From a virus, in the IMG/VR virus record IMGVR_UViG_3300010965_000002, positions 32,001 through 96,000 of that record: 64,000 nt of DNA; one strand, written 5' to 3'. Both the position numbers and the translations under genes were made by a program. This document shows, in pieces, positions 1 through 64,000 of the stretch. The stretch's first letter is position 1; each line of letters starts with the position of its first letter. The notes under the pieces are model-generated. The model searched no databases, was not told the origin of the DNA, and saw nothing but the letters and a program-made list of their open reading frames with translations.

Positions 1-99
1 GATGATAGGTGACACAATCAGAGCCGCAATGAATGCAAGGCTCCACTTAGCGATAGACGCTATACGTTGCTTTTTTACAGCAAATTCTTTCAAGTTCAT
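1..99 (-). CDS. Partial membrane protein (5' end only; runs off window)
   Basis: ATG at 99 with GAGG upstream; MNLKEFAVKKQRIASIAKWSLAFIAALIVSPII, basic N-terminus then hydrophobic helix. Confidence 0.6.
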   Translation of the reverse strand, partial: MNLKEFAVKKQRIASIAKWSLAFIAALIVSPII

Positions 100-106
100 A
101 CTGGCC

Positions 107-805
107 TCACTTCTTTGTGTCTTCACGAGGAGACGTTTCAACCACGATCTTCGCAGCGCCCGCTTTTGCGATTGCTAGACGTTGACCAAAATCCAGCAAG
201 CCTTTTGCCTTATAGACGTTGACCGCTGTAGCAGCATCAATAGCCATACGAGTTTGTTCGTCTGGGATAGTAATGAACGTAATGCTGTTCAAATGCACAC
301 CACGCGATTCGAGGACTTTGTTCGCCTGAGCAAACAACTGATCTTCAAATGTCGAAGGATTGAAGTCCACAATGTCATGCTTCAAAGTGGCCTCGGTCAC
401 GATGTCGCGCAGGCGCACATCAATCACAACGTTCTCAGCCGTTTCAAAGGCCGACATCTTTGTGTTAGCCGCCGCGTCAGCCGCCGAACCAGACTTGCCG
501 AGGAACTTGGCTTCCTTGATGAACTTCAAGCCATCGACAATTTCGTAGTCATAGGCGATCTTGATCTTGACCAATACGTTGCCAGCGAACTGAGCTTGAA
601 ACTCCGTGTCACCTTGCATCGGATAGTCAGGCAACACAGTTTTGTACTCACACGTTCCAACAGAGGTTGGTACACGTTGACCTGCGGCCACCACAGTCCA
701 CGATACACCGCAGTCTGTAGTCACGAGGGTTTTGACATTGGAAGGCGCTCGATCACACGCCGCCAACAGAGCGATAACGCCCAAGAGAAGAATTTTCTTA
801 ATCAC
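107..805 (-). CDS. SPFH/Band-7-like lipoprotein
   Basis: Re-started at GTG 805 (GTGA overlap with upstream stop); lipobox-like LLAA-C after KK and a hydrophobic stretch; C-terminal part (RLRDIV...RGVHLNSITF..PDEQTRMAIDA) resembles Band-7 domain. Confidence 0.6.
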   Translation of the reverse strand: MIKKILLLGVIALLAACDRAPSNVKTLVTTDCGVSWTVVAAGQRVPTSVGTCEYKTVLPDYPMQGDTEFQAQFAGNVLVKIKIAYDYEIVDGLKFIKEAKFLGKSGSAADAAANTKMSAFETAENVVIDVRLRDIVTEATLKHDIVDFNPSTFEDQLFAQANKVLESRGVHLNSITFITIPDEQTRMAIDAATAVNVYKAKGLLDFGQRLAIAKAGAAKIVVETSPREDTKK

Positions 806-1017
806 GATGGAACCTTTCCAGAAAAGATTGAATAACCGAACTTGCCAAGCCAAAGGGCCAGCATCACACCTACAAAGACAGCCAGCGCCAGCAGCATAAT
901 GCTGATAATGCTAGACCCGTACAAACCGCCGTGCAGCACATAGGAACCAGCTTCGGTACCTATGTACACAACCAGCATCAACGCGATGAACATCACGATT
1001 GCGCCTATGAATTTCAT
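802..1017 (-). CDS. Small two-helix membrane protein
   Basis: GGAG then ATG at 1017; two hydrophobic segments. Confidence 0.65.
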   Translation of the reverse strand: MKFIGAIVMFIALMLVVYIGTEAGSYVLHGGLYGSSIISIMLLALAVFVGVMLALWLGKFGYSIFSGKVPS

Positions 1018-1038
1018 TATGTGCTCCAAAGAAATGAG

Positions 1039-1084
1039 TGGTAGGCCGTGTTGGATTTGAACCAACGACCAAAGGATTATGAGT
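1039..1084 (-). pseudogene. 3' half (positions 31-76) of an interrupted tRNA(CAT)
   Basis: Minus strand ACTCATAATCCTTTGGTCGTTGGTTCAAATCCAACACGGCCTACCA: anticodon loop CTCATAA, T-arm GTTGG-TTCAAAT-CCAAC, 3' acceptor strand and CCA; pairs with the half at 1574-1604. Confidence 0.92.
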
Positions 1085-1161
1085 TGGTAGGCTAGGTCGG
1101 ATTCTAACCGACGATCAACGGCTTATGAGGCCGCTGCTTTAGGACTCTAAGCTACTAGCCC
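1085..1161 (-). tRNA. Complete tRNA(CAT), probably Ile2 (Met not excluded)
   Basis: GGGCTAG-TA-GCTT-AGAGTCCTA-AAGC-A-GCGGC-CTCATAA-GCCGT-TGATC-GTCGG-TTAGAAT-CCGAC-CTAGCCT-A-CCA folds into a full cloverleaf with encoded CCA; C4:G69, U12:A23 and A73 fit Ile identity. Confidence 0.9.
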
Positions 1162-1568
1162 TCACGGAAAATGTTACCTACTTGCCATCTTGACAGTTTC
1201 AAGAGCTTGGCAATATCTACAAAAGTGTTGCCTTGGTTACGCAACTTAGTAATACGTCTGTGCAAGTGCCTTGGTCTAGCATGTCCAGACTCCACTACTG
1301 CCTTTCTTCGATTTTTAATAGGTGTTAGTATTTGGAGATTGTCTATAGCGTCATTCGACTTGTCACCGTCAATATGGTCAGCTTCCTCGTGTTTGCCAAG
1401 GATGCGACCGTGTTTAACAGAGAGTTTGTACTTAGCCATCGTTATGGTTGTACGCCTTAGCGTGTAGCCAGCAAGGGGCACCAAACACACGTACCACCTG
1501 CATTCTTTCTTGTGCCATACTCGATAGCCTTTGTAACCGACAAATGGGTGTTTAAGAATCTTTGCCAT
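1155..1568 (-). CDS. HNH homing endonuclease with C-terminal HTH
   Basis: HNH_3-type motif EEADHIDGDKSNDAIDNLQILTPIKN; C-terminal HTH-like FVDIAKLLKLSRWQVGNIF; ATG at 1568 with AGAGG 5 nt upstream. Confidence 0.88.
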   Translation of the reverse strand: MAKILKHPFVGYKGYRVWHKKECRWYVCLVPLAGYTLRRTTITMAKYKLSVKHGRILGKHEEADHIDGDKSNDAIDNLQILTPIKNRRKAVVESGHARPRHLHRRITKLRNQGNTFVDIAKLLKLSRWQVGNIFREG

Positions 1569-1573
1569 ACTAA

Positions 1574-1604
1574 CCTCTGCTCTAACCAACTGAGCTAACG
1601 GCCC
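1574..1604 (-). pseudogene. 5' half (positions 1-30) of the interrupted tRNA(CAT)
   Basis: GGGCCGTTAGCTCAGTTGGTTAGAGCAGAGG: acceptor strand GGGCCGT pairs with ACGGCCT at 1043-1049; canonical D-arm; ends inside the anticodon stem. Confidence 0.92.
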
Positions 1605-1610
1605 TACGTG

Positions 1611-2084
1611 TTATCGCTTCAACGGATAGAAGATACCTTCGTGCTTTATCCGTGTCTTACATACGTCGCGTTGCAGTTTAACGTATTCGTGCAAAGGCAC
1701 CAGCGTTTCATTGTGCTGCACCAGATCATCGTAGTATGCCCACCAAGCGCCAGGCTCAAGCAGTTCAGCCGGAATGACTCCGGGACGAATACTACCTGTG
1801 ACATTCAGCTTGACTGACACCAACATCACTTCTTGGGTATGCCATTGCTTATGCGCATCAGGCTCCATATCCAGAATAGCTTGCTGGTGCATACCACAGC
1901 CTTCTGTGTTCGGCCCTTTAATCCAAGTGCTGTACCAACCACGCATCAAGTCGAACCCACGGCTGCTCTTGCATTCAGCTTCCGAGGATTCAATTCCAAC
2001 AATGATTTCTCTGTGAAGCTCTGGAACATCATCACTCCAGGGCGTCATACCCAAACCCTCAAAGAGGGCATCGAAACATAACAT
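1611..2084 (-). CDS. Hypothetical protein
   Basis: AAGGAG RBS; fits minus-strand gene tiling. Confidence 0.7.
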   Translation of the reverse strand: MLCFDALFEGLGMTPWSDDVPELHREIIVGIESSEAECKSSRGFDLMRGWYSTWIKGPNTEGCGMHQQAILDMEPDAHKQWHTQEVMLVSVKLNVTGSIRPGVIPAELLEPGAWWAYYDDLVQHNETLVPLHEYVKLQRDVCKTRIKHEGIFYPLKR

Positions 2085-2099
2085 AACTTCTCCTTTTAG

Positions 2100-2546
2100 C
2101 TATTCAACGTCTTTCCACTTTTTGTTTTTCCGATTAGCCAAACGTTTTTGCTTGACAACCGTGCCCTGGTCAATCTTGACCTTGAACAGTGCATAGCCAT
2201 CAGGCGGCGCTTTGCTACGGCCTTCTTCTTCCGTCAAGTAAAGGCGTGTCTTGTGGAAGATTGCATCCTCCGCCGTCTTGCCAATAACGAAACGCACACC
2301 TTCCGGCGTGTCCACTACGCGACGAGGCAGTTCTTTGCCGTGCTTTTGGCACCCGGCCATGAACAACTCAAAGAGTTCTTGAGGAATGCTCAGTCCATTT
2401 TTGGTGGGCTTGAACTCTTTGCTGCCGCCGAATTGTTTGTACTCACGAATGTCAAGGCGCGTCACATTCTGGTACTCAGATGCCTGAATACGAATTTGTG
2501 TGTGCGGTGCCTTGGTGATGATTGTCGGTGATTTGAAATCAGCCAT
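2100..2546 (-). CDS. PC4/p15-like ssDNA-binding protein with C-terminal extension
   Basis: PC4 signature IRIQASEYQNVTRLDIREY...FKPTKNGLSIP. Confidence 0.8.
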   Translation of the reverse strand: MADFKSPTIITKAPHTQIRIQASEYQNVTRLDIREYKQFGGSKEFKPTKNGLSIPQELFELFMAGCQKHGKELPRRVVDTPEGVRFVIGKTAEDAIFHKTRLYLTEEEGRSKAPPDGYALFKVKIDQGTVVKQKRLANRKNKKWKDVE

Positions 2547-3027
2547 TGCTATCTCCAGGTTGTTGAACGCTTTGTGCGTGTTCAGTATTTACAGTCCAGA
2601 CTTCGCCACGGTCAAGGCCGTTGCCAGCAGGTGCACCGTCTTGCTTTTGCAAGTCCCAAACACGGCTGCATTCTTCTTCGGTTGGCACGCCCATTGGAAA
2701 GGCCATCGTCCAATCGTTGATTACGACCATGCGTTTGTCCTGCGCCAGCCACATTTCGCGCAGTGTCCACGCCCACTGCACAATGCTGCCAGGGCTGCCG
2801 TTGGACAACACCACGCACCACAGGGCCAGAAACAGACTGATCTTGACTTCACCAAGATCAAGGCGACTCAGCAAGACTTTACCGAGGAAACCAATCTCTT
2901 GAGCTTTATCAGGTGTGAACGGCTGTACGTTGCCTTGCATTTCACCCATAAGCAAACGAATGAACATTTCGGACTGTTCTTTGTCCATTGGCTGGGTCTT
3001 AGTTTTCAACAGCGACGGGAATGACAT
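2539..3027 (-). CDS. Hypothetical protein
   Basis: GGAG RBS before MSFPS; tiling. Confidence 0.65.
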   Translation of the reverse strand: MSFPSLLKTKTQPMDKEQSEMFIRLLMGEMQGNVQPFTPDKAQEIGFLGKVLLSRLDLGEVKISLFLALWCVVLSNGSPGSIVQWAWTLREMWLAQDKRMVVINDWTMAFPMGVPTEEECSRVWDLQKQDGAPAGNGLDRGEVWTVNTEHAQSVQQPGDSNG

Positions 3028-3673
3028 GCTTGCTCCAGATAGTTGTGTAAGGGACGTTTTGTTCACCACCATCTTTACGACGGACGCGAACGTGGGTTTC
3101 GTAGATGCCTTTTACTTGCGCTTCCCAAGTGCGGTCAGCGTGTTCAAACGTGATGTCATCGAACATCGACAACGAACTAGGGTCAACGCCTAGCTTGATT
3201 GTGACTTCGGCAAAGACGCGATGTGCAAGGTCTTCCAGAACAGTCCAGAATACAGGTTGCTTGCCAATCGACAGCCAGCCTGTGATCTTGTTGTGATGCT
3301 CACACAGGTTACGACTCAGCCAGTATTCCATGTAGGTTGATTCGCGTGTGTCGTACAGGTCAGTACCGCTGCCATAGATGGCATCGAACAGATGATCTTC
3401 GGGCATGTCTGCTGGTGCGATAACCCAGAACGGTTTTTCCAACCGTGACTTGAAAGGCGTTTCACGTAGCACCAACTTACTTGCAGCACCTTGCTCACGT
3501 AACTGCTTCCATGCTTTTGCCAAGGCACCGAACTCAAACTCTGCGCTACCCATGTAGTCGAAAGACAAGATGCGATCAATGCCTTTCTTCATGGTTGCAT
3601 GTGCCGCCTGACGAACACCACACCGTTGAATGTTGTGCCAGTCTTTGTACTCAGGGAACCCTTTGTAGTTCAT
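2999..3673 (-). CDS. Hypothetical phage protein
   Basis: 224-aa ORF with FDYMGSAEFEFG motif; tiling. Confidence 0.7.
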   Translation of the reverse strand: MNYKGFPEYKDWHNIQRCGVRQAAHATMKKGIDRILSFDYMGSAEFEFGALAKAWKQLREQGAASKLVLRETPFKSRLEKPFWVIAPADMPEDHLFDAIYGSGTDLYDTRESTYMEYWLSRNLCEHHNKITGWLSIGKQPVFWTVLEDLAHRVFAEVTIKLGVDPSSLSMFDDITFEHADRTWEAQVKGIYETHVRVRRKDGGEQNVPYTTIWSKHVIPVAVEN

Positions 3674-3991
3674 TTACTTTACTCCTGTAATTCGTTTATA
3701 GCGTGCAATACGCTGTGCCACGCGACAACCTGAAATTTCAAATTTCGCGCCTATACTGTCATACGTCATACCAGACAAGTACGCTTCCAACATTGCCTTA
3801 TCTTTGACCAGGTGCTCACCCTGAGTACGTTGCAGCTTACGCTTTTCTGCAAGCGCCAACCGCTTCACACCTGAAGCTGCTTCAATACACGTCTGTGCTG
3901 CCTTTTGAGAAGTATGCACATGCTTTTGATTGTTACACAGCCAGCATTGTACAGACTTGGTCCCTAAGTAAGTGGACGTTAGTAACGCCAT
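3674..3991 (-). CDS. HTH DNA-binding protein (sigma region-4-like C-terminus)
   Basis: GGAG RBS; LSGMTYDSIGAKFEISGCRVAQRI HTH pattern; N-terminal CxxC. Confidence 0.6.
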   Translation of the reverse strand: MALLTSTYLGTKSVQCWLCNNQKHVHTSQKAAQTCIEAASGVKRLALAEKRKLQRTQGEHLVKDKAMLEAYLSGMTYDSIGAKFEISGCRVAQRIARYKRITGVK

Positions 3992-3992
3992 A

Positions 3993-4349
3993 CTAACTCT
4001 CCTTAACGTCAACAGAACTACGCAACGCAATGATTGCGAACAGAATCCAGTCCCAGACAGAACTGTGTACGTCGAACACCAGGCTGATTACATCGGTTGC
4101 AGCCCACGCAAGCAAGATAGCAACTTGCCACCTTGGTTTGCATAGCCATAGCACCAACAGCCAGTTGACTGTTAGTCCCATGAACATTTGCATGGCATCA
4201 ACGGATTGCCAACACAACAAGCCCATGCTCCAATAAGCAAGGTTAGCATACACCAAACTCGCCTTTGGATAAACTGCTAACATGCAGCGCGGGAAGAAAC
4301 CAGTGGCAAACCAGAATGGATATAGACCCATCATAGTTAGCTGAAACAT
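3993..4349 (-). CDS. Multi-pass membrane protein
   Basis: TAATG overlap with upstream stop; several hydrophobic segments. Confidence 0.6.
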   Translation of the reverse strand: MFQLTMMGLYPFWFATGFFPRCMLAVYPKASLVYANLAYWSMGLLCWQSVDAMQMFMGLTVNWLLVLWLCKPRWQVAILLAWAATDVISLVFDVHSSVWDWILFAIIALRSSVDVKES

Positions 4350-4642
4350 TACCAGCTTACCTCCGTGTACGCATGGCTGCATGGATGACCAGGGTCAGGG
4401 TCTGGATGGTCAAACACTTTGTAGCCGTTGGCACGCAAACGGGTGGTGAGAGCCTCTTGTTCTTCGCGTGAAGCGTAGTCAAGGCGACTGCCTCCAATGT
4501 CGCTCCAAGGGTTGATAAGAGACTTGTGGCCTTTCTCTGCTTGAACACGAATACGTGCGCAGAGATTCTCCCACATGGTGTCGATCTTTTTGCTGTCAAC
4601 GAAGGACTCGCTGATCTTACGGGCGTCTGATGCTTTCATCAT
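4349..4642 (-). CDS. Hypothetical protein
   Basis: ATGA overlap with clpS stop. Confidence 0.7.
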   Translation of the reverse strand: MMKASDARKISESFVDSKKIDTMWENLCARIRVQAEKGHKSLINPWSDIGGSRLDYASREEQEALTTRLRANGYKVFDHPDPDPGHPCSHAYTEVSW

Positions 4643-5061
4643 TCACCTGCCGTTTCTTGTTCAGAGGTGAAGCGCAGTTCACACGGTGCGTTAGGGTTGC
4701 GGCCATTCTGACCACCGCCTTCGTTCGTGATCTTCGCCATTGCTTGCTCGACCTTGGTTTCGGCAACTTCACGGCTGTAGATTGCAACCACTGCCTTGCC
4801 ACTGGTGTGGGCTGCCATCATGATCTGCCGCGCACGCTCACCTTCCATAGCAAACACTTCACGCAGTACGTCAACCACGAACATGAATGAGGTGCTGTCA
4901 TCATTGTGCAGCAAGACTGCAAACATCGGAGGCTTGGCAGTCTTTTCGTCATTGACGGGTGCCAGTTCTGGAGGCCGCTCGATAACGGCAGTGCCGCCTG
5001 CATCACCATCTTGTTGCTCTGGTGTGTTGTTGCCGAAAATGCGTTTGAGGATGTCGCTCAT
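4639..5061 (-). CDS. clpS: ATP-dependent Clp protease adaptor ClpS
   Basis: KPPMFAVLLHNDD.T...VVDVL..VF...A..IM..AH..GKAVV..YS.EVAETKV matches the ClpS core. Confidence 0.92.
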   Translation of the reverse strand: MSDILKRIFGNNTPEQQDGDAGGTAVIERPPELAPVNDEKTAKPPMFAVLLHNDDSTSFMFVVDVLREVFAMEGERARQIMMAAHTSGKAVVAIYSREVAETKVEQAMAKITNEGGGQNGRNPNAPCELRFTSEQETAGE

Positions 5062-5074
5062 GATTTACTCCTGG

Positions 5075-5377
5075 TTAATTGAAAATGTTTCGCATGTCGC
5101 CTGCTTTATCGTCCATGACGAACCCTGCGGCGAGTAGGATTTCTTTGAATCGCGCTGCTGACTCAGCGGTGTAGGCAGCGCCGTGGTATTCTTCTTCAAA
5201 CTTACCACTATGGGTCTTAATCACTACTGACCCATCAACTTGGAACTGAAACAATGCCCAGAACTTCCATTCGTCATTGCTGCTGAACCATTCCACTTTG
5301 TCAGTGAGCGGGCCGCTTGGCACACGATCACCGAACAAAGGCCCTGACTTGATTGCTGTCCACTTGCTCATGGTCAT
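5075..5377 (-). CDS. Hypothetical protein
   Basis: ATGA overlap; tiling. Confidence 0.65.
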   Translation of the reverse strand: MTMSKWTAIKSGPLFGDRVPSGPLTDKVEWFSSNDEWKFWALFQFQVDGSVVIKTHSGKFEEEYHGAAYTAESAARFKEILLAAGFVMDDKAGDMRNIFN

Positions 5378-5853
5378 GCTTCGATGTGTGTCCAGAAGCC
5401 ACTTGCTTTGACTGGGCCAGACTTGGTACCTACTTTACCGCCGTAAGTAGTTTTGTTCTTGATGCTTACTGACTTGGGCGCTGCTTTAGCAATCAGTACC
5501 CAGCTTGTCTTGCGCATCGGGAACACCAACCGCACGGTTGCTTGACGTTCAATCTCAGAACTGTTCGGGTACAGCACGCCCCACATTTTGCCGTTCGTGC
5601 TGCGCAACACCAGGGCAACATGCTTATGAAAGACAAGTTGCATAACTCCATACACTTGCCAGCCCGTTGTCGTTGCCTTCTCAGCGATCTTCAACTGGCT
5701 TTCGCTCAGACGATTCACTTGAGGAATCCACTTCATCGTGGGCCGTGTCAAGTCGTCCAGCTTGGCGACCGCCTCACGTTTGTTGCTGTCTTCAATCCAC
5801 TTGAGACTCAGTGGGGATTTCAGAGAGTTGCGAAGGTCTGTGTAGAATGGCAT
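5374..5853 (-). CDS. Hypothetical protein
   Basis: AAGGAG RBS; tiling. Confidence 0.7.
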   Translation of the reverse strand: MPFYTDLRNSLKSPLSLKWIEDSNKREAVAKLDDLTRPTMKWIPQVNRLSESQLKIAEKATTTGWQVYGVMQLVFHKHVALVLRSTNGKMWGVLYPNSSEIERQATVRLVFPMRKTSWVLIAKAAPKSVSIKNKTTYGGKVGTKSGPVKASGFWTHIEA

Positions 5854-5880
5854 GGTAAGCTCCTTGTGGTTGCGGGTTGA

Positions 5881-6570
5881 TTACTTGGTTTTAACAGGTT
5901 TCGCTTGCAGCGAGAAACACTTTGCATCAGCATTCATTACGCCTGCTGGTTTCTCAGCAGAGAAGGTACGCTTGATCTTCTTGTTGAAGAACCAGGAACC
6001 ATCGAACCGAGGCCAGTGCTCTTGCTTCGTTGTCGTACCGTCTTCAAACAGTACGATATGCTTGTTACCTTCACGTATGTACAGGGCGGTAGCTCCAGTA
6101 TCTTTGCGACGCACAGACATCAAGATTTTTCCATATTTCTTGACCTCAGTCAAGAGGACGTCTTCAATGTATGCACGCTGGGCGTTTGTCAAAACGATTT
6201 CGTGTGTGAAGTCCAAGCTGGACAGGACTCGGCAATACTGATTCATCTGCATCACGGCGCTGCGACCGTAAGGTACAAGACGTTCTTTATTGACACTGAC
6301 GTGTTTCACAACACGGTCGCCTGAGGCGTCATATTTCGCAGTACGTTTTACTACTTTCACAGGGCCAACTACTGAGGCTTCAACAGTTACTGAGGTCTCA
6401 CGAACTGCGTGAGTTTCCAACTGCTCAGTATGAGTCTTGTAACCTTTTTCCATACGCGCTTGTGCTGCACGTTGACCCCAACCGCACCAATCTGCCTTTT
6501 CTTTAGCGGCTGCGGCCTTCGCTTCTGGAAGCTGCTGGACTGCGCGGAGGATTGTTTCCCAAGTTTTCAT
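5881..6570 (-). CDS. Hypothetical early protein
   Basis: First gene after the promoter at 6647-6677; AAAGG RBS. Confidence 0.7.
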   Translation of the reverse strand: MKTWETILRAVQQLPEAKAAAAKEKADWCGWGQRAAQARMEKGYKTHTEQLETHAVRETSVTVEASVVGPVKVVKRTAKYDASGDRVVKHVSVNKERLVPYGRSAVMQMNQYCRVLSSLDFTHEIVLTNAQRAYIEDVLLTEVKKYGKILMSVRRKDTGATALYIREGNKHIVLFEDGTTTKQEHWPRFDGSWFFNKKIKRTFSAEKPAGVMNADAKCFSLQAKPVKTK

Positions 6571-6646
6571 GATTTGCCTTTCAGAGGGTAGCCGCCGAAG
6601 CTGCTACTGGTGGATTTTGAATTTTCGGCATTATTGCCATAATTCT

Positions 6647-6677
6647 ATTGTACCACACTTTTTTCACTCTGTAAACC
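6647..6677 (-). promoter_or_regulatory. Sigma70-type early promoter (copy 1)
   Basis: Minus strand GG-TTTACA-GAGTGAAAAAAGTGTGG-TACAAT: -35, 17-nt spacer, extended -10; intergenic. Confidence 0.85.
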
Positions 6678-6754
6678 ATAAAACCAAGAAAAATGGCTTA
6701 TTTTTAGCGTTTTTGACCGGAAAACCACTAAAAACAGCCATTTTTACGTCATTT

Positions 6755-7762
6755 TCACGACTTTTCTGCGCCCCATCCAGCTTCAAACAGACCACGTACA
6801 AAGCCCTCCAAAACACCAATATCCTGCACTGCAATATCGAAGTTAGGCCGTGCTTTAGCCATTGCCATGAACTCACCCAAGGGCTTGCCACTGAGCCCTG
6901 TCCACAGCTTGACGTTATCGCCATTCCAGCGAGTCTTCGTATCAAGGTGCTTGGCATGAACCGCCACCTGTACGTCTATGCGTTCTGCAAACGCAGGCCA
7001 GCGTTCGCGTGCTCTGGCAAGATGTTGTACCTTTTCGTCGTCACGCATATCGGCATCGGTATGCCAAGGGTACTGATTCAGACCTGTAGTGTGTTCACAC
7101 CATTTCAGAAAGTCAGTGTATGTCTTGCGCTTGGCATCCCGGATACGACTGACTGCATTGCGATTGTGCAGCAAGTAAATGTCAGGGTTGAAATACTGCG
7201 ACGAGGCCGTGAACTGGAAGATTTCTTCCAGCGTTGCAAAGCCTTGTTGCCACAGCGCATAGTCGTAGCCAAGGAAGTCAAATACGTCGGCAACGTCCTC
7301 GGTTGTGTCGATGGTTGCGTAGGTGTGGTCGCCATCACGTAGGACGCGCTGGAAGCCTAGATGACCGTACTTGAAGCCCATTTTGTGAGCTACACGACCC
7401 ATCAAGTTTCCAAGATCGTTGAAAGCAAAGTACACGTAGGCAAAGTCACGCGCTTTACGAGGTACGCTGATAAAGTCGAACTGCACGTTCTCTATTTCCA
7501 TAGAGGTCACGTCACCGTTGACCAACCAGCCTCTGCTAGCTGATGCAGCGGCCAAACCTTCACGCCAAAGCTCAGGCAACTCGGCTGACGTAACGATCAT
7601 GTCACAATCACCGAAGTCAGGCTTCTGTGCGTATGACGGCACGATGTCAGGACGTTGGCCGAACAACGTAGTGAAACGTTGCTGCACCCGTGCTGACAGT
7701 TCTTGATAGCGTTCAGCAGGTACACGCTGTACGTCAAGATGCTTTAGAGCTAGTCCGCCCAT
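6755..7762 (-). CDS. Putative Pol-beta-superfamily nucleotidyltransferase
   Basis: MGGLALK start; SYAQKPDFGDCDMIV (GDxD acidic pair) and later FDFI strand. Confidence 0.55.
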   Translation of the reverse strand: MGGLALKHLDVQRVPAERYQELSARVQQRFTTLFGQRPDIVPSYAQKPDFGDCDMIVTSAELPELWREGLAAASASRGWLVNGDVTSMEIENVQFDFISVPRKARDFAYVYFAFNDLGNLMGRVAHKMGFKYGHLGFQRVLRDGDHTYATIDTTEDVADVFDFLGYDYALWQQGFATLEEIFQFTASSQYFNPDIYLLHNRNAVSRIRDAKRKTYTDFLKWCEHTTGLNQYPWHTDADMRDDEKVQHLARARERWPAFAERIDVQVAVHAKHLDTKTRWNGDNVKLWTGLSGKPLGEFMAMAKARPNFDIAVQDIGVLEGFVRGLFEAGWGAEKS

Positions 7763-8084
7763 TGCTTTCTCCTAGAGTGTGATGCGCGACAAAATCAGTA
7801 GGCCACGCAAACACTGTTTCTTTGTCTTTCTCCAACACAAGGGCTGGAGGTCTTGGAACCTTGCAAGTGTTGCGACGATATATCGCCATGCCTGCACACT
7901 GCTGATTCTTTATTGCATGGCAAGGATACGGAAAATCCGTCCGAGCAATTGCAACAAACTCCTCTGCCGTGTGTCCACCAAGCCAACCCTTTAGACTGTC
8001 ACGACGCCAAGGACAATCACTGCAGGGCGTTGTATGTTGGCACTCTGATACGACTGCTTCATCCTTGCTTATGAGTTTTGACAT
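7734..8084 (-). CDS. Cys-rich putative Zn-binding protein (DUF6283-like)
   Basis: PCSDCPWRRD...YPCH...QCAG pattern; AAGGAG RBS. Confidence 0.55.
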   Translation of the reverse strand: MSKLISKDEAVVSECQHTTPCSDCPWRRDSLKGWLGGHTAEEFVAIARTDFPYPCHAIKNQQCAGMAIYRRNTCKVPRPPALVLEKDKETVFAWPTDFVAHHTLGESNGRTSSKAS

Positions 8085-8502
8085 CTTTGTCTCCTTTGGA
8101 CAGATTAGCGAAAGCAAAGCCTATGGCGTCAAACAAGTCGTGCGACATATTGAAGACCTTTGGCTGGCTGACGACTTGGAACTTCGTATCCTTATTGGAG
8201 CGTTTGTCCCAACGCTTCTGCACTTTCTTGTGATAGGCCTCAGTCTGATTACGGCGACGCTTATGCTGACGCACTGTAATCTCTACGGCATTTACAGGTA
8301 CACGCTTTTTGAGCATGGTCATCTTCAACGTGTGCCCATCATCGAAGTCACCGTGTTGAATCAATGGCATCTTCATCAAGGCGTCAAGACGTTCTTTGGC
8401 AAAGAAGGACGTACCAGAGCCACGGCTGCCACCTAGGATAACAAGTTCGCCTTTACGAAAGCCACCATTGAAGTCCAACTTTGTTAGATAGTCTGCAACC
8501 AT
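8059..8502 (-). CDS. Hypothetical protein with degenerate P-loop-like N-terminus
   Basis: GGFRKGELVILGGSRGSGTSFF resembles DnaB/RecA Walker A context but lacks the Lys. Confidence 0.6.
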   Translation of the reverse strand: MVADYLTKLDFNGGFRKGELVILGGSRGSGTSFFAKERLDALMKMPLIQHGDFDDGHTLKMTMLKKRVPVNAVEITVRQHKRRRNQTEAYHKKVQKRWDKRSNKDTKFQVVSQPKVFNMSHDLFDAIGFAFANLSKGDKDVKTHKQG

Positions 8503-8503
8503 G

Positions 8504-8728
8504 TTAACTGTCCTCCATAACGATCAGCTTGTTGGGAATGTCACCATTGGTGAGTTTGTTACGCAGGATGCGCAGGTCTGTCTTGGCTGTCGCCAGATTC
8601 TTGCGGCCATTAGGCGAACAATCGGCAAACACGCTCTCACCTTCAAAGCGTTCATCTTCTACGGGCACAGATGAAATGTACAAACGGTTAACGCCGTTGT
8701 CCTCAAGCACACCAATATAGATCGGCAT
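8504..8728 (-). CDS. Hypothetical protein
   Basis: Tight tiling between neighbours. Confidence 0.6.
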   Translation of the reverse strand: MPIYIGVLEDNGVNRLYISSVPVEDERFEGESVFADCSPNGRKNLATAKTDLRILRNKLTNGDIPNKLIVMEDS

Positions 8729-8729
8729 A

Positions 8730-9371
8730 TCAAGCCTTTGGAAGTGTTACGCCCGTTTGGCCTTGGTATTTTCCACCACGGTCACGATAACTGGTTTCAC
8801 AAACGTCATCACGATCAGCCTGCAAGAACAACAGTTGTGCACAGCCTTCGTTGGCATAGATACGCGCAGGCAGCGGCGTGGTGTTGGAGAACTCCAGTGT
8901 GATGTGTCCTTCCCACTCTGGTTCCAGAGGTGTCACGTTGACGATGATGCCACAACGTGCATACGTGCTCTTGCCCAAGCAGATAACCAGAATGTCACGC
9001 GGGATGCGGAAGAACTCAACCGACCGTGCCAGAGCAAAGCTGTTAGGTGGAATCACGCAGGAATCACCCGTCATGTCAACAAAGCTCTTGTCGTCAAAAT
9101 TCTTCGGGTCAACCACAGTGCTGTGAATGTTGGTGAACACCTTGAATTCTGGTGCGCAACGAATATCGTAGCCATAGCTTGAGGTGCCGTAGCTAATGAT
9201 CTTGGTGAACCGGACGTTGACTTCATCAAGGTCTGTGTGCTCACCGTAATGCTGAGGGTGGCTGGACTCTCGAACTTGACGAGGCTCAAAGCCTTCGATC
9301 ATTGGTTTGCGCCCATCCAAGGTGAATCGGCACTGTTCTCGAATCCAGTTATCGCTTTTGATTCCACTCAT
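8730..9371 (-). CDS. dcd: dCTP deaminase
   Basis: [56 protein letters not shown] motifs. Confidence 0.97.
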
Positions 9372-9865
9372 GATTTTTTACTCTTTTCATAGTTAGCCCA
9401 AAATACAAGGGCAGCGTTGATACTCTTTGGCTTCTTAGGCCAGCGGCGCAACAGTGACGCACGCAAAGCCTTCACTGTTTGAATGTTGTGCTCTCGGGCT
9501 GTGTTTACGGCACAACGCAGGATGTCAAATTGCAGAGGCGTTAGCTCTGGTAGTTTCTTAGGCATATGCAAATCGTCCAATATCTCCAAGGCTTCTTCGC
9601 CCCACAAGCTCGGTTTGATAGTCACCTCAGTAGACCAACAATCACGACTGTCGATAAAGATGAAACCTTGGTTGTATAGCTTTTCAGCAACTGGGCTAGC
9701 CTTGGTACGCTTGATGCACTGGTGTTCAACAGCCTCAGCTAATAACCGAATGCAGTGACCGCCAAGGCTGTGCAAGTCGTTCGCCGCCTGCCAGCGTTCT
9801 ATGTCTGTTTCAAACCAGCTATGTGGCCTGCTTGGCCGCGCAGCAACTTCGCTTTGTCTTCGCAT
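9368..9865 (-). CDS. Hypothetical protein
   Basis: ATGA overlap with dcd start; start uncertain. Confidence 0.6.
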
Positions 9866-10236
9866 AACTTGGCCTCTTTACGTTCGTGCTCAGTAGGTCG
9901 GCTGCGACTGTTTATCAGTCGGGCATACGTCTGTTCAAAGTCTTGTGCAGTACCAGTCAGGTACGCGACTGCCGCTGCAAGCCCAGCATTGAAGGCGTGT
10001 TCACCGATCTTGTCTGCAAGCTCACGCAGATTGAAGTCTTCATCGGTTGATGATACCTCAGCCATCCAGGCGTCCAACTGTTTCTTTGTTGGCTTGGTAC
10101 TAACAGGACGACTGTTAAGCTGTGCAATCGTTGACGCGGCCAATGCCATAGACATATGGGACTTGAAACCACCGCCTCGGTTAGGCACCGGAATGTGTCC
10201 GATAGTACCCACCATGATTTTGTTGCGTTCGGTCAT
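9799..10236 (-). CDS. Hypothetical protein with EF-Tu-like N-terminal peptide
   Basis: AAGGAG RBS; ERNKIMVGTIGH. Confidence 0.65.
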   Translation of the reverse strand: MTERNKIMVGTIGHIPVPNRGGGFKSHMSMALAASTIAQLNSRPVSTKPTKKQLDAWMAEVSSTDEDFNLRELADKIGEHAFNAGLAAAVAYLTGTAQDFEQTYARLINSRSRPTEHERKEAKLCEDKAKLLRGQAGHIAGLKQT

Positions 10237-10391
10237 GCCAGTAACTCCTTGACTGCGGCCAGGATTGCTGTGCGCAGATTCTTGATTGTACCCAAACGGG
10301 TAATTTCAGCGTGTTTGTAGAAAGCGTCTTCGGCCTTCTTCCAACGGGCTGCGGTGATTGTTCGGACGATGGTGAGAACGCTGTCGCTCAT
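10233..10391 (-). CDS. Small hypothetical protein (52 aa, not in the ORF track)
   Basis: MSDSVLTIVRTITAARWKKAEDAFYKHAEITRLGTIKNLRTAILAAVKELLA; ATGA overlaps at both ends. Confidence 0.7.
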   Translation of the reverse strand: MSDSVLTIVRTITAARWKKAEDAFYKHAEITRLGTIKNLRTAILAAVKELLA

Positions 10392-10891
10392 ACTGTCTTT
10401 CGGGTGCGGTTACGCCGCGTAGGTTGTTTTGCTACTACTGGTGGGCGTATCCAGTACATCTTTTCACCCTCTTCACCAAACGTTCCGACTTGACGCTGTG
10501 TACGCAATCCTTCCAGATCACGCATGTAGTTGCGGCTTAAACCCACGTACCAACCATGTGAATGAGAGGCACGTGCTTTGTGCAGTACATCAGTTGCCCA
10601 GCCACCGTGGTCAGGACGACAGATGATAGGCCACCGTGTTGGACTCCACTCCAGTTGGGTAGCATCCAATTTTTCAACCAGCGGTGACTGACCTCGGCGG
10701 CTAGCCAAGTCCACGCCACGCAAGCGCAGACCTCGTCGAGCGGCTTCTTCCAACACGTAGCCTGTACCGCTACCGCATTCAATCAGTTCGACCTTCTGGT
10801 GATGTACGCCAATGAAATGCCAGAAGGCATCTGTCGGCGTGAAGAAACGCTGGGCTGGCAATTCCGTCTGCATCAAAGCAAGGCGGCGCAT
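10388..10891 (-). CDS. Class I SAM-dependent methyltransferase-like protein
   Basis: Motif I LIECGSGTG, acidic motif II GVDL, then LDA; start uncertain (10891 or 10873). Confidence 0.65.
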   Translation of the reverse strand: MRRLALMQTELPAQRFFTPTDAFWHFIGVHHQKVELIECGSGTGYVLEEAARRGLRLRGVDLASRRGQSPLVEKLDATQLEWSPTRWPIICRPDHGGWATDVLHKARASHSHGWYVGLSRNYMRDLEGLRTQRQVGTFGEEGEKMYWIRPPVVAKQPTRRNRTRKTV

Positions 10892-10908
10892 AGTTTGCAA
10901 TTGATCTA

Positions 10909-11439
10909 CTACCACTGAGTTCTCCGTTCGTCGGCCACCAAGCCTGCCATGCTGAGGCACCGCTTGACGGTCGTATCGCAATAGTCCGTTGCAACCTCTG
11001 AGGTCTGTTTTAGACCCATAATCTTGAACACAATATGCAACGCAATCATCTGTTCAGGAGTAGCGGCTGCTTTTGGCAAATCAACCGATGGTGGGCCAAG
11101 CAATCGTGCAGGACACACACGAATGACATTTAGCTTCCCGTGAACGTGGTGCTCAAACTTTTGGAATTGAAACACGTTCAATTCATCTGGGTCATCTGGC
11201 AGTTCCAGCACAGTACCAGTACCAGGCACAGGCTTGTTATCGTCATCAGTCTCCATGTCAAGACGGAATTCAGCAAGCAACTGCGGATACAGGATTGCCA
11301 GCACAGCCCCGTGCCACCACTGACGAATCAACGTGTACACAGTACCGTCCTCAGCAATGATGTAGCCGTGTGGACTGTACATTGGCTCCACTGGAAACTT
11401 GGTAACCTCAGCGGCGCGTTCAATAGTGATTGCCATCAT
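10909..11439 (-). CDS. Hypothetical protein
   Basis: ATGA overlap; tiling. Confidence 0.7.
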   Translation of the reverse strand: MMAITIERAAEVTKFPVEPMYSPHGYIIAEDGTVYTLIRQWWHGAVLAILYPQLLAEFRLDMETDDDNKPVPGTGTVLELPDDPDELNVFQFQKFEHHVHGKLNVIRVCPARLLGPPSVDLPKAAATPEQMIALHIVFKIMGLKQTSEVATDYCDTTVKRCLSMAGLVADERRTQW

Positions 11440-12071
11440 TTAGCTCCGTAGGTCTTTGCAAATCGCACGATGTTGTCCTTCGCATTCAATTCGTACAGGA
11501 AACGTCCACGATTGGTATGGAACAGATACGGGCGACGTGCAGCAAACCCCGTCAACCAAGCACTTGACGTTGCCAAACCTTCTGCTGTAGGCGGCATACC
11601 AGTTTGTTCTCGGATGATGTTCTTTTGGTTCTGCACAAAGGTGCGGTACACAGCACCCATACTTGAAATGTCGGCATCAAGCAATGTGGCAATAGCACCT
11701 TTAACCAAGCTACGGGACTGGTGCATGTCCATAGACGTAAGACGAACCAGTGTATCAGCCTCTTGCACAAGGGCGATTTGCTTGGGCGTCAGCGCCAAAT
11801 TGCGTGCAGCCAATTTCAAGGCCGCTGCACTTGCATCTTCATTGACGTTAATGGCTGCGCCTGGAATGTACACCGCGTCATGCCAACGTGCGGCCAGCAT
11901 AAGTGCAGGGCTAGCTCCACCCATTGCAAACAATGCCGTTGCAACTTCGTTTGCGTGTGACAGAGTGTGGTAGTGGCGCTTAGGCATACGATACCAAACT
12001 GCGGCTGCGTCCCACAGCGTTTCCAAACCGTCTTGAGCCAACCACGCGCGGGCTGGATGATCGTGAAGCAT
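11436..12071 (-). CDS. HD-superfamily metal-dependent phosphohydrolase (COG4339-like)
   Basis: RHYHTLSH, WHDAVY, NEDASA, LLDAD motifs. Confidence 0.8.
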   Translation of the reverse strand: MLHDHPARAWLAQDGLETLWDAAAVWYRMPKRHYHTLSHANEVATALFAMGGASPALMLAARWHDAVYIPGAAINVNEDASAAALKLAARNLALTPKQIALVQEADTLVRLTSMDMHQSRSLVKGAIATLLDADISSMGAVYRTFVQNQKNIIREQTGMPPTAEGLATSSAWLTGFAARRPYLFHTNRGRFLYELNAKDNIVRFAKTYGAK

Positions 12072-12073
12072 GT

Positions 12074-12412
12074 CTATCTCCTCATTGCGGCTACGTCTTT
12101 TGCAGCCTCTGTGTTAAAAATCGGGACGATGTTGGACTTATGCATTGTAGCCAAGCCAACGATTTCGGTGCCTGTGTAAACGTTCACAGGTACTGGAGCC
12201 GTACTACCACCAGGTGTGGAGAACGACTTTATTACGCGCTGTGCTTCGGGCGTATGTAGTTTAAGAGTTTGTATTTGAGGCTCAGACTGTGTAATGCGAC
12301 CTGTCGGTGATGGCGTGCGTGCAAACTTTGGTACGTTAGCCCATCGGTCTTGCACGGCAGCCCAATCAGCCGCCAGATCACGTTGCGCCTTGGTTGGTTT
12401 ACGCTTTTTCAT
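12074..12412 (-). CDS. Conserved phage hypothetical protein
   Basis: YTGTEIVGLATMHKSNIVP motif, recalled from large-phage hypothetical proteins. Confidence 0.7.
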   Translation of the reverse strand: MKKRKPTKAQRDLAADWAAVQDRWANVPKFARTPSPTGRITQSEPQIQTLKLHTPEAQRVIKSFSTPGGSTAPVPVNVYTGTEIVGLATMHKSNIVPIFNTEAAKDVAAMRR

Positions 12413-13437
12413 GAGAACGATAACATCCTGTATATTGGACTAACTGTAGTTAGCCACTTTTGATACTCAGCCGTGGGCTTGCTGTTAACCAACACAATAT
12501 GATGCAGTGGACTTACATAAAGACCTGAACTCTTTCCTGATGAAGTATGTAGAGCTACTACGTTGCTGACACGCACTAAGCTATTTACATATTCATCCCA
12601 AGAAACTTCACGGGGGAGCTTCACAGTTTTAACTCGACTCTCAATTACCCATTTGGCAGCTTGTTCGTAGAAACTACGCTCCATACTGCTATGTGGGTCG
12701 GTGTCTAAAAAACTCAGTGTTGCACTGTCTTTTGCTTCGTCTAACCACTTATACATCGCAATGCTAAGAGCCTTAGCTTGTTTGATGATAGGTGCGTTGC
12801 GTCGTTTGTCGTACAGATGCAAACCAACTTCGGTTCCTGAAAAACAACGTGTAAGACCTTCGTCGAGTACGTCGAGTTGACCTCGAAAGTCGCCTAACGA
12901 TCTGCATTTGAACTTTCGTAGCTGGTCAACTCTACCGGCAAAAAGTATTAGGTCTTCATCTACACTCTTGCTGGCACGGGCGTCGTTAGCCAAATCAACT
13001 AATGTTGAGAAGGCCACAACCAAGTCTACAGGTACTGTAGTGAATACCAGTGCCCAAGGCAGCGATTGACGTGTGTAAGCACCTGTCATATGATGTTGAT
13101 TGCACAATCCCTTGTCTGCGTCCTCAGACAGATTTAATAGACTGTCAATCAATGGCATGTACCAATCATACTCTGGATTGGCGTACCGTGTGGACCTAAC
13201 AATCTTTTTAGCCACATCTGATACCAGAGAGACTGCAGGAGCTTGCTTTGACCCACACCAAGTGTGGTAGTCAGCATCAATAGCACTTAGCGCAGCCCCA
13301 TACGTATGATTGTCTTTTTCAAGCTGTTGAATAAGCGTAGGCACTTGTTCTCGCACGTTGACCCAGTTAGTAACTAGACCGTTCGTGCGATTTTGAAATC
13401 GAGGAAAACTTTTTTCCACTGTTTCATAGAAAGTCAT
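12409..13437 (-). CDS. Hypothetical protein, paralog of 13446-14540
   Basis: C-terminus AAKWVI...LPR...W.EYVN.L...KWL.T.SPIYR.L.FS shared with neighbour. Confidence 0.75.
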   Translation of the reverse strand: MTFYETVEKSFPRFQNRTNGLVTNWVNVREQVPTLIQQLEKDNHTYGAALSAIDADYHTWCGSKQAPAVSLVSDVAKKIVRSTRYANPEYDWYMPLIDSLLNLSEDADKGLCNQHHMTGAYTRQSLPWALVFTTVPVDLVVAFSTLVDLANDARASKSVDEDLILFAGRVDQLRKFKCRSLGDFRGQLDVLDEGLTRCFSGTEVGLHLYDKRRNAPIIKQAKALSIAMYKWLDEAKDSATLSFLDTDPHSSMERSFYEQAAKWVIESRVKTVKLPREVSWDEYVNSLVRVSNVVALHTSSGKSSGLYVSPLHHIVLVNSKPTAEYQKWLTTVSPIYRMLSFS

Positions 13438-13445
13438 GTTGCATC

Positions 13446-14540
13446 CTAAGAGAATGCTAGCAATCTGTATATAGGGCTACTTGTTTGCAGCCACTTCCAG
13501 AATGCAGCGTTAGGTACGCTGTGACAAAACACAGCATGTTGAAAGGCATCGGCCAAGCAATCTGCCTTACGTTGTTCTCTGTTGGCAAGAATCGCGTTCT
13601 GAACTGTAGTCAAACAGTTCACGTATTCTTTCCATTCGGGAAGTCTAGGCAGACTGGTAGTAGTCAAACCGTTGGTGATAACCCATTGGGCGGCCACTTC
13701 ATGTAGTGAATGGCATACTTTATTGCGACTGTCGCCATGCTCTAAGCTGAAAGTGTGCTCTGATGCAGGCGCTGTAGAAATCCAGTCATACAGATCGCTA
13801 ACCAGGGTTAGCAAAGCTCGTTGGATTCTTACTGGAACTTTCTTATCTTCCACGAAGACGCCCAAACTTGAGTAGCTAAATAACTGACCTAGCTTTTCAC
13901 TATCAGCTTTCAACGTATTTGTCAAGTCCTCGGAAGAGGAAATGTGCTTCATCCATTTTGTAAGACTAAAGTCCTTTAGCTTTGCAACGACATTTAATAG
14001 TGTCACCTTGTTATCCCAATCGTTTTCTTGTGCTGACCGTTCAGCTTGAAATCTCATTGGCGCAATCTCAAGTAAATCCGTCTTTATATTTGACAGATCA
14101 TAAATGAGTGTTTCAGGAATTTGGCTAAATGCTACAGCCCAGACTTCACTAACGGTGGTTCCTGGGCCGTCAATCAAGTTAGCACAAAAGCCGTCATTGA
14201 TGGCGGCACGGCGACCCTCTTTGTTCAAGAGCGCGTTTGCAGGATAGTCAGCCCATGTGTAGTCTGGATAACTACGTCCACGTATTGGGAACGCTAACCA
14301 GTGATGTGTTAGCTTAACGTCTATGGGGATGAAATCTTCTTGGCTTTTACTCCACAACAAATAGTCCTGTTCCATGGATTTAGTGTCTATTTGTCGATGG
14401 CCTTCTGGTACAAGTCGGCTAGACTCCGCGAACGACGGAAAGATTTTTTCCATTTTGTCCCAGTCAACATCCAGCTTATGCTCAGACTTGTAAAAACTGG
14501 GCACTGGGAATAACTGATGCAAGTTTCTGTCGAATTTCAT
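13446..14540 (-). CDS. Hypothetical protein, paralog of 12409-13437
   Basis: Shared C-terminal domain; low GC. Confidence 0.75.
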   Translation of the reverse strand: MKFDRNLHQLFPVPSFYKSEHKLDVDWDKMEKIFPSFAESSRLVPEGHRQIDTKSMEQDYLLWSKSQEDFIPIDVKLTHHWLAFPIRGRSYPDYTWADYPANALLNKEGRRAAINDGFCANLIDGPGTTVSEVWAVAFSQIPETLIYDLSNIKTDLLEIAPMRFQAERSAQENDWDNKVTLLNVVAKLKDFSLTKWMKHISSSEDLTNTLKADSEKLGQLFSYSSLGVFVEDKKVPVRIQRALLTLVSDLYDWISTAPASEHTFSLEHGDSRNKVCHSLHEVAAQWVITNGLTTTSLPRLPEWKEYVNCLTTVQNAILANREQRKADCLADAFQHAVFCHSVPNAAFWKWLQTSSPIYRLLAFS

Positions 14541-14542
14541 TT

Positions 14543-15688
14543 TTAGATTCCTCTGAAAAAACCAGGAGCACGAATACGTGCGATTTTTGCGTCTTCTACT
14601 TTATGCACATAGAGTTCAAGACGCATGGCCTCAACGATTGAGTCACGCTCAACAACACCTTGTGTAGTGAGTAGTCGCGCATTCTCCATAATGGCTACAG
14701 GGTCCTCTGTAAGTATGTTACCATGAAGCATGTAGTTGCCAACGTGGTCAATAACTGAACAGTCAATGTCAGGTCTTAACCCTCGACCAATCATCTGCTT
14801 GTACAGCGCCCGACTGTGTGCTGGTCGCACCATGATAATGGCACCTACGTTTCCAATGTCCGTACCCTCAGTAAAGACTTCGCAGTTAATCAACGCTTTC
14901 AATGAACCTTTCTCAAAGGCTCGTATAGCATTACTGCGGTCTTTTGTTGCAGTCCTGGATGTTACGGATTTGACCATAACATTGCTTTCCAGGAGCTCAC
15001 GTTCCACAAGTTCGCAATGTTCCTGATTGCAGCAATAGATAATTGCTTTACGGCCAGGTGCGTATTTCTGCCAAGCACGTAGTATGTCACCCGCTTGTAC
15101 GACAACACGTACTTTACGGAAGGCTTCATCGGCAGCAAATTCTTCTTGCACAGTCCGACGTACCTCGTTGAAGTCAACATCGGTTGATGCTATGTACTTG
15201 ATACGCGCTAAATAACCTTGTGATACCAATTCAGTTATTGAGGGTGCTGTAACAATAGCATCAAAGTCTTTTTGCAGACTGACTCCATCCTGTCGATAAG
15301 GTGTTGCTGTAGCACCTAGCACAAGTTGGTCTATAGAACGTGCTGCTATCAGAGCCTTCTGATAAGTTCTAGCGGCAGCATGGTGAGCTTCGTCAATGAA
15401 GAAGCCTGTACTCTTTTCGAGAGCTTGATACATTGACTTGCTACCTATAGTAGCCACAACGCTATTAACGCCTAAGCGATCAAACGATTTTTTGAGTTGT
15501 TTTTTAATCTCGACTCTGTGGGCAACAGCAGTGAGATTGAGGCGCAATCTACGTGCGGCTTCACCGATCATTAGAGTCTTACCTGAGCCAGTAGCACTGA
15601 CTAGCAGTATGCTACGAGCGCCTGCTCTAGCTAATGACACGATTTCACTGATACACGTTTCTTGGTATGGGTGTGGATGAAAAGACAT
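14543..15688 (-). CDS. Superfamily 2 DEAH-box helicase (UvsW/YejH-like)
   Basis: Q-motif HPYQ, SATGSGKT, FIDEAHH, ATATPYRQD, VFTEGTDI, QMIGRGLR. Confidence 0.93.
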   Translation of the reverse strand: MSFHPHPYQETCISEIVSLARAGARSILLVSATGSGKTLMIGEAARRLRLNLTAVAHRVEIKKQLKKSFDRLGVNSVVATIGSKSMYQALEKSTGFFIDEAHHAAARTYQKALIAARSIDQLVLGATATPYRQDGVSLQKDFDAIVTAPSITELVSQGYLARIKYIASTDVDFNEVRRTVQEEFAADEAFRKVRVVVQAGDILRAWQKYAPGRKAIIYCCNQEHCELVERELLESNVMVKSVTSRTATKDRSNAIRAFEKGSLKALINCEVFTEGTDIGNVGAIIMVRPAHSRALYKQMIGRGLRPDIDCSVIDHVGNYMLHGNILTEDPVAIMENARLLTTQGVVERDSIVEAMRLELYVHKVEDAKIARIRAPGFFRGI

Positions 15689-15728
15689 GGTAGTCCTATA
15701 ACAAAACAAAACAGAACGGGTGCGACAA

Positions 15729-16166
15729 CTAAGCCGCTAACTTCTCAGCTACTGCTGAGGTGTTGACACTGATATAAGGCATGCCACCGGGCAGCGCACG
15801 CCACAAGTCACGTTCCATGAGAAACGTGCAGAAGCCAGCCGCCATACCTAGCGCCAGCAATTCGTCGCAACTGCGATGTTCGCCCCATTGCTCACCATCA
15901 CGGGTAACACACAATTGCAAGAAAGACATACCACCGCCACCGCCTTGGTCAACTGGAAAGAAGTCCAGTGAGAGTTCGTTCAACATCGCCTTGATGTTTT
16001 CGGTCTGTGTCTTGACTTTGACGCTGTTGAAGCCTGCGTTCAACATTACGCTGTGAACTTTGATAGGCTCAGGTGCACCATCACGCAGTTTGCCATCAAC
16101 TACGTCGGTATCGTCGTACAGACAGGCCATGATTGTTGCTTTGACATTTGTTGCTGTGAGTTTCAT
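15729..16166 (-). CDS. Hypothetical protein
   Basis: AGGAG RBS; 145 aa. Confidence 0.75.
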   Translation of the reverse strand: MKLTATNVKATIMACLYDDTDVVDGKLRDGAPEPIKVHSVMLNAGFNSVKVKTQTENIKAMLNELSLDFFPVDQGGGGGMSFLQLCVTRDGEQWGEHRSCDELLALGMAAGFCTFLMERDLWRALPGGMPYISVNTSAVAEKLAA

Positions 16167-16181
16167 GAATATCTCCTAAAC

Positions 16182-16212
16182 GAAAAATGGATAGCACGTC
16201 AATGTGCTATCC
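16182..16212 (-). terminator. Rho-independent terminator
   Basis: GGATAGCAC-ATTGAC-GTGCTATCC followed by ATTTTTC. Confidence 0.7.
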
Positions 16213-16231
16213 GGGGTTTATATATCTAGTG

Positions 16232-16525
16232 TCAGAGGTCAGTGACGTTGACAGTAACCAGTTGCCAATTCAGCTTGGGCAAGTCCATGCCGAGAACAAC
16301 CTGATCGACTTCATCAATGTGGCTAATATGCAAAACGCGCATGGCACAATCAAAATCAGAGGTGAACTTAACTGTCTTCACCTTTGAATCGGCATCGGCT
16401 TGGTCGAGTTCGTGTATGTACGCATTGCCTAGCCGAGCCACGTAGTATTCGGTGAACGGGCGAGCATTGATGTCTTTGGCCTTAGCACCGCGTGCTTGCT
16501 TTGGGGCTGCATTTTTCTTGGTCAT
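16232..16525 (-). CDS. Hypothetical early protein
   Basis: GGAG RBS before MTKKNAA; first gene after promoter copy 2. Confidence 0.7.
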   Translation of the reverse strand: MTKKNAAPKQARGAKAKDINARPFTEYYVARLGNAYIHELDQADADSKVKTVKFTSDFDCAMRVLHISHIDEVDQVVLGMDLPKLNWQLVTVNVTDL

Positions 16526-16564
16526 CGTGGATTCTCCAGTTTTCGGCAAAATAGCCGTAATTTG

Positions 16565-16595
16565 ATTATACCACACTTTTTTGACGCTGTAAACC
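16565..16595 (-). promoter_or_regulatory. Sigma70-type early promoter (copy 2)
   Basis: GG-TTTACA-GCGTCAAAAAAGTGTGG-TATAAT. Confidence 0.88.
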
Positions 16596-16642
16596 ACGAA
16601 AAACAAGCCATTTTGCTCAATTTTTAAGCAAAACCACTGTTT

Positions 16643-16825
16643 TTAGCGGTTTTTCATGCGTGCCAAGTATGGCTTTGGTACAGGCTTCGCATTCCACTGG
16701 ACGCCTGTGCTTTCTCGTTTCCACTGGGCGCGGCGATCTCTTGGTTCACTGTCGTCTGACTGACAAGGGTCTGGGCCAAAGTCATCATCAGGTTCAAGGT
16801 CTGCAACATCATTTTGATTGCTCAT
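16643..16825 (-). CDS. Small hypothetical protein
   Basis: MSNQNDV start just after upstream stop. Confidence 0.5.
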   Translation of the reverse strand: MSNQNDVADLEPDDDFGPDPCQSDDSEPRDRRAQWKRESTGVQWNAKPVPKPYLARMKNR

Positions 16826-16826
16826 T

Positions 16827-17063
16827 TCAGTCTTTCGTTGTTTTGTATGGTACTTCTTGATCAGGTCCATTCAGACCTAACAGTAGCAAAGGTACAAACG
16901 CGAGTAACAACCAGCAGCCAGTGAATGCCCAATAGTTTGGAGACAGCAACCACGCAGGTGCAGCCGACCAATGAGAGAACAGCCAACACCAAACGAGAAA
17001 GCCTACAAACGTAAAGGCTAGAAATGCGCAGACAATTGCTGCAATAGTTATCAGTGTTTTCAT
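16827..17063 (-). CDS. Two-helix membrane protein
   Basis: ATGA overlap; two hydrophobic helices. Confidence 0.65.
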   Translation of the reverse strand: MKTLITIAAIVCAFLAFTFVGFLVWCWLFSHWSAAPAWLLSPNYWAFTGCWLLLAFVPLLLLGLNGPDQEVPYKTTKD

Positions 17064-17620
17064 GCCTCGCTCTCGCTACATTTGATTGGTTCACCGCCAG
17101 TAGATACAAGGCTAACACCAAAAGCCTCGATGGAGTCAATCTTTCGATATTGAAGACCATGCGCTTCACGACCTGCGTCCACAATGTCACGCAGTTCCAA
17201 CCAGAAGGTATGGTAGCGTTGCGTGCGCTCAAAGTCTTTCTGGGTGATACCCTTCAAGCGTCGAATGTCACTGTTGTCACGCAGGTCTTCCATCTTGACC
17301 AGAATACTATCCCAGTTGCTTTTAACTTTCGCTTTGTATTCTTCGTAGCTTTCGCCAGCAATCTTTGTCAAGCAACGGATACCGTTAATAACACGCTCTG
17401 GCATACCAGCCTCACGAAGTTGTTGATAGGTGAAGCCGCAGTCTTCAACAAGATCGTGACCCAATGCGATACATTGCAAAAACTCGTCCTTAGTACGAAG
17501 TCTGTGCATGATACGCAATGGATGCAGAATGTAAGGATTACCACCCTTATCAAACTGACCATCGTGACCATTGACTGTGAGCACCAGCATCGTACTCAGC
17601 ATACTACCTTTCTTGACCAT
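17060..17620 (-). CDS. RelA/SpoT-type HD hydrolase (small alarmone hydrolase-like)
   Basis: H.GQ.DKGG.PYILHP, ALGHDLVED, LTK, VKMEDLRDN; AAGGAG RBS before MVKK. Confidence 0.85.
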   Translation of the reverse strand: MVKKGSMLSTMLVLTVNGHDGQFDKGGNPYILHPLRIMHRLRTKDEFLQCIALGHDLVEDCGFTYQQLREAGMPERVINGIRCLTKIAGESYEEYKAKVKSNWDSILVKMEDLRDNSDIRRLKGITQKDFERTQRYHTFWLELRDIVDAGREAHGLQYRKIDSIEAFGVSLVSTGGEPIKCSESEA

Positions 17621-17870
17621 CTTGATTCTCCTTGATGTATTGAACATCGAAATTGCAGCGGGATAAGTAAGCTCTGTCACCAGACAACTGTAAGTCTAAA
17701 CGTTCAAGGGCTTCATAAAACGGCTTTGGTTCATGCCGTGTGTGGTAGGCTCTACGATGGAAAGCTGCTGAGGCTTTGACAACCTCAATGGCAAACTGTG
17801 TTGCGTCCATAGCTTCTTGGGCAAGAGCGGCCTCGTTTACCGCACGCATTAGCTCAAGACGGATACTCAT
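17604..17870 (-). CDS. Hypothetical protein
   Basis: Tiling with short overlaps. Confidence 0.55.
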   Translation of the reverse strand: MSIRLELMRAVNEAALAQEAMDATQFAIEVVKASAAFHRRAYHTRHEPKPFYEALERLDLQLSGDRAYLSRCNFDVQYIKENQDGQER

Positions 17871-18255
17871 TTGGAAAGCCTGTGAACAAAATGCGGATAC
17901 GTTCGCGCCATGTGAATGGCTTTGGTGCAGGCACATGCGTTATGGTGTAAACACGAGGCGGCTCCGGCGGAAGACCCAAACGTTCGCGCAGCAACTCTGG
18001 ATTGGGCTTCAAATGCTCGGGCACACGACAAGTCAAAGGATTGACGTAAACTCGATGCCAGAACTTATCCAAGTAAATGATGTGCGCTTTTTCAACGTGA
18101 ATGCCTTTAGGTGTCTTACCACTATGTTGGTTCAGTATCCAAGTTTCTGCAAGGCGGCGTGTGGCCGCACAGTGCAATTCTTCGCGTCGAGGCCACGTAC
18201 CTTGTGTCACTAACCATGTTGGCGTTGTACCAGCAGGCCAGAAATCCTTTTTCAT
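17854..18255 (-). CDS. Hypothetical protein
   Basis: ATGA overlap; GAGG RBS. Confidence 0.65.
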   Translation of the reverse strand: MKKDFWPAGTTPTWLVTQGTWPRREELHCAATRRLAETWILNQHSGKTPKGIHVEKAHIIYLDKFWHRVYVNPLTCRVPEHLKPNPELLRERLGLPPEPPRVYTITHVPAPKPFTWRERIRILFTGFPNEYPS

Positions 18256-18758
18256 GCTTTACCTCGTAGTGATTTTTCTTTCGGCATCTTTGCCAAAATC
18301 TTTTTGTGGGTGGCTGCGTCCAACTCTTTAACGTCAACCAACTTTGCCACAATCAACGTCCAGCCTTCTTTCCAGGTACGCTTGGCAAGGCGCACACTAC
18401 TGCTGTGCTGCTTACCATTGTCACTGACATTCAACCAGAAGGCTTCAACATCGTAGCCTTGGCTATCTTTACCAACACGATAACCAATGCCTTTGATGCC
18501 AGTATTGGTGTTGCTACCGAATGGGTCAAACACTCGCTTGACAGCAGAAGCCTTTTGCAGTGCTTCGTATTTCTTGTCAAGGTCTTCTGCCTGACGCCAT
18601 AGTTCTTTGCGTTCGGCCTCAGTAGCATCACGCCATGCAGTCACACCTTTACGTGTGACTGGTTTACGAAAAGAGAAATGCGTTTGTTTGGGTTTACCGT
18701 CGATTGTTCGTTGTACTCGAAGGCCCTTAAATTTACCGTTTAACTCGCGTACACTCAT
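18252..18758 (-). CDS. Putative AP2-like DNA-binding protein
   Basis: SNTNTGIKGIGY plus three-strand/helix pattern twice; no HNH motif. Confidence 0.5.
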   Translation of the reverse strand: MSVRELNGKFKGLRVQRTIDGKPKQTHFSFRKPVTRKGVTAWRDATEAERKELWRQAEDLDKKYEALQKASAVKRVFDPFGSNTNTGIKGIGYRVGKDSQGYDVEAFWLNVSDNGKQHSSSVRLAKRTWKEGWTLIVAKLVDVKELDAATHKKILAKMPKEKSLRGKA

Positions 18759-18798
18759 TGTGTACTCCTTTGGAAATCAGCTTATGGCTGTGTAGCAA

Positions 18799-18820
18799 AT
18801 GCCGCACCTAAGCACGGCAT
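18799..18820 (-). terminator. Putative terminator hairpin
   Basis: ATGCCGTGC-TTAG-GTGCGGCAT followed by a short T run; intergenic. Confidence 0.4.
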
Positions 18821-18822
18821 AG

Positions 18823-19080
18823 TTAGTTTGTTGGCATGTGTTGACCTTCGGTGCAAAGTGGGTCAGGGTCACCAGAGTTAATCAAATACGCGCATTTCTG
18901 GCAGTAGTATTTGTATGTTCCCTTGTTGTACCAAGTTGCATTTGGTTGCTGACATGCCTGTCGATTGCAGTTACCTTCAAAGACACCTTTGAGTGTTGGG
19001 TCTTTGTTGCACACGCAACGATCAGGTTTGTATTGGTGGCAAACGTCACAGCGCAACTGTGCGCCGAACATGAGGCTCAT
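18823..19080 (-). CDS. Cys-rich small protein
   Basis: Several CxxC pairs; ATGA overlap. Confidence 0.6.
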   Translation of the reverse strand: MSLMFGAQLRCDVCHQYKPDRCVCNKDPTLKGVFEGNCNRQACQQPNATWYNKGTYKYYCQKCAYLINSGDPDPLCTEGQHMPTN

Positions 19081-19307
19081 GTGGTTAACCCTTCTTCAAG
19101 GTTTGTGTTGCGAACATCAGCTTGCATAGGCTCTACGTAGCGACGTTCAATAACGCGCTCCGCCTCTGTGCCAGATAGCTGCTCTAGTTCTGGGTCGCTT
19201 GTTTGGAAACAGTCAGCCAAGAACAAAGCACCAAGGTTAGATGCGTTCTTGTTCTTAGCCAACCATTGTTTCCACGCGTCCCGGGTGAGACGACGTTGGA
19301 TGGTCAT
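19077..19307 (-). CDS. Hypothetical protein
   Basis: ATGA overlaps. Confidence 0.6.
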   Translation of the reverse strand: MTIQRRLTRDAWKQWLAKNKNASNLGALFLADCFQTSDPELEQLSGTEAERVIERRYVEPMQADVRNTNLEEGLTT

Positions 19308-19534
19308 AGTGACAGTTCCAGTTGCTTGACCTCTTTAGGTGTCAGCAAGTTGAGCGTGGAGGCCCGAATGAGCAAATACTGCATCACCGCTTTGAACTTG
19401 GGATGCTTATTATTGCGCGCGGCCAAATTGTGCAGCAACCACTTCACTGTATCGGGACGTGAAGCGTCGCGGCGGTTGATAGGCAGGTCCATCTTTGACA
19501 GATCGTTGTTAATCTGCTCAACCGGGTTTTCCAT
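19304..19534 (-). CDS. Hypothetical protein
   Basis: AAAGGA RBS before MENPVEQ. Confidence 0.6.
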   Translation of the reverse strand: MENPVEQINNDLSKMDLPINRRDASRPDTVKWLLHNLAARNNKHPKFKAVMQYLLIRASTLNLLTPKEVKQLELSL

Positions 19535-19548
19535 TTTCAATTCCTTTG

Positions 19549-20496
19549 TTACTGGATAGTCCACATATCGTCAACCAGACGACGTGGGTCATTGAACCAA
19601 GCAAACGGCATTTTGAAGTAGCCGTTGATACCCCAGTTGGCACCCCAACTGTTACGAACCCAAACAAACTTCTTCTTGAGGTCGTATCCCACAGCTACCA
19701 CAGCGTGACCGCCGAGGATAACTTCGTTTTTCTTTGGCAGCGCCAGCAGAGCACTGGCAGGCAAGTTTTCAAAACTGGCAGGCACCGAGAAGCCGAAGGT
19801 CACAGTGTTGCCGTTTGCCAAAGAGTTCAGCAAAGCGTCGAGTGTCAGGACACGGTAGTAACCCAACTTGCGCTTGGCGATTTCAGCCAGCAAACCAGTC
19901 TTGGCCTGATTGAAAGCCGCATTGCTGGGCTTGAGTGCAAACTTCTTGACATCGTAAGGCCACAGAGTTTCAACGCTGGTACCTGTCTTGGTCAGCCCTT
20001 TGATAACGCTGCGAATCTGTGCGCCATCATCTGTGCCCACAGTACCGTCGATCACGCGACCGTTGTAGTAGGCCATCAAACGGCTCAGAGCTTGAGTCAT
20101 GCCCAACTTGATTTCCAGCATGGAAGTCGAACTGTTGCCAGTGCAGCTACCGAGGTTGCCTTGATCTTCAATCACGTTGTCAAAGCCGATGCGGTCAACA
20201 ACCGCAGGCAGACCAGCTTTCAACTTCTTGACGGTGTACACGCGGTCACGGTGATCGGGTACATCAGGACGCCAAGAGAACGTGCGAACCAACTTTGCGC
20301 CAGTGCGATGCGGCTTTGCCTTGGCAGCCACTGGAGCAGCAGGCTTGGCGTGCGCGGCGACTTTCTTGATTGCCTTGACCATAGCTTTTGCCATAGTGGT
20401 GGGCTTTGCCTTGGCAGCCACTGCTGGCTTGGTTGCCTTAACTGCGTTCTTTGGTGCAGCAGCTTTTTTGCTTGCAGCGGGTTTCTTTGTTGCCAT
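19549..20496 (-). CDS. Papain-like (C1) cysteine peptidase with Lys/Ala/Pro-rich N-terminal tail
   Basis: QGNLGSCTG (oxyanion Q, catalytic C), GGHAVVAVGY (H), RNSWG..WG.NGYF (N). Confidence 0.92.
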   Translation of the reverse strand: MATKKPAASKKAAAPKNAVKATKPAVAAKAKPTTMAKAMVKAIKKVAAHAKPAAPVAAKAKPHRTGAKLVRTFSWRPDVPDHRDRVYTVKKLKAGLPAVVDRIGFDNVIEDQGNLGSCTGNSSTSMLEIKLGMTQALSRLMAYYNGRVIDGTVGTDDGAQIRSVIKGLTKTGTSVETLWPYDVKKFALKPSNAAFNQAKTGLLAEIAKRKLGYYRVLTLDALLNSLANGNTVTFGFSVPASFENLPASALLALPKKNEVILGGHAVVAVGYDLKKKFVWVRNSWGANWGINGYFKMPFAWFNDPRRLVDDMWTIQ

Positions 20497-20602
20497 TTGG
20501 ATTTCCTTAGTAAGTCAGATCAGTTTAACGCCTTGACCATTTAGGGCGACATGCTCTCAAAAGTCCGAGAAGCGTATGACAGTTATTTACAAGAGCGGTT
20601 TT

Positions 20603-21292
20603 TCATCCTCGGTTCTTGTCCAACCACGTCATAAGGTTAGTACGCGCAGTCATTACCTTCGTGCTGTAAGAGTTACCAGGCAGGTGCAGTGAGCCATTGT
20701 ATTGCAACAAGGCCTTGCGCATGTCGCCGTTGTACCAGCTAAGATACTCAGCCATGACCTCAGTGCCAACACGAATGTTGTTCTTCGGGTCATATACATG
20801 CGCAGTGTTAGGCATCTTGTCCATGTGCCACTTTGGTATGACCTGAGTCAAACCAATTGCACCTGCCGTACTTCGAGCGGTGTAATCGAATTCGCTTTCC
20901 ACCTTCATGATAGCAAGCATCACAAAAGGGTCAACGTCTGCTTTGGCCGCGTTGTTAAACGTTTCCTCAACAACCAACTTTGCGAACTCGGCACTCACAG
21001 GCTTCTTGGCATTCTTCTGCACCCATGCAACTGTCTGCTTGAACAGCACACTGTCGTTAGGTGCAGCCACCGATACCGTCTGCTTTCCTGTGTGTACAGG
21101 TTTCCATCGTGCGTCAAACCATTCTTGGAATACGCCGTAGGCATGAACACTGCTTACCAACATAAAGGCCAAGATCAGAAAGGCAAGCACGACTTTGCGC
21201 TTTGAATGGGTGGTCATACCAATATGAACACGCACACCTTTCTTAGTTGGAATCACACGCGGCACACCGCTGCAAAGGTGGTTAGCAATCAT
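20603..21292 (-). CDS. SLT-family lytic transglycosylase with N-terminal hydrophobic helix
   Basis: AIMKVESEF, GAIGLTQV, ALLQYNG motifs; helix VVLAFLILAFMLVSSVHA. Confidence 0.88.
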   Translation of the reverse strand: MIANHLCSGVPRVIPTKKGVRVHIGMTTHSKRKVVLAFLILAFMLVSSVHAYGVFQEWFDARWKPVHTGKQTVSVAAPNDSVLFKQTVAWVQKNAKKPVSAEFAKLVVEETFNNAAKADVDPFVMLAIMKVESEFDYTARSTAGAIGLTQVIPKWHMDKMPNTAHVYDPKNNIRVGTEVMAEYLSWYNGDMRKALLQYNGSLHLPGNSYSTKVMTARTNLMTWLDKNRG

Positions 21293-21633
21293 AGTCGTTC
21301 TCCTTGAAAAGAAACCGTTTTACGATCATTAGAAATCACAGGCCAGTAACCGAACGCCGTGATAGAGCCTTCGCGTGTCATGGTCGTGGTCAAGGCGTTA
21401 ATCCAGTCCTTGTACTGGTTGACCGTGTTGAGGTGATGCTCTGTCAAATCAGGGTCGGTCAGGTCGGTAACTTCACGATCAAAAATGTACTGACGTGGAA
21501 ACGTATCTTCCACTTCAACACAGTTCAATTCGATGTAGGTCCGCACTTGAATGGCGGCGATACACAGGCTAGTCATTTGCAACATTTCAGTTTCCTTAAG
21601 GTTAGTATTCATCATATTCATTTTGCTACCCAT
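21289..21633 (-). CDS. Hypothetical protein
   Basis: ATGA overlap; tiling. Confidence 0.6.
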   Translation of the reverse strand: MGSKMNMMNTNLKETEMLQMTSLCIAAIQVRTYIELNCVEVEDTFPRQYIFDREVTDLTDPDLTEHHLNTVNQYKDWINALTTTMTREGSITAFGYWPVISNDRKTVSFQGERL

Positions 21634-21827
21634 ACACGTTCGTACTTACCTTTCAATGCTTCTTTGCATGTCATAGGCGGCCGGTTGTTAGGAACTGTCA
21701 CACGTACACATTGTTGTGTGACAGCGGATATTTCTACCTGAGGTAGATCAAGATACTCGGCCAGCATTGCGTAGCCTGCCACCAGACACAGCATTACTAC
21801 AGCTAACCAAAGAAGGGCTGCTTTCAT
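21618..21827 (-). CDS. Small protein with N-terminal signal/TM helix
   Basis: GAGGAG RBS before MKAALLW. Confidence 0.65.
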   Translation of the reverse strand: MKAALLWLAVVMLCLVAGYAMLAEYLDLPQVEISAVTQQCVRVTVPNNRPPMTCKEALKGKYERVWVAK

Positions 21828-22107
21828 TTTCAATCTCCTCAAGCCAATTGTTGATAAGTCGCTTCACGGCACTGACGCTACCTGTTGTTCTGCGATAAGC
21901 CGAACCCATACACCGTATGGCTGCACCGTCCGTGCTATGACGCATGAAGCTGGTCATACCTACGACCAGATCGCTGCCACGCAGCTTGCTTTCGATGTTA
22001 CGCTGTGCATAGGTCACGCACACCAGATCAAGCTGAGGGAAGCTACGAACTAGCTCAGTGATCTGTGGTGGGAAAGGACCGAGCACAACAACTCGTTTAT
22101 TAGTCAT
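21748..22107 (-). CDS. DUF2325-like protein
   Basis: RVVVLG...SDLVVGMTSFMRH pattern. Confidence 0.55.
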   Translation of the reverse strand: MTNKRVVVLGPFPPQITELVRSFPQLDLVCVTYAQRNIESKLRGSDLVVGMTSFMRHSTDGAAIRCMGSAYRRTTGSVSAVKRLINNWLEEIENESSPSLVSCSNAVSGGRLRNAGRVS

Positions 22108-22555
22108 GGGGTTTTTGTCCGTTAGACCAGTCAATCATGTCAAACACTTTGGACGAGGCTTCTGCGCCTTGAGAGTCAGTAAGCACAAAATGGCCTGAAC
22201 GCATGTCAACACGAATGCCAATGTACTTGCATTCGATATGGGTCAGCCACTTCGTTTGCTTACTGGCTGCCTTAGCAACCAACTGCATCAAGCCTGGCAG
22301 ACTGCATTGGCCTGATGGATTCCACCACTTGTTGTGCGATTCAGTTATCAGGTGTGCCACCGTAGAGTCGGTTGCCATACTCGCGCACAGATGAACTGCC
22401 TCGGTTGAGGGCAATTCCAATGTTTGTGTTTGCACAGTGCCATCAGGCTTTGTGGTGTTGACATCAACATACCTGTGCTCAACTGTTTTGCGCAGTCTAG
22501 CAGCAGATGTGATACTCCAAGCGCAGACTTCGCGCAATGCGTAGGTGACGGTCAT
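22100..22555 (-). CDS. Hypothetical protein
   Basis: GAGGA RBS; tiling. Confidence 0.7.
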   Translation of the reverse strand: MTVTYALREVCAWSITSAARLRKTVEHRYVDVNTTKPDGTVQTQTLELPSTEAVHLCASMATDSTVAHLITESHNKWWNPSGQCSLPGLMQLVAKAASKQTKWLTHIECKYIGIRVDMRSGHFVLTDSQGAEASSKVFDMIDWSNGQKPHD

Positions 22556-22557
22556 GC

Positions 22558-22761
22558 TTATTCCTCAGTAGCTGTACGTTTGATTTGCGTGAGGCCGCAG
22601 CACTCACATTGACGTTGTTGGTCAAGGTACTGACCGATTACACGTTCACTGCCTTCAACTGGCTGGCCGCGCATACTTGACCTCCGGTGAATCTCGCCTT
22701 GCGCAACGATCTTCCATTTGCCCCACGTGTGAAAAACTTGCTTTGGTAATTGACAGAACAT
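22558..22761 (-). CDS. Small hypothetical protein with C-terminal CxCC
   Basis: AAGGAG RBS before MFCQ. Confidence 0.6.
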   Translation of the reverse strand: MFCQLPKQVFHTWGKWKIVAQGEIHRRSSMRGQPVEGSERVIGQYLDQQRQCECCGLTQIKRTATEE

Positions 22762-22771
22762 GAGAGACTCC

Positions 22772-23251
22772 TTATTCAGCGATATGGACATTGACACTTA
22801 CGCGCACTTGGTCGCCCACTTGCACAGCACGACGTATATAACCATTTACACGGCGACCCTCGAAGTCAACAACCACTTGCGTTCCTGACTGCCGCTGCTC
22901 GTACTGAGGCACTGCACGGCATGGCGCTGGCTGATACTGCTGAGGTTGATCGCGGTTGTCGAGCCTGTCGCCAACAATGGCACCTACTGCTGACATGATA
23001 ACCATTGCGGCAACACGACCATCGCCTTGGCCGATGCCATTGCCAATGCCTGCGCCGCCGATGCCACCGAGGATAGCACCAGTGTTACTGCGACCACCTT
23101 GTGGATAACCACCTTGCTGGTAGCCACCGTCTTGGCAAACAGAACCAACGTTGACGCGCTCGAATGTGGGCTGTGCTTGAACAACCGTACCCATTTGTTG
23201 GGCGTTTGCAACACCCGCGATCATGCAAAGAAAGAAGAGGACTGATTTCAT
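22772..23251 (-). CDS. Glycine-zipper 2TM envelope protein (YcfJ-like)
   Basis: Signal peptide; GAILGGIGGAGIGNGIGQGDGRVAA...GAIVG; C.......Q and VVVDFEG tail. Confidence 0.8.
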   Translation of the reverse strand: MKSVLFFLCMIAGVANAQQMGTVVQAQPTFERVNVGSVCQDGGYQQGGYPQGGRSNTGAILGGIGGAGIGNGIGQGDGRVAAMVIMSAVGAIVGDRLDNRDQPQQYQPAPCRAVPQYEQRQSGTQVVVDFEGRRVNGYIRRAVQVGDQVRVSVNVHIAE

Positions 23252-23252
23252 G

Positions 23253-23540
23253 TTAGCCACCTGTTGAGTTAGACATATCGGAAAGATAACCTTTAGCGCA
23301 CTCGATGTGTTCTTCGGCCAAGGCAATGTGACGGTGCATCGTAGCAAGTTCACTGTCAAGGATTTCGCTCAGTGTGAACGGGGTGCCACCATGTTCAGGC
23401 AGACCACCGTGAAACACTTTACCAAGTTTGTCGGCAAACGCACCTGCTGCGATACGCTGCTTGTAGTAAGAGGCACGCAGTTGGGACTGTTGTGCTTCCA
23501 TCATTGCCAAGTTGAATTTGTTTTGAAGTTGGGTTGTCAT
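23253..23540 (-). CDS. Hypothetical protein
   Basis: AAGGAG RBS. Confidence 0.7.
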   Translation of the reverse strand: MTTQLQNKFNLAMMEAQQSQLRASYYKQRIAAGAFADKLGKVFHGGLPEHGGTPFTLSEILDSELATMHRHIALAEEHIECAKGYLSDMSNSTGG

Positions 23541-23543
23541 CGT

Positions 23544-24365
23544 TCACTCCTTATAGTGAGTAGTTTGTTGGTATGGACTTGAGCCTTGAGCAGCTAATAG
23601 GTCTATGTACTTTTCAGTCATAGGTGGCGCTGCTCTGCGTAGTTTACTATCGGCAGTAATAGTAGGCAAGGGTTTTGGTCGCTTGTACTTTAAGAAGGCA
23701 AGTTGCCTAGCAATTTCTCGCTTGTTAGCTGCTTCTAGTTCCCTAGCAGCTTTTGCCTCCTGTTTAGCAACCACAGCATCTTTTTCAGCTTGAAGCGTTC
23801 TTGCTTGACGGTCAATCTTAGCCTGTTGTTTTTGACGATCAACCAACTCCTTGGCTTGTCTAGCACGAACCTCAGCTTCATCGCGTTTTGCAGCCTCAGC
23901 AAGTCTAGCTTCTTCAACGACCTTAGCCAGGTGGAGTTGTCTTTCTCTCCAGTTAGCTTCCTCTAGTTTTTCGGCAGCAAGGCGCGTCGCTAACCAGGCA
24001 TTTCGTTTTTGCTCTCGGGCAGCGGCGTTGGTTGCTAACAAACGGTCTAACAAATGAAGCCACGTCATTTTATAGCCCGACCATGCGAACGGTTGTTCCC
24101 ATTCGCCATTAGTAAAGTCTCTTGTTTTAGACCAGGTTGTATTGGCATAAGCCATGATCGCTGCCCAGTCGGTGTTCTCATTACTTAGTAACTTGGACAC
24201 GCTGTACGTTAATAGAGCCTTAGCTGTGCAAGACTTCATTTCCTGCCATATAAACAAAACTTTGTCAATTTCTTGACGCACGTTTTTCTTATACACTCTA
24301 GTGTTAGGCCTATGTGTACTAAAAACTAGCAGTGAGTCTATTGATTTTTTGCTCCTAGCAGTCAT
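23544..24365 (-). CDS. Hypothetical protein with long charged coiled coil
   Basis: ATGA overlap; A/E/K/R-rich helix in the C-terminal half. Confidence 0.7.
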   Translation of the reverse strand: MTARSKKSIDSLLVFSTHRPNTRVYKKNVRQEIDKVLFIWQEMKSCTAKALLTYSVSKLLSNENTDWAAIMAYANTTWSKTRDFTNGEWEQPFAWSGYKMTWLHLLDRLLATNAAAREQKRNAWLATRLAAEKLEEANWRERQLHLAKVVEEARLAEAAKRDEAEVRARQAKELVDRQKQQAKIDRQARTLQAEKDAVVAKQEAKAARELEAANKREIARQLAFLKYKRPKPLPTITADSKLRRAAPPMTEKYIDLLAAQGSSPYQQTTHYKE

Positions 24366-24661
24366 TCTTTGCTCCGGGTGATCTTGGTGAGGCGACTGGT
24401 ACGGTACTCGTTTTCCGTCCAGCACTTGTTGTACGCTTCTGCGCCCATCAGGCGTTTAGCTTTGACGTAGTTGAAGGTCTTGTTCATGCTGTCGTACACG
24501 TTCAGCACAAAGTGAAGACCAAACCGCTTGCCCAACTTCTTACGCAAGCGCGTTTCCAACTTGTCATGTTCAGCCTGCAACGTTGCAAGCTCTGCCTTGA
24601 GCATACCGAGCCGTTCAACGTCGGCCATTTCCTTGCTCATTCTGAATGCTGCTTTAGCCAT
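24362..24661 (-). CDS. Hypothetical protein
   Basis: AAGGA RBS; strong codon bias. Confidence 0.75.
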   Translation of the reverse strand: MAKAAFRMSKEMADVERLGMLKAELATLQAEHDKLETRLRKKLGKRFGLHFVLNVYDSMNKTFNYVKAKRLMGAEAYNKCWTENEYRTSRLTKITRSKE

Positions 24662-25169
24662 GATGGTTTTCCTTTTCTACAGCCACTTTATGGGCGTCAA
24701 GTATTGACGTAATCAGTGGGACTAACCAATGAGCACTGTTGCGTAATGGCGTCACGCTTTTGTATCCGAGGTCTTCTAGCCTGTGTATGTTGTTGCTGAA
24801 AGGTCGAAGGCATCGTTTGATACGGCTGACAACACGTTTCATGAGGTGAGCGTCACACGCTGTAGTAGTACACGGCCAGACCTCCAACATTTGTAGGTTG
24901 AACAAGGCTTTTTTGATTGTCAGGTTGTTTTGCACCAGTTGCACAACAACTTCAAGAAAGGCTATGTCTTCTAGGTCCATCGGCAAATGAGTTTCAAACG
25001 GACTCATTTGCACAGGCCTCAACTTATCGAAAGTTTCCTTTACGGAAAGTACAGGTTCGTCCAACAACACGCCAACCAAGTTCTGCCAAGGTGCCCACTT
25101 GTCCATATAGAGTTGAAGTGCCAATGTTTGTACTTCGGGTGCTGTCTGTGCCAGTGTACTAGCATTCAT
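24654..25169 (-). CDS. Hypothetical protein
   Basis: GGAG RBS preceded by a GAGGGC-TTCG-GCCCTC hairpin (25184-25199). Confidence 0.65.
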   Translation of the reverse strand: MNASTLAQTAPEVQTLALQLYMDKWAPWQNLVGVLLDEPVLSVKETFDKLRPVQMSPFETHLPMDLEDIAFLEVVVQLVQNNLTIKKALFNLQMLEVWPCTTTACDAHLMKRVVSRIKRCLRPFSNNIHRLEDLGYKSVTPLRNSAHWLVPLITSILDAHKVAVEKENHHG

Positions 25170-25207
25170 AGTTTCTCCAGATAGAGGGCCGAAGCCCTCA
25201 TGGTTGA

Positions 25208-25663
25208 TTACAGAAGCGCGAACGGTGGGATTGCGTCACCACGTTCGGCGTGCATTGCGACATCTTCGTCCCAATCAGCGAGACTCACTTTGCTGTGAAT
25301 CTTGTATGGGATGCGTGAATACTGAATCACTGCAACCACTTGATGGGGCGTACACTGCAAGGCGAGAATCAACTCGCTGTCAGTGACCAAGCCTTGTTGG
25401 TGCTGCTTAACACACTCAAGCATATCAGCGAAGGTACGCAGTGGCTTGGAGGGTGGCAAGCCAAGCGCGTATGCACATTGTTTCAGAGCAGGCGCTGTAA
25501 CCTCTGCACCGTCATAACCGTGCTGCATGAAGAAGCCACGCACTGTATCAGGTACCAAGCAGGCTCGCAGTGCATCATGAAACTCCTCTTTGAGTGAAGT
25601 CTCATACATGGTATGCGCTACACATTGCATGAATGTGGCAAGAAAGCGGTTATCTGGGTTCAT
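25208..25663 (-). CDS. Hypothetical protein
   Basis: CAGGAG RBS before MNPDNRF. Confidence 0.7.
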   Translation of the reverse strand: MNPDNRFLATFMQCVAHTMYETSLKEEFHDALRACLVPDTVRGFFMQHGYDGAEVTAPALKQCAYALGLPPSKPLRTFADMLECVKQHQQGLVTDSELILALQCTPHQVVAVIQYSRIPYKIHSKVSLADWDEDVAMHAERGDAIPPFALL

Positions 25664-25684
25664 GACATTCTCCTGAAACGAAAA

Positions 25685-25803
25685 CAAAAGTAAATTACCA
25701 CGAAGGTAGTGGTGTCGTTTTGAACTCGGGCAGCTTCCACTGCCACAAGTTGTGAGGGCGCTATTGCGCAGACAAGCCGGGTGAACCGGCTATCACGACG
25801 TGC
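25685..25803 (-). ncRNA. Candidate structured RNA or cis-regulatory element
   Basis: Intergenic; outer GTCGT/ACGAC stem enclosing GCCGG/CCGGC, GCGC/GCGC and GGCAG/CTGCC hairpins, then a hairpin and T-rich tract. Confidence 0.35.
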
Positions 25804-25805
25804 AA

Positions 25806-26099
25806 TCATGTGTTGAAAACCTCAAGAGAGAATGTTTTGAACACATACCCTCGTTGATGATGACCAAACATCTTTATTGCAATGCCCTTGGATTCGCATA
25901 CAAAGCCAAAGTATGTTTTGTTGTAAACGAACTCAGGGGCAAACATTTTGAATGCTCTGGATAACCGTATGAGCGACCAGTCACCTTCAACAGTAATACA
26001 GTCGGCACATTTAGTAATGGCACCCATGTTCGGTAGATTCAACCGTGGTAGGAGCTCTTTCATTTCAGCATGAACTTTATTCAGTGTGATCTTTTTCAT
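25806..26099 (-). CDS. Hypothetical protein
   Basis: GAGG RBS. Confidence 0.65.
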   Translation of the reverse strand: MKKITLNKVHAEMKELLPRLNLPNMGAITKCADCITVEGDWSLIRLSRAFKMFAPEFVYNKTYFGFVCESKGIAIKMFGHHQRGYVFKTFSLEVFNT

Positions 26100-26108
26100 G
26101 TTGACCTC

Positions 26109-26429
26109 TCAATGATGCACCGTGAAGGACACGCTGTGCTCATAAAGCATTTTGAGTAGCTTCTTATGAGGTGCGCTGTCATCGTATCGAAACCAGTTGA
26201 AGTCTGCACTCAATTCGATTCGGCCCTGGTGTACTGTGTAGTCAAAGCTGACCACCAGGTCTTCTTGCTTTGACGATAGCCTGTAGAACGTAACCTCTGC
26301 GGTTGTGTCTATGCTGTTGCGACCACCGGGATTGTCTTCACCGTCGTTAAGCTCAGTGGTCAGGAGCTTGACATCCACGTTGGGGTTGGTGAGCAAGTCA
26401 ACCAGTGCTATGTTGATTCTGGAACCCAT
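26109..26429 (-). CDS. Hypothetical protein
   Basis: GGAG RBS before MGSRINI, preceded by a GTGGAGGG/CCCTCCAC hairpin. Confidence 0.7.
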   Translation of the reverse strand: MGSRINIALVDLLTNPNVDVKLLTTELNDGEDNPGGRNSIDTTAEVTFYRLSSKQEDLVVSFDYTVHQGRIELSADFNWFRYDDSAPHKKLLKMLYEHSVSFTVHH

Positions 26430-26481
26430 TTCATTCTCCAAGTTGTGTGGAGGGTAACAAACGCCCTCCACGTTATACGAA

Positions 26482-26820
26482 CTACTTAACCAAGTTTGCT
26501 GTGGGCGCATTGGCTTTGTACGCGACTTCAAGTTTGCCGTGAACTGCAACCACCTGGCCGTGAACTGCAACCACCTGGCCGTGAACTGCATGACTGTCCA
26601 CATGGCTCAGTGAACCAGTTACCGGGTCATCGGGATACCAGACACGCAAACTCACATCACCGCGTTCCCGTTCAGGCTTCTCCAAGAGAATGCCGACCGT
26701 GTTGGGACTGTCTTGCCACTTGACTTCGATCAGCGTGCCTGGCTTGATTGCCATCACTATTGCTTTAGTCAGAGGCCGCTGCTTTTGAAAGGCAGTCAGG
26801 TAATCGGCGCTAGTGCTCAT
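26482..26820 (-). CDS. Hypothetical early protein with 7-aa tandem repeat
   Basis: GGAG RBS; first gene after promoter copy 3. Confidence 0.7.
   Translation of the reverse strand: MSTSADYLTAFQKQRPLTKAIVMAIKPGTLIEVKWQDSPNTVGILLEKPERERGDVSLRVWYPDDPVTGSLSHVDSHAVHGQVVAVHGQVVAVHGKLEVAYKANAPTANLVK
26536..26590. repeat. 21-bp perfect tandem repeat (about 2.6 copies)
   Basis: GCCGTGAACTGCAACCACCTG x2 plus 13 nt; encodes (VHGQVVA)n. Confidence 0.95.
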
Positions 26821-26867
26821 ACGATTTTCTCCATTTTTACCACGCGACACAGTTACCGCGTAGCTCT

Positions 26868-26898
26868 ATTGTACCACACTTTTTTGGCACTGTAAACC
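26868..26898 (-). promoter_or_regulatory. Sigma70-type early promoter (copy 3)
   Basis: GG-TTTACA-GTGCCAAAAAAGTGTGG-TACAAT. Confidence 0.88.
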
Positions 26899-26990
26899 GA
26901 TTTATTGTGCATTTTGTGGCTTTTTTACGTCATTTTTAGCTGTTTTTGGCCGTTTTTCTGGTGTTTTTGATGGTTTCCAGCCCTTTTTGG
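26899..26990. promoter_or_regulatory. Phased T-tract (curved DNA) array at the strand switch
   Basis: T3-T6 runs at about 26901, 26912, 26921, 26933, 26943, 26953, 26964, 26974, 26984 (10-11 bp period). Confidence 0.75.
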
Positions 26991-27155
26991 CACCCTCTGG
27001 CAATGCCATACATTCAGCCACTGGCCTTGGTAAGCGGCACATACTGGCGGGATAAACGTCCAAGCAGCCCCTTAAAAGACCCAAAGTTTGTGAACGCCAA
27101 TTTAAGACTGGAACGCAGAATTGGTTTGTGTTCTCTAACCTATGTGAGGAAACAG

Positions 27156-28676
27156 ATGCGCCGGAAATATATCCAGGAACGTGCATCCGTACTCAACACT
27201 GCAAGTGCCAAATCTGGTAAGCCCTTTATTGTGAGCGCAGCAACCGCTGCTCTGCCCCAAGTCGAAACAGCCTCTTTTGGTTGCAAGTCTTGCGGTACAG
27301 AATTCGCAAGCACCAAAGGCTCGGAACCGTTTTGTGTCAATTGTGGCTCAGAGGACGTATCTCAGACTCAGGCCGTGGCTCAAGCCATGCCCGCGACTGA
27401 TAAGTCCCTGTGCGCAATTGCCTGCAAATCGTGTAGCACTCACAACGTGTTGTCGGATGTCACCGCGAGCCTGCTCGATGGGCACATGCATTGCGTCGAA
27501 TGCGGTAATCAATTGTCTTACGACGTTGACGACCTGCAAGACCCAGTGACTGATGCTGACGAGTCGGGAATTGAAACAACTCTCAACACTGAGGCTGCTG
27601 AAACAAACAGCGCCGAAGATCGAGGTGGCATGACTGACAGCGCGCCTATCACTGACGCAACAGAGACAGACATTGCTGATGCTCTGCCAACTACGGAGGC
27701 TAAGACCGAAGTGAAAGCCGAAGCACCTGAAAGCAATGACGTACCTGCCGCTCCCGCCGCTGGTACAGACACTCCTGCTGCACCAACAGTGCCGGTGGTT
27801 GACCCAATCGTGGACAAGATCGAAGACGAAACTCTGATCGAGCACGCGCAGTGGGAACAACTGCCTGAAAACGAGCAAGACGGTTGCGAGTACAGCGAAG
27901 CCTCTCTGGCTGCCGTTGTTCTGGCGTCCAATCCAAAGGCAGCTTTAACGCTGGCAACTTCCGAAGATGAAATCCTCGCGTTTGCCGACGGTGTTCCTGT
28001 TGCACGGCTGGAAAAAGCCAATGCAGGTGAACACGCCGCAGTCTTCCACACCCAGTCGTTCATGCAGTCGATTGCCCGCGTTGCTGAAACCAAAGGCATC
28101 CGTGCAGCCCTCGCCTCTTACAAGTTCTCTGCCATCCGTGTGAAATTCCCGGTGAGCGCAGCGGTTCGTGCTAAGGTCGCAGCTAAACTGGAAACGGAAA
28201 CAGCTTCGGTTAAGGAAATGGCTGACAGTCACCGCGATGACCTGATGCAATGCGTAAGCATCGCTTCGGCAGCACTGACGAAGAACCTGTTCCGTACCAA
28301 GGCCAACGCCCTCAAGCGCGGCTTTGTGGATATGCTGACCACTGCGGGTGTGAAGAACGCCTCGACAATGGTTGATCGTGTGTTTGCTACGCACGGTGAC
28401 ACCTACAACAAGCAAGTTTTCGAGCTTGCCCAGGAGTTGCAAAGCAAGTCTGTTGACTATCGCAATACACTTGCGGAGTCGATGGGTGATCTGAACACAA
28501 TGCCTTTGGACATGCCTAACGGCGACACCGAAGAAGTTGTGGTCGAACACGCAAGTGGTTCTGCCTTGGAGTCTCAGATGGAAAGTGCAGCCGTTCGCGG
28601 TGTGCGCAGCCCGGTGGTCGCTTCGGTTGGTTCTATTCGCAATCTTCAAGCCGCCGCTGGTGGCAAACTTTTCTAA
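27156..28676 (+). CDS. Putative scaffolding/prohead core protein with two Zn ribbons
   Basis: GAGGA RBS at MRRKY; CKSC/CVNC and CKSC/CVEC; acidic Pro/Ala linker; helical C-terminus; upstream of capsid genes. Confidence 0.55.
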   Translation: MRRKYIQERASVLNTASAKSGKPFIVSAATAALPQVETASFGCKSCGTEFASTKGSEPFCVNCGSEDVSQTQAVAQAMPATDKSLCAIACKSCSTHNVLSDVTASLLDGHMHCVECGNQLSYDVDDLQDPVTDADESGIETTLNTEAAETNSAEDRGGMTDSAPITDATETDIADALPTTEAKTEVKAEAPESNDVPAAPAAGTDTPAAPTVPVVDPIVDKIEDETLIEHAQWEQLPENEQDGCEYSEASLAAVVLASNPKAALTLATSEDEILAFADGVPVARLEKANAGEHAAVFHTQSFMQSIARVAETKGIRAALASYKFSAIRVKFPVSAAVRAKVAAKLETETASVKEMADSHRDDLMQCVSIASAALTKNLFRTKANALKRGFVDMLTTAGVKNASTMVDRVFATHGDTYNKQVFELAQELQSKSVDYRNTLAESMGDLNTMPLDMPNGDTEEVVVEHASGSALESQMESAAVRGVRSPVVASVGSIRNLQAAAGGKLF

Positions 28677-28685
28677 GGAGCTCTC

Positions 28686-29390
28686 ATGCTTTATTTTCCG
28701 CAAACCCGCATTGAATTGTCGGTCGAGCGTCCTGTAGCGCAGGGCTCTCAAATCACCGCCGAAGGCGCTGCTCTGGTCAGTAACCTGACTGGTGGCGTGT
28801 ACGGTGTCAAGCAATCCACTGGCGCTGCAGGCGAAGTTTTCGCTGGCGTGTCCATCAACTCTGTGACCTCGCTGACACAAGCACCAAAGATTGAAGAATC
28901 CGTTTTGGGTAACACCAACGCGATCTTCCTGGCTGCTGATCCTCTGCCCGGTACTGTTCTGGTTGTTCGCAAGGACACTGGCGCTGTGTTGACCGCTGCT
29001 GCTTCCGCTGATGCAACCCACTACGCTGTGTCCGGCACCAATGCCAAGCAGTTCCTGTTTGACGCTGCTCTGCAAGGCGTGGCAATCAAAGTCGTGTACG
29101 CATACGCTCCTACTCTGGTGCAAGCAATGGCTCTGCAAGGCAACGTGTTGCCCGGCGGCCCTGCTGGTCAGTACCTGGGTCAAGTTGGCGTGGTCACTCG
29201 CGGCGACGCCTACACCGATCAGTGGGATACTTCCGCTGACTGGTCCTCTGCTGTTGGTGTGGTTCTGTTGGCGAACGGTAAGTTCGGTCCTACAGCAGTC
29301 GCTGCCAATGCAATCCGTGGTATCCAAATCATCGAACTGCCCACCGCTGGCCGTTCGTACTTGGGTCTCAACATCAACGCTGCTGTCTAA
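28686..29390 (+). CDS. Putative capsid decoration/cement protein
   Basis: AAGGAG RBS; Gly/Ala-rich beta pattern; directly upstream of MCP; high codon bias. Confidence 0.55.
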   Translation: MLYFPQTRIELSVERPVAQGSQITAEGAALVSNLTGGVYGVKQSTGAAGEVFAGVSINSVTSLTQAPKIEESVLGNTNAIFLAADPLPGTVLVVRKDTGAVLTAAASADATHYAVSGTNAKQFLFDAALQGVAIKVVYAYAPTLVQAMALQGNVLPGGPAGQYLGQVGVVTRGDAYTDQWDTSADWSSAVGVVLLANGKFGPTAVAANAIRGIQIIELPTAGRSYLGLNINAAV

Positions 29391-29401
29391 GGAGCACACA
29401 A

Positions 29402-30481
29402 ATGAGCAAGAAATTCCAAGGCATTCGCTTCTCTCAGCCAGTAGTTGCTGCAACTGAACTTCGTCGTGCAGGCGGTGAACGCTTCGTCGGCGCAAACGGT
29501 GAACTGAATGCGTCCTCGCGTTCTGACCTGTTCAAGCAAATGGCTGGCTTCCTGGAGCAAGCCGCTGCAACTGGTGCTGTTTCCGAAGAAAAAGCAACCA
29601 CCCTCGAAAAAGCCGCTGCCCGCCGCAATGCAATCACTGCTGCATTCACCGACCGCAACGCACACGCCGAACTGGGCGAAGTGCTGGCCGATGAACTGTA
29701 CCAGGCTGCAAACCGTGAAGGCTTCATGCGTCGTTTCCTCGCCAAGCAAGACTTGAAACAAGGCCAAATGCCTCACGTCAAGATGCGCATGAAGAACGTC
29801 GTTGCCACCGTGGTGACCTCTCCAGTGCAAGTGCAGGCTCAAGTCATTCGTGACAACACCTACACTCCGCCCGAGTTCAACATCGTGTCGCGTCCTTTCG
29901 TGGAAGACCGTGAAATTCAGCAATCGCTCGGCGACGTGCTGGAAGAAAAGTACCTGGAAGCGCAAGAAGGCATCATGGTTGCCGAAGACCGCTTGTGGCG
30001 TACCCTGGCCCTGCAAACAGTGAACATCAGCAACCCGCTGACCAACATTGTGGGCACTATGACTGCCGGTGGTCTGATGACCCTGCGCAACCAAGTGACT
30101 CGTTGGAACATTCCTGTGACCGCATGGCTGGTGGCGAACGACATCTGGAACGACATCGTTGGTGACTCCTCGTTCCAACAAGTGATCGACCCTGTGTCCA
30201 AGTACGAACTGCTGTTGACTGGTCAGTTGGGCGTGATCTACGGTATGACCATCCTGTCGGATGCTTACCGTCACCCTGAGCACAAAGTGCTCGACCAAGG
30301 TGAAATGTACGTGATTGGTGACCCGATCAACCACGGTCAGTACACTGATCGCGGCGGCGTTACTTCTCAGCCTATCGACATCACCACCGAGAAGGTGCCT
30401 GGTCGCGGTTGGGTGTTCTCCGAACTCATGTCTATGGTCATTGCTAACAGCCGCTCTGTGGCTCGTGCGATTCGTACCTAA
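29402..30481 (+). CDS. Major capsid protein (HK97-fold inferred)
   Basis: 359 aa, strong codon bias, AAGGAG RBS, position after scaffold and decoration genes, followed by a hairpin. Confidence 0.8.
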   Translation: MSKKFQGIRFSQPVVAATELRRAGGERFVGANGELNASSRSDLFKQMAGFLEQAAATGAVSEEKATTLEKAAARRNAITAAFTDRNAHAELGEVLADELYQAANREGFMRRFLAKQDLKQGQMPHVKMRMKNVVATVVTSPVQVQAQVIRDNTYTPPEFNIVSRPFVEDREIQQSLGDVLEEKYLEAQEGIMVAEDRLWRTLALQTVNISNPLTNIVGTMTAGGLMTLRNQVTRWNIPVTAWLVANDIWNDIVGDSSFQQVIDPVSKYELLLTGQLGVIYGMTILSDAYRHPEHKVLDQGEMYVIGDPINHGQYTDRGGVTSQPIDITTEKVPGRGWVFSELMSMVIANSRSVARAIRT

Positions 30482-30535
30482 ACATCAACCTCAAGCGGCG
30501 GCCTAAAAACCGCTGCTTGTCACAGGAGAGCCAAT

Positions 30536-31057
30536 ATGAGTAAGAAACCCGTAAAGGCCAACACTGTCCAGCCAAAGTATTTTCGTGCTTTGGACTTGAT
30601 GTTGGCTGCGGTGGAGTATACCCGCAAAGGTATGCCAAACCGCGCTGCGAAGGCTCTTGCCGATGCTGCTCAAGATCAACAAATTGACGATGCAATCGGC
30701 CAATTGAGCGATCAACAGCAGACCCTGCAAGACGCTGACTTTGAACAGCAACAAGCGCCTCAACAGAGTCTCGACCTTCAGCAACAAACCAGCCGTGCTC
30801 TCGCCCGTCTTATCAAAGCCTCTCAGCAACAAGTTGCTGAAGGTCAAGATGACGGTGACGAAGACGAGGACGATGGTGCTGAATTCGACGAAGATGAAGT
30901 TGAAGACGATGCAGAAACCGCTGACCTGGCCGAAGACGATCTGAGCATTGACCTTGGTCAAGACGATCAGGAAGATGAAGCTGGTGAAATGGTTGTGCAA
31001 GCAAGCGTACAAGCCCGCTTGAGCCGCGCTGCTCGTAACAAGGCACGTCGCAGCTAA
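30536..31057 (+). CDS. Acidic hypothetical protein (head assembly region)
   Basis: AGGAG RBS; long D/E tract with basic C-terminus. Confidence 0.75.
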   Translation: MSKKPVKANTVQPKYFRALDLMLAAVEYTRKGMPNRAAKALADAAQDQQIDDAIGQLSDQQQTLQDADFEQQQAPQQSLDLQQQTSRALARLIKASQQQVAEGQDDGDEDEDDGAEFDEDEVEDDAETADLAEDDLSIDLGQDDQEDEAGEMVVQASVQARLSRAARNKARRS

Positions 31058-31070
31058 GACGTGCATTCTG

Positions 31071-31111
31071 GAGCCTCGTCGGTGTAATAACCCACGAGGC
31101 TCTTTTGCTTT
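31071..31111 (+). terminator. Rho-independent terminator
   Basis: GAGCCTCGT...ACGAGGCTC followed by TTTTGCTTT. Confidence 0.8.
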
Positions 31112-31128
31112 CTACGACTAATTTCATT

Positions 31129-31860
31129 ATGTTACAGACACAGACACCCGAAGCACCAAAATTGCCGCCAATTGAGCGCATGATTGTCAAAGGTGTGCAA
31201 GAAACGTTGGGTCAAACCTTTGGTTTAGCCCCAGAACGCATTGTGTTTTTTGCTTCCACGAACCGTATGAAAATTGCGGAACAGGTAGCTAAACTACATG
31301 AAGGTCTGGAAGGCAAGATTAAGTGGCCCTTGTTGCTCTTGCACCTGAACAGTCTGTCCCTTGGCTTTGTGGAAGGTATGCACGCATACAACACAAAAAG
31401 TTTAGCACGCCACGGCATGTACATGAAGGCAGCAGAGTCGCAAGACAGGTTGCTGAAATCGAATCTCGTTCCTATCGTCATGGACATCGAAGTGATCTAC
31501 ATGACAGATAGTTTTGAACAAGCCTTTGGTTACGCTACAGGCTGGTTAACTAATGCGGTACATAATCGCATGAACTTCACCGCAACCTACATGAATCTAG
31601 GGATTGATGTGCGTTGTGAAATGAGCCCTCAGATCAGTACGCCTGACAGAGAAGAAAGTATCGACCAACCAAATGTGTTTGAGTACACCAGCAACATTAA
31701 GGTTGCAGGCTACGCTAGCGATGCACACCCTGATGGTACGAGTTACGTGCAATTGCTGCACAAGCCCGTTATCAATGTGTCTATCGACGGACGGCCTGAT
31801 GAAGACCCTAACGTATGGAGTGGACGACATCAAATGCCAATTATGAAGGAAACCAAATGA
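31129..31860 (+). CDS. Putative tail completion/neck protein
   Basis: Position before sheath; pattern typical of tail terminators; start uncertain. Confidence 0.45.
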   Translation: MLQTQTPEAPKLPPIERMIVKGVQETLGQTFGLAPERIVFFASTNRMKIAEQVAKLHEGLEGKIKWPLLLLHLNSLSLGFVEGMHAYNTKSLARHGMYMKAAESQDRLLKSNLVPIVMDIEVIYMTDSFEQAFGYATGWLTNAVHNRMNFTATYMNLGIDVRCEMSPQISTPDREESIDQPNVFEYTSNIKVAGYASDAHPDGTSYVQLLHKPVINVSIDGRPDEDPNVWSGRHQMPIMKETK

Positions 31861-32303
31861 GTGGCGCTTCGCCCATGATTCCAGCTAGTGCTCAAACAGA
31901 TACGCCCAGTGGCTTTGTCTGTTCTGCGCCCTGGGCTACGGTTGACCGAACGCTCTATGTTGACGTTAAGTGCTATTTGGCTAGCGTCAAGTATAACCGA
32001 AACGTCCTGAGCACCCGGAATGCTGCAAAGTCCAAAAACAACGTCGCGCTTGACCAGACTTTCTTGTTGCCTCGTGCAGCACAAGGTCAAGCCAACGCCG
32101 AGTATGAGTACAGGGCGGTGCCTGAAAACCAGATGACGGTTATCAGCGCAAATCGGCCTGTACGCATCATCTTGACCAGAGAGAGCGGAGAGCTTGATCT
32201 AGGTCTACAAACAATCTTCATCATCAGCAGCCCTATTGTTTCTGTGCGGTTTTCAAACACGCAGAACGCCGGGGATGCCGAGGTGAATTTAATCGTCGTC
32301 TAA
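31857..32303 (+). CDS. Hypothetical virion-region protein
   Basis: AAGGA RBS, ATGA overlap. Confidence 0.65.
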   Translation: MSGASPMIPASAQTDTPSGFVCSAPWATVDRTLYVDVKCYLASVKYNRNVLSTRNAAKSKNNVALDQTFLLPRAAQGQANAEYEYRAVPENQMTVISANRPVRIILTRESGELDLGLQTIFIISSPIVSVRFSNTQNAGDAEVNLIVV

Positions 32304-32313
32304 GGAGCCACAC

Positions 32314-32526
32314 ATGAGCGTACTCGTTCAAAATCAAGGCTCCCACGTTGAATACGTGGATGTGGTGAACGCTAACACTGGCGAACGCGACACAGTAACG
32401 GTTCAACCTGGGGGTCGCGTTACTCTGCCACGAGGCTATCGCACAGCCGCCACTGGTATCAAGCTGCCGCATCTGCATGTCAGCGGAAACGACACTCCAG
32501 TTAGTCCTCTTCAACTCAAGGAATAA
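32314..32526 (+). CDS. Small hypothetical virion-region protein
   Basis: AAGGAG RBS; 70 aa. Confidence 0.7.
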   Translation: MSVLVQNQGSHVEYVDVVNANTGERDTVTVQPGGRVTLPRGYRTAATGIKLPHLHVSGNDTPVSPLQLKE

Positions 32527-32528
32527 CC

Positions 32529-34499
32529 ATGCCATTGACCTATTTTCGCAGTGATGTCTACTACGAAGAACAAGACCTGAGCCAGGCAATCGCTGGGGTT
32601 TCTACTTCGATTGGTGCCATTGTTGGCGCATCAAAGAAAGGGCCAATCGGTAAACGCTTGGTTACGACAGTTGAGGAGTACATCGACAAGTACGGTGTGC
32701 CTGACGCGCAAATCTCTTTCATGGGTTACTGTGCGATTGCGTTCTTGCAAGAAAGCAATCAACTGTGGGTAAACCGCGTTGTTGGCTCAAACGCGCAATG
32801 GGGTGGTCTGGTGCTGCATCAAGCCCAGCCGAACCAGTTGCTCAGTACACCTCTTGGCCCACTGCTGTTGAAACCAACGGTGCTTCCAGACCCAGATACC
32901 AATGGCGTGCCATGGGATGTGGTTGGTGGAACTACGAACGTACAAGACAACATCTTGTGCTTCTACTCTGACGGCCCTGGTAGCTATTCGCGTGATTTGA
33001 GCGTCAGCATCTATTCTGACAATCTGCGCACGCCTACAAATGCACATGCCTACGATTTTTCCACCATTGGAGTGATTATCGCTGGCGTTGACACTTCGGG
33101 TACTCTGCCCGCTGCGACGTATCAGTACGCTATTGCAGGTGTCAATCGCGTTGGTGAAACGCTACCTGCATTCGCGTCGGTTGCACTGCCTGGCGGTGTT
33201 GCTTCGTATGTGACTTGGGACGCGCAAGAAGGTGCCATTGGTTACTCTGTGTATCGTCTGAACCCAACCAGCTCTGTGTACGAGTACCTGACCACGGTTG
33301 GTGCTGCTGACAATTACTTTGTTGACAAAGGCTTGATCGCACTTGATGCCACTCGCGTGCCTGCAACGGCGCAACAGTTCTCGCCTGAGTTCCGCGTTGA
33401 TGTCTATGACAACACCGTGAGCCGCAACAACCCTGTTGAGTCCTTCCAGTGTACGTTGAAAGACTACACTGACGGTATGGGTCAGCAGTTGGACATCGCC
33501 CAGCAGATCAACGGTGTGAGCAAGTGGATTCGCGTTCAAAACAACGTGGGTGCATTCTTGAATGAGCCTGTGATCTACAGCGTGGCTCGTACCACACTGG
33601 GCGTTGGCGATAGCGGAACTGCCGTTATGTCGTCTAACGTGTCGATGGGCTGGAATGCCTTTGAAGACGACGAAGACGTTGAAGTGCGTATCCTGATCAA
33701 CGGCGGCTACGCAATCCCTGCGGTGCAAGCCAAGATGGACTCGATCTGCCACTCCCGCAAAGACTGTATTGCGATTTTGGACGTACCTCCAAACAAGCAA
33801 GAAGCGATGCGTGCGATTGACTACCGGAACATCAACCTGAACTTGAACTCGAACCGTTCTACGATCTACACGGCTGACGTGTACATTGAGGATGAGTACA
33901 CAGGCAAGCGTTTGTACGTGCCGCCATCAGGCCACGTTGCTGGTGTTTATGCTTACACGGACAACACAACGTTCCCGTGGTTTGCACCTGCCGGTATGAA
34001 TCGTGGTCAACTGCGTGTTCTGGGTGTGCGCTACAAGTACAACAAGGCACAACGTGACAATCTGTGGAAAGCTCAGATCAACTACATCCGTGACTTCAAG
34101 GGTATGGGTCGTGTGGTTTGGGAACAACGCACACTGCAAGTCAAACAATCTGGTTTCTCGTTCGTGAACGTGCGCCGCCTGATGGATACGATTTCGATTG
34201 CTATCCGCAAGGCATTGCTGTTCGATGAATTCGAGCCGAATGATGACTTCCTGCGTCTACAGATCAAGATCATGATCGAGGACTACTTGCGTGTGATTCA
34301 ACAGTCACGCGGTATCAAGGACTACCTGGTGGTTTGTGATGATCGCAACAACCAGCCGTACTACACGGACTTGGGTCAGCTTAACGTGGACATGCTTATC
34401 AAGCCTGTTCTGCCTGCCGAGAAGATTCGCTTACGCGGAACACTGACTCGTCAAGGTGCTGACTTCGGCGAGTTGATCGCGGCAGGCGCACTGCTGTAA
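32529..34499 (+). CDS. Tail sheath protein
   Basis: PxVY-like N-terminus, GAIVGASKKGPI, PPSGHVAGVYA, PWFAPAG.NRG, VNVRRL, FEPND. Confidence 0.95.
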   Translation: MPLTYFRSDVYYEEQDLSQAIAGVSTSIGAIVGASKKGPIGKRLVTTVEEYIDKYGVPDAQISFMGYCAIAFLQESNQLWVNRVVGSNAQWGGLVLHQAQPNQLLSTPLGPLLLKPTVLPDPDTNGVPWDVVGGTTNVQDNILCFYSDGPGSYSRDLSVSIYSDNLRTPTNAHAYDFSTIGVIIAGVDTSGTLPAATYQYAIAGVNRVGETLPAFASVALPGGVASYVTWDAQEGAIGYSVYRLNPTSSVYEYLTTVGAADNYFVDKGLIALDATRVPATAQQFSPEFRVDVYDNTVSRNNPVESFQCTLKDYTDGMGQQLDIAQQINGVSKWIRVQNNVGAFLNEPVIYSVARTTLGVGDSGTAVMSSNVSMGWNAFEDDEDVEVRILINGGYAIPAVQAKMDSICHSRKDCIAILDVPPNKQEAMRAIDYRNINLNLNSNRSTIYTADVYIEDEYTGKRLYVPPSGHVAGVYAYTDNTTFPWFAPAGMNRGQLRVLGVRYKYNKAQRDNLWKAQINYIRDFKGMGRVVWEQRTLQVKQSGFSFVNVRRLMDTISIAIRKALLFDEFEPNDDFLRLQIKIMIEDYLRVIQQSRGIKDYLVVCDDRNNQPYYTDLGQLNVDMLIKPVLPAEKIRLRGTLTRQGADFGELIAAGALL

Positions 34500-34578
34500 T
34501 GAATCGAGTGGGACAGCCGTTTCTCCAACGGTTGCTGTAGTTGGCAGCTAACCACTCCCCCTATTAAAAAGGAACATT

Positions 34579-34905
34579 ATGAAGCAGATTGTCGCTGAGA
34601 CAAAAGAACGTAAACCAGTGCAAGAAAAGGCTGGTCGTACTTCCCAAGTCTTCGGTGTCATTATGGAATATACCGAAGGCGGTGAACTACTGATTGGAAG
34701 CGGCTGCGTTGCCTTGACCAAGAAGTATGCCAAGTTCGGTGTTAGTGCTCACGTCCTTCCCGGACTTGAAGCTCCAGATGACAACAAAACCCCGCTGTTT
34801 ATGATCGTTGGTGCTACTGAGGGTGGTGTGCGTAAAGCAATTGACGCAATCTCTCCTGGCGATGCCAAGATGTACTATGACAGCATTATCAAACTTCCGG
34901 TATAA
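34579..34905 (+). CDS. Hypothetical protein between sheath and tube
   Basis: AAAGGA RBS. Confidence 0.7.
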   Translation: MKQIVAETKERKPVQEKAGRTSQVFGVIMEYTEGGELLIGSGCVALTKKYAKFGVSAHVLPGLEAPDDNKTPLFMIVGATEGGVRKAIDAISPGDAKMYYDSIIKLPV

Positions 34906-34914
34906 GGAGCAACG

Positions 34915-35421
34915 ATGGCACGCACCTCATTGCAAGACGTAGCTGGACTTCCAGACCCGCTGCTCTCGTATAACTTCGATCTGATCTTCCCGAGCATTCC
35001 GGGCGGTGGTAGCACCCGTGCTATGACCGTCAAGTGCATGAGCACTGCTCTCCCAGGTATGCAACTGGAGCAACAAACTGCTTCGCTGCATGGGGTCGAA
35101 ATCAACTACGCTGGGCGTCAGATTTGGACGAAGACCTTCCAAGCAACGTTCATTGAAACCCGTGATGGCGGCACCCGTGCAGCTATTCGCAAGTGGATTG
35201 AATTCGCACGCAACAACAAACAAAACTCCGGCAACTACAAGGCGCAATACGGGGTTGATGCTGTGATGTTGCTGTACGATGACATCCCGAACGTTATCAA
35301 CACCACGAAGATTGTGGGTTGCTTCCCAACGCAATTGGACGATGTGAACATGGACGGTGCCCAAGGCACAATCGTTCAAGTTTCCGTGACGTTCTCTTAC
35401 GACTGGACTGAGGAGCAATAA
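34915..35421 (+). CDS. Tail tube protein (T4 gp19-like)
   Basis: DPLLSYNFDLIF, YAGR..W...F.ATFIE, FPTQL..V.MD, VTFSYDW; follows sheath. Confidence 0.88.
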   Translation: MARTSLQDVAGLPDPLLSYNFDLIFPSIPGGGSTRAMTVKCMSTALPGMQLEQQTASLHGVEINYAGRQIWTKTFQATFIETRDGGTRAAIRKWIEFARNNKQNSGNYKAQYGVDAVMLLYDDIPNVINTTKIVGCFPTQLDDVNMDGAQGTIVQVSVTFSYDWTEEQ

Positions 35422-35423
35422 CA

Positions 35424-35903
35424 ATGAGTTGGCGCGACCGAGCTAAATCGCGCACTGACCCATTGTTACGTTTCTGCTGGGACATTCAAATACAATCTCC
35501 GGGTGGCTCACTGCCCCCGGAGTATGTGGAGGAAGTTAACACTCCATTGCCCAAGTATGAAAGCGACAGTGCTACGTTCAAAGCGCGTAAATACTACTTT
35601 GCTAAGTTTGAGGATTTCGGAGTAACTTCAATCAAGTTCTACGAGGACCACAACTGCACCGTAACAAAGTGGTTGCGTGCCTGGCAAAGCAAAATCAAAA
35701 CGGATAGTGGTGATTACGAAGTGCCTAGTAAGTACAAAGGTACGATCACAGTCATGGCTAAAGACGCTATGGACAACACTACGACAACCTTCGTTATGCA
35801 CGGTGTGTTTCCGACACAAGTGCCTGCCATCCCATTTGGCAGTTCAGGTGAGCTAGTCTCACTAGATGTGGAATTCTCTGTTGACAGAGTGGAGGTGAAA
35901 TAG
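35424..35903 (+). CDS. Second tube-fold protein (gp19/gp54-like tube initiator)
   Basis: DPLLRFCWDI, SIKFYED, W...I, GVFP, VEFSVD parallel the tube protein. Confidence 0.75.
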   Translation: MSWRDRAKSRTDPLLRFCWDIQIQSPGGSLPPEYVEEVNTPLPKYESDSATFKARKYYFAKFEDFGVTSIKFYEDHNCTVTKWLRAWQSKIKTDSGDYEVPSKYKGTITVMAKDAMDNTTTTFVMHGVFPTQVPAIPFGSSGELVSLDVEFSVDRVEVK

Positions 35904-36023
35904 ACCTCTTAGAGCTATGGTCTTATACCCCGCTCGCCAATGATCTTAAACGCTAGGAACTCAATCTAGCAAAGTCTGCGGCACCCTTGTTTTTCAAACC
36001 CCTTTTTGGTAAAGGAATCAATC

Positions 36024-37265
36024 ATGTCAGGCGATAGTCTATCCTTTGACCCTACGGAACCAGTGGTGCTTCACGGCGCTGAACATGGTCGTCCGTTGCG
36101 AGTCCAACGGCCCGAAGCGCATCAAGCGCCGCAAGCGGCCACCGCTCCTCAAGTCACTGCACCACCGCGTCAAAATCCGCAGGCACGTGCCGTCGTAACT
36201 GAGGGTAAAGCACCAACTCCCCAACCACAACAAGCCGCACAGCGTCCAACAGCGCCAGCACAACGTCCTCAACAACCTGTTCGTCAACAAGTTGCACAAC
36301 CAGAACAAGATGAACCTGAACAACCTGTTGCACAAACAGTGTCCAAGAACCGTCCTCGTTTGCCGTTGCTGAGTATCACGGGTCACCGCAATGTCACCGC
36401 CGCCTATGAAGACATCTGGCTGCCAAGTGAATTCGTTGCTTACCCTTGGAAAGACTTGCAAATCCGTCGATTCAATATCGAGGAACTGCGTGCCATGATT
36501 CGTGCGCGTACATCAGGTAACCTCCGTCACTTGATTCGTGCCGTTGACGGTACCCTGAGTCGTCCGATCACTGATCTGACACAAGGCGATTTCTGGTACA
36601 TCATGTACTGGCACCGCCTTAACAGCTACAAGAAATCACCATTCGTTATTGAATGGGTGTGCGACAACGATGACCACTTGCGTAAGGTCGGTGGCGTTGG
36701 TCTGGAAGAAGGTGCTGCACCTCTTGCGCCAGAAACACTGCGTAACCTGCTGACGGTGAGCAAGAGCAATCTTGACACAGCGGCTATTGATAAGGACGCA
36801 TATGAAAAATTGCGTGACCAAATCCTTGCTGAGTATGGTGTGCATGTTCGTCCTCAAAACGTCGTTGACTTTATCAGCGCCGTTGACGAAGACGAAGAAC
36901 TTGAACACGAACGTAAGCTGGCCCGCGAAAAACAAGAAGCCGCTGTAGCAGCAGGCGATGTTGACGCTTTCCTTGCAGATGACGACGAAGAAGTCGGCGC
37001 TAACGAGGACCGCAGTTTCATCTACCGCTATGCAGCGTTGATTGACAACCAGCACGGTGAAAGCCTGGCTGACCGCGCTGAGTGGTTGAACTCACAAGAG
37101 CCTGATCTTTTGGTTGATCTTGAGGACTTCCTCAAAGTATCCGATCATGGGGTTACCGAATCATGGACAGTTGTTTGCAAGGAGTGTGGTGCGCCGAAGA
37201 TTGTTAAACAATCTCTCGACGCACTCACGTTTCTTCCCTCGCTACAGCGAGGAGGACTTACTTAA
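36024..37265 (+). CDS. Tail assembly chaperone/baseplate hub assembly protein (gp26-like) with Q/P-rich N-terminus
   Basis: LPS....Y, IRRFNIEE, DLTQGDFWYIMYWHRLNSY, C-terminal CKEC; immediately before the tape-measure-like genes. Confidence 0.6.
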   Translation: MSGDSLSFDPTEPVVLHGAEHGRPLRVQRPEAHQAPQAATAPQVTAPPRQNPQARAVVTEGKAPTPQPQQAAQRPTAPAQRPQQPVRQQVAQPEQDEPEQPVAQTVSKNRPRLPLLSITGHRNVTAAYEDIWLPSEFVAYPWKDLQIRRFNIEELRAMIRARTSGNLRHLIRAVDGTLSRPITDLTQGDFWYIMYWHRLNSYKKSPFVIEWVCDNDDHLRKVGGVGLEEGAAPLAPETLRNLLTVSKSNLDTAAIDKDAYEKLRDQILAEYGVHVRPQNVVDFISAVDEDEELEHERKLAREKQEAAVAAGDVDAFLADDDEEVGANEDRSFIYRYAALIDNQHGESLADRAEWLNSQEPDLLVDLEDFLKVSDHGVTESWTVVCKECGAPKIVKQSLDALTFLPSLQRGGLT

Positions 37266-37431
37266 CCGCAAATACTCGTTCATGGCCCGACTCCAAGTGA
37301 TACCGCCTGATGATATGGAAGCACGGGAGTTCATCTACCATGCCGACATGATTCAGCGCGACATTGCTGAGGAAGAAAAGCGCAAGAAAATGGAATCAGC
37401 CATGCAACGAGCTAAAGGCGTAAGGATGTAA
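37228..37431 (+). CDS. Candidate frameshift extension (T part of a G/GT-type chaperone) or small separate gene
   Basis: Open +1 frame overlapping the end of the previous ORF: RFFPRYSEEDLLNRKYSFMARL...QRDIAEEEKRKK; no well-spaced start. Confidence 0.5.
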   Translation, partial: RFFPRYSEEDLLNRKYSFMARLQVIPPDDMEAREFIYHADMIQRDIAEEEKRKKMESAMQRAKGVRM

Positions 37432-37432
37432 C

Positions 37433-39892
37433 ATGGACATGCGACAAGCAGCCGAGTTTTTCAAGACCCGCTGGAAATGGCGTAAAGAGCCTGACTGGTA
37501 TCGTGAAGAACAGGCCAAAAGAGCAGAAAGACAGAAGGCTGCTGTCGCTGCCAAACGTGCAGCCAAAACGTCTACAAATGGTACTGGAAGCTCAGAGTCC
37601 AGTACGCCAGAAAAGGGTGGTCAACAAGGGTCTCAACAGCTCTCAAATGACCCTCAATCAGGCAAACAAGAGCCTCAAAAGCAGCCTATCAACAAACAAC
37701 AGCAAGCGGTAAAAGACCGGCAACAACAGGTTATTGATCTGTATTTGCAACAGGTTCTGGAATCGCTTGGCAAGATAGAGCAAAGCCCTGCCGTCAAGAA
37801 AATGATGGACGACACCCTTGAGCTTCTGCGAGTCAAAATCGTAGAGCCTAAGATGTTGCTGGACTTTGGCAAAGAGCTTGCCCGGTTGGAAGCAACTAAC
37901 AAGCCTCTGAAAGAAAAGTTGGTGGTCGCACGCACCGAAGCCCGTAAGGGTGGCAATCGTGACGTGTGGGAAAAAGTGGACAAGGAACTTGCGCACTTGC
38001 AAGACCTTGAACACAAAGGTAAGACGTTGGAGTTCAGCGGAAATCTGGCTGGCACAACGATGGGTATTCTGGACGCTTTCTTAGGTCCAGCCGGCCCTCT
38101 GTTCAAGACAGCGCGTGATCTTCACGCCGAATACAAAGACGATGCCAAAGGCTTGTTGGTGAAGTTTGGTCGTGTGCCTGCATTTGTACGCGCCAAGGTT
38201 GATAAGCTCAAGAAAATTTGGAGTAGCCGGGACTCGCTGTTCAAACGGTTGTTCCCTAAGTTCGCTTTGGCATTGGACAAGTTTGGCAACAAGCTAAAGG
38301 ACATGGGTTCGAGCTTAATGGACAAACTAAAGCTCGGTAAGGGCAAAGGTAAATTTGGTAAGCTGGCCGCAGGTGCTGCTGCCGTTGGTAGTTTCCTTAC
38401 CAGTGACATTGGGAAAGCAGTCAGCTTGCTGGGCATCGCTGGTATAGCCTCGATGTTCGGTAAGAAGTCAGAGGCTGCTGAAAAGCCCACGAATGCAACA
38501 GAAAAACCTGACAAAGAAAGTCCGTGGTCAATACAAGGTATCACTTCAGGTCTAAGCAAAGCTGCTAGCACGGTCACAGGTCTGTTCGGTGACTTGTCAG
38601 GTTGGATGTCAGATAGTTGGAAAAGGCTCACTCGGTGGGCTAGTGGCGCTTATGGAGGCCTAGCTTCCAGCGTTCGCATGGCTGAACTCAAAGTGCGTAT
38701 CCTCAAAGATAACGTTGAAGAACAGCGCGACAAGATGTGGGACAGCATCACTGGTTGGTTTGATGAACTGTGGGAGAAGATCAAGTCGTTCATCCCAGAG
38801 AGCATTCGTAACGCGGGCAGCAAGGTAGCTGAGAAAGCTGGTCAAGCAGTTGACTGGACTAAAGAGAAGGCCAATCAAGCTGCGGTGATGACCCGGGACG
38901 TGCTCGGTATAAAGACTGACCCTGCTGGTGGTGACGGTGTTGCCAAGCCTCGAAGCATTCAAGTCCCACAAGTCGGTGATGCTGAGTCTGGAAAAAACGC
39001 AGTCAAGGTTCAGAGCGGTGTGAATCTGAGCGGCATGAACACGGCCTTGATGAACAACTTTTATGCTATGGCAGGCGAGTACAATCGTTTGACAGGCAAG
39101 ACGGTTCAAGTCAATAGCGCGTTCCGTAGCAAGGAAGAACAAGCGCAGTTGAAAGCCATGTACCCTGGCAAAGCAGCTACGCCCGGATATTCAATGCACG
39201 AGTATGGCCTTGCGATTGACATCAATAGCGCCGATGCGAATGCAATGGAGAACATGGGGCTGTTTTCCAAGTTTGGATTCGTGCGACCTGTCAGCGGTGA
39301 AGCATGGCACGTAGAACCAATTGCCATCCAAGGTATGAAGTCGGCTATACGTAAAGGCAACACCAGTGTTGATGCAGCAGTGGCCGCCTCTGGCCAAGGG
39401 TCTAGCACAGCGCAAGCCAAGACGGAATCAGAAGGTAACGTTGCACAGACAGTTCAAACGGCCACGCAACAAACAAAAACTGACGTGACGGCAGCCGCCA
39501 GCGCAGCAGTTATGCCACCTACTGTGCAGCATTCGCAAGCACCAAAGGCCGGTGATGCCAAAACGCCTACATTGACGCAAGCATTTGCTAAGCCCGATGT
39601 ACCACAACCAAGCGTGGCTACTATTGGACCTATGGACGCGAACGTTTCCATGCCAATGCCGCCAGTGCCTGCTGGTCCTGCAACAGTGATGGCGTCGGTT
39701 GCGCCTAAACTGGATGCTCAATACGAACGTGTTGAAAGTCGAAGCAAGCGTCTTGATAAGACCTTAGAGAATGCACCTATTGACACAGAAGTCGCTCGCA
39801 GCAACAACCATAAACAAACAGGTGCGAACAACATACCGTTCTATCTTGGTGACATGGGGATGTTAACACTTAACCTCGGAATTGGCGCATGA
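37433..39892 (+). CDS. Tape-measure-like protein 1 with M15 (VanY-like) peptidase domain
   Basis: Helical A/G/K-rich body; VNSAFRSKEEQ, PGYSMHEYGLAIDI, EAWHVE. Confidence 0.8.
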   Translation: MDMRQAAEFFKTRWKWRKEPDWYREEQAKRAERQKAAVAAKRAAKTSTNGTGSSESSTPEKGGQQGSQQLSNDPQSGKQEPQKQPINKQQQAVKDRQQQVIDLYLQQVLESLGKIEQSPAVKKMMDDTLELLRVKIVEPKMLLDFGKELARLEATNKPLKEKLVVARTEARKGGNRDVWEKVDKELAHLQDLEHKGKTLEFSGNLAGTTMGILDAFLGPAGPLFKTARDLHAEYKDDAKGLLVKFGRVPAFVRAKVDKLKKIWSSRDSLFKRLFPKFALALDKFGNKLKDMGSSLMDKLKLGKGKGKFGKLAAGAAAVGSFLTSDIGKAVSLLGIAGIASMFGKKSEAAEKPTNATEKPDKESPWSIQGITSGLSKAASTVTGLFGDLSGWMSDSWKRLTRWASGAYGGLASSVRMAELKVRILKDNVEEQRDKMWDSITGWFDELWEKIKSFIPESIRNAGSKVAEKAGQAVDWTKEKANQAAVMTRDVLGIKTDPAGGDGVAKPRSIQVPQVGDAESGKNAVKVQSGVNLSGMNTALMNNFYAMAGEYNRLTGKTVQVNSAFRSKEEQAQLKAMYPGKAATPGYSMHEYGLAIDINSADANAMENMGLFSKFGFVRPVSGEAWHVEPIAIQGMKSAIRKGNTSVDAAVAASGQGSSTAQAKTESEGNVAQTVQTATQQTKTDVTAAASAAVMPPTVQHSQAPKAGDAKTPTLTQAFAKPDVPQPSVATIGPMDANVSMPMPPVPAGPATVMASVAPKLDAQYERVESRSKRLDKTLENAPIDTEVARSNNHKQTGANNIPFYLGDMGMLTLNLGIGA

Positions 39893-42435
39893 AAAAAGAT
39901 ACGAAAGCGGCAGCTACTGAGGTTGTCGGTGGACAAAGTGCAGCGTTGGTAAAACAGCTAGCCTCGGCCGTGCGTGTGATGCGTGAGGAAATGCGTCAGA
40001 CAACTGGCCAGGCTAGCAACAATGCTGCTGCCTCGTTAGCTGCACTAAAACAGTTCAAAGACCTACAACGACTGGACGCTAAGGCTCAGCTTACACCTGA
40101 TCAAGCCGAACGTCTGTTGAAAGCGGTCAATGAGAGCCGTAAGGAGATTACAAAGCTGCAAGCTAGTAACTCCAATCTCGGTAATCGTGCAAAGGGCACC
40201 GACGGTCTTAGCATCACAGAACGCCTGCGTAAGGAAGCCGATCAATTGGCTACCCAAGACAGCGTGGTGAAGTTGCTGCAACAGATCAACGAAGCCCGTG
40301 AGCAAGCGAACAAAGAGAAGGCTGATGAACATCGTAATCTCAAGACTACGTTGCGTCAAGGTCTTAGCGCATTCTTAGGGCCAGCAGGTCCTCTGATTGA
40401 AACGTTTGCCAGTCTCAAAGACGAATACGGTGAAGACGCTGCAAAGATCGGCAAGAAGATCAGCAAGTGGATGGGTCTTGAGAAAGACCTGCTCAAGGAA
40501 TACGAAAAAGAAGCTGGACGCAATGAGCGCCGTGACAAGAAATTGTTTGGGATGCTCAGTGACAAGTTTCGCAAGTTCAGCGGTCTGCTGGGCGGCAACA
40601 GTATCCTTGACAAGATCGGTGACTTCTTTGGCTTTGGCAGCAAAACTGGCAAAGGTAAAGGCGGTGTACTGACAAAGACTAAACGTGTTGCGCGTAACGT
40701 TGGCAACAAAGCCAAGGGCTTGTTTGGTCGTGCTGGTGGCGCACTTGGTAAGATAGGTAGTCGCGTGATGGGCGGCTTTGGCAAAGTTGCTGGCGCTGCT
40801 GGTAAAGTAGGTGGCGGAATTCTTCGTTTCGGCGGGAGACTACTTGGCCCGATCGGTGCTGCACTTGGAGTAGCTAGTATCCTTGGAGACAAAGACGCTG
40901 GCGCAAAAGGTGAAGATGGCGTAGACACTAGCCTGAGCTACGGGGGCGGTGCATTAACAGGTGCGTCTACCGGAGCAATGATCGGTAGTGTATTCCCAGT
41001 TGTAGGCACCGTGATTGGTGGAGCTATTGGTGCGGTTGTTGGCCTGTTGTTCACGGGCGTTGTTCGTAACTGGACTGCGTTCAAAGACAAGGTTAAGCAA
41101 ACGTGGACAGGTATCACAGACACCTTTGACGCAACATGGAAGAGGGTTAAAGCCTTCGGTTCAAACTTCGTGGACTTCGGCGTGAGTACGTATGACAAAG
41201 TTAAAGCAGGTCTCAATAAGATGATCGCTTGGATAAAGTCACACTTGCCTGGCTTCGACAAAGTGAAAGAAGTGGTAGCCAAAGGTACCGACGCTGTGAT
41301 TACAGCGGGCAAGAATGGCGCTAAGTGGGCTGGTGATGCTGCCAAGACAAGTCGCAACTATGTGAGCGAGGCTGCGGTTGCGACGGTAGAGACAGCTAAG
41401 AAGGTTAGCACTGACGCACGGGTCGCAGTTGCGGGTGCCACTCAAACGGGTGCCAACAAAGTTTCAGAAGTGTTGGACCCGGTAGCAAAGACGTTGGCAG
41501 ACTCTAAGAGCCCTGTCAACGCCGCTATGGGCAGTGCTGCGGCTACGCTTAGTAAGAGTGCTCAAGGTGTTGCAGCATTCGCTGGTAAGATGGCGATGCC
41601 TGACAAAGACATCAAGAGCGCCATCCTTGGCGCGGCTGATAAAGTTGGCGTTGACAAAGGCTACATGATGGCGATGACTGCTCAGGAAAGCAGTTTCAAC
41701 CCAAATGCAAAAGCCAAGACTTCCAGTGCTAAAGGCCTGAACCAGTTTATCGACGGTACTTGGAAAAGTATGGTTGACAAATATGGTACGCAGTATGGCA
41801 TTGGGATGAACGATCAGTTTGACCCCAAGAAGAACGCGATGATGGGTGCATTGTTTGCACGCGACAACGCGAAAACTTTGCAAGGTCAAGGCCATGATGT
41901 ATCGAGTGCTTCACTTTATGCCGCACACATGTTGGGCAGTGGCGGTGCAAACCAGTTGCTTAGTGCTATCAAAAAGAACCCAGGTAGTAGTGCTGTTGAT
42001 CTGATGCCCAAAGCTGCGGCTGCAAACCGAGGTGTGTTCTACAATAGGGATGGCACTCCGCGTACAGTCAAAGAGGTGTATGCGTACTACCAAGACAAGA
42101 TAGAGAGTAGAGCGCAAGCCTACAATAACGCTCTGTCTAAGGAGACTGGTTCCAGCACTCAGATGGCTGGTGCAATTGCACCTTCGGCAGAAAAGACACC
42201 TGCAGCCGCTGTGAGTCAGAGTGTTGCACCCGCGACCGATGCGTTTGAACGAGCCGAAAGTGTGACTCCTGATGCACACATAACTATGGCACCTGATGCT
42301 GATACAAAATCTGGCACCAACCGCGCTTATGGCAACGGAGGTGTTGAAACACGACAAACTGCGGCGACTGACGTACCTTTTGTGCTTGGCGACAATCACA
42401 TGGTCGTTATCAATGCGGGCATGATGGGAGCTTAA
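39889..42435 (+). CDS. Tape-measure-like protein 2 with lysozyme-like/SLT domain
   Basis: Gly-rich helices; AQESSFNPNAKAKTSSAKGLNQFIDGTW, LYAAHMLG. Confidence 0.82.
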   Translation: MKKDTKAAATEVVGGQSAALVKQLASAVRVMREEMRQTTGQASNNAAASLAALKQFKDLQRLDAKAQLTPDQAERLLKAVNESRKEITKLQASNSNLGNRAKGTDGLSITERLRKEADQLATQDSVVKLLQQINEAREQANKEKADEHRNLKTTLRQGLSAFLGPAGPLIETFASLKDEYGEDAAKIGKKISKWMGLEKDLLKEYEKEAGRNERRDKKLFGMLSDKFRKFSGLLGGNSILDKIGDFFGFGSKTGKGKGGVLTKTKRVARNVGNKAKGLFGRAGGALGKIGSRVMGGFGKVAGAAGKVGGGILRFGGRLLGPIGAALGVASILGDKDAGAKGEDGVDTSLSYGGGALTGASTGAMIGSVFPVVGTVIGGAIGAVVGLLFTGVVRNWTAFKDKVKQTWTGITDTFDATWKRVKAFGSNFVDFGVSTYDKVKAGLNKMIAWIKSHLPGFDKVKEVVAKGTDAVITAGKNGAKWAGDAAKTSRNYVSEAAVATVETAKKVSTDARVAVAGATQTGANKVSEVLDPVAKTLADSKSPVNAAMGSAAATLSKSAQGVAAFAGKMAMPDKDIKSAILGAADKVGVDKGYMMAMTAQESSFNPNAKAKTSSAKGLNQFIDGTWKSMVDKYGTQYGIGMNDQFDPKKNAMMGALFARDNAKTLQGQGHDVSSASLYAAHMLGSGGANQLLSAIKKNPGSSAVDLMPKAAAANRGVFYNRDGTPRTVKEVYAYYQDKIESRAQAYNNALSKETGSSTQMAGAIAPSAEKTPAAAVSQSVAPATDAFERAESVTPDAHITMAPDADTKSGTNRAYGNGGVETRQTAATDVPFVLGDNHMVVINAGMMGA

Positions 42436-42436
42436 C

Positions 42437-43129
42437 ATGGCAACTGGTTACGAATCTTTCCGACGTTCGGAAATTCAGGCGCAGAACGACAGTGACGTAC
42501 CTCAGTATGGTTCGCCTAGCAATAGCAACTATGTAGTACGTATTAAACAAGCAGGTGGCGGTCAAGTCAAATGTTATGTGCCTGAGACTTTTCAAATGGC
42601 CGTTACCTCGCAGTTTAATCAACCATTTGGACAAGGTGCAGCAAACACGGCCTTTGGTAAAGCTACTCAAGTTTTGGCAGGCGTAGCAGTAACGTCACAG
42701 TCAATGACTGCGCAAGTTTGGGAAGGTACGCAACCAATAGAACTAACGCTTGAAGCGGAGTTTATTGCAGAAAGTAATCCTCAAACTGAAGTGCTTGAAC
42801 CAATTAAAGAGTTATTGAAAATGGTTATGCCATCAACAGGACCAGGTGGATTTATGTTGAAACCCCCTGGTCCTGTTTACTCAGGTGTTGTAGACTGGAC
42901 TGCCCCTTTTACGGTTAAAAAGGGTGAAGGAGGCACGGCCAAACAGATTACTGTACAAATCGGTAACTTCCTATTATTTGACAATGTTGTTATTGAAAGT
43001 GTAAACTGCACCTTTCACAGCATGATGCACAGCAGCGGCATCCCCCTACGGGCTACTGTTGCCATTACGTTCAAAACGTTCTTTGTGCAACTCAGTGATG
43101 ATATTCCTAGTTTGTTTATGGGTAAATAA
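42437..43129 (+). CDS. Baseplate tube-cap-like protein (gp48-like)
   Basis: Position; VVIESVNCTF...GIPLRATVAITF pattern of tube-fold baseplate proteins. Confidence 0.6.
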   Translation: MATGYESFRRSEIQAQNDSDVPQYGSPSNSNYVVRIKQAGGGQVKCYVPETFQMAVTSQFNQPFGQGAANTAFGKATQVLAGVAVTSQSMTAQVWEGTQPIELTLEAEFIAESNPQTEVLEPIKELLKMVMPSTGPGGFMLKPPGPVYSGVVDWTAPFTVKKGEGGTAKQITVQIGNFLLFDNVVIESVNCTFHSMMHSSGIPLRATVAITFKTFFVQLSDDIPSLFMGK

Positions 43130-43131
43130 AA

Positions 43132-43506
43132 ATGAATAAACAATATCTACAAGCTACGCATATACCATTAGTCACCTATCAGACACAGGGTGCTGCACAA
43201 AGCGAAGTGTTGCCTGACTGGCTGAGTGCTCGTTATGTAGACTTGCATGAAAAGGTTTTGCAGTTTTTCTTTCACACCGTGACGGAAACTGATCTGGGGC
43301 AACCTGATCACATTGCCTATCACTATTACAACGACAGCAACTGGTGGTGGTTGCTATGTTCCTACAATGGCATCGTCAACCCAATGACAGACATGTACTT
43401 AGGTCAACGCCTTCGCATACCAGCATTGCATCAGGCTCAATTGTCATTACAGAGCCCACCAGACAGCAATCGTGAAGACCGTCGAGGTCAGACAACCACA
43501 ATTTAG
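43132..43506 (+). CDS. Baseplate wedge LysM-like protein (gp53-like)
   Basis: QPDHIAYHYYNDSNWWWLL..YNGIVNP...L.IP. Confidence 0.8.
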   Translation: MNKQYLQATHIPLVTYQTQGAAQSEVLPDWLSARYVDLHEKVLQFFFHTVTETDLGQPDHIAYHYYNDSNWWWLLCSYNGIVNPMTDMYLGQRLRIPALHQAQLSLQSPPDSNREDRRGQTTTI

Positions 43507-43515
43507 GAGATCAAG

Positions 43516-44655
43516 GTGCTTGAAATCAAAACCGGATTATTTCTAGGTATCACTATTGATGGCCAAGATTACCCAATGGAAAAGAATGGTTTTCAAAAGT
43601 TGGTGCTGGTGTCGAACAAGCGTATGAGTACAGCTACCTGCGAGTTAACTTTTGCCGATATATCTGACAAAATCAATACTGAGGTCACCTTAGCCGATGG
43701 TGTGCCTTTAGTTATCAAGTTAGGTCGTAGCATTGATGACTACGACGTTTACACCTATAGAGTTTACAGCTACAAACGTATACCTGCAAGCACAACAGTG
43801 CAATACACGGTGCTAGGCTATTTCGACGCGCCTAAATGGTTCTTGGAAGCGTGGAAGAAGCCTATTGAAGGTTGCAGTCGTGTAGCCATATCAAAACTTG
43901 CCGCAGATTGCGGCCTCAAAGCAGATTGCGACGTTACCAACGATGACATGATCTGGATGCCCGGTAACGAGCGCACCTGTATGTTTGCCCGTAGCATTGC
44001 AGAGCGTGGTTATCTGGATGACAAAAGCTGCATGGCGATTGGGATGACGCTTGACGGTACATTCAAGTACAAGAACCTCACGTTGTTGCCGACGACTGGA
44101 AAATTATTTACTCACGGTAATGTTCCAGGCACTGCCAACGTCATTGACGTTAAACACCTGACTAGCAGCGGCTATGGTAACTCAATTGGAGGTTATCAGC
44201 ATTTGGTACGTCCTCAACTCATTCGTGAGTTCAAGGACAAGATCGACCAACTGGATGTCAAGCGTAAGACCCAGACGCTGCAACTGAATCGTGAAGTCAA
44301 AGGCATGATTGCCAAAGGCCGTATCGACTATGGTGACATTGATGGCGGCAACGTGCATTGCAACTGGGACAAAGCACGCTATCAAAACTTGCGCACGGCC
44401 ATGATCTACAGCATGGGCGTTGAAATCTTAATGGAGGTGCGCTCACCTATTGAGTTTGACTTATTTTCACCTTTCTTATATGAACCCTACGATCCTCCGG
44501 CGCAAGGTGAAGTGCGCTTGGCAGAGCAATACCGAAGTTTATATTATGTGACTGCGAAAGCAATCTACATTGAGCAGGGTACTTATTACGAGAAGATTCA
44601 AGGATATACGACTGGTATCAACAAAGACCCAGACGGCAAAGGCAGTCAAGAATAG
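43516..44655 (+). CDS. Baseplate hub protein (gp27/gpD-like)
   Basis: GTG start with AGGAG; position between gp53-like and spike genes. Confidence 0.65.
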   Translation: MLEIKTGLFLGITIDGQDYPMEKNGFQKLVLVSNKRMSTATCELTFADISDKINTEVTLADGVPLVIKLGRSIDDYDVYTYRVYSYKRIPASTTVQYTVLGYFDAPKWFLEAWKKPIEGCSRVAISKLAADCGLKADCDVTNDDMIWMPGNERTCMFARSIAERGYLDDKSCMAIGMTLDGTFKYKNLTLLPTTGKLFTHGNVPGTANVIDVKHLTSSGYGNSIGGYQHLVRPQLIREFKDKIDQLDVKRKTQTLQLNREVKGMIAKGRIDYGDIDGGNVHCNWDKARYQNLRTAMIYSMGVEILMEVRSPIEFDLFSPFLYEPYDPPAQGEVRLAEQYRSLYYVTAKAIYIEQGTYYEKIQGYTTGINKDPDGKGSQE

Positions 44656-45131
44656 CGTGGACTTCGGCGCGTGTTTTTGGCTTGTTCCGAGCGTGTAGCC
44701 CAAGTGCAATTAGACTTTGAGTAACCTTTATCGTTGTTTCGGCGTTCAAGAGTTAGGCCTTCTGGACGTTCTCCCATGTCGGCCAAGAAATTCGTAAAAT
44801 CATGCCACCGTTTACACACAAGTATGCCACGCCCGCCCCAGTCTGAGTAACGGTGATAGTTTTCGTTGTAGCATCGGGTCATCATGTTTTTCCAGGCTCT
44901 ATATTCAGGTGTGATTTTGCCTCTGCGTGAGTGTCCGTGTATGGATGCTGTACCTTTACCGCATCCACATGCAGTCTGTCGGCCCGAGGTTAAGTTGCCG
45001 CCAAAAATATGTGCAGTCTTGCCGCAGTCACACTTACACATCCAGTAAACGCCGTTGGTTTTTACCTTGCTCAAACTTTTCACAAGTAGCTTACCAAAAC
45101 GTTGACCCACTCTGTTTATACGAGGAATCAT
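44646..45131 (-). CDS. Free-standing HNH homing endonuclease (antisense)
   Basis: GQRFGKL.V, W.CKCDCG, YRAWKNM..RC, GGRGI.VC.RW..F..F..DMG, LER.NN..GY...NC.WAT...Q..N; GGAG RBS before MIPR. Confidence 0.9.
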   Translation of the reverse strand: MIPRINRVGQRFGKLLVKSLSKVKTNGVYWMCKCDCGKTAHIFGGNLTSGRQTACGCGKGTASIHGHSRRGKITPEYRAWKNMMTRCYNENYHRYSDWGGRGILVCKRWHDFTNFLADMGERPEGLTLERRNNDKGYSKSNCTWATRSEQAKNTRRSPRYS

Positions 45132-45188
45132 AATTTCTCCAAACAAGATATTTACAGTTAAAACTCCAAGAGTACAAAAAGGATTGAT

Positions 45189-46223
45189 ATGTCAGGAATG
45201 TTAGACGTAACGCACCAATCAGACCGCCCACAAGATTACAAAGACCAGGTGTTCGTTGGTCGTGTGGTTGTCAATGACGACATCAAAAAGTTCCACCGCA
45301 TCAAGGTAGAGATACCTGACATGTGGGAACAGTTCAAGCAGTGTGAATTGCCGTGGTGTACACCTGGATTCATACCTGGTGGCTGCGGCCCAACTGAATA
45401 CTCACAGAACATTCCTGAGACTGGAAGTTTTGTGTACGTTACTTTCCAGAACGGTGACAACCACTTCCCAATTTACTGGGGTGGTGTTCGTGACTACCAG
45501 ACAATGAAAGGAGTGTTGGACGAAAACTACCCTCACCGCATTGGCTGGCAAGTCAATTCCTACAAAGAAGTTCACAGCGGTGACGAACGCAAGCGTAAGC
45601 ACGATAGTAAAGAACCACCGGAACCTTATAACCGAGTAGGCCACCACTTCTTCCTTGATCGAAAGACCAACGAACTGGAGTATGAACACGCAACCAAGAC
45701 TCGTGTAAACATTGACCCTAACGGTCGCATGTTTGTTGAAGTACGTGCGCGTGATCTACCTGAAGGCGGCGACTTCATCATGCACACTGACCGCCACTAC
45801 ATACTGGAAGTAAGCAATGCACTGTTTCCAGGACCACCAGGTCACTACTATTGTAATGTGCTTGAGGACTGGTGGGAGACACACGTAGAGACACACGTCC
45901 TGCTTGAAAGTCGTACAGACCGTATGGACTTGCGTGCGCCAAAGGTTATCCGCATTGAGTCTACGGGCGACGACATTGAAATCATTGCGGCCAAGAATGT
46001 GAGCGTGCGTGCAGGTGGTAACGTTACAGTGCACGCAGGTGGTAGCATTACCGCCAGTGCAGGCACATCAATCACGGCTAATGCCGGTACGTCTATTGAC
46101 GCAAATGCACCTGTCATAAATTTGAATGCGCCTGTCGTCAACATTTCTGGTAACTTAAATGTTGCAGGCAATATTGTGGCAGGTGGCACTATTGTGGACA
46201 GTGATGGTGATGGAGGCGCATAA
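45189..46223 (+). CDS. Baseplate central spike (gp5/gpV-like)
   Basis: OB-fold GRVV...D.....RIKV.IP, PETGSFVYVTF.NGD..FPIYWG; C-terminal 8-residue beta repeats (AGGNVTVH/AGTSITAN). Confidence 0.9.
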   Translation: MSGMLDVTHQSDRPQDYKDQVFVGRVVVNDDIKKFHRIKVEIPDMWEQFKQCELPWCTPGFIPGGCGPTEYSQNIPETGSFVYVTFQNGDNHFPIYWGGVRDYQTMKGVLDENYPHRIGWQVNSYKEVHSGDERKRKHDSKEPPEPYNRVGHHFFLDRKTNELEYEHATKTRVNIDPNGRMFVEVRARDLPEGGDFIMHTDRHYILEVSNALFPGPPGHYYCNVLEDWWETHVETHVLLESRTDRMDLRAPKVIRIESTGDDIEIIAAKNVSVRAGGNVTVHAGGSITASAGTSITANAGTSIDANAPVINLNAPVVNISGNLNVAGNIVAGGTIVDSDGDGGA

Positions 46224-46618
46224 TGGCAGCTATTAACTACGAAGAAATTGTGTGGGTCGATGTCAACTCTAATTTTGGAGAAGACGTAGACCCTGAGCTT
46301 GTTATCGACATTGCTGCTATAAACAACTCGTTGTTCAACCTGTTCAACTGTCCAGTGGGCAGTAGACCATTTGAGCGCGAGTATGGCAGTGATCTAATCA
46401 AGGCCGTGTTTGAGCCTACCGATAGCAAGACTGCTGACTTCATTGACCTGAGTTTGTTTCAGGCAATCCAGCGTTGGGAGCCGCGCATCAAGCTCGACCG
46501 TTCACAGAGTTACGTTACCGCAACACCTGAGGGTGACGGTTTTAACGTCAACATATCGTACACAGTGTTGAGGACGCAGTTGACTGCCAACTATGCGTTC
46601 ACCATCAGGAGAATTTAA
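46223..46618 (+). CDS. Baseplate wedge gp25/gpW-like protein
   Basis: GSRPFEREYGSDL...FEP, AIQRWEPRI. Confidence 0.9.
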   Translation: MAAINYEEIVWVDVNSNFGEDVDPELVIDIAAINNSLFNLFNCPVGSRPFEREYGSDLIKAVFEPTDSKTADFIDLSLFQAIQRWEPRIKLDRSQSYVTATPEGDGFNVNISYTVLRTQLTANYAFTIRRI

Positions 46619-48330
46619 TGCAACTTAGCCTTGTACAGCCCGATTTTGAAAGTATCCGCACGCAACTGGAAGCCACCCTCGGCAACTACAGTGCTTGGCG
46701 CGATCTATTGCCTACTGGCACGGGCCGAACTCTTACAGATTGGATTTCGGCTGTAGGGGCTAACGACCAGTACGCGATTGAACATGCCTTTCGTGAAAGT
46801 TTCCGTACAGCCCGATTGGACAGCAGCATCTTGGCGCAAGCCATTTTGCTGGGTGTTCGTTTAGCACGTAAGCGTCCGTGCAACGCCAAGGTGCGGCTCT
46901 CAAAGCTGACCTCTGGTACGCTGACCATCCCAGCATTCACACCTTTCACAGCAAACAACAGTGTGCTGTTTAACCGTACAGCCATTACCCTGGTTGAACA
47001 GACGGTTGTTGAAGTGTACCTGTATGAAGGCACTGTTTTCAGTAAGACTCTCAATGGTGACGGTACTGCCTACCAAATGTTTGTTACTGAGGACGATAAA
47101 TTTGTTGTGTCTGACGTTGATGTGTCAGTCCAACTGAATGGCGTTACTCTGGGTCGTACAACCCGCGGCCTGTGGCGCTACGAAAACACCGAAGGCTACC
47201 AAGACACCACAACGCCTACGGGTCAAATGCTGATTACGTTTGGCGGTGAAGGCTATGGTAGTACGCCTGAATCCAGTGACACCATTACGATTAACTACGT
47301 TACGACACGAGGCACCCTCGGTCAAAATGCTGCGTTAGTCGGTGAGAACATTGTCTGCACTACGTACCGTGAAGTTACTGGTGTAGCTCAAACAGGCTTG
47401 AGCGGTGGCGGTGACGAAAAGCAAACAGTGTTCTACAGAAAGCTGGGGCCTCAGCTATTTGCATCACGTGAAGGTGCTACAACCGAGGAAGAGTACAGCG
47501 CGGTTGCGGCATCGTATCCAGGCGTGATCGACGCCAAAGTTCTGGGTCAACGAAACATTGCACCTGCTGATGTACGCTGGATGAACATGGTTCAAGTGTC
47601 CTTGTTGACACCAACACCGTGGAGCGGCCCTCAATGGGATGCTTTTGACGAATGGTTCCGTGCGCGTAGCATGTATCCTGTGCGCTTGTATCGCAAAGAC
47701 CCAGCGCCTGTGACCATCAACGTTGCAGCAAAGGTTTTCTGTCAAGGACGTGCTGATCTGGCGGCTGTGAAGGCTACGATTGAGGCTCAAATTCGCAAAC
47801 TGTTTGAACCTCGTCCAGGTCTGATCGACAACAACATCTACCTGAGCGACATCCATGCAGCCATCAAAGGCAGCGAAAGCGCCGTGGAATACGCTGACTT
47901 GGATTTCCCGACAACTGACGTAATTGTTGCGGTGCGCTCACCTGCACCTATTGCATTATCAAGCGTTGTGGGTACCTTGGCAGCAGGTCAATACAGCTTT
48001 GCGGTTACAGCAGTAACGCCATTAGGCGAGACATTGGCAACTAATTTTACCAGCATAGTGGTTACGGCTGGTAAGGGCGTAAAAATTGACTGGCCTGCTG
48101 TAGACCAAGCAACCTCGTATAACATTTACGGTCGTACACCATTGAATCTTGGCTTGATAGGCTCTGTGCCTGCAGGCACTTTGACGTTTACGGACGATGG
48201 AAGCGCGGTACCTGTTACTGGTCTGCCTCTGGTTAACGGAGCAGGCCATCGTTATCCAAAGCTGGGTATCTTGACAGTGACAACGCAGTACACGAACCGT
48301 AACTTCTACAACTTGGGGAGCCTGCGGTGA
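46618..48330 (+). CDS. Baseplate wedge gp6/gpJ-like protein with C-terminal Fn3-like domain
   Basis: PDFESIR..L, ARLDSSI...A..LG, Y..T.G..G, GG.D, R..T..EY. Confidence 0.88.
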   Translation: MQLSLVQPDFESIRTQLEATLGNYSAWRDLLPTGTGRTLTDWISAVGANDQYAIEHAFRESFRTARLDSSILAQAILLGVRLARKRPCNAKVRLSKLTSGTLTIPAFTPFTANNSVLFNRTAITLVEQTVVEVYLYEGTVFSKTLNGDGTAYQMFVTEDDKFVVSDVDVSVQLNGVTLGRTTRGLWRYENTEGYQDTTTPTGQMLITFGGEGYGSTPESSDTITINYVTTRGTLGQNAALVGENIVCTTYREVTGVAQTGLSGGGDEKQTVFYRKLGPQLFASREGATTEEEYSAVAASYPGVIDAKVLGQRNIAPADVRWMNMVQVSLLTPTPWSGPQWDAFDEWFRARSMYPVRLYRKDPAPVTINVAAKVFCQGRADLAAVKATIEAQIRKLFEPRPGLIDNNIYLSDIHAAIKGSESAVEYADLDFPTTDVIVAVRSPAPIALSSVVGTLAAGQYSFAVTAVTPLGETLATNFTSIVVTAGKGVKIDWPAVDQATSYNIYGRTPLNLGLIGSVPAGTLTFTDDGSAVPVTGLPLVNGAGHRYPKLGILTVTTQYTNRNFYNLGSLR

Positions 48331-49001
48331 GAGATAGACTACTAGCTAGTCATCTTGAGCAGTTTCCTGTCTGGGCGAATCTAGCTGAATCGCTCAACAC
48401 AGTATGGGCTCAACTTGGCATTGACGATGCGATTGAGCAACTGAAATGGTTGCGCAGTCCCATAAACACAAAGGACGTCGTTATCAAAGACGGTGGCTCT
48501 CTGATACCGCTGGCTAACATGCCTCAGCAAGATCGTACCTCACTGGTGCTTACGGCTGACATGCTAGGCTTTCGGTATTACGAAACCAGCTTGCTGGATA
48601 CCGGCGATTACCTCAAGCTGTGCCGACATCTGGCGGAATACTACAGCAATGACAAAGGTACTCCTGCGTGGACTGACTTTTTGGGCTGGTGTTTGGACGC
48701 ACACTTCGCGGTGTACCAAACGTGGACTCAAGATTACACCACCTTTCTTCTAGAAGGTGACCCTGCCATTGGATTGTCGATTGACAAAGGTGGTACATGG
48801 TATGCAACAACACACGTTGTTCTGGAATACGATCAAACACGGTTTGCAGGCGTCGAGCCTAACCAGTTGGTCGAGTTCTTTAACTATTTTGCTAACGTGA
48901 ACCTTGTGCTGTGGATGACACAGTTAGGCGGTACAGAAACCATTTCAATGGAAGCCGCTATGCTTGGTTCTTTAGAATGCACCTATCCGGGAGCATTCTA
49001 G
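48327..49001 (+). CDS. Baseplate wedge protein (gpI-like)
   Basis: GTGA overlap; L..LA..LGF, Y...KGT pattern. Confidence 0.65.
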   Translation: MRDRLLASHLEQFPVWANLAESLNTVWAQLGIDDAIEQLKWLRSPINTKDVVIKDGGSLIPLANMPQQDRTSLVLTADMLGFRYYETSLLDTGDYLKLCRHLAEYYSNDKGTPAWTDFLGWCLDAHFAVYQTWTQDYTTFLLEGDPAIGLSIDKGGTWYATTHVVLEYDQTRFAGVEPNQLVEFFNYFANVNLVLWMTQLGGTETISMEAAMLGSLECTYPGAF

Positions 49002-49018
49002 CGTACTAGAGGCCTTCT

Positions 49019-49399
49019 ATGATAAGTAGCTTTTGTCGTGGCGATGTCCACTACGCAGAAAGAGAAGGGCTAGGTTCGTTATCAGCGGATACCTCGTGTA
49101 GAAACTGTGGTTGCGCCTTACCTAAAAGTTTGGTGATAACAAGCGTACCTCGTTTGCCAGTACCTACGATTACAGGAATTTACGCGACAGTTCCGATTAT
49201 AACCTGTGCTATCCTTATGGAAGACGGCACAGACATACTATTGGAAACTGGTGACAGCTTCATTCACCTTGAGCAATGCGGCGTACCGACTCCTCCACCC
49301 GAGAATATCATTCTCATGGAAGACGGAACACCAATACTGCAAGAGGCTGATGGTAGCTTCATATTCGTAGAGACAGGTGCTCCTCCACTTACTGAGTAA
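49019..49399 (+). CDS. Hypothetical tail-associated protein
   Basis: Two copies of ILMEDGT.IL.E..G; no clear RBS. Confidence 0.5.
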   Translation: MISSFCRGDVHYAEREGLGSLSADTSCRNCGCALPKSLVITSVPRLPVPTITGIYATVPIITCAILMEDGTDILLETGDSFIHLEQCGVPTPPPENIILMEDGTPILQEADGSFIFVETGAPPLTE

Positions 49400-49437
49400 A
49401 AACTGGTTTGATCGAAATTTAATTTAAGGACTGAAAA

Positions 49438-50973
49438 ATGAACACTGTGTTTACTACAGCCGTTACGACAATTCCCACCGCGTGGGCCAATGATGTCAAT
49501 CGTGTTGTTTACGACGTACTCGGTGCGCCTGCAACTCTGGCGCAACTCCAAGCAGCACTGGGTCTTGGCCCGTTGCTAAACGGTGGGGCTTTAATCACTG
49601 TCAACGGTAGTGTTGATGGTAGCCCGATCGGTTCCAATCAACCAAGTACCGGCGTGTTCACGCGTGTACAAGTGGTAGGTAGCAACTCCGGGCTGACAGA
49701 CGTTGTGACTCATGCGCAACTGAACTCGGCGGTTGTCGGCGCTACAGGCATGATCGAAAACATGGCCTACCAAGACGCAGGTGCTGTGGACATCACTGGC
49801 GGGACACTTGATGCTGTCATTATTGGCAATGCCACACCAGGTCCTGGACGTTTCACAACGCTGAAAGCCAATGACCCAGTTAGTGGTAAGGACGTTGTCA
49901 ACATTCAAACGCTGGATACACGTTGGGCTACGCTGCCTAGCTTTGGCAATATGTGCGGCCAGAACAACACGGCTGTAAACATCGACGGTGGGTACATCGA
50001 CGGTGTTGTGATTGGTGCTACAAACGCTGTTGAAGCACGTTTCACCCGAGTGACAACCAATCAGTTGCTGGGTGGTACTTGCCATGTGTTCATGGATGGT
50101 GCTGCACCAGGTGCTGGACAATACGCGCTGCTGTTCGACATGTTGAGCAACGCTTCACTGGACCTTGGCTTCCGTTTGAAGGCTGGTGCTGCTGTCATTT
50201 TTGATTCTCCTGATGGCACGTTGACGTTCCAAGACGGTCGCCTGTTTGTCAACACGATTGATGACGGTGTTCACGATTTTCAATTAGGTGGTTCTGCACT
50301 GATTGATGACATCTTCCTCGGTAACACTCTGCCTAGCGCCGCAAACTCTGTTGTGTGCAAGCAATGGGTTGATCTGCAAGTTGTCAATGTCACAAACTTG
50401 ATTGCACCTGCAATCGCAGCCGCTGTTTCTGGCCTAGGTAACATCGTTAACCAAGATCAAGATGCGATCAACATCACAGGCGGCGCGATTGATGGTGTTG
50501 TGATTGGTGGTCTTGTTCCTGCACTGGCAACATTCACTCAAGTCAACACTGACATCCTGGTTGGTTCACACGGTTTGATTCGTTTGGACGGTACAGGCGG
50601 CTATGCAAACTCAGCAGTTATCCTCAGCGCCGACGACAACACACGACCCAACATCAGTGTAGTGCCAAATGCGAACGGTGCCTTCGCTGTCATGGCTGGC
50701 GGCGTGCCTGTGCATCGTACACACGTCAATGGTCGTACCGTTATCGGTGCAGGTGGTGAAGACGGTCTGAACACCTTACAAGTGTATGGCGACGCTGTTG
50801 TGCATGGACGCTTCACCTTGGATGGTGGCACTATGACTGGTACAGTGTCTGCTGATCTGGGCGTGACTGCACCTGCACTGTTGAATCCAGACACACCTCA
50901 TTGGGTTCGTGTTCGTGTTAACACCACGGCTGGTCTGCGCGAATGCGTGATGCCAGCTTGGGAAGTTATGTAA
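49438..50973 (+). CDS. Tail fibre-like protein A
   Basis: AAGGA RBS; T.IP..WAN.V...VYDV.G N-terminus; repeated MAYQD...V.ITGG.IDG..IG...P..G.FT.L units. Confidence 0.75.
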   Translation: MNTVFTTAVTTIPTAWANDVNRVVYDVLGAPATLAQLQAALGLGPLLNGGALITVNGSVDGSPIGSNQPSTGVFTRVQVVGSNSGLTDVVTHAQLNSAVVGATGMIENMAYQDAGAVDITGGTLDAVIIGNATPGPGRFTTLKANDPVSGKDVVNIQTLDTRWATLPSFGNMCGQNNTAVNIDGGYIDGVVIGATNAVEARFTRVTTNQLLGGTCHVFMDGAAPGAGQYALLFDMLSNASLDLGFRLKAGAAVIFDSPDGTLTFQDGRLFVNTIDDGVHDFQLGGSALIDDIFLGNTLPSAANSVVCKQWVDLQVVNVTNLIAPAIAAAVSGLGNIVNQDQDAINITGGAIDGVVIGGLVPALATFTQVNTDILVGSHGLIRLDGTGGYANSAVILSADDNTRPNISVVPNANGAFAVMAGGVPVHRTHVNGRTVIGAGGEDGLNTLQVYGDAVVHGRFTLDGGTMTGTVSADLGVTAPALLNPDTPHWVRVRVNTTAGLRECVMPAWEVM

Positions 50974-50979
50974 AGGACA

Positions 50980-51009
50980 GAGCGGATTGGCACACTAACC
51001 AATCCGCTC
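50980..51009 (+). terminator. Stable hairpin after fibre A (terminator or stabiliser)
   Basis: GAGCGGATTGG-CACACTAA-CCAATCCGCTC; no U tract. Confidence 0.45.
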
Positions 51010-51019
51010 CCGTTAGTAT

Positions 51020-51187
51020 ATGCCAGATCAAGACAACACTCTCGCGGCTGGTCTGACTGTAGAACAACGCCTACTTAGGTGCAACAAGTGTACTAGCAAC
51101 AAGCAAGGCTGCTGCACTCACCAAAACAAAGAGATTGACCAGATGATTTTGCTGGTCAAGTCGCTCTGTCCTGAGCAGCGTTGGTAG
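51020..51187 (+). CDS. Small Cys-rich protein (55 aa, not in the ORF track)
   Basis: MPDQDNTLAAGLTVEQRLLRCNKCTSNKQGCCTHQNKEIDQMILLVKSLCPEQRW; no clear RBS. Confidence 0.35.
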   Translation: MPDQDNTLAAGLTVEQRLLRCNKCTSNKQGCCTHQNKEIDQMILLVKSLCPEQRW

Positions 51188-51264
51188 TAGGCACTAATTT
51201 AATTAAGTGCTAGGAAACAAGTCTAGCTATTCTTCAACAATCAACCACAGGTTAAAAGCACACT

Positions 51265-52158
51265 ATGAGTTCACGCTCTTTAGAAGCGCGTAGCGTAGGC
51301 AATGCAGTTAAATGGAGTGAGCTCCTGCTTAACACTTATGGACCTACAACATTGCGCAATTACATTGACGCAAAGGACAGTGCAATGTCCTTGTTGTTTG
51401 ACACCACAGTTGCCTCGATCAACGCCGTTCTGGTTCAACATACAAATGCAATAGACACGCTTACCACCAGTAAGCTAAATCGCACAGGTGATACTGCGCA
51501 CGGTCTTAGTAGCGATGGTTGGTTTACCTCTATTGCCGACACAGGCTGGCGCACTTCTTACGGCAGCGGTTTCACACAATCGAATGCCACACGTTTGGAA
51601 GTAACAGGCTCTGCGATCTTGTCAGCGGGTAATGGTGTCGAAAGCTCACAGTATGTGGCTTTGGTCACGGCCATGCGCTCGGTCTTCCGATTCCAGCAAG
51701 GGTCAGCCGTAACTGACTTCTATCGTGACCCTAACGGTGACGTTGGCTTGGTAGACAGCGTGCTGGGTAGTATCTGGCGTATGGTCGCCTCGACTGGTGA
51801 TCTGGAATTCAACCGCCGTGTCAAACTCAATCTGAGCACCATTCCAGGCAGCGGTAGCTACCTTGGTATTGATGCCAACGGTTATTTGGTGCGCTTGTCT
51901 ACGCCTCCGCCAGTTGGTACTCCTGTTGGAACTCCAGTCGGAACACCCGTTGGTACGCCAGTAGGAACACCTCCAGTCGGTACACCAGTAGGTACTCCTC
52001 CAGTAGGTACTCCTCCGGTTGGAACACCAGTTGGAAGTCCTGTCGGTACGCCGCCGGTTGGAACTCCTCCAGTAGGTACACCAGTTGGTTCACCAGTTGG
52101 TACTCCGCCAGTAGGCACACCACCCGTTGGAACGCCAGTCGGCAGTCCAGTGGGTTGA
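51265..52158 (+). CDS. Tail-fibre-like protein with C-terminal (T/S)P(P)VG repeats
   Basis: LNRTGDT..GL...GWF fibre-like segment; last 84 aa are 19 PVG units. Confidence 0.75.
   Translation: MSSRSLEARSVGNAVKWSELLLNTYGPTTLRNYIDAKDSAMSLLFDTTVASINAVLVQHTNAIDTLTTSKLNRTGDTAHGLSSDGWFTSIADTGWRTSYGSGFTQSNATRLEVTGSAILSAGNGVESSQYVALVTAMRSVFRFQQGSAVTDFYRDPNGDVGLVDSVLGSIWRMVASTGDLEFNRRVKLNLSTIPGSGSYLGIDANGYLVRLSTPPPVGTPVGTPVGTPVGTPVGTPPVGTPVGTPPVGTPPVGTPVGSPVGTPPVGTPPVGTPVGSPVGTPPVGTPPVGTPVGSPVG
51904..52155 (+). repeat. Coding repeat [T/S]P(P)VG x19
   Basis: Perfect at protein level, synonymously diverged at DNA level. Confidence 0.95.
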
Positions 52159-52171
52159 TTAGGAACATATC

Positions 52172-53620
52172 ATGCCAATTGTAAAACCGTACTACATTGA
52201 TACGGTAACCCATATACCAGCCGTCTGGGCCAACGCTGTAAGCGACCTGGTCTACGACGTGTTTGGTTTGGCTGGAACTAAAGCAGGTGCTCGCGCCGCG
52301 TTAGAACTAGGCAGCATGGCGTTACAGAATGCAGACAACATTCAAATCGTTGGCGGTAGCGTCAACAATGTGCCCATCGGTCTTGATGTGCCCATGCAAG
52401 GTCGCTTCACTGTGCTGTCTGTTGAAGTTGACCCTATTTCACCAGAACACGTAGTCAACAAGAGGTATTTGAACCAACGGTTAACAGCCTTCGGTCAAAA
52501 CTACGTACCTTGGACTGGTGGCACCATGACTGGGCCACTGCTGGCTTACGGTGACCCCGTAGGTCCGCTTGAAGTTGTGCCACGTCGTTGGGTTGATTTC
52601 CGAATCTTGGAAACGTTGCAAGACAAGCCTCTGCAACGCTGGCACACAGTAAGCACAGGTCAACCAACGTTTGAATGGACTTCGTTTGTACGGCCTCTGT
52701 ACGTATACCCTGAAAACTTCTTGGTCTACATAGACGGTCAGTTCCAGACGTTGGGTGTGAACTACACTGTTGACGTGACAGACGAGCCCGTGTTCGACTT
52801 TGGAACCTCTGTTGCAGTAGATCGTGAGTTCGACGTTGTTTATCTGAACAACCTGCGTAACTTGATTGCACTGGCACCTCCGTTCATCATTCCGCCAAGT
52901 GGCTTCTCTGCCGGCCCTGGCTGGAGCGACCCGATCAACATGCGTATCAACTATGTGCTGACCAATGCAGGCGAGAACCAAATCTCGTTGTCGCATACTG
53001 TGCTGCGTGAAATGTTTGTGGGCTGCGTTGTTACAACTGGTGCCTTGGTTGATCGTGTGGTTACGTGGTCAACACAATGGTTCCCAGATGCACCGTCGGC
53101 TGCGTTACACCCACCAGCGATGATTGCGGTCAGTGCTACAGAAGCGAAGCTGTCGTTGCCTGAAGGTTTGACTGACCACTACTGGGCTGGCCGTTTGGAA
53201 ATCACCATGCTGGTTGATGGTGTGCCTACTGGCTATCCGCTGTGGATGGACATGACGAACCAAGTGACGCCTGAATATCGTGACGGTCGTGTGCGTTGGG
53301 GTTCAACGGCAGCTCCTGTTATGAGCCCAGACATTGACATCACAAACGTGTTCTCAGGGCCTACTGGAAGTCTGCTTATTCCAGACGGTGACACTACCGC
53401 CGTGCCTATGATGCGTGTAATCGTTGCTACAGCTAACGTACCTAGTGGGGCACTGCTTGAACTGTGGGATGGAGTTACACTGGTTGGTTTGATAGGCCCT
53501 TCGTTAGAAGTCTTGATTCCTGCTGCTGCATTAGGCCCACACGCGTTTACTGCGCGTATCGTCAACGGTTCAAGTGTGACATTGGCTACGTCCAACACTT
53601 GGGACGTTACAGTAGTGTAG
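52172..53620 (+). CDS. Tail fibre-like protein B with C-terminal Ig-like domain
   Basis: Same N-terminal module as fibres A and C; YVPWTGGTMTGPL fibre motif; Ig-like end. Confidence 0.75.
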   Translation: MPIVKPYYIDTVTHIPAVWANAVSDLVYDVFGLAGTKAGARAALELGSMALQNADNIQIVGGSVNNVPIGLDVPMQGRFTVLSVEVDPISPEHVVNKRYLNQRLTAFGQNYVPWTGGTMTGPLLAYGDPVGPLEVVPRRWVDFRILETLQDKPLQRWHTVSTGQPTFEWTSFVRPLYVYPENFLVYIDGQFQTLGVNYTVDVTDEPVFDFGTSVAVDREFDVVYLNNLRNLIALAPPFIIPPSGFSAGPGWSDPINMRINYVLTNAGENQISLSHTVLREMFVGCVVTTGALVDRVVTWSTQWFPDAPSAALHPPAMIAVSATEAKLSLPEGLTDHYWAGRLEITMLVDGVPTGYPLWMDMTNQVTPEYRDGRVRWGSTAAPVMSPDIDITNVFSGPTGSLLIPDGDTTAVPMMRVIVATANVPSGALLELWDGVTLVGLIGPSLEVLIPAAALGPHAFTARIVNGSSVTLATSNTWDVTVV

Positions 53621-53825
53621 CTAAGGCATCCTGGTCTAGCTACCGTATCAACGTAGAGCAACAACTACATAGGCCATTCATTAAAGGGCTAGTTGCACAA
53701 ATCCCTGATGAAAGTTTTAAGCTCATGGAAGCCTGATGCATAATCTAGCTCCATGAGCTACTAGACGCGCTTCTAATAGAAGTCTAAGGCATCCCGATGA
53801 ACAACACATTACTTGGAACACAATC

Positions 53826-54443
53826 ATGAGTCAAAAAATCTCCGCAATGACGGCCCTTACTGTTTTAGCTGGTACTGAATTTGTGCCTGGTATTACAGCG
53901 GATTTGGAAAACGTCAAGATTCCAGTCGGCCTCTTTGCGCCGTCGAAGCTACTTGTGTCATTATTTGGTAACAACATGACAGGCATCTATCCAACAACAC
54001 AGTGGAATGACTGGACGGGTACAGCAGAAGTTACTACGCCTCACGTTGAATGGAGCGAGTACGACAAAGCCCTATTGTTTCATACTGGAGGTGTGTACAA
54101 GATTCGTATCACCACAAAACTGAGTGCGTTTGATTCTTACGTCAATCCTCAGTCACTGCCATTGAATATGTCAGTGGGTACGTTTATGAGCAATGCAACA
54201 ACGGTGCCTGCCGAAATGGAACGTAGTCGTGTAGCTATCACAGGCGATGTTCAAATGGGTTACAACGAAATCAGTCATGGACAATGGACTGACGAATACA
54301 TTGTGCTTGTAGCCTCAACAGAAATGATCTATCCTCAAGTGCATTGGCACCCAATGGACAGCAACAACGGCCAACAACTTGACATCCGTTCGACCATGAT
54401 GGTAGAACTTGTCGAGGCTCGTAACGTACAACTACCTGGCTAA
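53826..54443 (+). CDS. Putative tail/receptor-binding accessory protein
   Basis: MSQKISAMTALT N-terminus typical of fibre-associated proteins; beta-sandwich-like GVYKIRIT. Confidence 0.55.
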   Translation: MSQKISAMTALTVLAGTEFVPGITADLENVKIPVGLFAPSKLLVSLFGNNMTGIYPTTQWNDWTGTAEVTTPHVEWSEYDKALLFHTGGVYKIRITTKLSAFDSYVNPQSLPLNMSVGTFMSNATTVPAEMERSRVAITGDVQMGYNEISHGQWTDEYIVLVASTEMIYPQVHWHPMDSNNGQQLDIRSTMMVELVEARNVQLPG

Positions 54444-55099
54444 TGAAAAAACTAGCCATTGTTACATTGACACGAGGTGAACGGCCTGAATGGTTTGAGC
54501 TTTGCAAGGAAAGTATTGCAAAAGCTCTGCCTGAGGATGCAGAGCACGTTGTTGTCCAGTGCCCAACTTACGCAGACGTTGAAGTTGCACGGTGGGAAGC
54601 CTTAAAACTAGCTGAATACATTGCGTTTGTAGACGACGATGACCTAATTATCAACGATAGCATCAACAAATTGTTGGTCGCCATTGAGAAAACAGGTTGT
54701 GGTGTTGCCTTCACAGACGAACAGCGAATTGATACAAACGGAAAGCCCTTTGAAGCAAACAAGCCCGTACGTTCGCGTGTGACCTACATGGACATCGCAT
54801 CAGGCGTACTTGGTTGTCACCATCTGGCTGTAGTTCGTACAAGCGCAGTTCCTCCAGAAGCTTGGGTAGAAGCACAGAAGATTGGCGCAGGCATCGACTG
54901 GCTTATCAATGCAACTGCTGCCTTAACTCATGGGGCTGTACGTGTGCCCATCTATGGATACCAATGGCGGCATCATAGCTCAGGCTTCCATATGACAACC
55001 GATTGGAAGACTGCTTTCAATACAGGTATATCTGATCTGCGTAAGTTCTTGCGTGGCTATGAGCCTAAAACAGATGAAGTTCCAATCTTCAAAGAATAA
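54443..55099 (+). CDS. GT-A fold glycosyltransferase (GT2-like)
   Basis: AIVTLTRG.R...CKESI, ARWEAL...EYIAFVDDDD (DxD), IDW, YQWRHH. Confidence 0.85.
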   Translation: MKKLAIVTLTRGERPEWFELCKESIAKALPEDAEHVVVQCPTYADVEVARWEALKLAEYIAFVDDDDLIINDSINKLLVAIEKTGCGVAFTDEQRIDTNGKPFEANKPVRSRVTYMDIASGVLGCHHLAVVRTSAVPPEAWVEAQKIGAGIDWLINATAALTHGAVRVPIYGYQWRHHSSGFHMTTDWKTAFNTGISDLRKFLRGYEPKTDEVPIFKE

Positions 55100-55114
55100 T
55101 CCGTAGGAGCATTC

Positions 55115-56170
55115 ATGACGACGCCAGTTCCAGTTCCAGGAGAGAACGAACTCCTAATTCCGAATCTCGGTTCCACTCTTGACGTTACGCCAAAGGTGAT
55201 TGTTGAGCTTTCGTTTCCGTTACCTGCGGGTGCCAGTGTTGTTCTTCTGCGTGACGGTTTGGCGTTAACTGCCGTGCCAGTGCAAATCAGTCCTACAGCC
55301 TTTGAGTTTGCTGACGTTGTGACGCCTGGTACGTATAACTACACTGCCAAGGTTCGTCAAGGTGTACGTAGAGAAGAAAGCAATGTTTACACAATTACGG
55401 TCAATCAGGAACTGCCTGTGCCTACTATTGTGGTTTATGCGACTGTATCTATCGCAACGTTGTTCAATACCTCGTGTCCAACAAACGTGGATGGCAGTTA
55501 TATATTAAACGTAGGCATCGACCCAATCACGAGTTCAGGCGAGTACGCGATATACGATGTCAACAATTTACGTGTCGATTTGCCTGCGTCTAGTACAGAC
55601 ATTATTGTGCATACAGTAGGCGCAGCTACGGTAGTTGCGTATAACAGCTATGATTTCGTTAGTGCACCTGCCGTCGGCGATCAACTAAGGCTGGTTCTTA
55701 TAGACCCTGATTTTGTGCCTATAACACCAATGCCTGCAGAGACTTTCTATACGGAAACGGTATCAAGCTCGCCTGCAACCGACGCGGTGTATCCGTCACC
55801 GTTGGTGGCTGTGCTATCAATGCCGCTAACAGGCCCGAACGTTCATTGGGGTATTGGCACCACTACGCTTCTTGTCGAAGTAACGAACGTAGGCTCACAG
55901 GCTTATGGTGTAGGCTGTGGTGCTACAGGTGTCAGTGCGAACCAGTATTATCAATCAATAGAACCTGGTCAAACGTACATCTTCAATGTAGTGTGCTCTG
56001 GAAATCCTGGAGACTTGGCAGGTATATGGGTAAACATCAACACTATAGTTGTAGGCGGCGCTAACTTCTACATGGAGACACAACAAGTTGCAGCCACCCA
56101 ACCACATGTTGCTGAAATCCCTGGTTCCGTGGTAGCCCAGACTATAGTTGTGAACTGTGGTGGCGACTGA
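55115..56170 (+). CDS. Ig-like domain virion accessory protein
   Basis: AGGAG RBS; TPGTYNYTAKV and other beta-sandwich patterns; N-terminus paralogous to 56198. Confidence 0.7.
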   Translation: MTTPVPVPGENELLIPNLGSTLDVTPKVIVELSFPLPAGASVVLLRDGLALTAVPVQISPTAFEFADVVTPGTYNYTAKVRQGVRREESNVYTITVNQELPVPTIVVYATVSIATLFNTSCPTNVDGSYILNVGIDPITSSGEYAIYDVNNLRVDLPASSTDIIVHTVGAATVVAYNSYDFVSAPAVGDQLRLVLIDPDFVPITPMPAETFYTETVSSSPATDAVYPSPLVAVLSMPLTGPNVHWGIGTTTLLVEVTNVGSQAYGVGCGATGVSANQYYQSIEPGQTYIFNVVCSGNPGDLAGIWVNINTIVVGGANFYMETQQVAATQPHVAEIPGSVVAQTIVVNCGGD

Positions 56171-56197
56171 TGTACCTTTTAACACTAGGAAATAAGT

Positions 56198-59100
56198 ATG
56201 GCAACGGCTGCTGAACAAACACGCGAGATAATTATTCCGCATAACGGGTCTACACTTGATAGACTGCCAACGGTAAACGTACACCTGTCTGCTCCACTTG
56301 GGCCTAATATGGCCCTAAAGTTGTATATAAACGAGGTGCTTTCAACGGAGAATAGTTCAGAAATATCTCCTACTGAATACATTTTTTCTCCGCAGTGCAG
56401 TCCAGGCGTTTATACCTTTCGTGTAGACGTGGTACAAACTGCTAGTGGCTCAAACGTAATAGGCACTCGACCGAGTAACGTGCGTAACATCAAAGTTGAA
56501 GATGTCAATCAAGGATGGTCGGCAGCTATCAATCAAGATGGACCTTATGCGCGTGGCAACGCAGGTACCAGTGACAATTTCGATGACTTCAATTGGCACG
56601 ATAGCTTCTGGTTGGCCGTGATTGGAAACGTTAAGGTTACTGACATCGTTAGATGGGCAACCAGCTGGGCTCCAGGTTCAGATGGTGATCTACCACCTGT
56701 AGTTGTGCAACACACTGCACAAGCTGGTCTACCGCATCGTCTTGAACTGCAAGCCCGGCTTGGCAGCAAAGGTAGCGTTTCCTACTCAAGCGGTGTGATG
56801 ACCGTCACATTGATGGTGAACGAGGTAGCACTAGGTGATGTGCTTGAACTTACGCTGGAAGACGATCAAACGGATTCTCACGCAGAAAGTGCAACCTGGC
56901 GTGTGGTTGGTCCTTTAGTGCCGCCTGTGAGCATCCATCTGAGTGACAGTGTTACCATGCTGCCCGTAGATAACTCCGCTGGTGTAGTGTGGTACGACTT
57001 CGTTGTGCCTGGTACTAATCCGGTTGTGATCGACACCGTTGGAGGCACGGCAGATACTGAGATTGCCGTGTACGACAGTCTAGGACATCTGATTGCTCAG
57101 GACGATAGCAGCGGAAACGATGCCTTCGACAGTAGTTTGCTGACACTAACAGGCTTGACACCTGGTGCCACGTACTATCTGGCTGTGGGTGAATACCAGA
57201 TGACCTTTGGTACAGACAATTGGCAAGTTACGCAGCCTGATGGTTCGACAGGCGAAGCAGTTGTGTTGAATGCCAACCTGAGCTATGTGGCGACACCCTT
57301 AGCCTATGCGTTTGAGAACTTTGCGTTTGCAAGCATTCAAGCTCCGACAGGTAGTGCTACATTCCGTCATACACTCACTGGTTCAGGTGCTGCGGCAGTT
57401 GTTGATCTGTACGGTGTAGCTGACGTGGTACTGGAAACCTCTTCGCCGGGAACGACATCAACACGGTTGGTACCTATTTATTCACGCTTGCTAGGTGGTG
57501 CAATTGATGGTTATGAGTTCTGGGAAAATGGTTCTATGGTTAGCTCTGCTCCATGGGACCCATACGACACAACAGAACAGACTGTTCGACCTGTTGCGAT
57601 TAGCGAACATCTGTACAACGGACATTCGCCTGCAGCAAATCGTTTTGTGCGCTTCATATTGAGTCCTGACTGGTCAATTGAAATGACCACGGCGTTTGAT
57701 GGTCAACTGACGGCGGCTACATTCACTGGTGTTTGGGCAGGTAAAGCAATTTCTCGCACCCCAGCATTGGTTCAAACGTTGGAACTGGATAAAACTTTTG
57801 AAGTTAACCCAGTGGTACCTGTAACAAACCCATTCTCAATAACTTGGGACTATTCAAGCAGCGCCAATGGCAACATACGAACAGATACTGATTTGCCTCC
57901 TGGCTACGGCACGCCGACACCAGGTGTAAGTCGTTACCTGTTGAAAAACGGTATGGCCGTTACAGCAAGCATGACAATGCAAGCTAACGCAGGCCCTAAC
58001 ACGGTTCTGCAACCTGGTGACATTGTTATCCTGCAAGGTGTGATGCACGTTGGAACGTTGACAGGTACGGAGGATTCGCAGACACGCAACGTTGGTGGCG
58101 GTTACTCGCCGTTGACGCATACAGTGACTGAGCACCCATCGTATATCGGTGACGAAAATCTGCAACTGCTTGGTGAACAAGGTGTTGATTGGGCAAGTAC
58201 ACGTACTCAGTGTAGTTATCCATTAGGTCTTGATGCCCGCACTTTCACAATAAAAGCTACACCAACGATTGACCCTACAACTGGCGCTTGCGATTTTTGG
58301 TACGGCCCTTTCTTCACGCTCACGCAGGCAGAAATGTTTGCATTCGGCAATACCTCTGAGTTGATTTCTACCATCAACGGTATTGCGATCTACCGTGGCG
58401 GAGTGTCTCCTGCAAACTTGATATTCTCAGATGTGAATCGTGAGATATTCAAGATGCGATCAGAGGTGCGCGAAGACCCTGCACAGGCTTTGGTGCAGAA
58501 CTTCGCCGCAACGCCATTGTCGGGTACGGCTCCATTAGTTGTGACGTACCAAGACTTGTCGAACTTCCCAACGACCGATGTTTCGTACACGGTTACTGGG
58601 CTGCTGGTGAATGCCACTACCGACACAATCGGTATGCAAGGTGTGTACGACGTGATGCAAGAAGTGCGACGGCCTGATACGACGTTGTCCCAAGTCACGA
58701 AGACAGCTTACCTGACGGTGAATGAGCGCACGTATCCATCTGATGCACCTTACGTAGACATCTTCCGGGATGAATATAACGGTGTGGTGATCGACATTGC
58801 AAGCCATGTGCCTAACTTGGCACCTGTTGATGCGGTTGTGACGGGTACAAACGTGTTCACTACAGGCAATGGATACGTGCATCGCCAAGATACGAGTCAG
58901 ATGTATTTGCGTGTTGACACGGCACGACCTACAGGTACAAACTTTGACTACAAACTTGCGTGGTCAATGGCCTTTGCAGAACAGGTGTTCACAAACGGTA
59001 CGTTGTTCTTTGCCCATATTTTCGGTAACGACTATGGCGGCATGAACGGTGGCAATCCTGGCTATGCGGCTGTACGTGTGTTCCGTCAAGCTGGCGCTGT

Positions 59101-60019
59101 ACGTCTGGGTCTGACGTTGGAAAATTTAGGTGGTTCAAACTATGCTGAATTGACTACAACGCTGCCTTCGACTATGGGTACGATTTACGAGTGCGAACTT
59201 GTACTGACGCCTGCAGGCGCAACACTCAATGTGAATGGTGAAACATTGAACAACGTGTTTGACTCAAGCACTTGGGGTGACAGTCTGACAGCGTTCCAAG
59301 TCACAAACGTGGTGAACGCCATCTATCTGAACCGTATGCGTATGGCTTACAAGCCTGTGCTGTCGGTTGTGCTGCAAGAGGACTTCAATGGTGCTGCTGG
59401 TACGTTTGTGCCTCGTGCTCCAACATTGCCCGGAACTGGCTGGTTGACTGACCATGCCACACCTAGTGCAACTTGGCCGAGCATGGTGCTGGACGGCGCT
59501 GGTGCTTTGGTGACGCCTTTTGTGAACGGTAACTCCTACAACGGAGGAGTTACCGTAGCAAAACAAGTGGATGTGGTTGACCCTAACAATGGTGATCTGT
59601 CTTACGGAATACCTACTCAGCTTTCGAGCATTGAGTTTGATATTTCCACAGGTACTGCGTTCCGCACAGGTGGTACTTACATGTTCGCTATCTACTTACG
59701 GTTCGCCGCAGCAGATCAAGGCTTTGAAGACTACCTTAGTTTGTCAGCATACCGCGATCAAACGACTGGACAAGCCACTTGGGAGTATCAAAACGACTAC
59801 GGTGGAAACTACGACACACAAACGTTGCCTCTGGTGTTCACTGCAAACACTGATTACCTGGTAGTGATTACGAAAGTAGGCGCTACATTGGAAATTCGTG
59901 TGAACGGTGCGTTGATTTGGACGGTGCCTTTCGTGCAAGGCGATCAGCCTTTGTTGAGCGCCAACCTGCGTCAGCACAGCGGTAAGATTCGCTCACTCAA
60001 GGTATCTGGTTTAGGCTAG
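56198..60019 (+). CDS. Large multi-domain adhesin-like protein (Ig-like, PPC-like, PKD-like, lectin-like)
   Basis: PPC-like DTEIAVYD......AQDD....SLL...LTPG.TYYLAV; PKD-like FAATPLSGTAPLVVTYQDLS. Confidence 0.75.
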   Translation: MATAAEQTREIIIPHNGSTLDRLPTVNVHLSAPLGPNMALKLYINEVLSTENSSEISPTEYIFSPQCSPGVYTFRVDVVQTASGSNVIGTRPSNVRNIKVEDVNQGWSAAINQDGPYARGNAGTSDNFDDFNWHDSFWLAVIGNVKVTDIVRWATSWAPGSDGDLPPVVVQHTAQAGLPHRLELQARLGSKGSVSYSSGVMTVTLMVNEVALGDVLELTLEDDQTDSHAESATWRVVGPLVPPVSIHLSDSVTMLPVDNSAGVVWYDFVVPGTNPVVIDTVGGTADTEIAVYDSLGHLIAQDDSSGNDAFDSSLLTLTGLTPGATYYLAVGEYQMTFGTDNWQVTQPDGSTGEAVVLNANLSYVATPLAYAFENFAFASIQAPTGSATFRHTLTGSGAAAVVDLYGVADVVLETSSPGTTSTRLVPIYSRLLGGAIDGYEFWENGSMVSSAPWDPYDTTEQTVRPVAISEHLYNGHSPAANRFVRFILSPDWSIEMTTAFDGQLTAATFTGVWAGKAISRTPALVQTLELDKTFEVNPVVPVTNPFSITWDYSSSANGNIRTDTDLPPGYGTPTPGVSRYLLKNGMAVTASMTMQANAGPNTVLQPGDIVILQGVMHVGTLTGTEDSQTRNVGGGYSPLTHTVTEHPSYIGDENLQLLGEQGVDWASTRTQCSYPLGLDARTFTIKATPTIDPTTGACDFWYGPFFTLTQAEMFAFGNTSELISTINGIAIYRGGVSPANLIFSDVNREIFKMRSEVREDPAQALVQNFAATPLSGTAPLVVTYQDLSNFPTTDVSYTVTGLLVNATTDTIGMQGVYDVMQEVRRPDTTLSQVTKTAYLTVNERTYPSDAPYVDIFRDEYNGVVIDIASHVPNLAPVDAVVTGTNVFTTGNGYVHRQDTSQMYLRVDTARPTGTNFDYKLAWSMAFAEQVFTNGTLFFAHIFGNDYGGMNGGNPGYAAVRVFRQAGAVRLGLTLENLGGSNYAELTTTLPSTMGTIYECELVLTPAGATLNVNGETLNNVFDSSTWGDSLTAFQVTNVVNAIYLNRMRMAYKPVLSVVLQEDFNGAAGTFVPRAPTLPGTGWLTDHATPSATWPSMVLDGAGALVTPFVNGNSYNGGVTVAKQVDVVDPNNGDLSYGIPTQLSSIEFDISTGTAFRTGGTYMFAIYLRFAAADQGFEDYLSLSAYRDQTTGQATWEYQNDYGGNYDTQTLPLVFTANTDYLVVITKVGATLEIRVNGALIWTVPFVQGDQPLLSANLRQHSGKIRSLKVSGLG

Positions 60020-60235
60020 AAACGGACAACCCAAGTTCAAAGACCTCAAATCTGAGAGCTTGGGTTGATCAAAAAGGGCGTACTCTAATTTAACATCCAT
60101 AGATTGACGCATAAAGTCAACTGTTGAATTGTGTGCGCAGGACTCATACGGAACACAGGTAAATCTGGGTATGTACCGACACAAACAAATTGCAACTGCA
60201 CCTGCTGTGTGCAGTAATTTACAAAAGGGTCTCAA

Positions 60236-61846
60236 ATGAGTGGAATTCTATTCGTTGACACCGTTACCCATGTACCTGCTGTATGGGCCAACGCGGTCAA
60301 TACTCTGGTCTACGACATTTTCGGTGCATCTACTACTTTAGCCCAGGCGCAACAACGTCTTGGGCTACAGTCGCTTGCTTACCAGCTTCACAGCCAGGTA
60401 AACATCACGGGTGGCAACATCAATGGTGTGGAAATGGGTACGGTCACTCCGGTAACACGGCTAGTAACTAAAGCAGGCTCAGTCATTGACGACCCTGTGG
60501 CTGACATTGACATTGTGAACAAAGGTTGGATGCGCGCCTGGATTCAAAACGCTCTGACCACAACGCAAACCGAATGGTTGGGTGGCCTTGGCACAATGGC
60601 CGTGCAGAACGCCAACAACGTTCGTATCATTGCAGGCACGATTGACAGCACAGACATTGGTTTACATGGTAGGGCCAGTGGTAAGTTCACCACGCTGAAA
60701 GCGTCAAATCCCCCGATTGACGGCGATGATGTAGTTACCTTAGGTTGGTTGACACAGCACTATGACGTGCGCCTCAATGCGTTACGCAGTATGGCGTATC
60801 AGGATGCAAATTCTGTAGCTATATCAGGTGGTGAAATTGACGGCGTGCGCATTGGGCTTACAGTGCCATCGGTAGCCCGTCTGGCAAACGGCACTATCAT
60901 TGCAGCGCCTACTACATACGAGAGCCTTGTAAATAAACGCTACGTAGACAGTAGCATCAGTGCAGCCTTGTCCAATCTCAAGACTATGGCATATCAGGAC
61001 AGTTTTGCTGTCTCGATTACAGGCGGCACAATTGACGGTACGGACATAGGCTTGACTGCGCCTTCGCGTGGCTTGTTCAGTGATCTGACAGTGCAAAAGA
61101 ACGCAGCCTGGCTGTACTTGAAAACACTGAGTACCGGTCCTGGCAATCTGAGTGGTATTCAATGGCGTGATGGTGTAAACGAGGTTGGCCGTTTGGCTTA
61201 CTACGGTGCAGACAATCTACCTTTGAACAACGCAATCGAACTTCGAGCTACAGTACCTATCCAGATTCAAAGCGACTCTGGTGCAGGTATCCGTATGGAC
61301 GGGACGAACACTCGCGTGTACGGACCTAACGTTCGGATTATCGAAGCCCTCAGTGACAAGTTGATTGTTGGTGGAGGCGCTGCGAAGACTGGATACGCTG
61401 CGACTTTCAATCGTCCTGGCTGGTTTGAAGCACTGGGCACGAAGCGCGGTTTCTTTGAACAAGGTCAGAGTGATGGTTACGACACTACCTATGCAACGGT
61501 AGCGGCTGGAACCCTGACGTTGCAAACGCATCAGAACAGTGCCGCGTTTATTAACCTAACAGGTAACGCCACAGTTCAGTTTGCTGCACAAGATGCTACT
61601 TGGGTTGGTCTTCGCGTAGTCCGGTTAATCATTCGCCACGATGTAGGCGGACGCACACTGGGCTGGCCGTCTAACGTTTTCTGGGTTGGTGGTTTTGAAC
61701 CTGACTATTCAACGTCACTGGCTCAAGACTTCGACCTCGTAGAACTGTGGACTTTCAACGGCGGCGCAAGTTGGTTCGCAAAATCCGCTTACGGAACTCT
61801 CGATACGGCCTCGGAAGTGGTCGCAATCCTCATGGCAGCAAACTAA
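60236..61846 (+). CDS. Tail fibre-like protein C
   Basis: Shared N-terminal module and MAYQD repeats; C-terminal RTLGWPSNVFW.GG.EP....DLV..WT.NGG..W domain. Confidence 0.78.
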   Translation: MSGILFVDTVTHVPAVWANAVNTLVYDIFGASTTLAQAQQRLGLQSLAYQLHSQVNITGGNINGVEMGTVTPVTRLVTKAGSVIDDPVADIDIVNKGWMRAWIQNALTTTQTEWLGGLGTMAVQNANNVRIIAGTIDSTDIGLHGRASGKFTTLKASNPPIDGDDVVTLGWLTQHYDVRLNALRSMAYQDANSVAISGGEIDGVRIGLTVPSVARLANGTIIAAPTTYESLVNKRYVDSSISAALSNLKTMAYQDSFAVSITGGTIDGTDIGLTAPSRGLFSDLTVQKNAAWLYLKTLSTGPGNLSGIQWRDGVNEVGRLAYYGADNLPLNNAIELRATVPIQIQSDSGAGIRMDGTNTRVYGPNVRIIEALSDKLIVGGGAAKTGYAATFNRPGWFEALGTKRGFFEQGQSDGYDTTYATVAAGTLTLQTHQNSAAFINLTGNATVQFAAQDATWVGLRVVRLIIRHDVGGRTLGWPSNVFWVGGFEPDYSTSLAQDFDLVELWTFNGGASWFAKSAYGTLDTASEVVAILMAAN

Positions 61847-61854
61847 GGTAAATC

Positions 61855-62247
61855 ATGGCCCAACTAATTTGGAATGTACAGAACGCGGTAAGCGTAACAA
61901 TCACCCCAGGCATCGGCACCGTCGCTGCGGCTGGAAATGTCACAGTAAACCCAACGGTTTCAACAACCTACACGCTGACGGCAACTGACCGTCGTGGCCG
62001 TCAAACGGTTGCAACCGTGGTCTTAGGGCCACCTGCTGTTGGCACTCCACCTGTCGGCACACCACCAGTGGGAACTCCTCCGGTTGGAACACCGCCTGTA
62101 GGGACGCCGCCCGTCGGTACTCCACCTGTCGGCACACCACCAGTGGGAACTCCTCCGGTTGGAACACCTCCTGTAGGGACGCCGCCCGTCGGTACTCCAC
62201 CTGTCGGCAGTCCAGTTGGAAGCCCTGTAGGCTCGCCAGTGGGTTAA
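61855..62247 (+). CDS. Small Ig/PKD-like protein with C-terminal TPPVG repeats
   Basis: L.WNVQNA.SVTI.PGIG......V.P..STTYTLTAT; last 72 aa are repeats. Confidence 0.8.
   Translation: MAQLIWNVQNAVSVTITPGIGTVAAAGNVTVNPTVSTTYTLTATDRRGRQTVATVVLGPPAVGTPPVGTPPVGTPPVGTPPVGTPPVGTPPVGTPPVGTPPVGTPPVGTPPVGTPPVGSPVGSPVGSPVG
62029..62244 (+). repeat. Coding repeat PPAVG-(TPPVG)11-(SPVG)3 with a 75-bp higher-order duplication
   Basis: 62044-62118 and 62119-62193 differ at one base. Confidence 0.95.
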
Positions 62248-62317
62248 AAAGATGTAAATACATCTTGGCGAACAAGACCGCGCCTGTACGGTCTTATCAA
62301 CTTACCTAGAGGTAAAA

Positions 62318-62725
62318 ATGAAACGCAATTTTAATGTAAAGCTGACCAATCTCAACGGTGGCATCCTCGTGCAACGTGTACCGCATCCAGAAGGTGGTAA
62401 CGAAAAAGATGAGCAAGGCAACGACATCAAAGGCGCCGACGGTCAGCCTGTTGCACGTTCGACAACGCAAGAACTGATTGCCAGCGATCTGGTGTGTACG
62501 GCCCTGCTGAGTCCTTTCAACGACGAGCAACCTTCCGCAGAAGAAAAGCACAAGCGTTTCAAGTTGGCACAACGTATCAACGCAGGTCAACAACAGGCAG
62601 CGAACGACGGTGGCACTACGGAAGTGGACATCACCTCGGAAGAGGCCACTCTGATTAAGAACCTGAGCGCCAAGTTGTATGCACCGTTGGTGGTTGGTCA
62701 GTTGATCGACATCATCGAAGGTTAA
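62318..62725 (+). CDS. Conserved phage protein (possible fibre assembly chaperone)
   Basis: GAGG RBS; SAEEK.KRFKLA.RI...VDITSEEATLIK pattern. Confidence 0.6.
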   Translation: MKRNFNVKLTNLNGGILVQRVPHPEGGNEKDEQGNDIKGADGQPVARSTTQELIASDLVCTALLSPFNDEQPSAEEKHKRFKLAQRINAGQQQAANDGGTTEVDITSEEATLIKNLSAKLYAPLVVGQLIDIIEG

Positions 62726-62728
62726 ACA

Positions 62729-63592
62729 ATGAAATTTCAGATTACGAGCGCGGGTTTTGCTGCTGCGTTTGCTGCCTCCAATCAAGGGCCAGAAATACGC
62801 ATCGGAGAGTTCCGAATAGGTGCTGGTGTCGGCTATTCCCCCGCCGTAACTGATACTGCACTGCATGGAGCGGAGCTATTCACTGGGACGCCAACTGGCT
62901 ACCGAGTTATCGACCCTAATACTTGCGAGTTCACAATTCGCATGGATGAAACGGTAGGTACATGGCAGTTTGGTGAAGTAGGCTTGTATCTACTTGACGG
63001 CACCTTGTTTGCACTTGGTGCTTTGCAACGTCCTCAGTGGAAAGCTGCGTATCCTGACCGAGACTTCAACCGTTACAACGTCAAGATTCGGTTGATTATC
63101 AACGGGGCGATTCCCAAGATTGAGCTAGTCGTTCAACAGATCACTGCTGGTGTTATCTGGGAACTGCCAAGCGTTGACTATCTCCCTATGTTGCTGGATG
63201 CACAGACCAATGTGTATCTGTGTCACAGTCAGGACGAAAACGGTAACGATGCCTTGTGTACGATGGGTGATAATCGCTGGACGATTAACACGCATTTGCG
63301 CAGACAAGCCTCCGGCATCATCACGGCTGTCAACTTAGCAGGCACACAACTTTCTTCTCCCGTCATAGTGCTTGCGGACTCAACCCACGGACGCTATCTG
63401 ATTCAGTTTACAAGTGGCGCGGCAAAGGGTTTGGTGCGTGAAGTCGCAAGTCTGAGCTTCGGTCAAGCTACATGGCTAACACCTGAAGTCAACGTGGCTG
63501 TAGGCGATACTTTTGAATTGTTGCAAGGTAACTCAAGCAGCGATACGAGTGGTGGTGACGACGCCTTCTTCTTTTCGCTACTAGGAAAATAA
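62729..63592 (+). CDS. Tail-collar/baseplate-proximal fibre protein (DUF3751-like N-terminus)
   Basis: ITSAG.AA.......I....F.IG.G..Y.P, F..GEVGLY..DGTLFA. Confidence 0.75.
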   Translation: MKFQITSAGFAAAFAASNQGPEIRIGEFRIGAGVGYSPAVTDTALHGAELFTGTPTGYRVIDPNTCEFTIRMDETVGTWQFGEVGLYLLDGTLFALGALQRPQWKAAYPDRDFNRYNVKIRLIINGAIPKIELVVQQITAGVIWELPSVDYLPMLLDAQTNVYLCHSQDENGNDALCTMGDNRWTINTHLRRQASGIITAVNLAGTQLSSPVIVLADSTHGRYLIQFTSGAAKGLVREVASLSFGQATWLTPEVNVAVGDTFELLQGNSSSDTSGGDDAFFFSLLGK

Positions 63593-63593
63593 T

Positions 63594-63908
63594 ATGGCAA
63601 TCAAAATCATAGGTCGCGGCATTCATGCGTCGGCGACCCCAAACGAAATTGTCTACACACCGCCTGGTGATGTGATAAGCGCAACCATTGCGACAGGTAC
63701 GGTTGAAAACATACTGCCGATAGGCGCTAAGTTGTTTATACGCATCGGTGGTCGTGGCATTTGGGTAATCAAAGGCAAAGATATTCCAGTCATGGGCGCG
63801 CCTCTCGTGCTGCCACCCATTACACTCAATCCTGGTGAATGGTTGGAAGCGTGGAGCGATACACCAAATGCACTTGACATTAACATAACGATTGGTGAAC
63901 AACGATGA
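63594..63908 (+). CDS. Small fibre-associated beta protein
   Basis: VYT.P...ATI...V.N...L.PGE.L pattern; AGGA RBS. Confidence 0.6.
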   Translation: MAIKIIGRGIHASATPNEIVYTPPGDVISATIATGTVENILPIGAKLFIRIGGRGIWVIKGKDIPVMGAPLVLPPITLNPGEWLEAWSDTPNALDINITIGEQR

Positions 63909-64000
63909 GCGGCTTTTTATTCCCCACAATGAGTCAAGGACCCAGCGACGTGTATATGGCGCGTGGTCGTCTGAGCCTCAGCGGTATTGGTGACTGGTAT
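63905..64000 (+). CDS. Partial CDS (runs off window)
   Basis: ATGA overlap; MSGFLFPTMSQGPSDVYMARGRLSLSGIGDWY. Confidence 0.55.
   Translation, partial: MSGFLFPTMSQGPSDVYMARGRLSLSGIGDWY

Follow-up and report, generated by a model that had tools for sequence, protein, structure and literature searches.

The 64,000-nucleotide stretch of phage DNA analysed here (the window) contains a tRNA(CAT) gene that is interrupted by a 489-bp insert, and this insert carries an HNH endonuclease gene together with a second, complete tRNA(CAT), hereafter the cargo. The resident tRNA-Ile2 gene has been destroyed by the insertion. From comparison of the locus with its relatives, we consider the insert with good confidence to be a mobile homing cassette, in which homing proceeds free of an intron and overwrites a tRNA gene.

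Layout of the interrupted tRNA gene

The window originates from the record of a 177-kb phage (about 72% complete), in which the capsid protein has 51% identity to its counterpart in Ralstonia phage phiRSL1. The 5' piece of the resident tRNA-Ile2(CAT) gene (1574..1604, minus strand, 31 nt, Sprinzl positions 1-30) and its 3' piece (1039..1084, minus strand, 46 nt, Sprinzl positions 31-76, including the anticodon and CCA) enclose the insert (1573-1085, minus strand), which separates Sprinzl positions 30 and 31 with zero bases deleted or duplicated at either junction. Rejoining 1604-1574 with 1084-1039 restores a tRNA of 77 nt that has the anticodon CAT and an encoded CCA and is recognized by ARAGORN as a full cloverleaf. 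The closest intact gene (in L063) matches the rejoined tRNA at 75 of 77 positions, and the 22-mer spanning the junction is intact in at least 119 IMG/VR stretches, so the split resident tRNA is not a product of chance. These results bear out the initial annotation, which had read the two pieces as positions 1-30 and 31-76 of one CAT cloverleaf and had described the insert as an HNH reading frame plus a second complete CAT tRNA; the only further content is a 5-nt spacer between the insert start and the HNH ATG.

The HNH gene (1155..1568, minus strand, 137 aa, ATG at 1568, stop at 1157-1155) is the sole open reading frame of the insert (1085..1573). It runs into the complete, Ile2-type cargo tRNA (1085..1161, minus strand), where its stop codon lies within the acceptor stem (tRNA nucleotides 5-7), and the insert terminates precisely at the cargo CCA. 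The final four nucleotides of the resident 5' piece, GAGG (1577-1574), are located 5 nt ahead of the HNH start codon and are likely to act as its Shine-Dalgarno site. An integrase is absent and no att core is duplicated at the junctions; no microhomology that might have assisted the initial insertion into a new site was found at either of them. Promoter and terminator counts at the locus were at chance level. The locus is flanked upstream by a gene for a 157-aa protein without assigned function (1611..2084, minus strand), which served to locate orthologous loci, and downstream by a 71-aa membrane protein gene (802..1017, minus strand), a slot whose content varies between relatives.

Four further tRNAs and a tmRNA are encoded in the 177-kb record, which has no intact tRNA(CAT) other than the cargo. 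The tmRNA is situated ahead of the window (G000:C1:24391-24810) and is classified by ARAGORN as the permuted type; one is present in L003 too. Around C1:24036 there is a degenerate stretch resembling a tRNA.

The two tRNAs and the nuclease

tRNA-Ile2 reads AUA codons once the lysidine modification has been made by the host, and AUA accounts for 14% of the isoleucine codons of the source phage. The label given by ARAGORN was Met. According to published identity rules, a G3-C70 pair excludes Met and fMet, while C4-G69 and C5-G68 are typical of tRNA-Ile2 (PMC1635315). Both tRNAs have the CAT anticodon, G3-C70 and C4-G69, and the fifth pair is C5-G68 in the target and U5-A68 in the cargo. The two therefore look like the same isoacceptor, tRNA-Ile2, and the Met label was dropped.

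Cargo and target differ at 22 of 77 positions, which are spread across all arms, with four in the anticodon stem; 14 of the 22 differences form seven compensatory stem pairs. The initial annotation was right that pairing is preserved, but it overstated the case in placing the differences exactly around the insertion site. The cargo has U19 and A56 instead of the usual G19 and C56. Among the tRNAs fetched, 393 combined C56 with a GG D loop and 24 combined A56 with GT, with zero cross cases; this covariation indicates that the tertiary elbow pair is retained, and the cargo thus looks functional. Cargo-type tRNAs with this odd elbow form a family that is common in phages without an adjacent HNH gene. 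U19:A56 in place of the near-universal G19:C56 was observed in the window (1085-1161), L137, L144, L180 and L187, and the class covers CAT as well as Arg(ACG) tRNAs, including those of phages CBB and Sugarland; our literature search retrieved no paper on such a phage tRNA class.

How the cargo might resist the nuclease can be approached through the clade of related HNH loci. Their targets vary at positions 27-30 (GAGG, TGAG), and the readable 3' pieces begin with A31. A C31-G39 pair is present in the cargos of all six readable loci whose HNH has the C-terminal helix-turn-helix (HTH) form (the window, L002, L003, L004, L015 and L192); of the 14 members of the cargo family that lack a nuclease, only 3 have it. 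The cargos of L001 and L010 retain A31-U39; the HNHs of both carry a zinc-ribbon tail, and that of L001 is frameshifted. Since the differences between cargo and target are not clustered at the insertion site and the targets vary at 27-30, resistance would more likely derive from the change of A31-U39 to C31-G39 and from the altered D loop.

The HNH reading frame matches Pfam HNH_3 (25.0 bits, cut-off 24.8) and phrog_14913 (E 2e-17), and the residues D64, H65, D67, N72, D73 and N77 of its HNH motif are invariant across nine homologues. Its predicted structure (pLDDT 87) consists of an N-terminal I-HmuI-like nuclease domain and a C-terminal three-helix HTH, the latter being replaced by zinc ribbons in some relatives. 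The best PDB match of the nuclease domain in Foldseek was I-HmuI (1u3e, probability 1.0, E 0.043), an HNH nickase whose gene, unlike that of the window HNH, resides in a self-splicing group I intron. Compared with the L002 homologue, 39 codons differ synonymously and 11 non-synonymously, which indicates that the HNH gene is under purifying selection. The overlap of reading frame and cargo is found also in L002, L003, L004, L159 and Pseudomonas phage HPP-Temi. Because the HNH stop codon lies inside the cargo stem, release of the cargo by RNase P would strip it from the transcript and leave a non-stop HNH mRNA, which might limit nuclease output.

The cassette and its alleles in other phages

Homologues with 52-92% HNH identity were read in their genomic context. 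A tRNA(CAT) overlaps the end of the HNH reading frame or lies at most 20 nt from it in L001, L002, L003, L004, L008/9, L010 and L015. The same arrangement had been set beforehand as a prediction for L192, where a tRNA(CAT) with C31-G39 was found 6 nt past the stop codon, along with a decayed 5' piece. HNH and tRNA(CAT) occur together at nine of nine readable clade loci, the window counted; the co-occurrence elsewhere that the initial annotation had proposed to look for was thus found in all eight others. More distant homologues with a tRNA at the end of the reading frame carry Thr, Ser, Asn or Ala instead of CAT. The eight intact HNHs with a CAT cargo fall on one side of a branch (support 82/94), and the clade loci are therefore related cases rather than independent trials. 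Cargo sequences diverge widely across the clade while the isotype stays constant, and the identities of HNH and cargo co-vary (rho 0.94 for five loci, the pairs of which are not independent).

Clear tRNA remnants are kept at five clade loci. The split layout recurs in L008, where the cargo is a different one and the 3' piece begins at the same A31. The 5' remnants of L001, L003 and L192 stop at about position 30; a search for the cassette at the same 30/31 site, likewise suggested initially, was in this way successful. L002 retains decayed remnants of both ends, the 5' one stopping in the D loop, and L010 retains heavily decayed pieces. L004 and L015 have HNH and cargo with zero tRNA remnants, which indicates that the unit also occurs free-standing. 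Protein P0265 has an N-terminal extension that translates a tRNA 5' piece (GSSVVRAGDS before the start Met), which suggests an Ile2 gene of the E. coli type that is occupied by the same cassette. Two further features were observed in this group: an inverted repeat brackets the cargo tRNA of L008 and lengthens its acceptor stem (L008:3445-3545), and a TROVE/Ro60 gene is located inside the tRNA cluster adjoining the L004 cassette (L004:926-2314).

Comparison of the locus with cultured phages by blastn gave tRNA-level matches only, searches with the Band-7 flank, and of viral and metagenome contigs with the HNH alignment, gave no additional loci, and patterns of the junctions and flanks matched IMG/VR by chance only or not at all. 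A search of genome contigs yielded one HNH-free cargo-type tRNA, in a MAG.

At the orthologous site, located through the upstream 157-aa gene, three allele states were found among relatives: uninterrupted, occupied and cargo-only. The uninterrupted alleles that the initial annotation had hoped for do exist, both in the stretches with an intact junction 22-mer and at the orthologous site itself, where L168 (syntenic, 69% nucleotide identity) has a single uninterrupted tRNA(CAT) of the canonical type. This tRNA is chimeric, with a mismatched acceptor stem (L168:10484-10556). Nearby, a tRNA-Pro-like 5' piece and, on the other side, an intact tRNA-Pro flank a PD-(D/E)XK gene (L168:13480-14058), an arrangement that is probably another such cassette. 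L165 and L167 (87% nucleotide identity) have the cargo only, identical at 77 of 77 positions, with the nuclease and the resident pieces gone; the gene downstream of this allele differs too. Each of its junctions lies in a short stretch that target and cargo have in common (5' side, 5 bp; 3' side, 8 bp). Since the cargo lineage tracks the nuclease, the cargo-only allele most likely arose through clean loss of the nuclease or through use of the cargo as template in the repair of a cut target. The patchy presence of the endonuclease, which is missing from L165, L167 and L168, is as seen for homing endonucleases.

Further sequencing runs were informative about the occupied and empty states. Contigs from two other studies (X2 and X6) carry the cassette across the 5' junction, and an X6 contig spans the 3' junction at 970-1158 with zero differences. 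In runs X7 and X13, both flanks and target-type tRNA ends are covered, with the insert nearly uncovered and no bridging contig, which suggests empty alleles in sister phages. The one joint listed (X6, 27-nt side) may stem from another organism. X7 is an RNA run, the contigs of which cannot demonstrate expression. Among the contigs obtained, none from a near-identical sister phage crosses an empty junction, and L168 is a distant relative.

Comparable arrangements were found outside the clade. In L159 (4706-5408), an unrelated 192-aa endonuclease (phrog_15137), followed by another tRNA(CAT), interrupts a cargo-type tRNA at 30/31, and L143:5832-5908 represents the empty allele for this insertion. 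In L151 (1500-1890), which belongs to a different phage lineage from L159, a group I intron follows the anticodon of a cargo-type tRNA. Two cultured phages have the nested layout with tRNA-Thr(TGT): Xanthomonas phage LucasX (L179:846-1560), with both pieces present, and HPP-Temi (L183), with the 5' piece present. Their HNHs are more distant relatives of the window HNH, and both loci are annotated merely as a CDS beside a tRNA. In Aeromonas phage P19 (L178:833-1424, OM339718, P19_0370), a distantly related HNH, which takes its stop codon from the anticodon loop, splits an Ile2-type tRNA(CAT) at 34/35 in the absence of any cargo. This split is unannotated in the record, and in the P19 relative vB_AdhaM_G2 the corresponding slot is filled by an intact Ile2-type gene. 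The P19 case shows that complementation is not required for viability. The initial proposal that the element is rendered harmless by complementation is consequently plausible for the window, where both tRNAs appear to be the same isoacceptor, but not obligatory.

Proposed intron-free homing and its alternatives

We propose that, during mixed infection, the HNH would nick or cut the uninterrupted tRNA-Ile2 gene of another phage near 30/31 and that repair of the break would copy the cassette in, with the flanking tRNA pieces serving as homology arms in the way exons do in intron homing. The diverged cargo, presumably uncut by the HNH, would provide the AUA-reading tRNA, so that splicing would be unnecessary. 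For its translation, the nuclease gene would rely on a ribosome-binding site in the broken 5' piece, and its stop codon is provided by the cargo stem. At a later stage the tRNA halves would decay and the nuclease could drop out cleanly, so that the cargo would take over as resident allele, the end state seen in L165 and L167; the cargo-type tRNA might then be open to other endonucleases or introns, as in L159 and L151. Whether such cassettes constitute a general third way for homing endonucleases into a conserved gene, besides splicing and a position outside it, in which a whole resistant copy of an RNA gene is carried and the site cycles from empty to occupied, cargo-only and re-invaded, is in our view an evenly balanced question.

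Phages are known to possess intron-free endonucleases tied to tRNA genes, and the cassette resembles them in this respect (PMC2330249; PMC2988022; PMC13096335). In related phages, tRNA genes are cut by SegB of T4/T6, which also spreads the flanking tRNAs (PMC2330249), and the genes of free-standing Seg/Mob endonucleases are intergenic and leave the target intact, a process called intronless homing (PMC2988022). One alternative is that a SegB-like free-standing endonuclease came to lie beside a resistant tRNA allele, the nesting being a passive recombination scar and the cargo a hitch-hiker. The activity of SegB, the loci without remnants (L004, L015), the survival of P19 with a split gene and no cargo, and the occurrence of the wider HNH family in tRNA clusters in many layouts would all be consistent with this. 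However, the insertion is intragenic and at the same position at independent loci, the cargo type always equals that of the broken gene (CAT in the clade, Thr in LucasX), and clade cargos have been replaced in sequence with the isotype retained; we consider this explanation unlikely. Membership of the Seg/Mob group itself was rejected, as the HNH is inserted inside a tRNA gene. SegB is a GIY-YIG enzyme with an intergenic gene, and the cut sites of free-standing enzymes lie at a long distance from the genes that encode them, whereas the window nuclease is an HNH protein encoded within its target and travels with one matching tRNA.

Selection might alternatively act mainly on the cargo, a diverged Ile2 tRNA that would evade a host anticodon nuclease or another tRNA-targeting defence, with the HNH as its vehicle. 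Sister phages have kept the cargo-only allele, tRNAs of the odd-elbow family occur widely where no HNH is present, and SegB has been reported to amplify tRNA against the Septu defence (PMC13096335). Against this, the clade cargos are very unlike each other, so they have no single protective feature in common, and no host or defence system has been identified for the source phage. As the main explanation it appears improbable, more so than a passive scar, although it is not exclusive of the homing-cassette reading.

That the insert is removed from the RNA like an intron and the pieces are ligated to a working tRNA is very improbable. Both pieces are perfect in the window, and pairing of the outer acceptor stem over the intervening insert is predicted with pair probabilities of 0.36-1.0, but group I and group II intron models gave no match to the insert even at E 5, in a search that detected the L151 intron as positive control, and the insert is too small for a ribozyme. 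Moreover, the pieces are decayed, mismatched or missing in L001, L002, L003 and L192, unlike those of archaeal split and intron-containing tRNAs, which are both conserved and rejoined. Group I introns in tRNA(CAT) genes share the target class, but there the tRNA is restored by splicing. An assembly artefact joining similar tRNA sequences, conceivable for a metagenomic record since tRNA genes confuse assemblers, can practically be dismissed, as contigs from two other studies (X2, X6) span the junctions and the layout recurs in L008 and in the cultured phage LucasX.

The homing cassette has partial counterparts beyond phage endonucleases. Endonuclease reading frames in fungal mitochondria carry a foreign C-terminus into atp6 of Allomyces and into atp6, atp9, cox2 and nad3 of Glomus (PMC3630166). 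They share with the cassette an unspliced intragenic insertion that brings a diverged substitute and strands the native part. In the fungal elements the substitute is an incomplete protein-coding end that lies upstream of the nuclease and is joined in frame to the native 5' part, yielding a hybrid gene, whereas the phage cassette has a whole, independent RNA gene downstream of the HNH and leaves both native pieces dead. In tRNA-dependent lysogeny of actinobacteriophages, a broken tRNA is complemented as well (PMC10865867). There an integrase brings an entire prophage into a host gene that is essential, unlike the 489-bp cassette in a phage gene, with neither integrase nor att repeat. The principle that harmlessness is achieved by a carried substitute is thus already known from these two systems. 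The initial annotation had known of no named element with this layout, and for the layout itself this stands: our literature search, which covered few subscription papers, retrieved no paper on a nuclease and a whole tRNA nested in the tRNA gene they replace.

The locus is an unusually clean case, with both tRNA halves perfect, an intact HNH under purifying selection and three allelic states at one site. A31-U39 versus C31-G39 constitutes a directly testable candidate resistance pair, and relatives in the cultured phages LucasX, HPP-Temi and P19 mean that homing can be assayed. Such cassettes escape standard annotation, where they are shown just as a "tRNA-Met" next to an HNH gene. The tRNA genes of large phages and their divergence are usually credited to codon bias or to escape from host anticodon nucleases. 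The present locus adds a testable third cause, namely that selfish nucleases overwrite these genes. If the general cycle outlined above is true, arms races between nucleases would rank among the main causes of the odd and rapidly diverging tRNA genes in large phages, the tRNA alleles of which would be continually replaced, and nuclease expression would be limited by maturation of the cargo tRNA.
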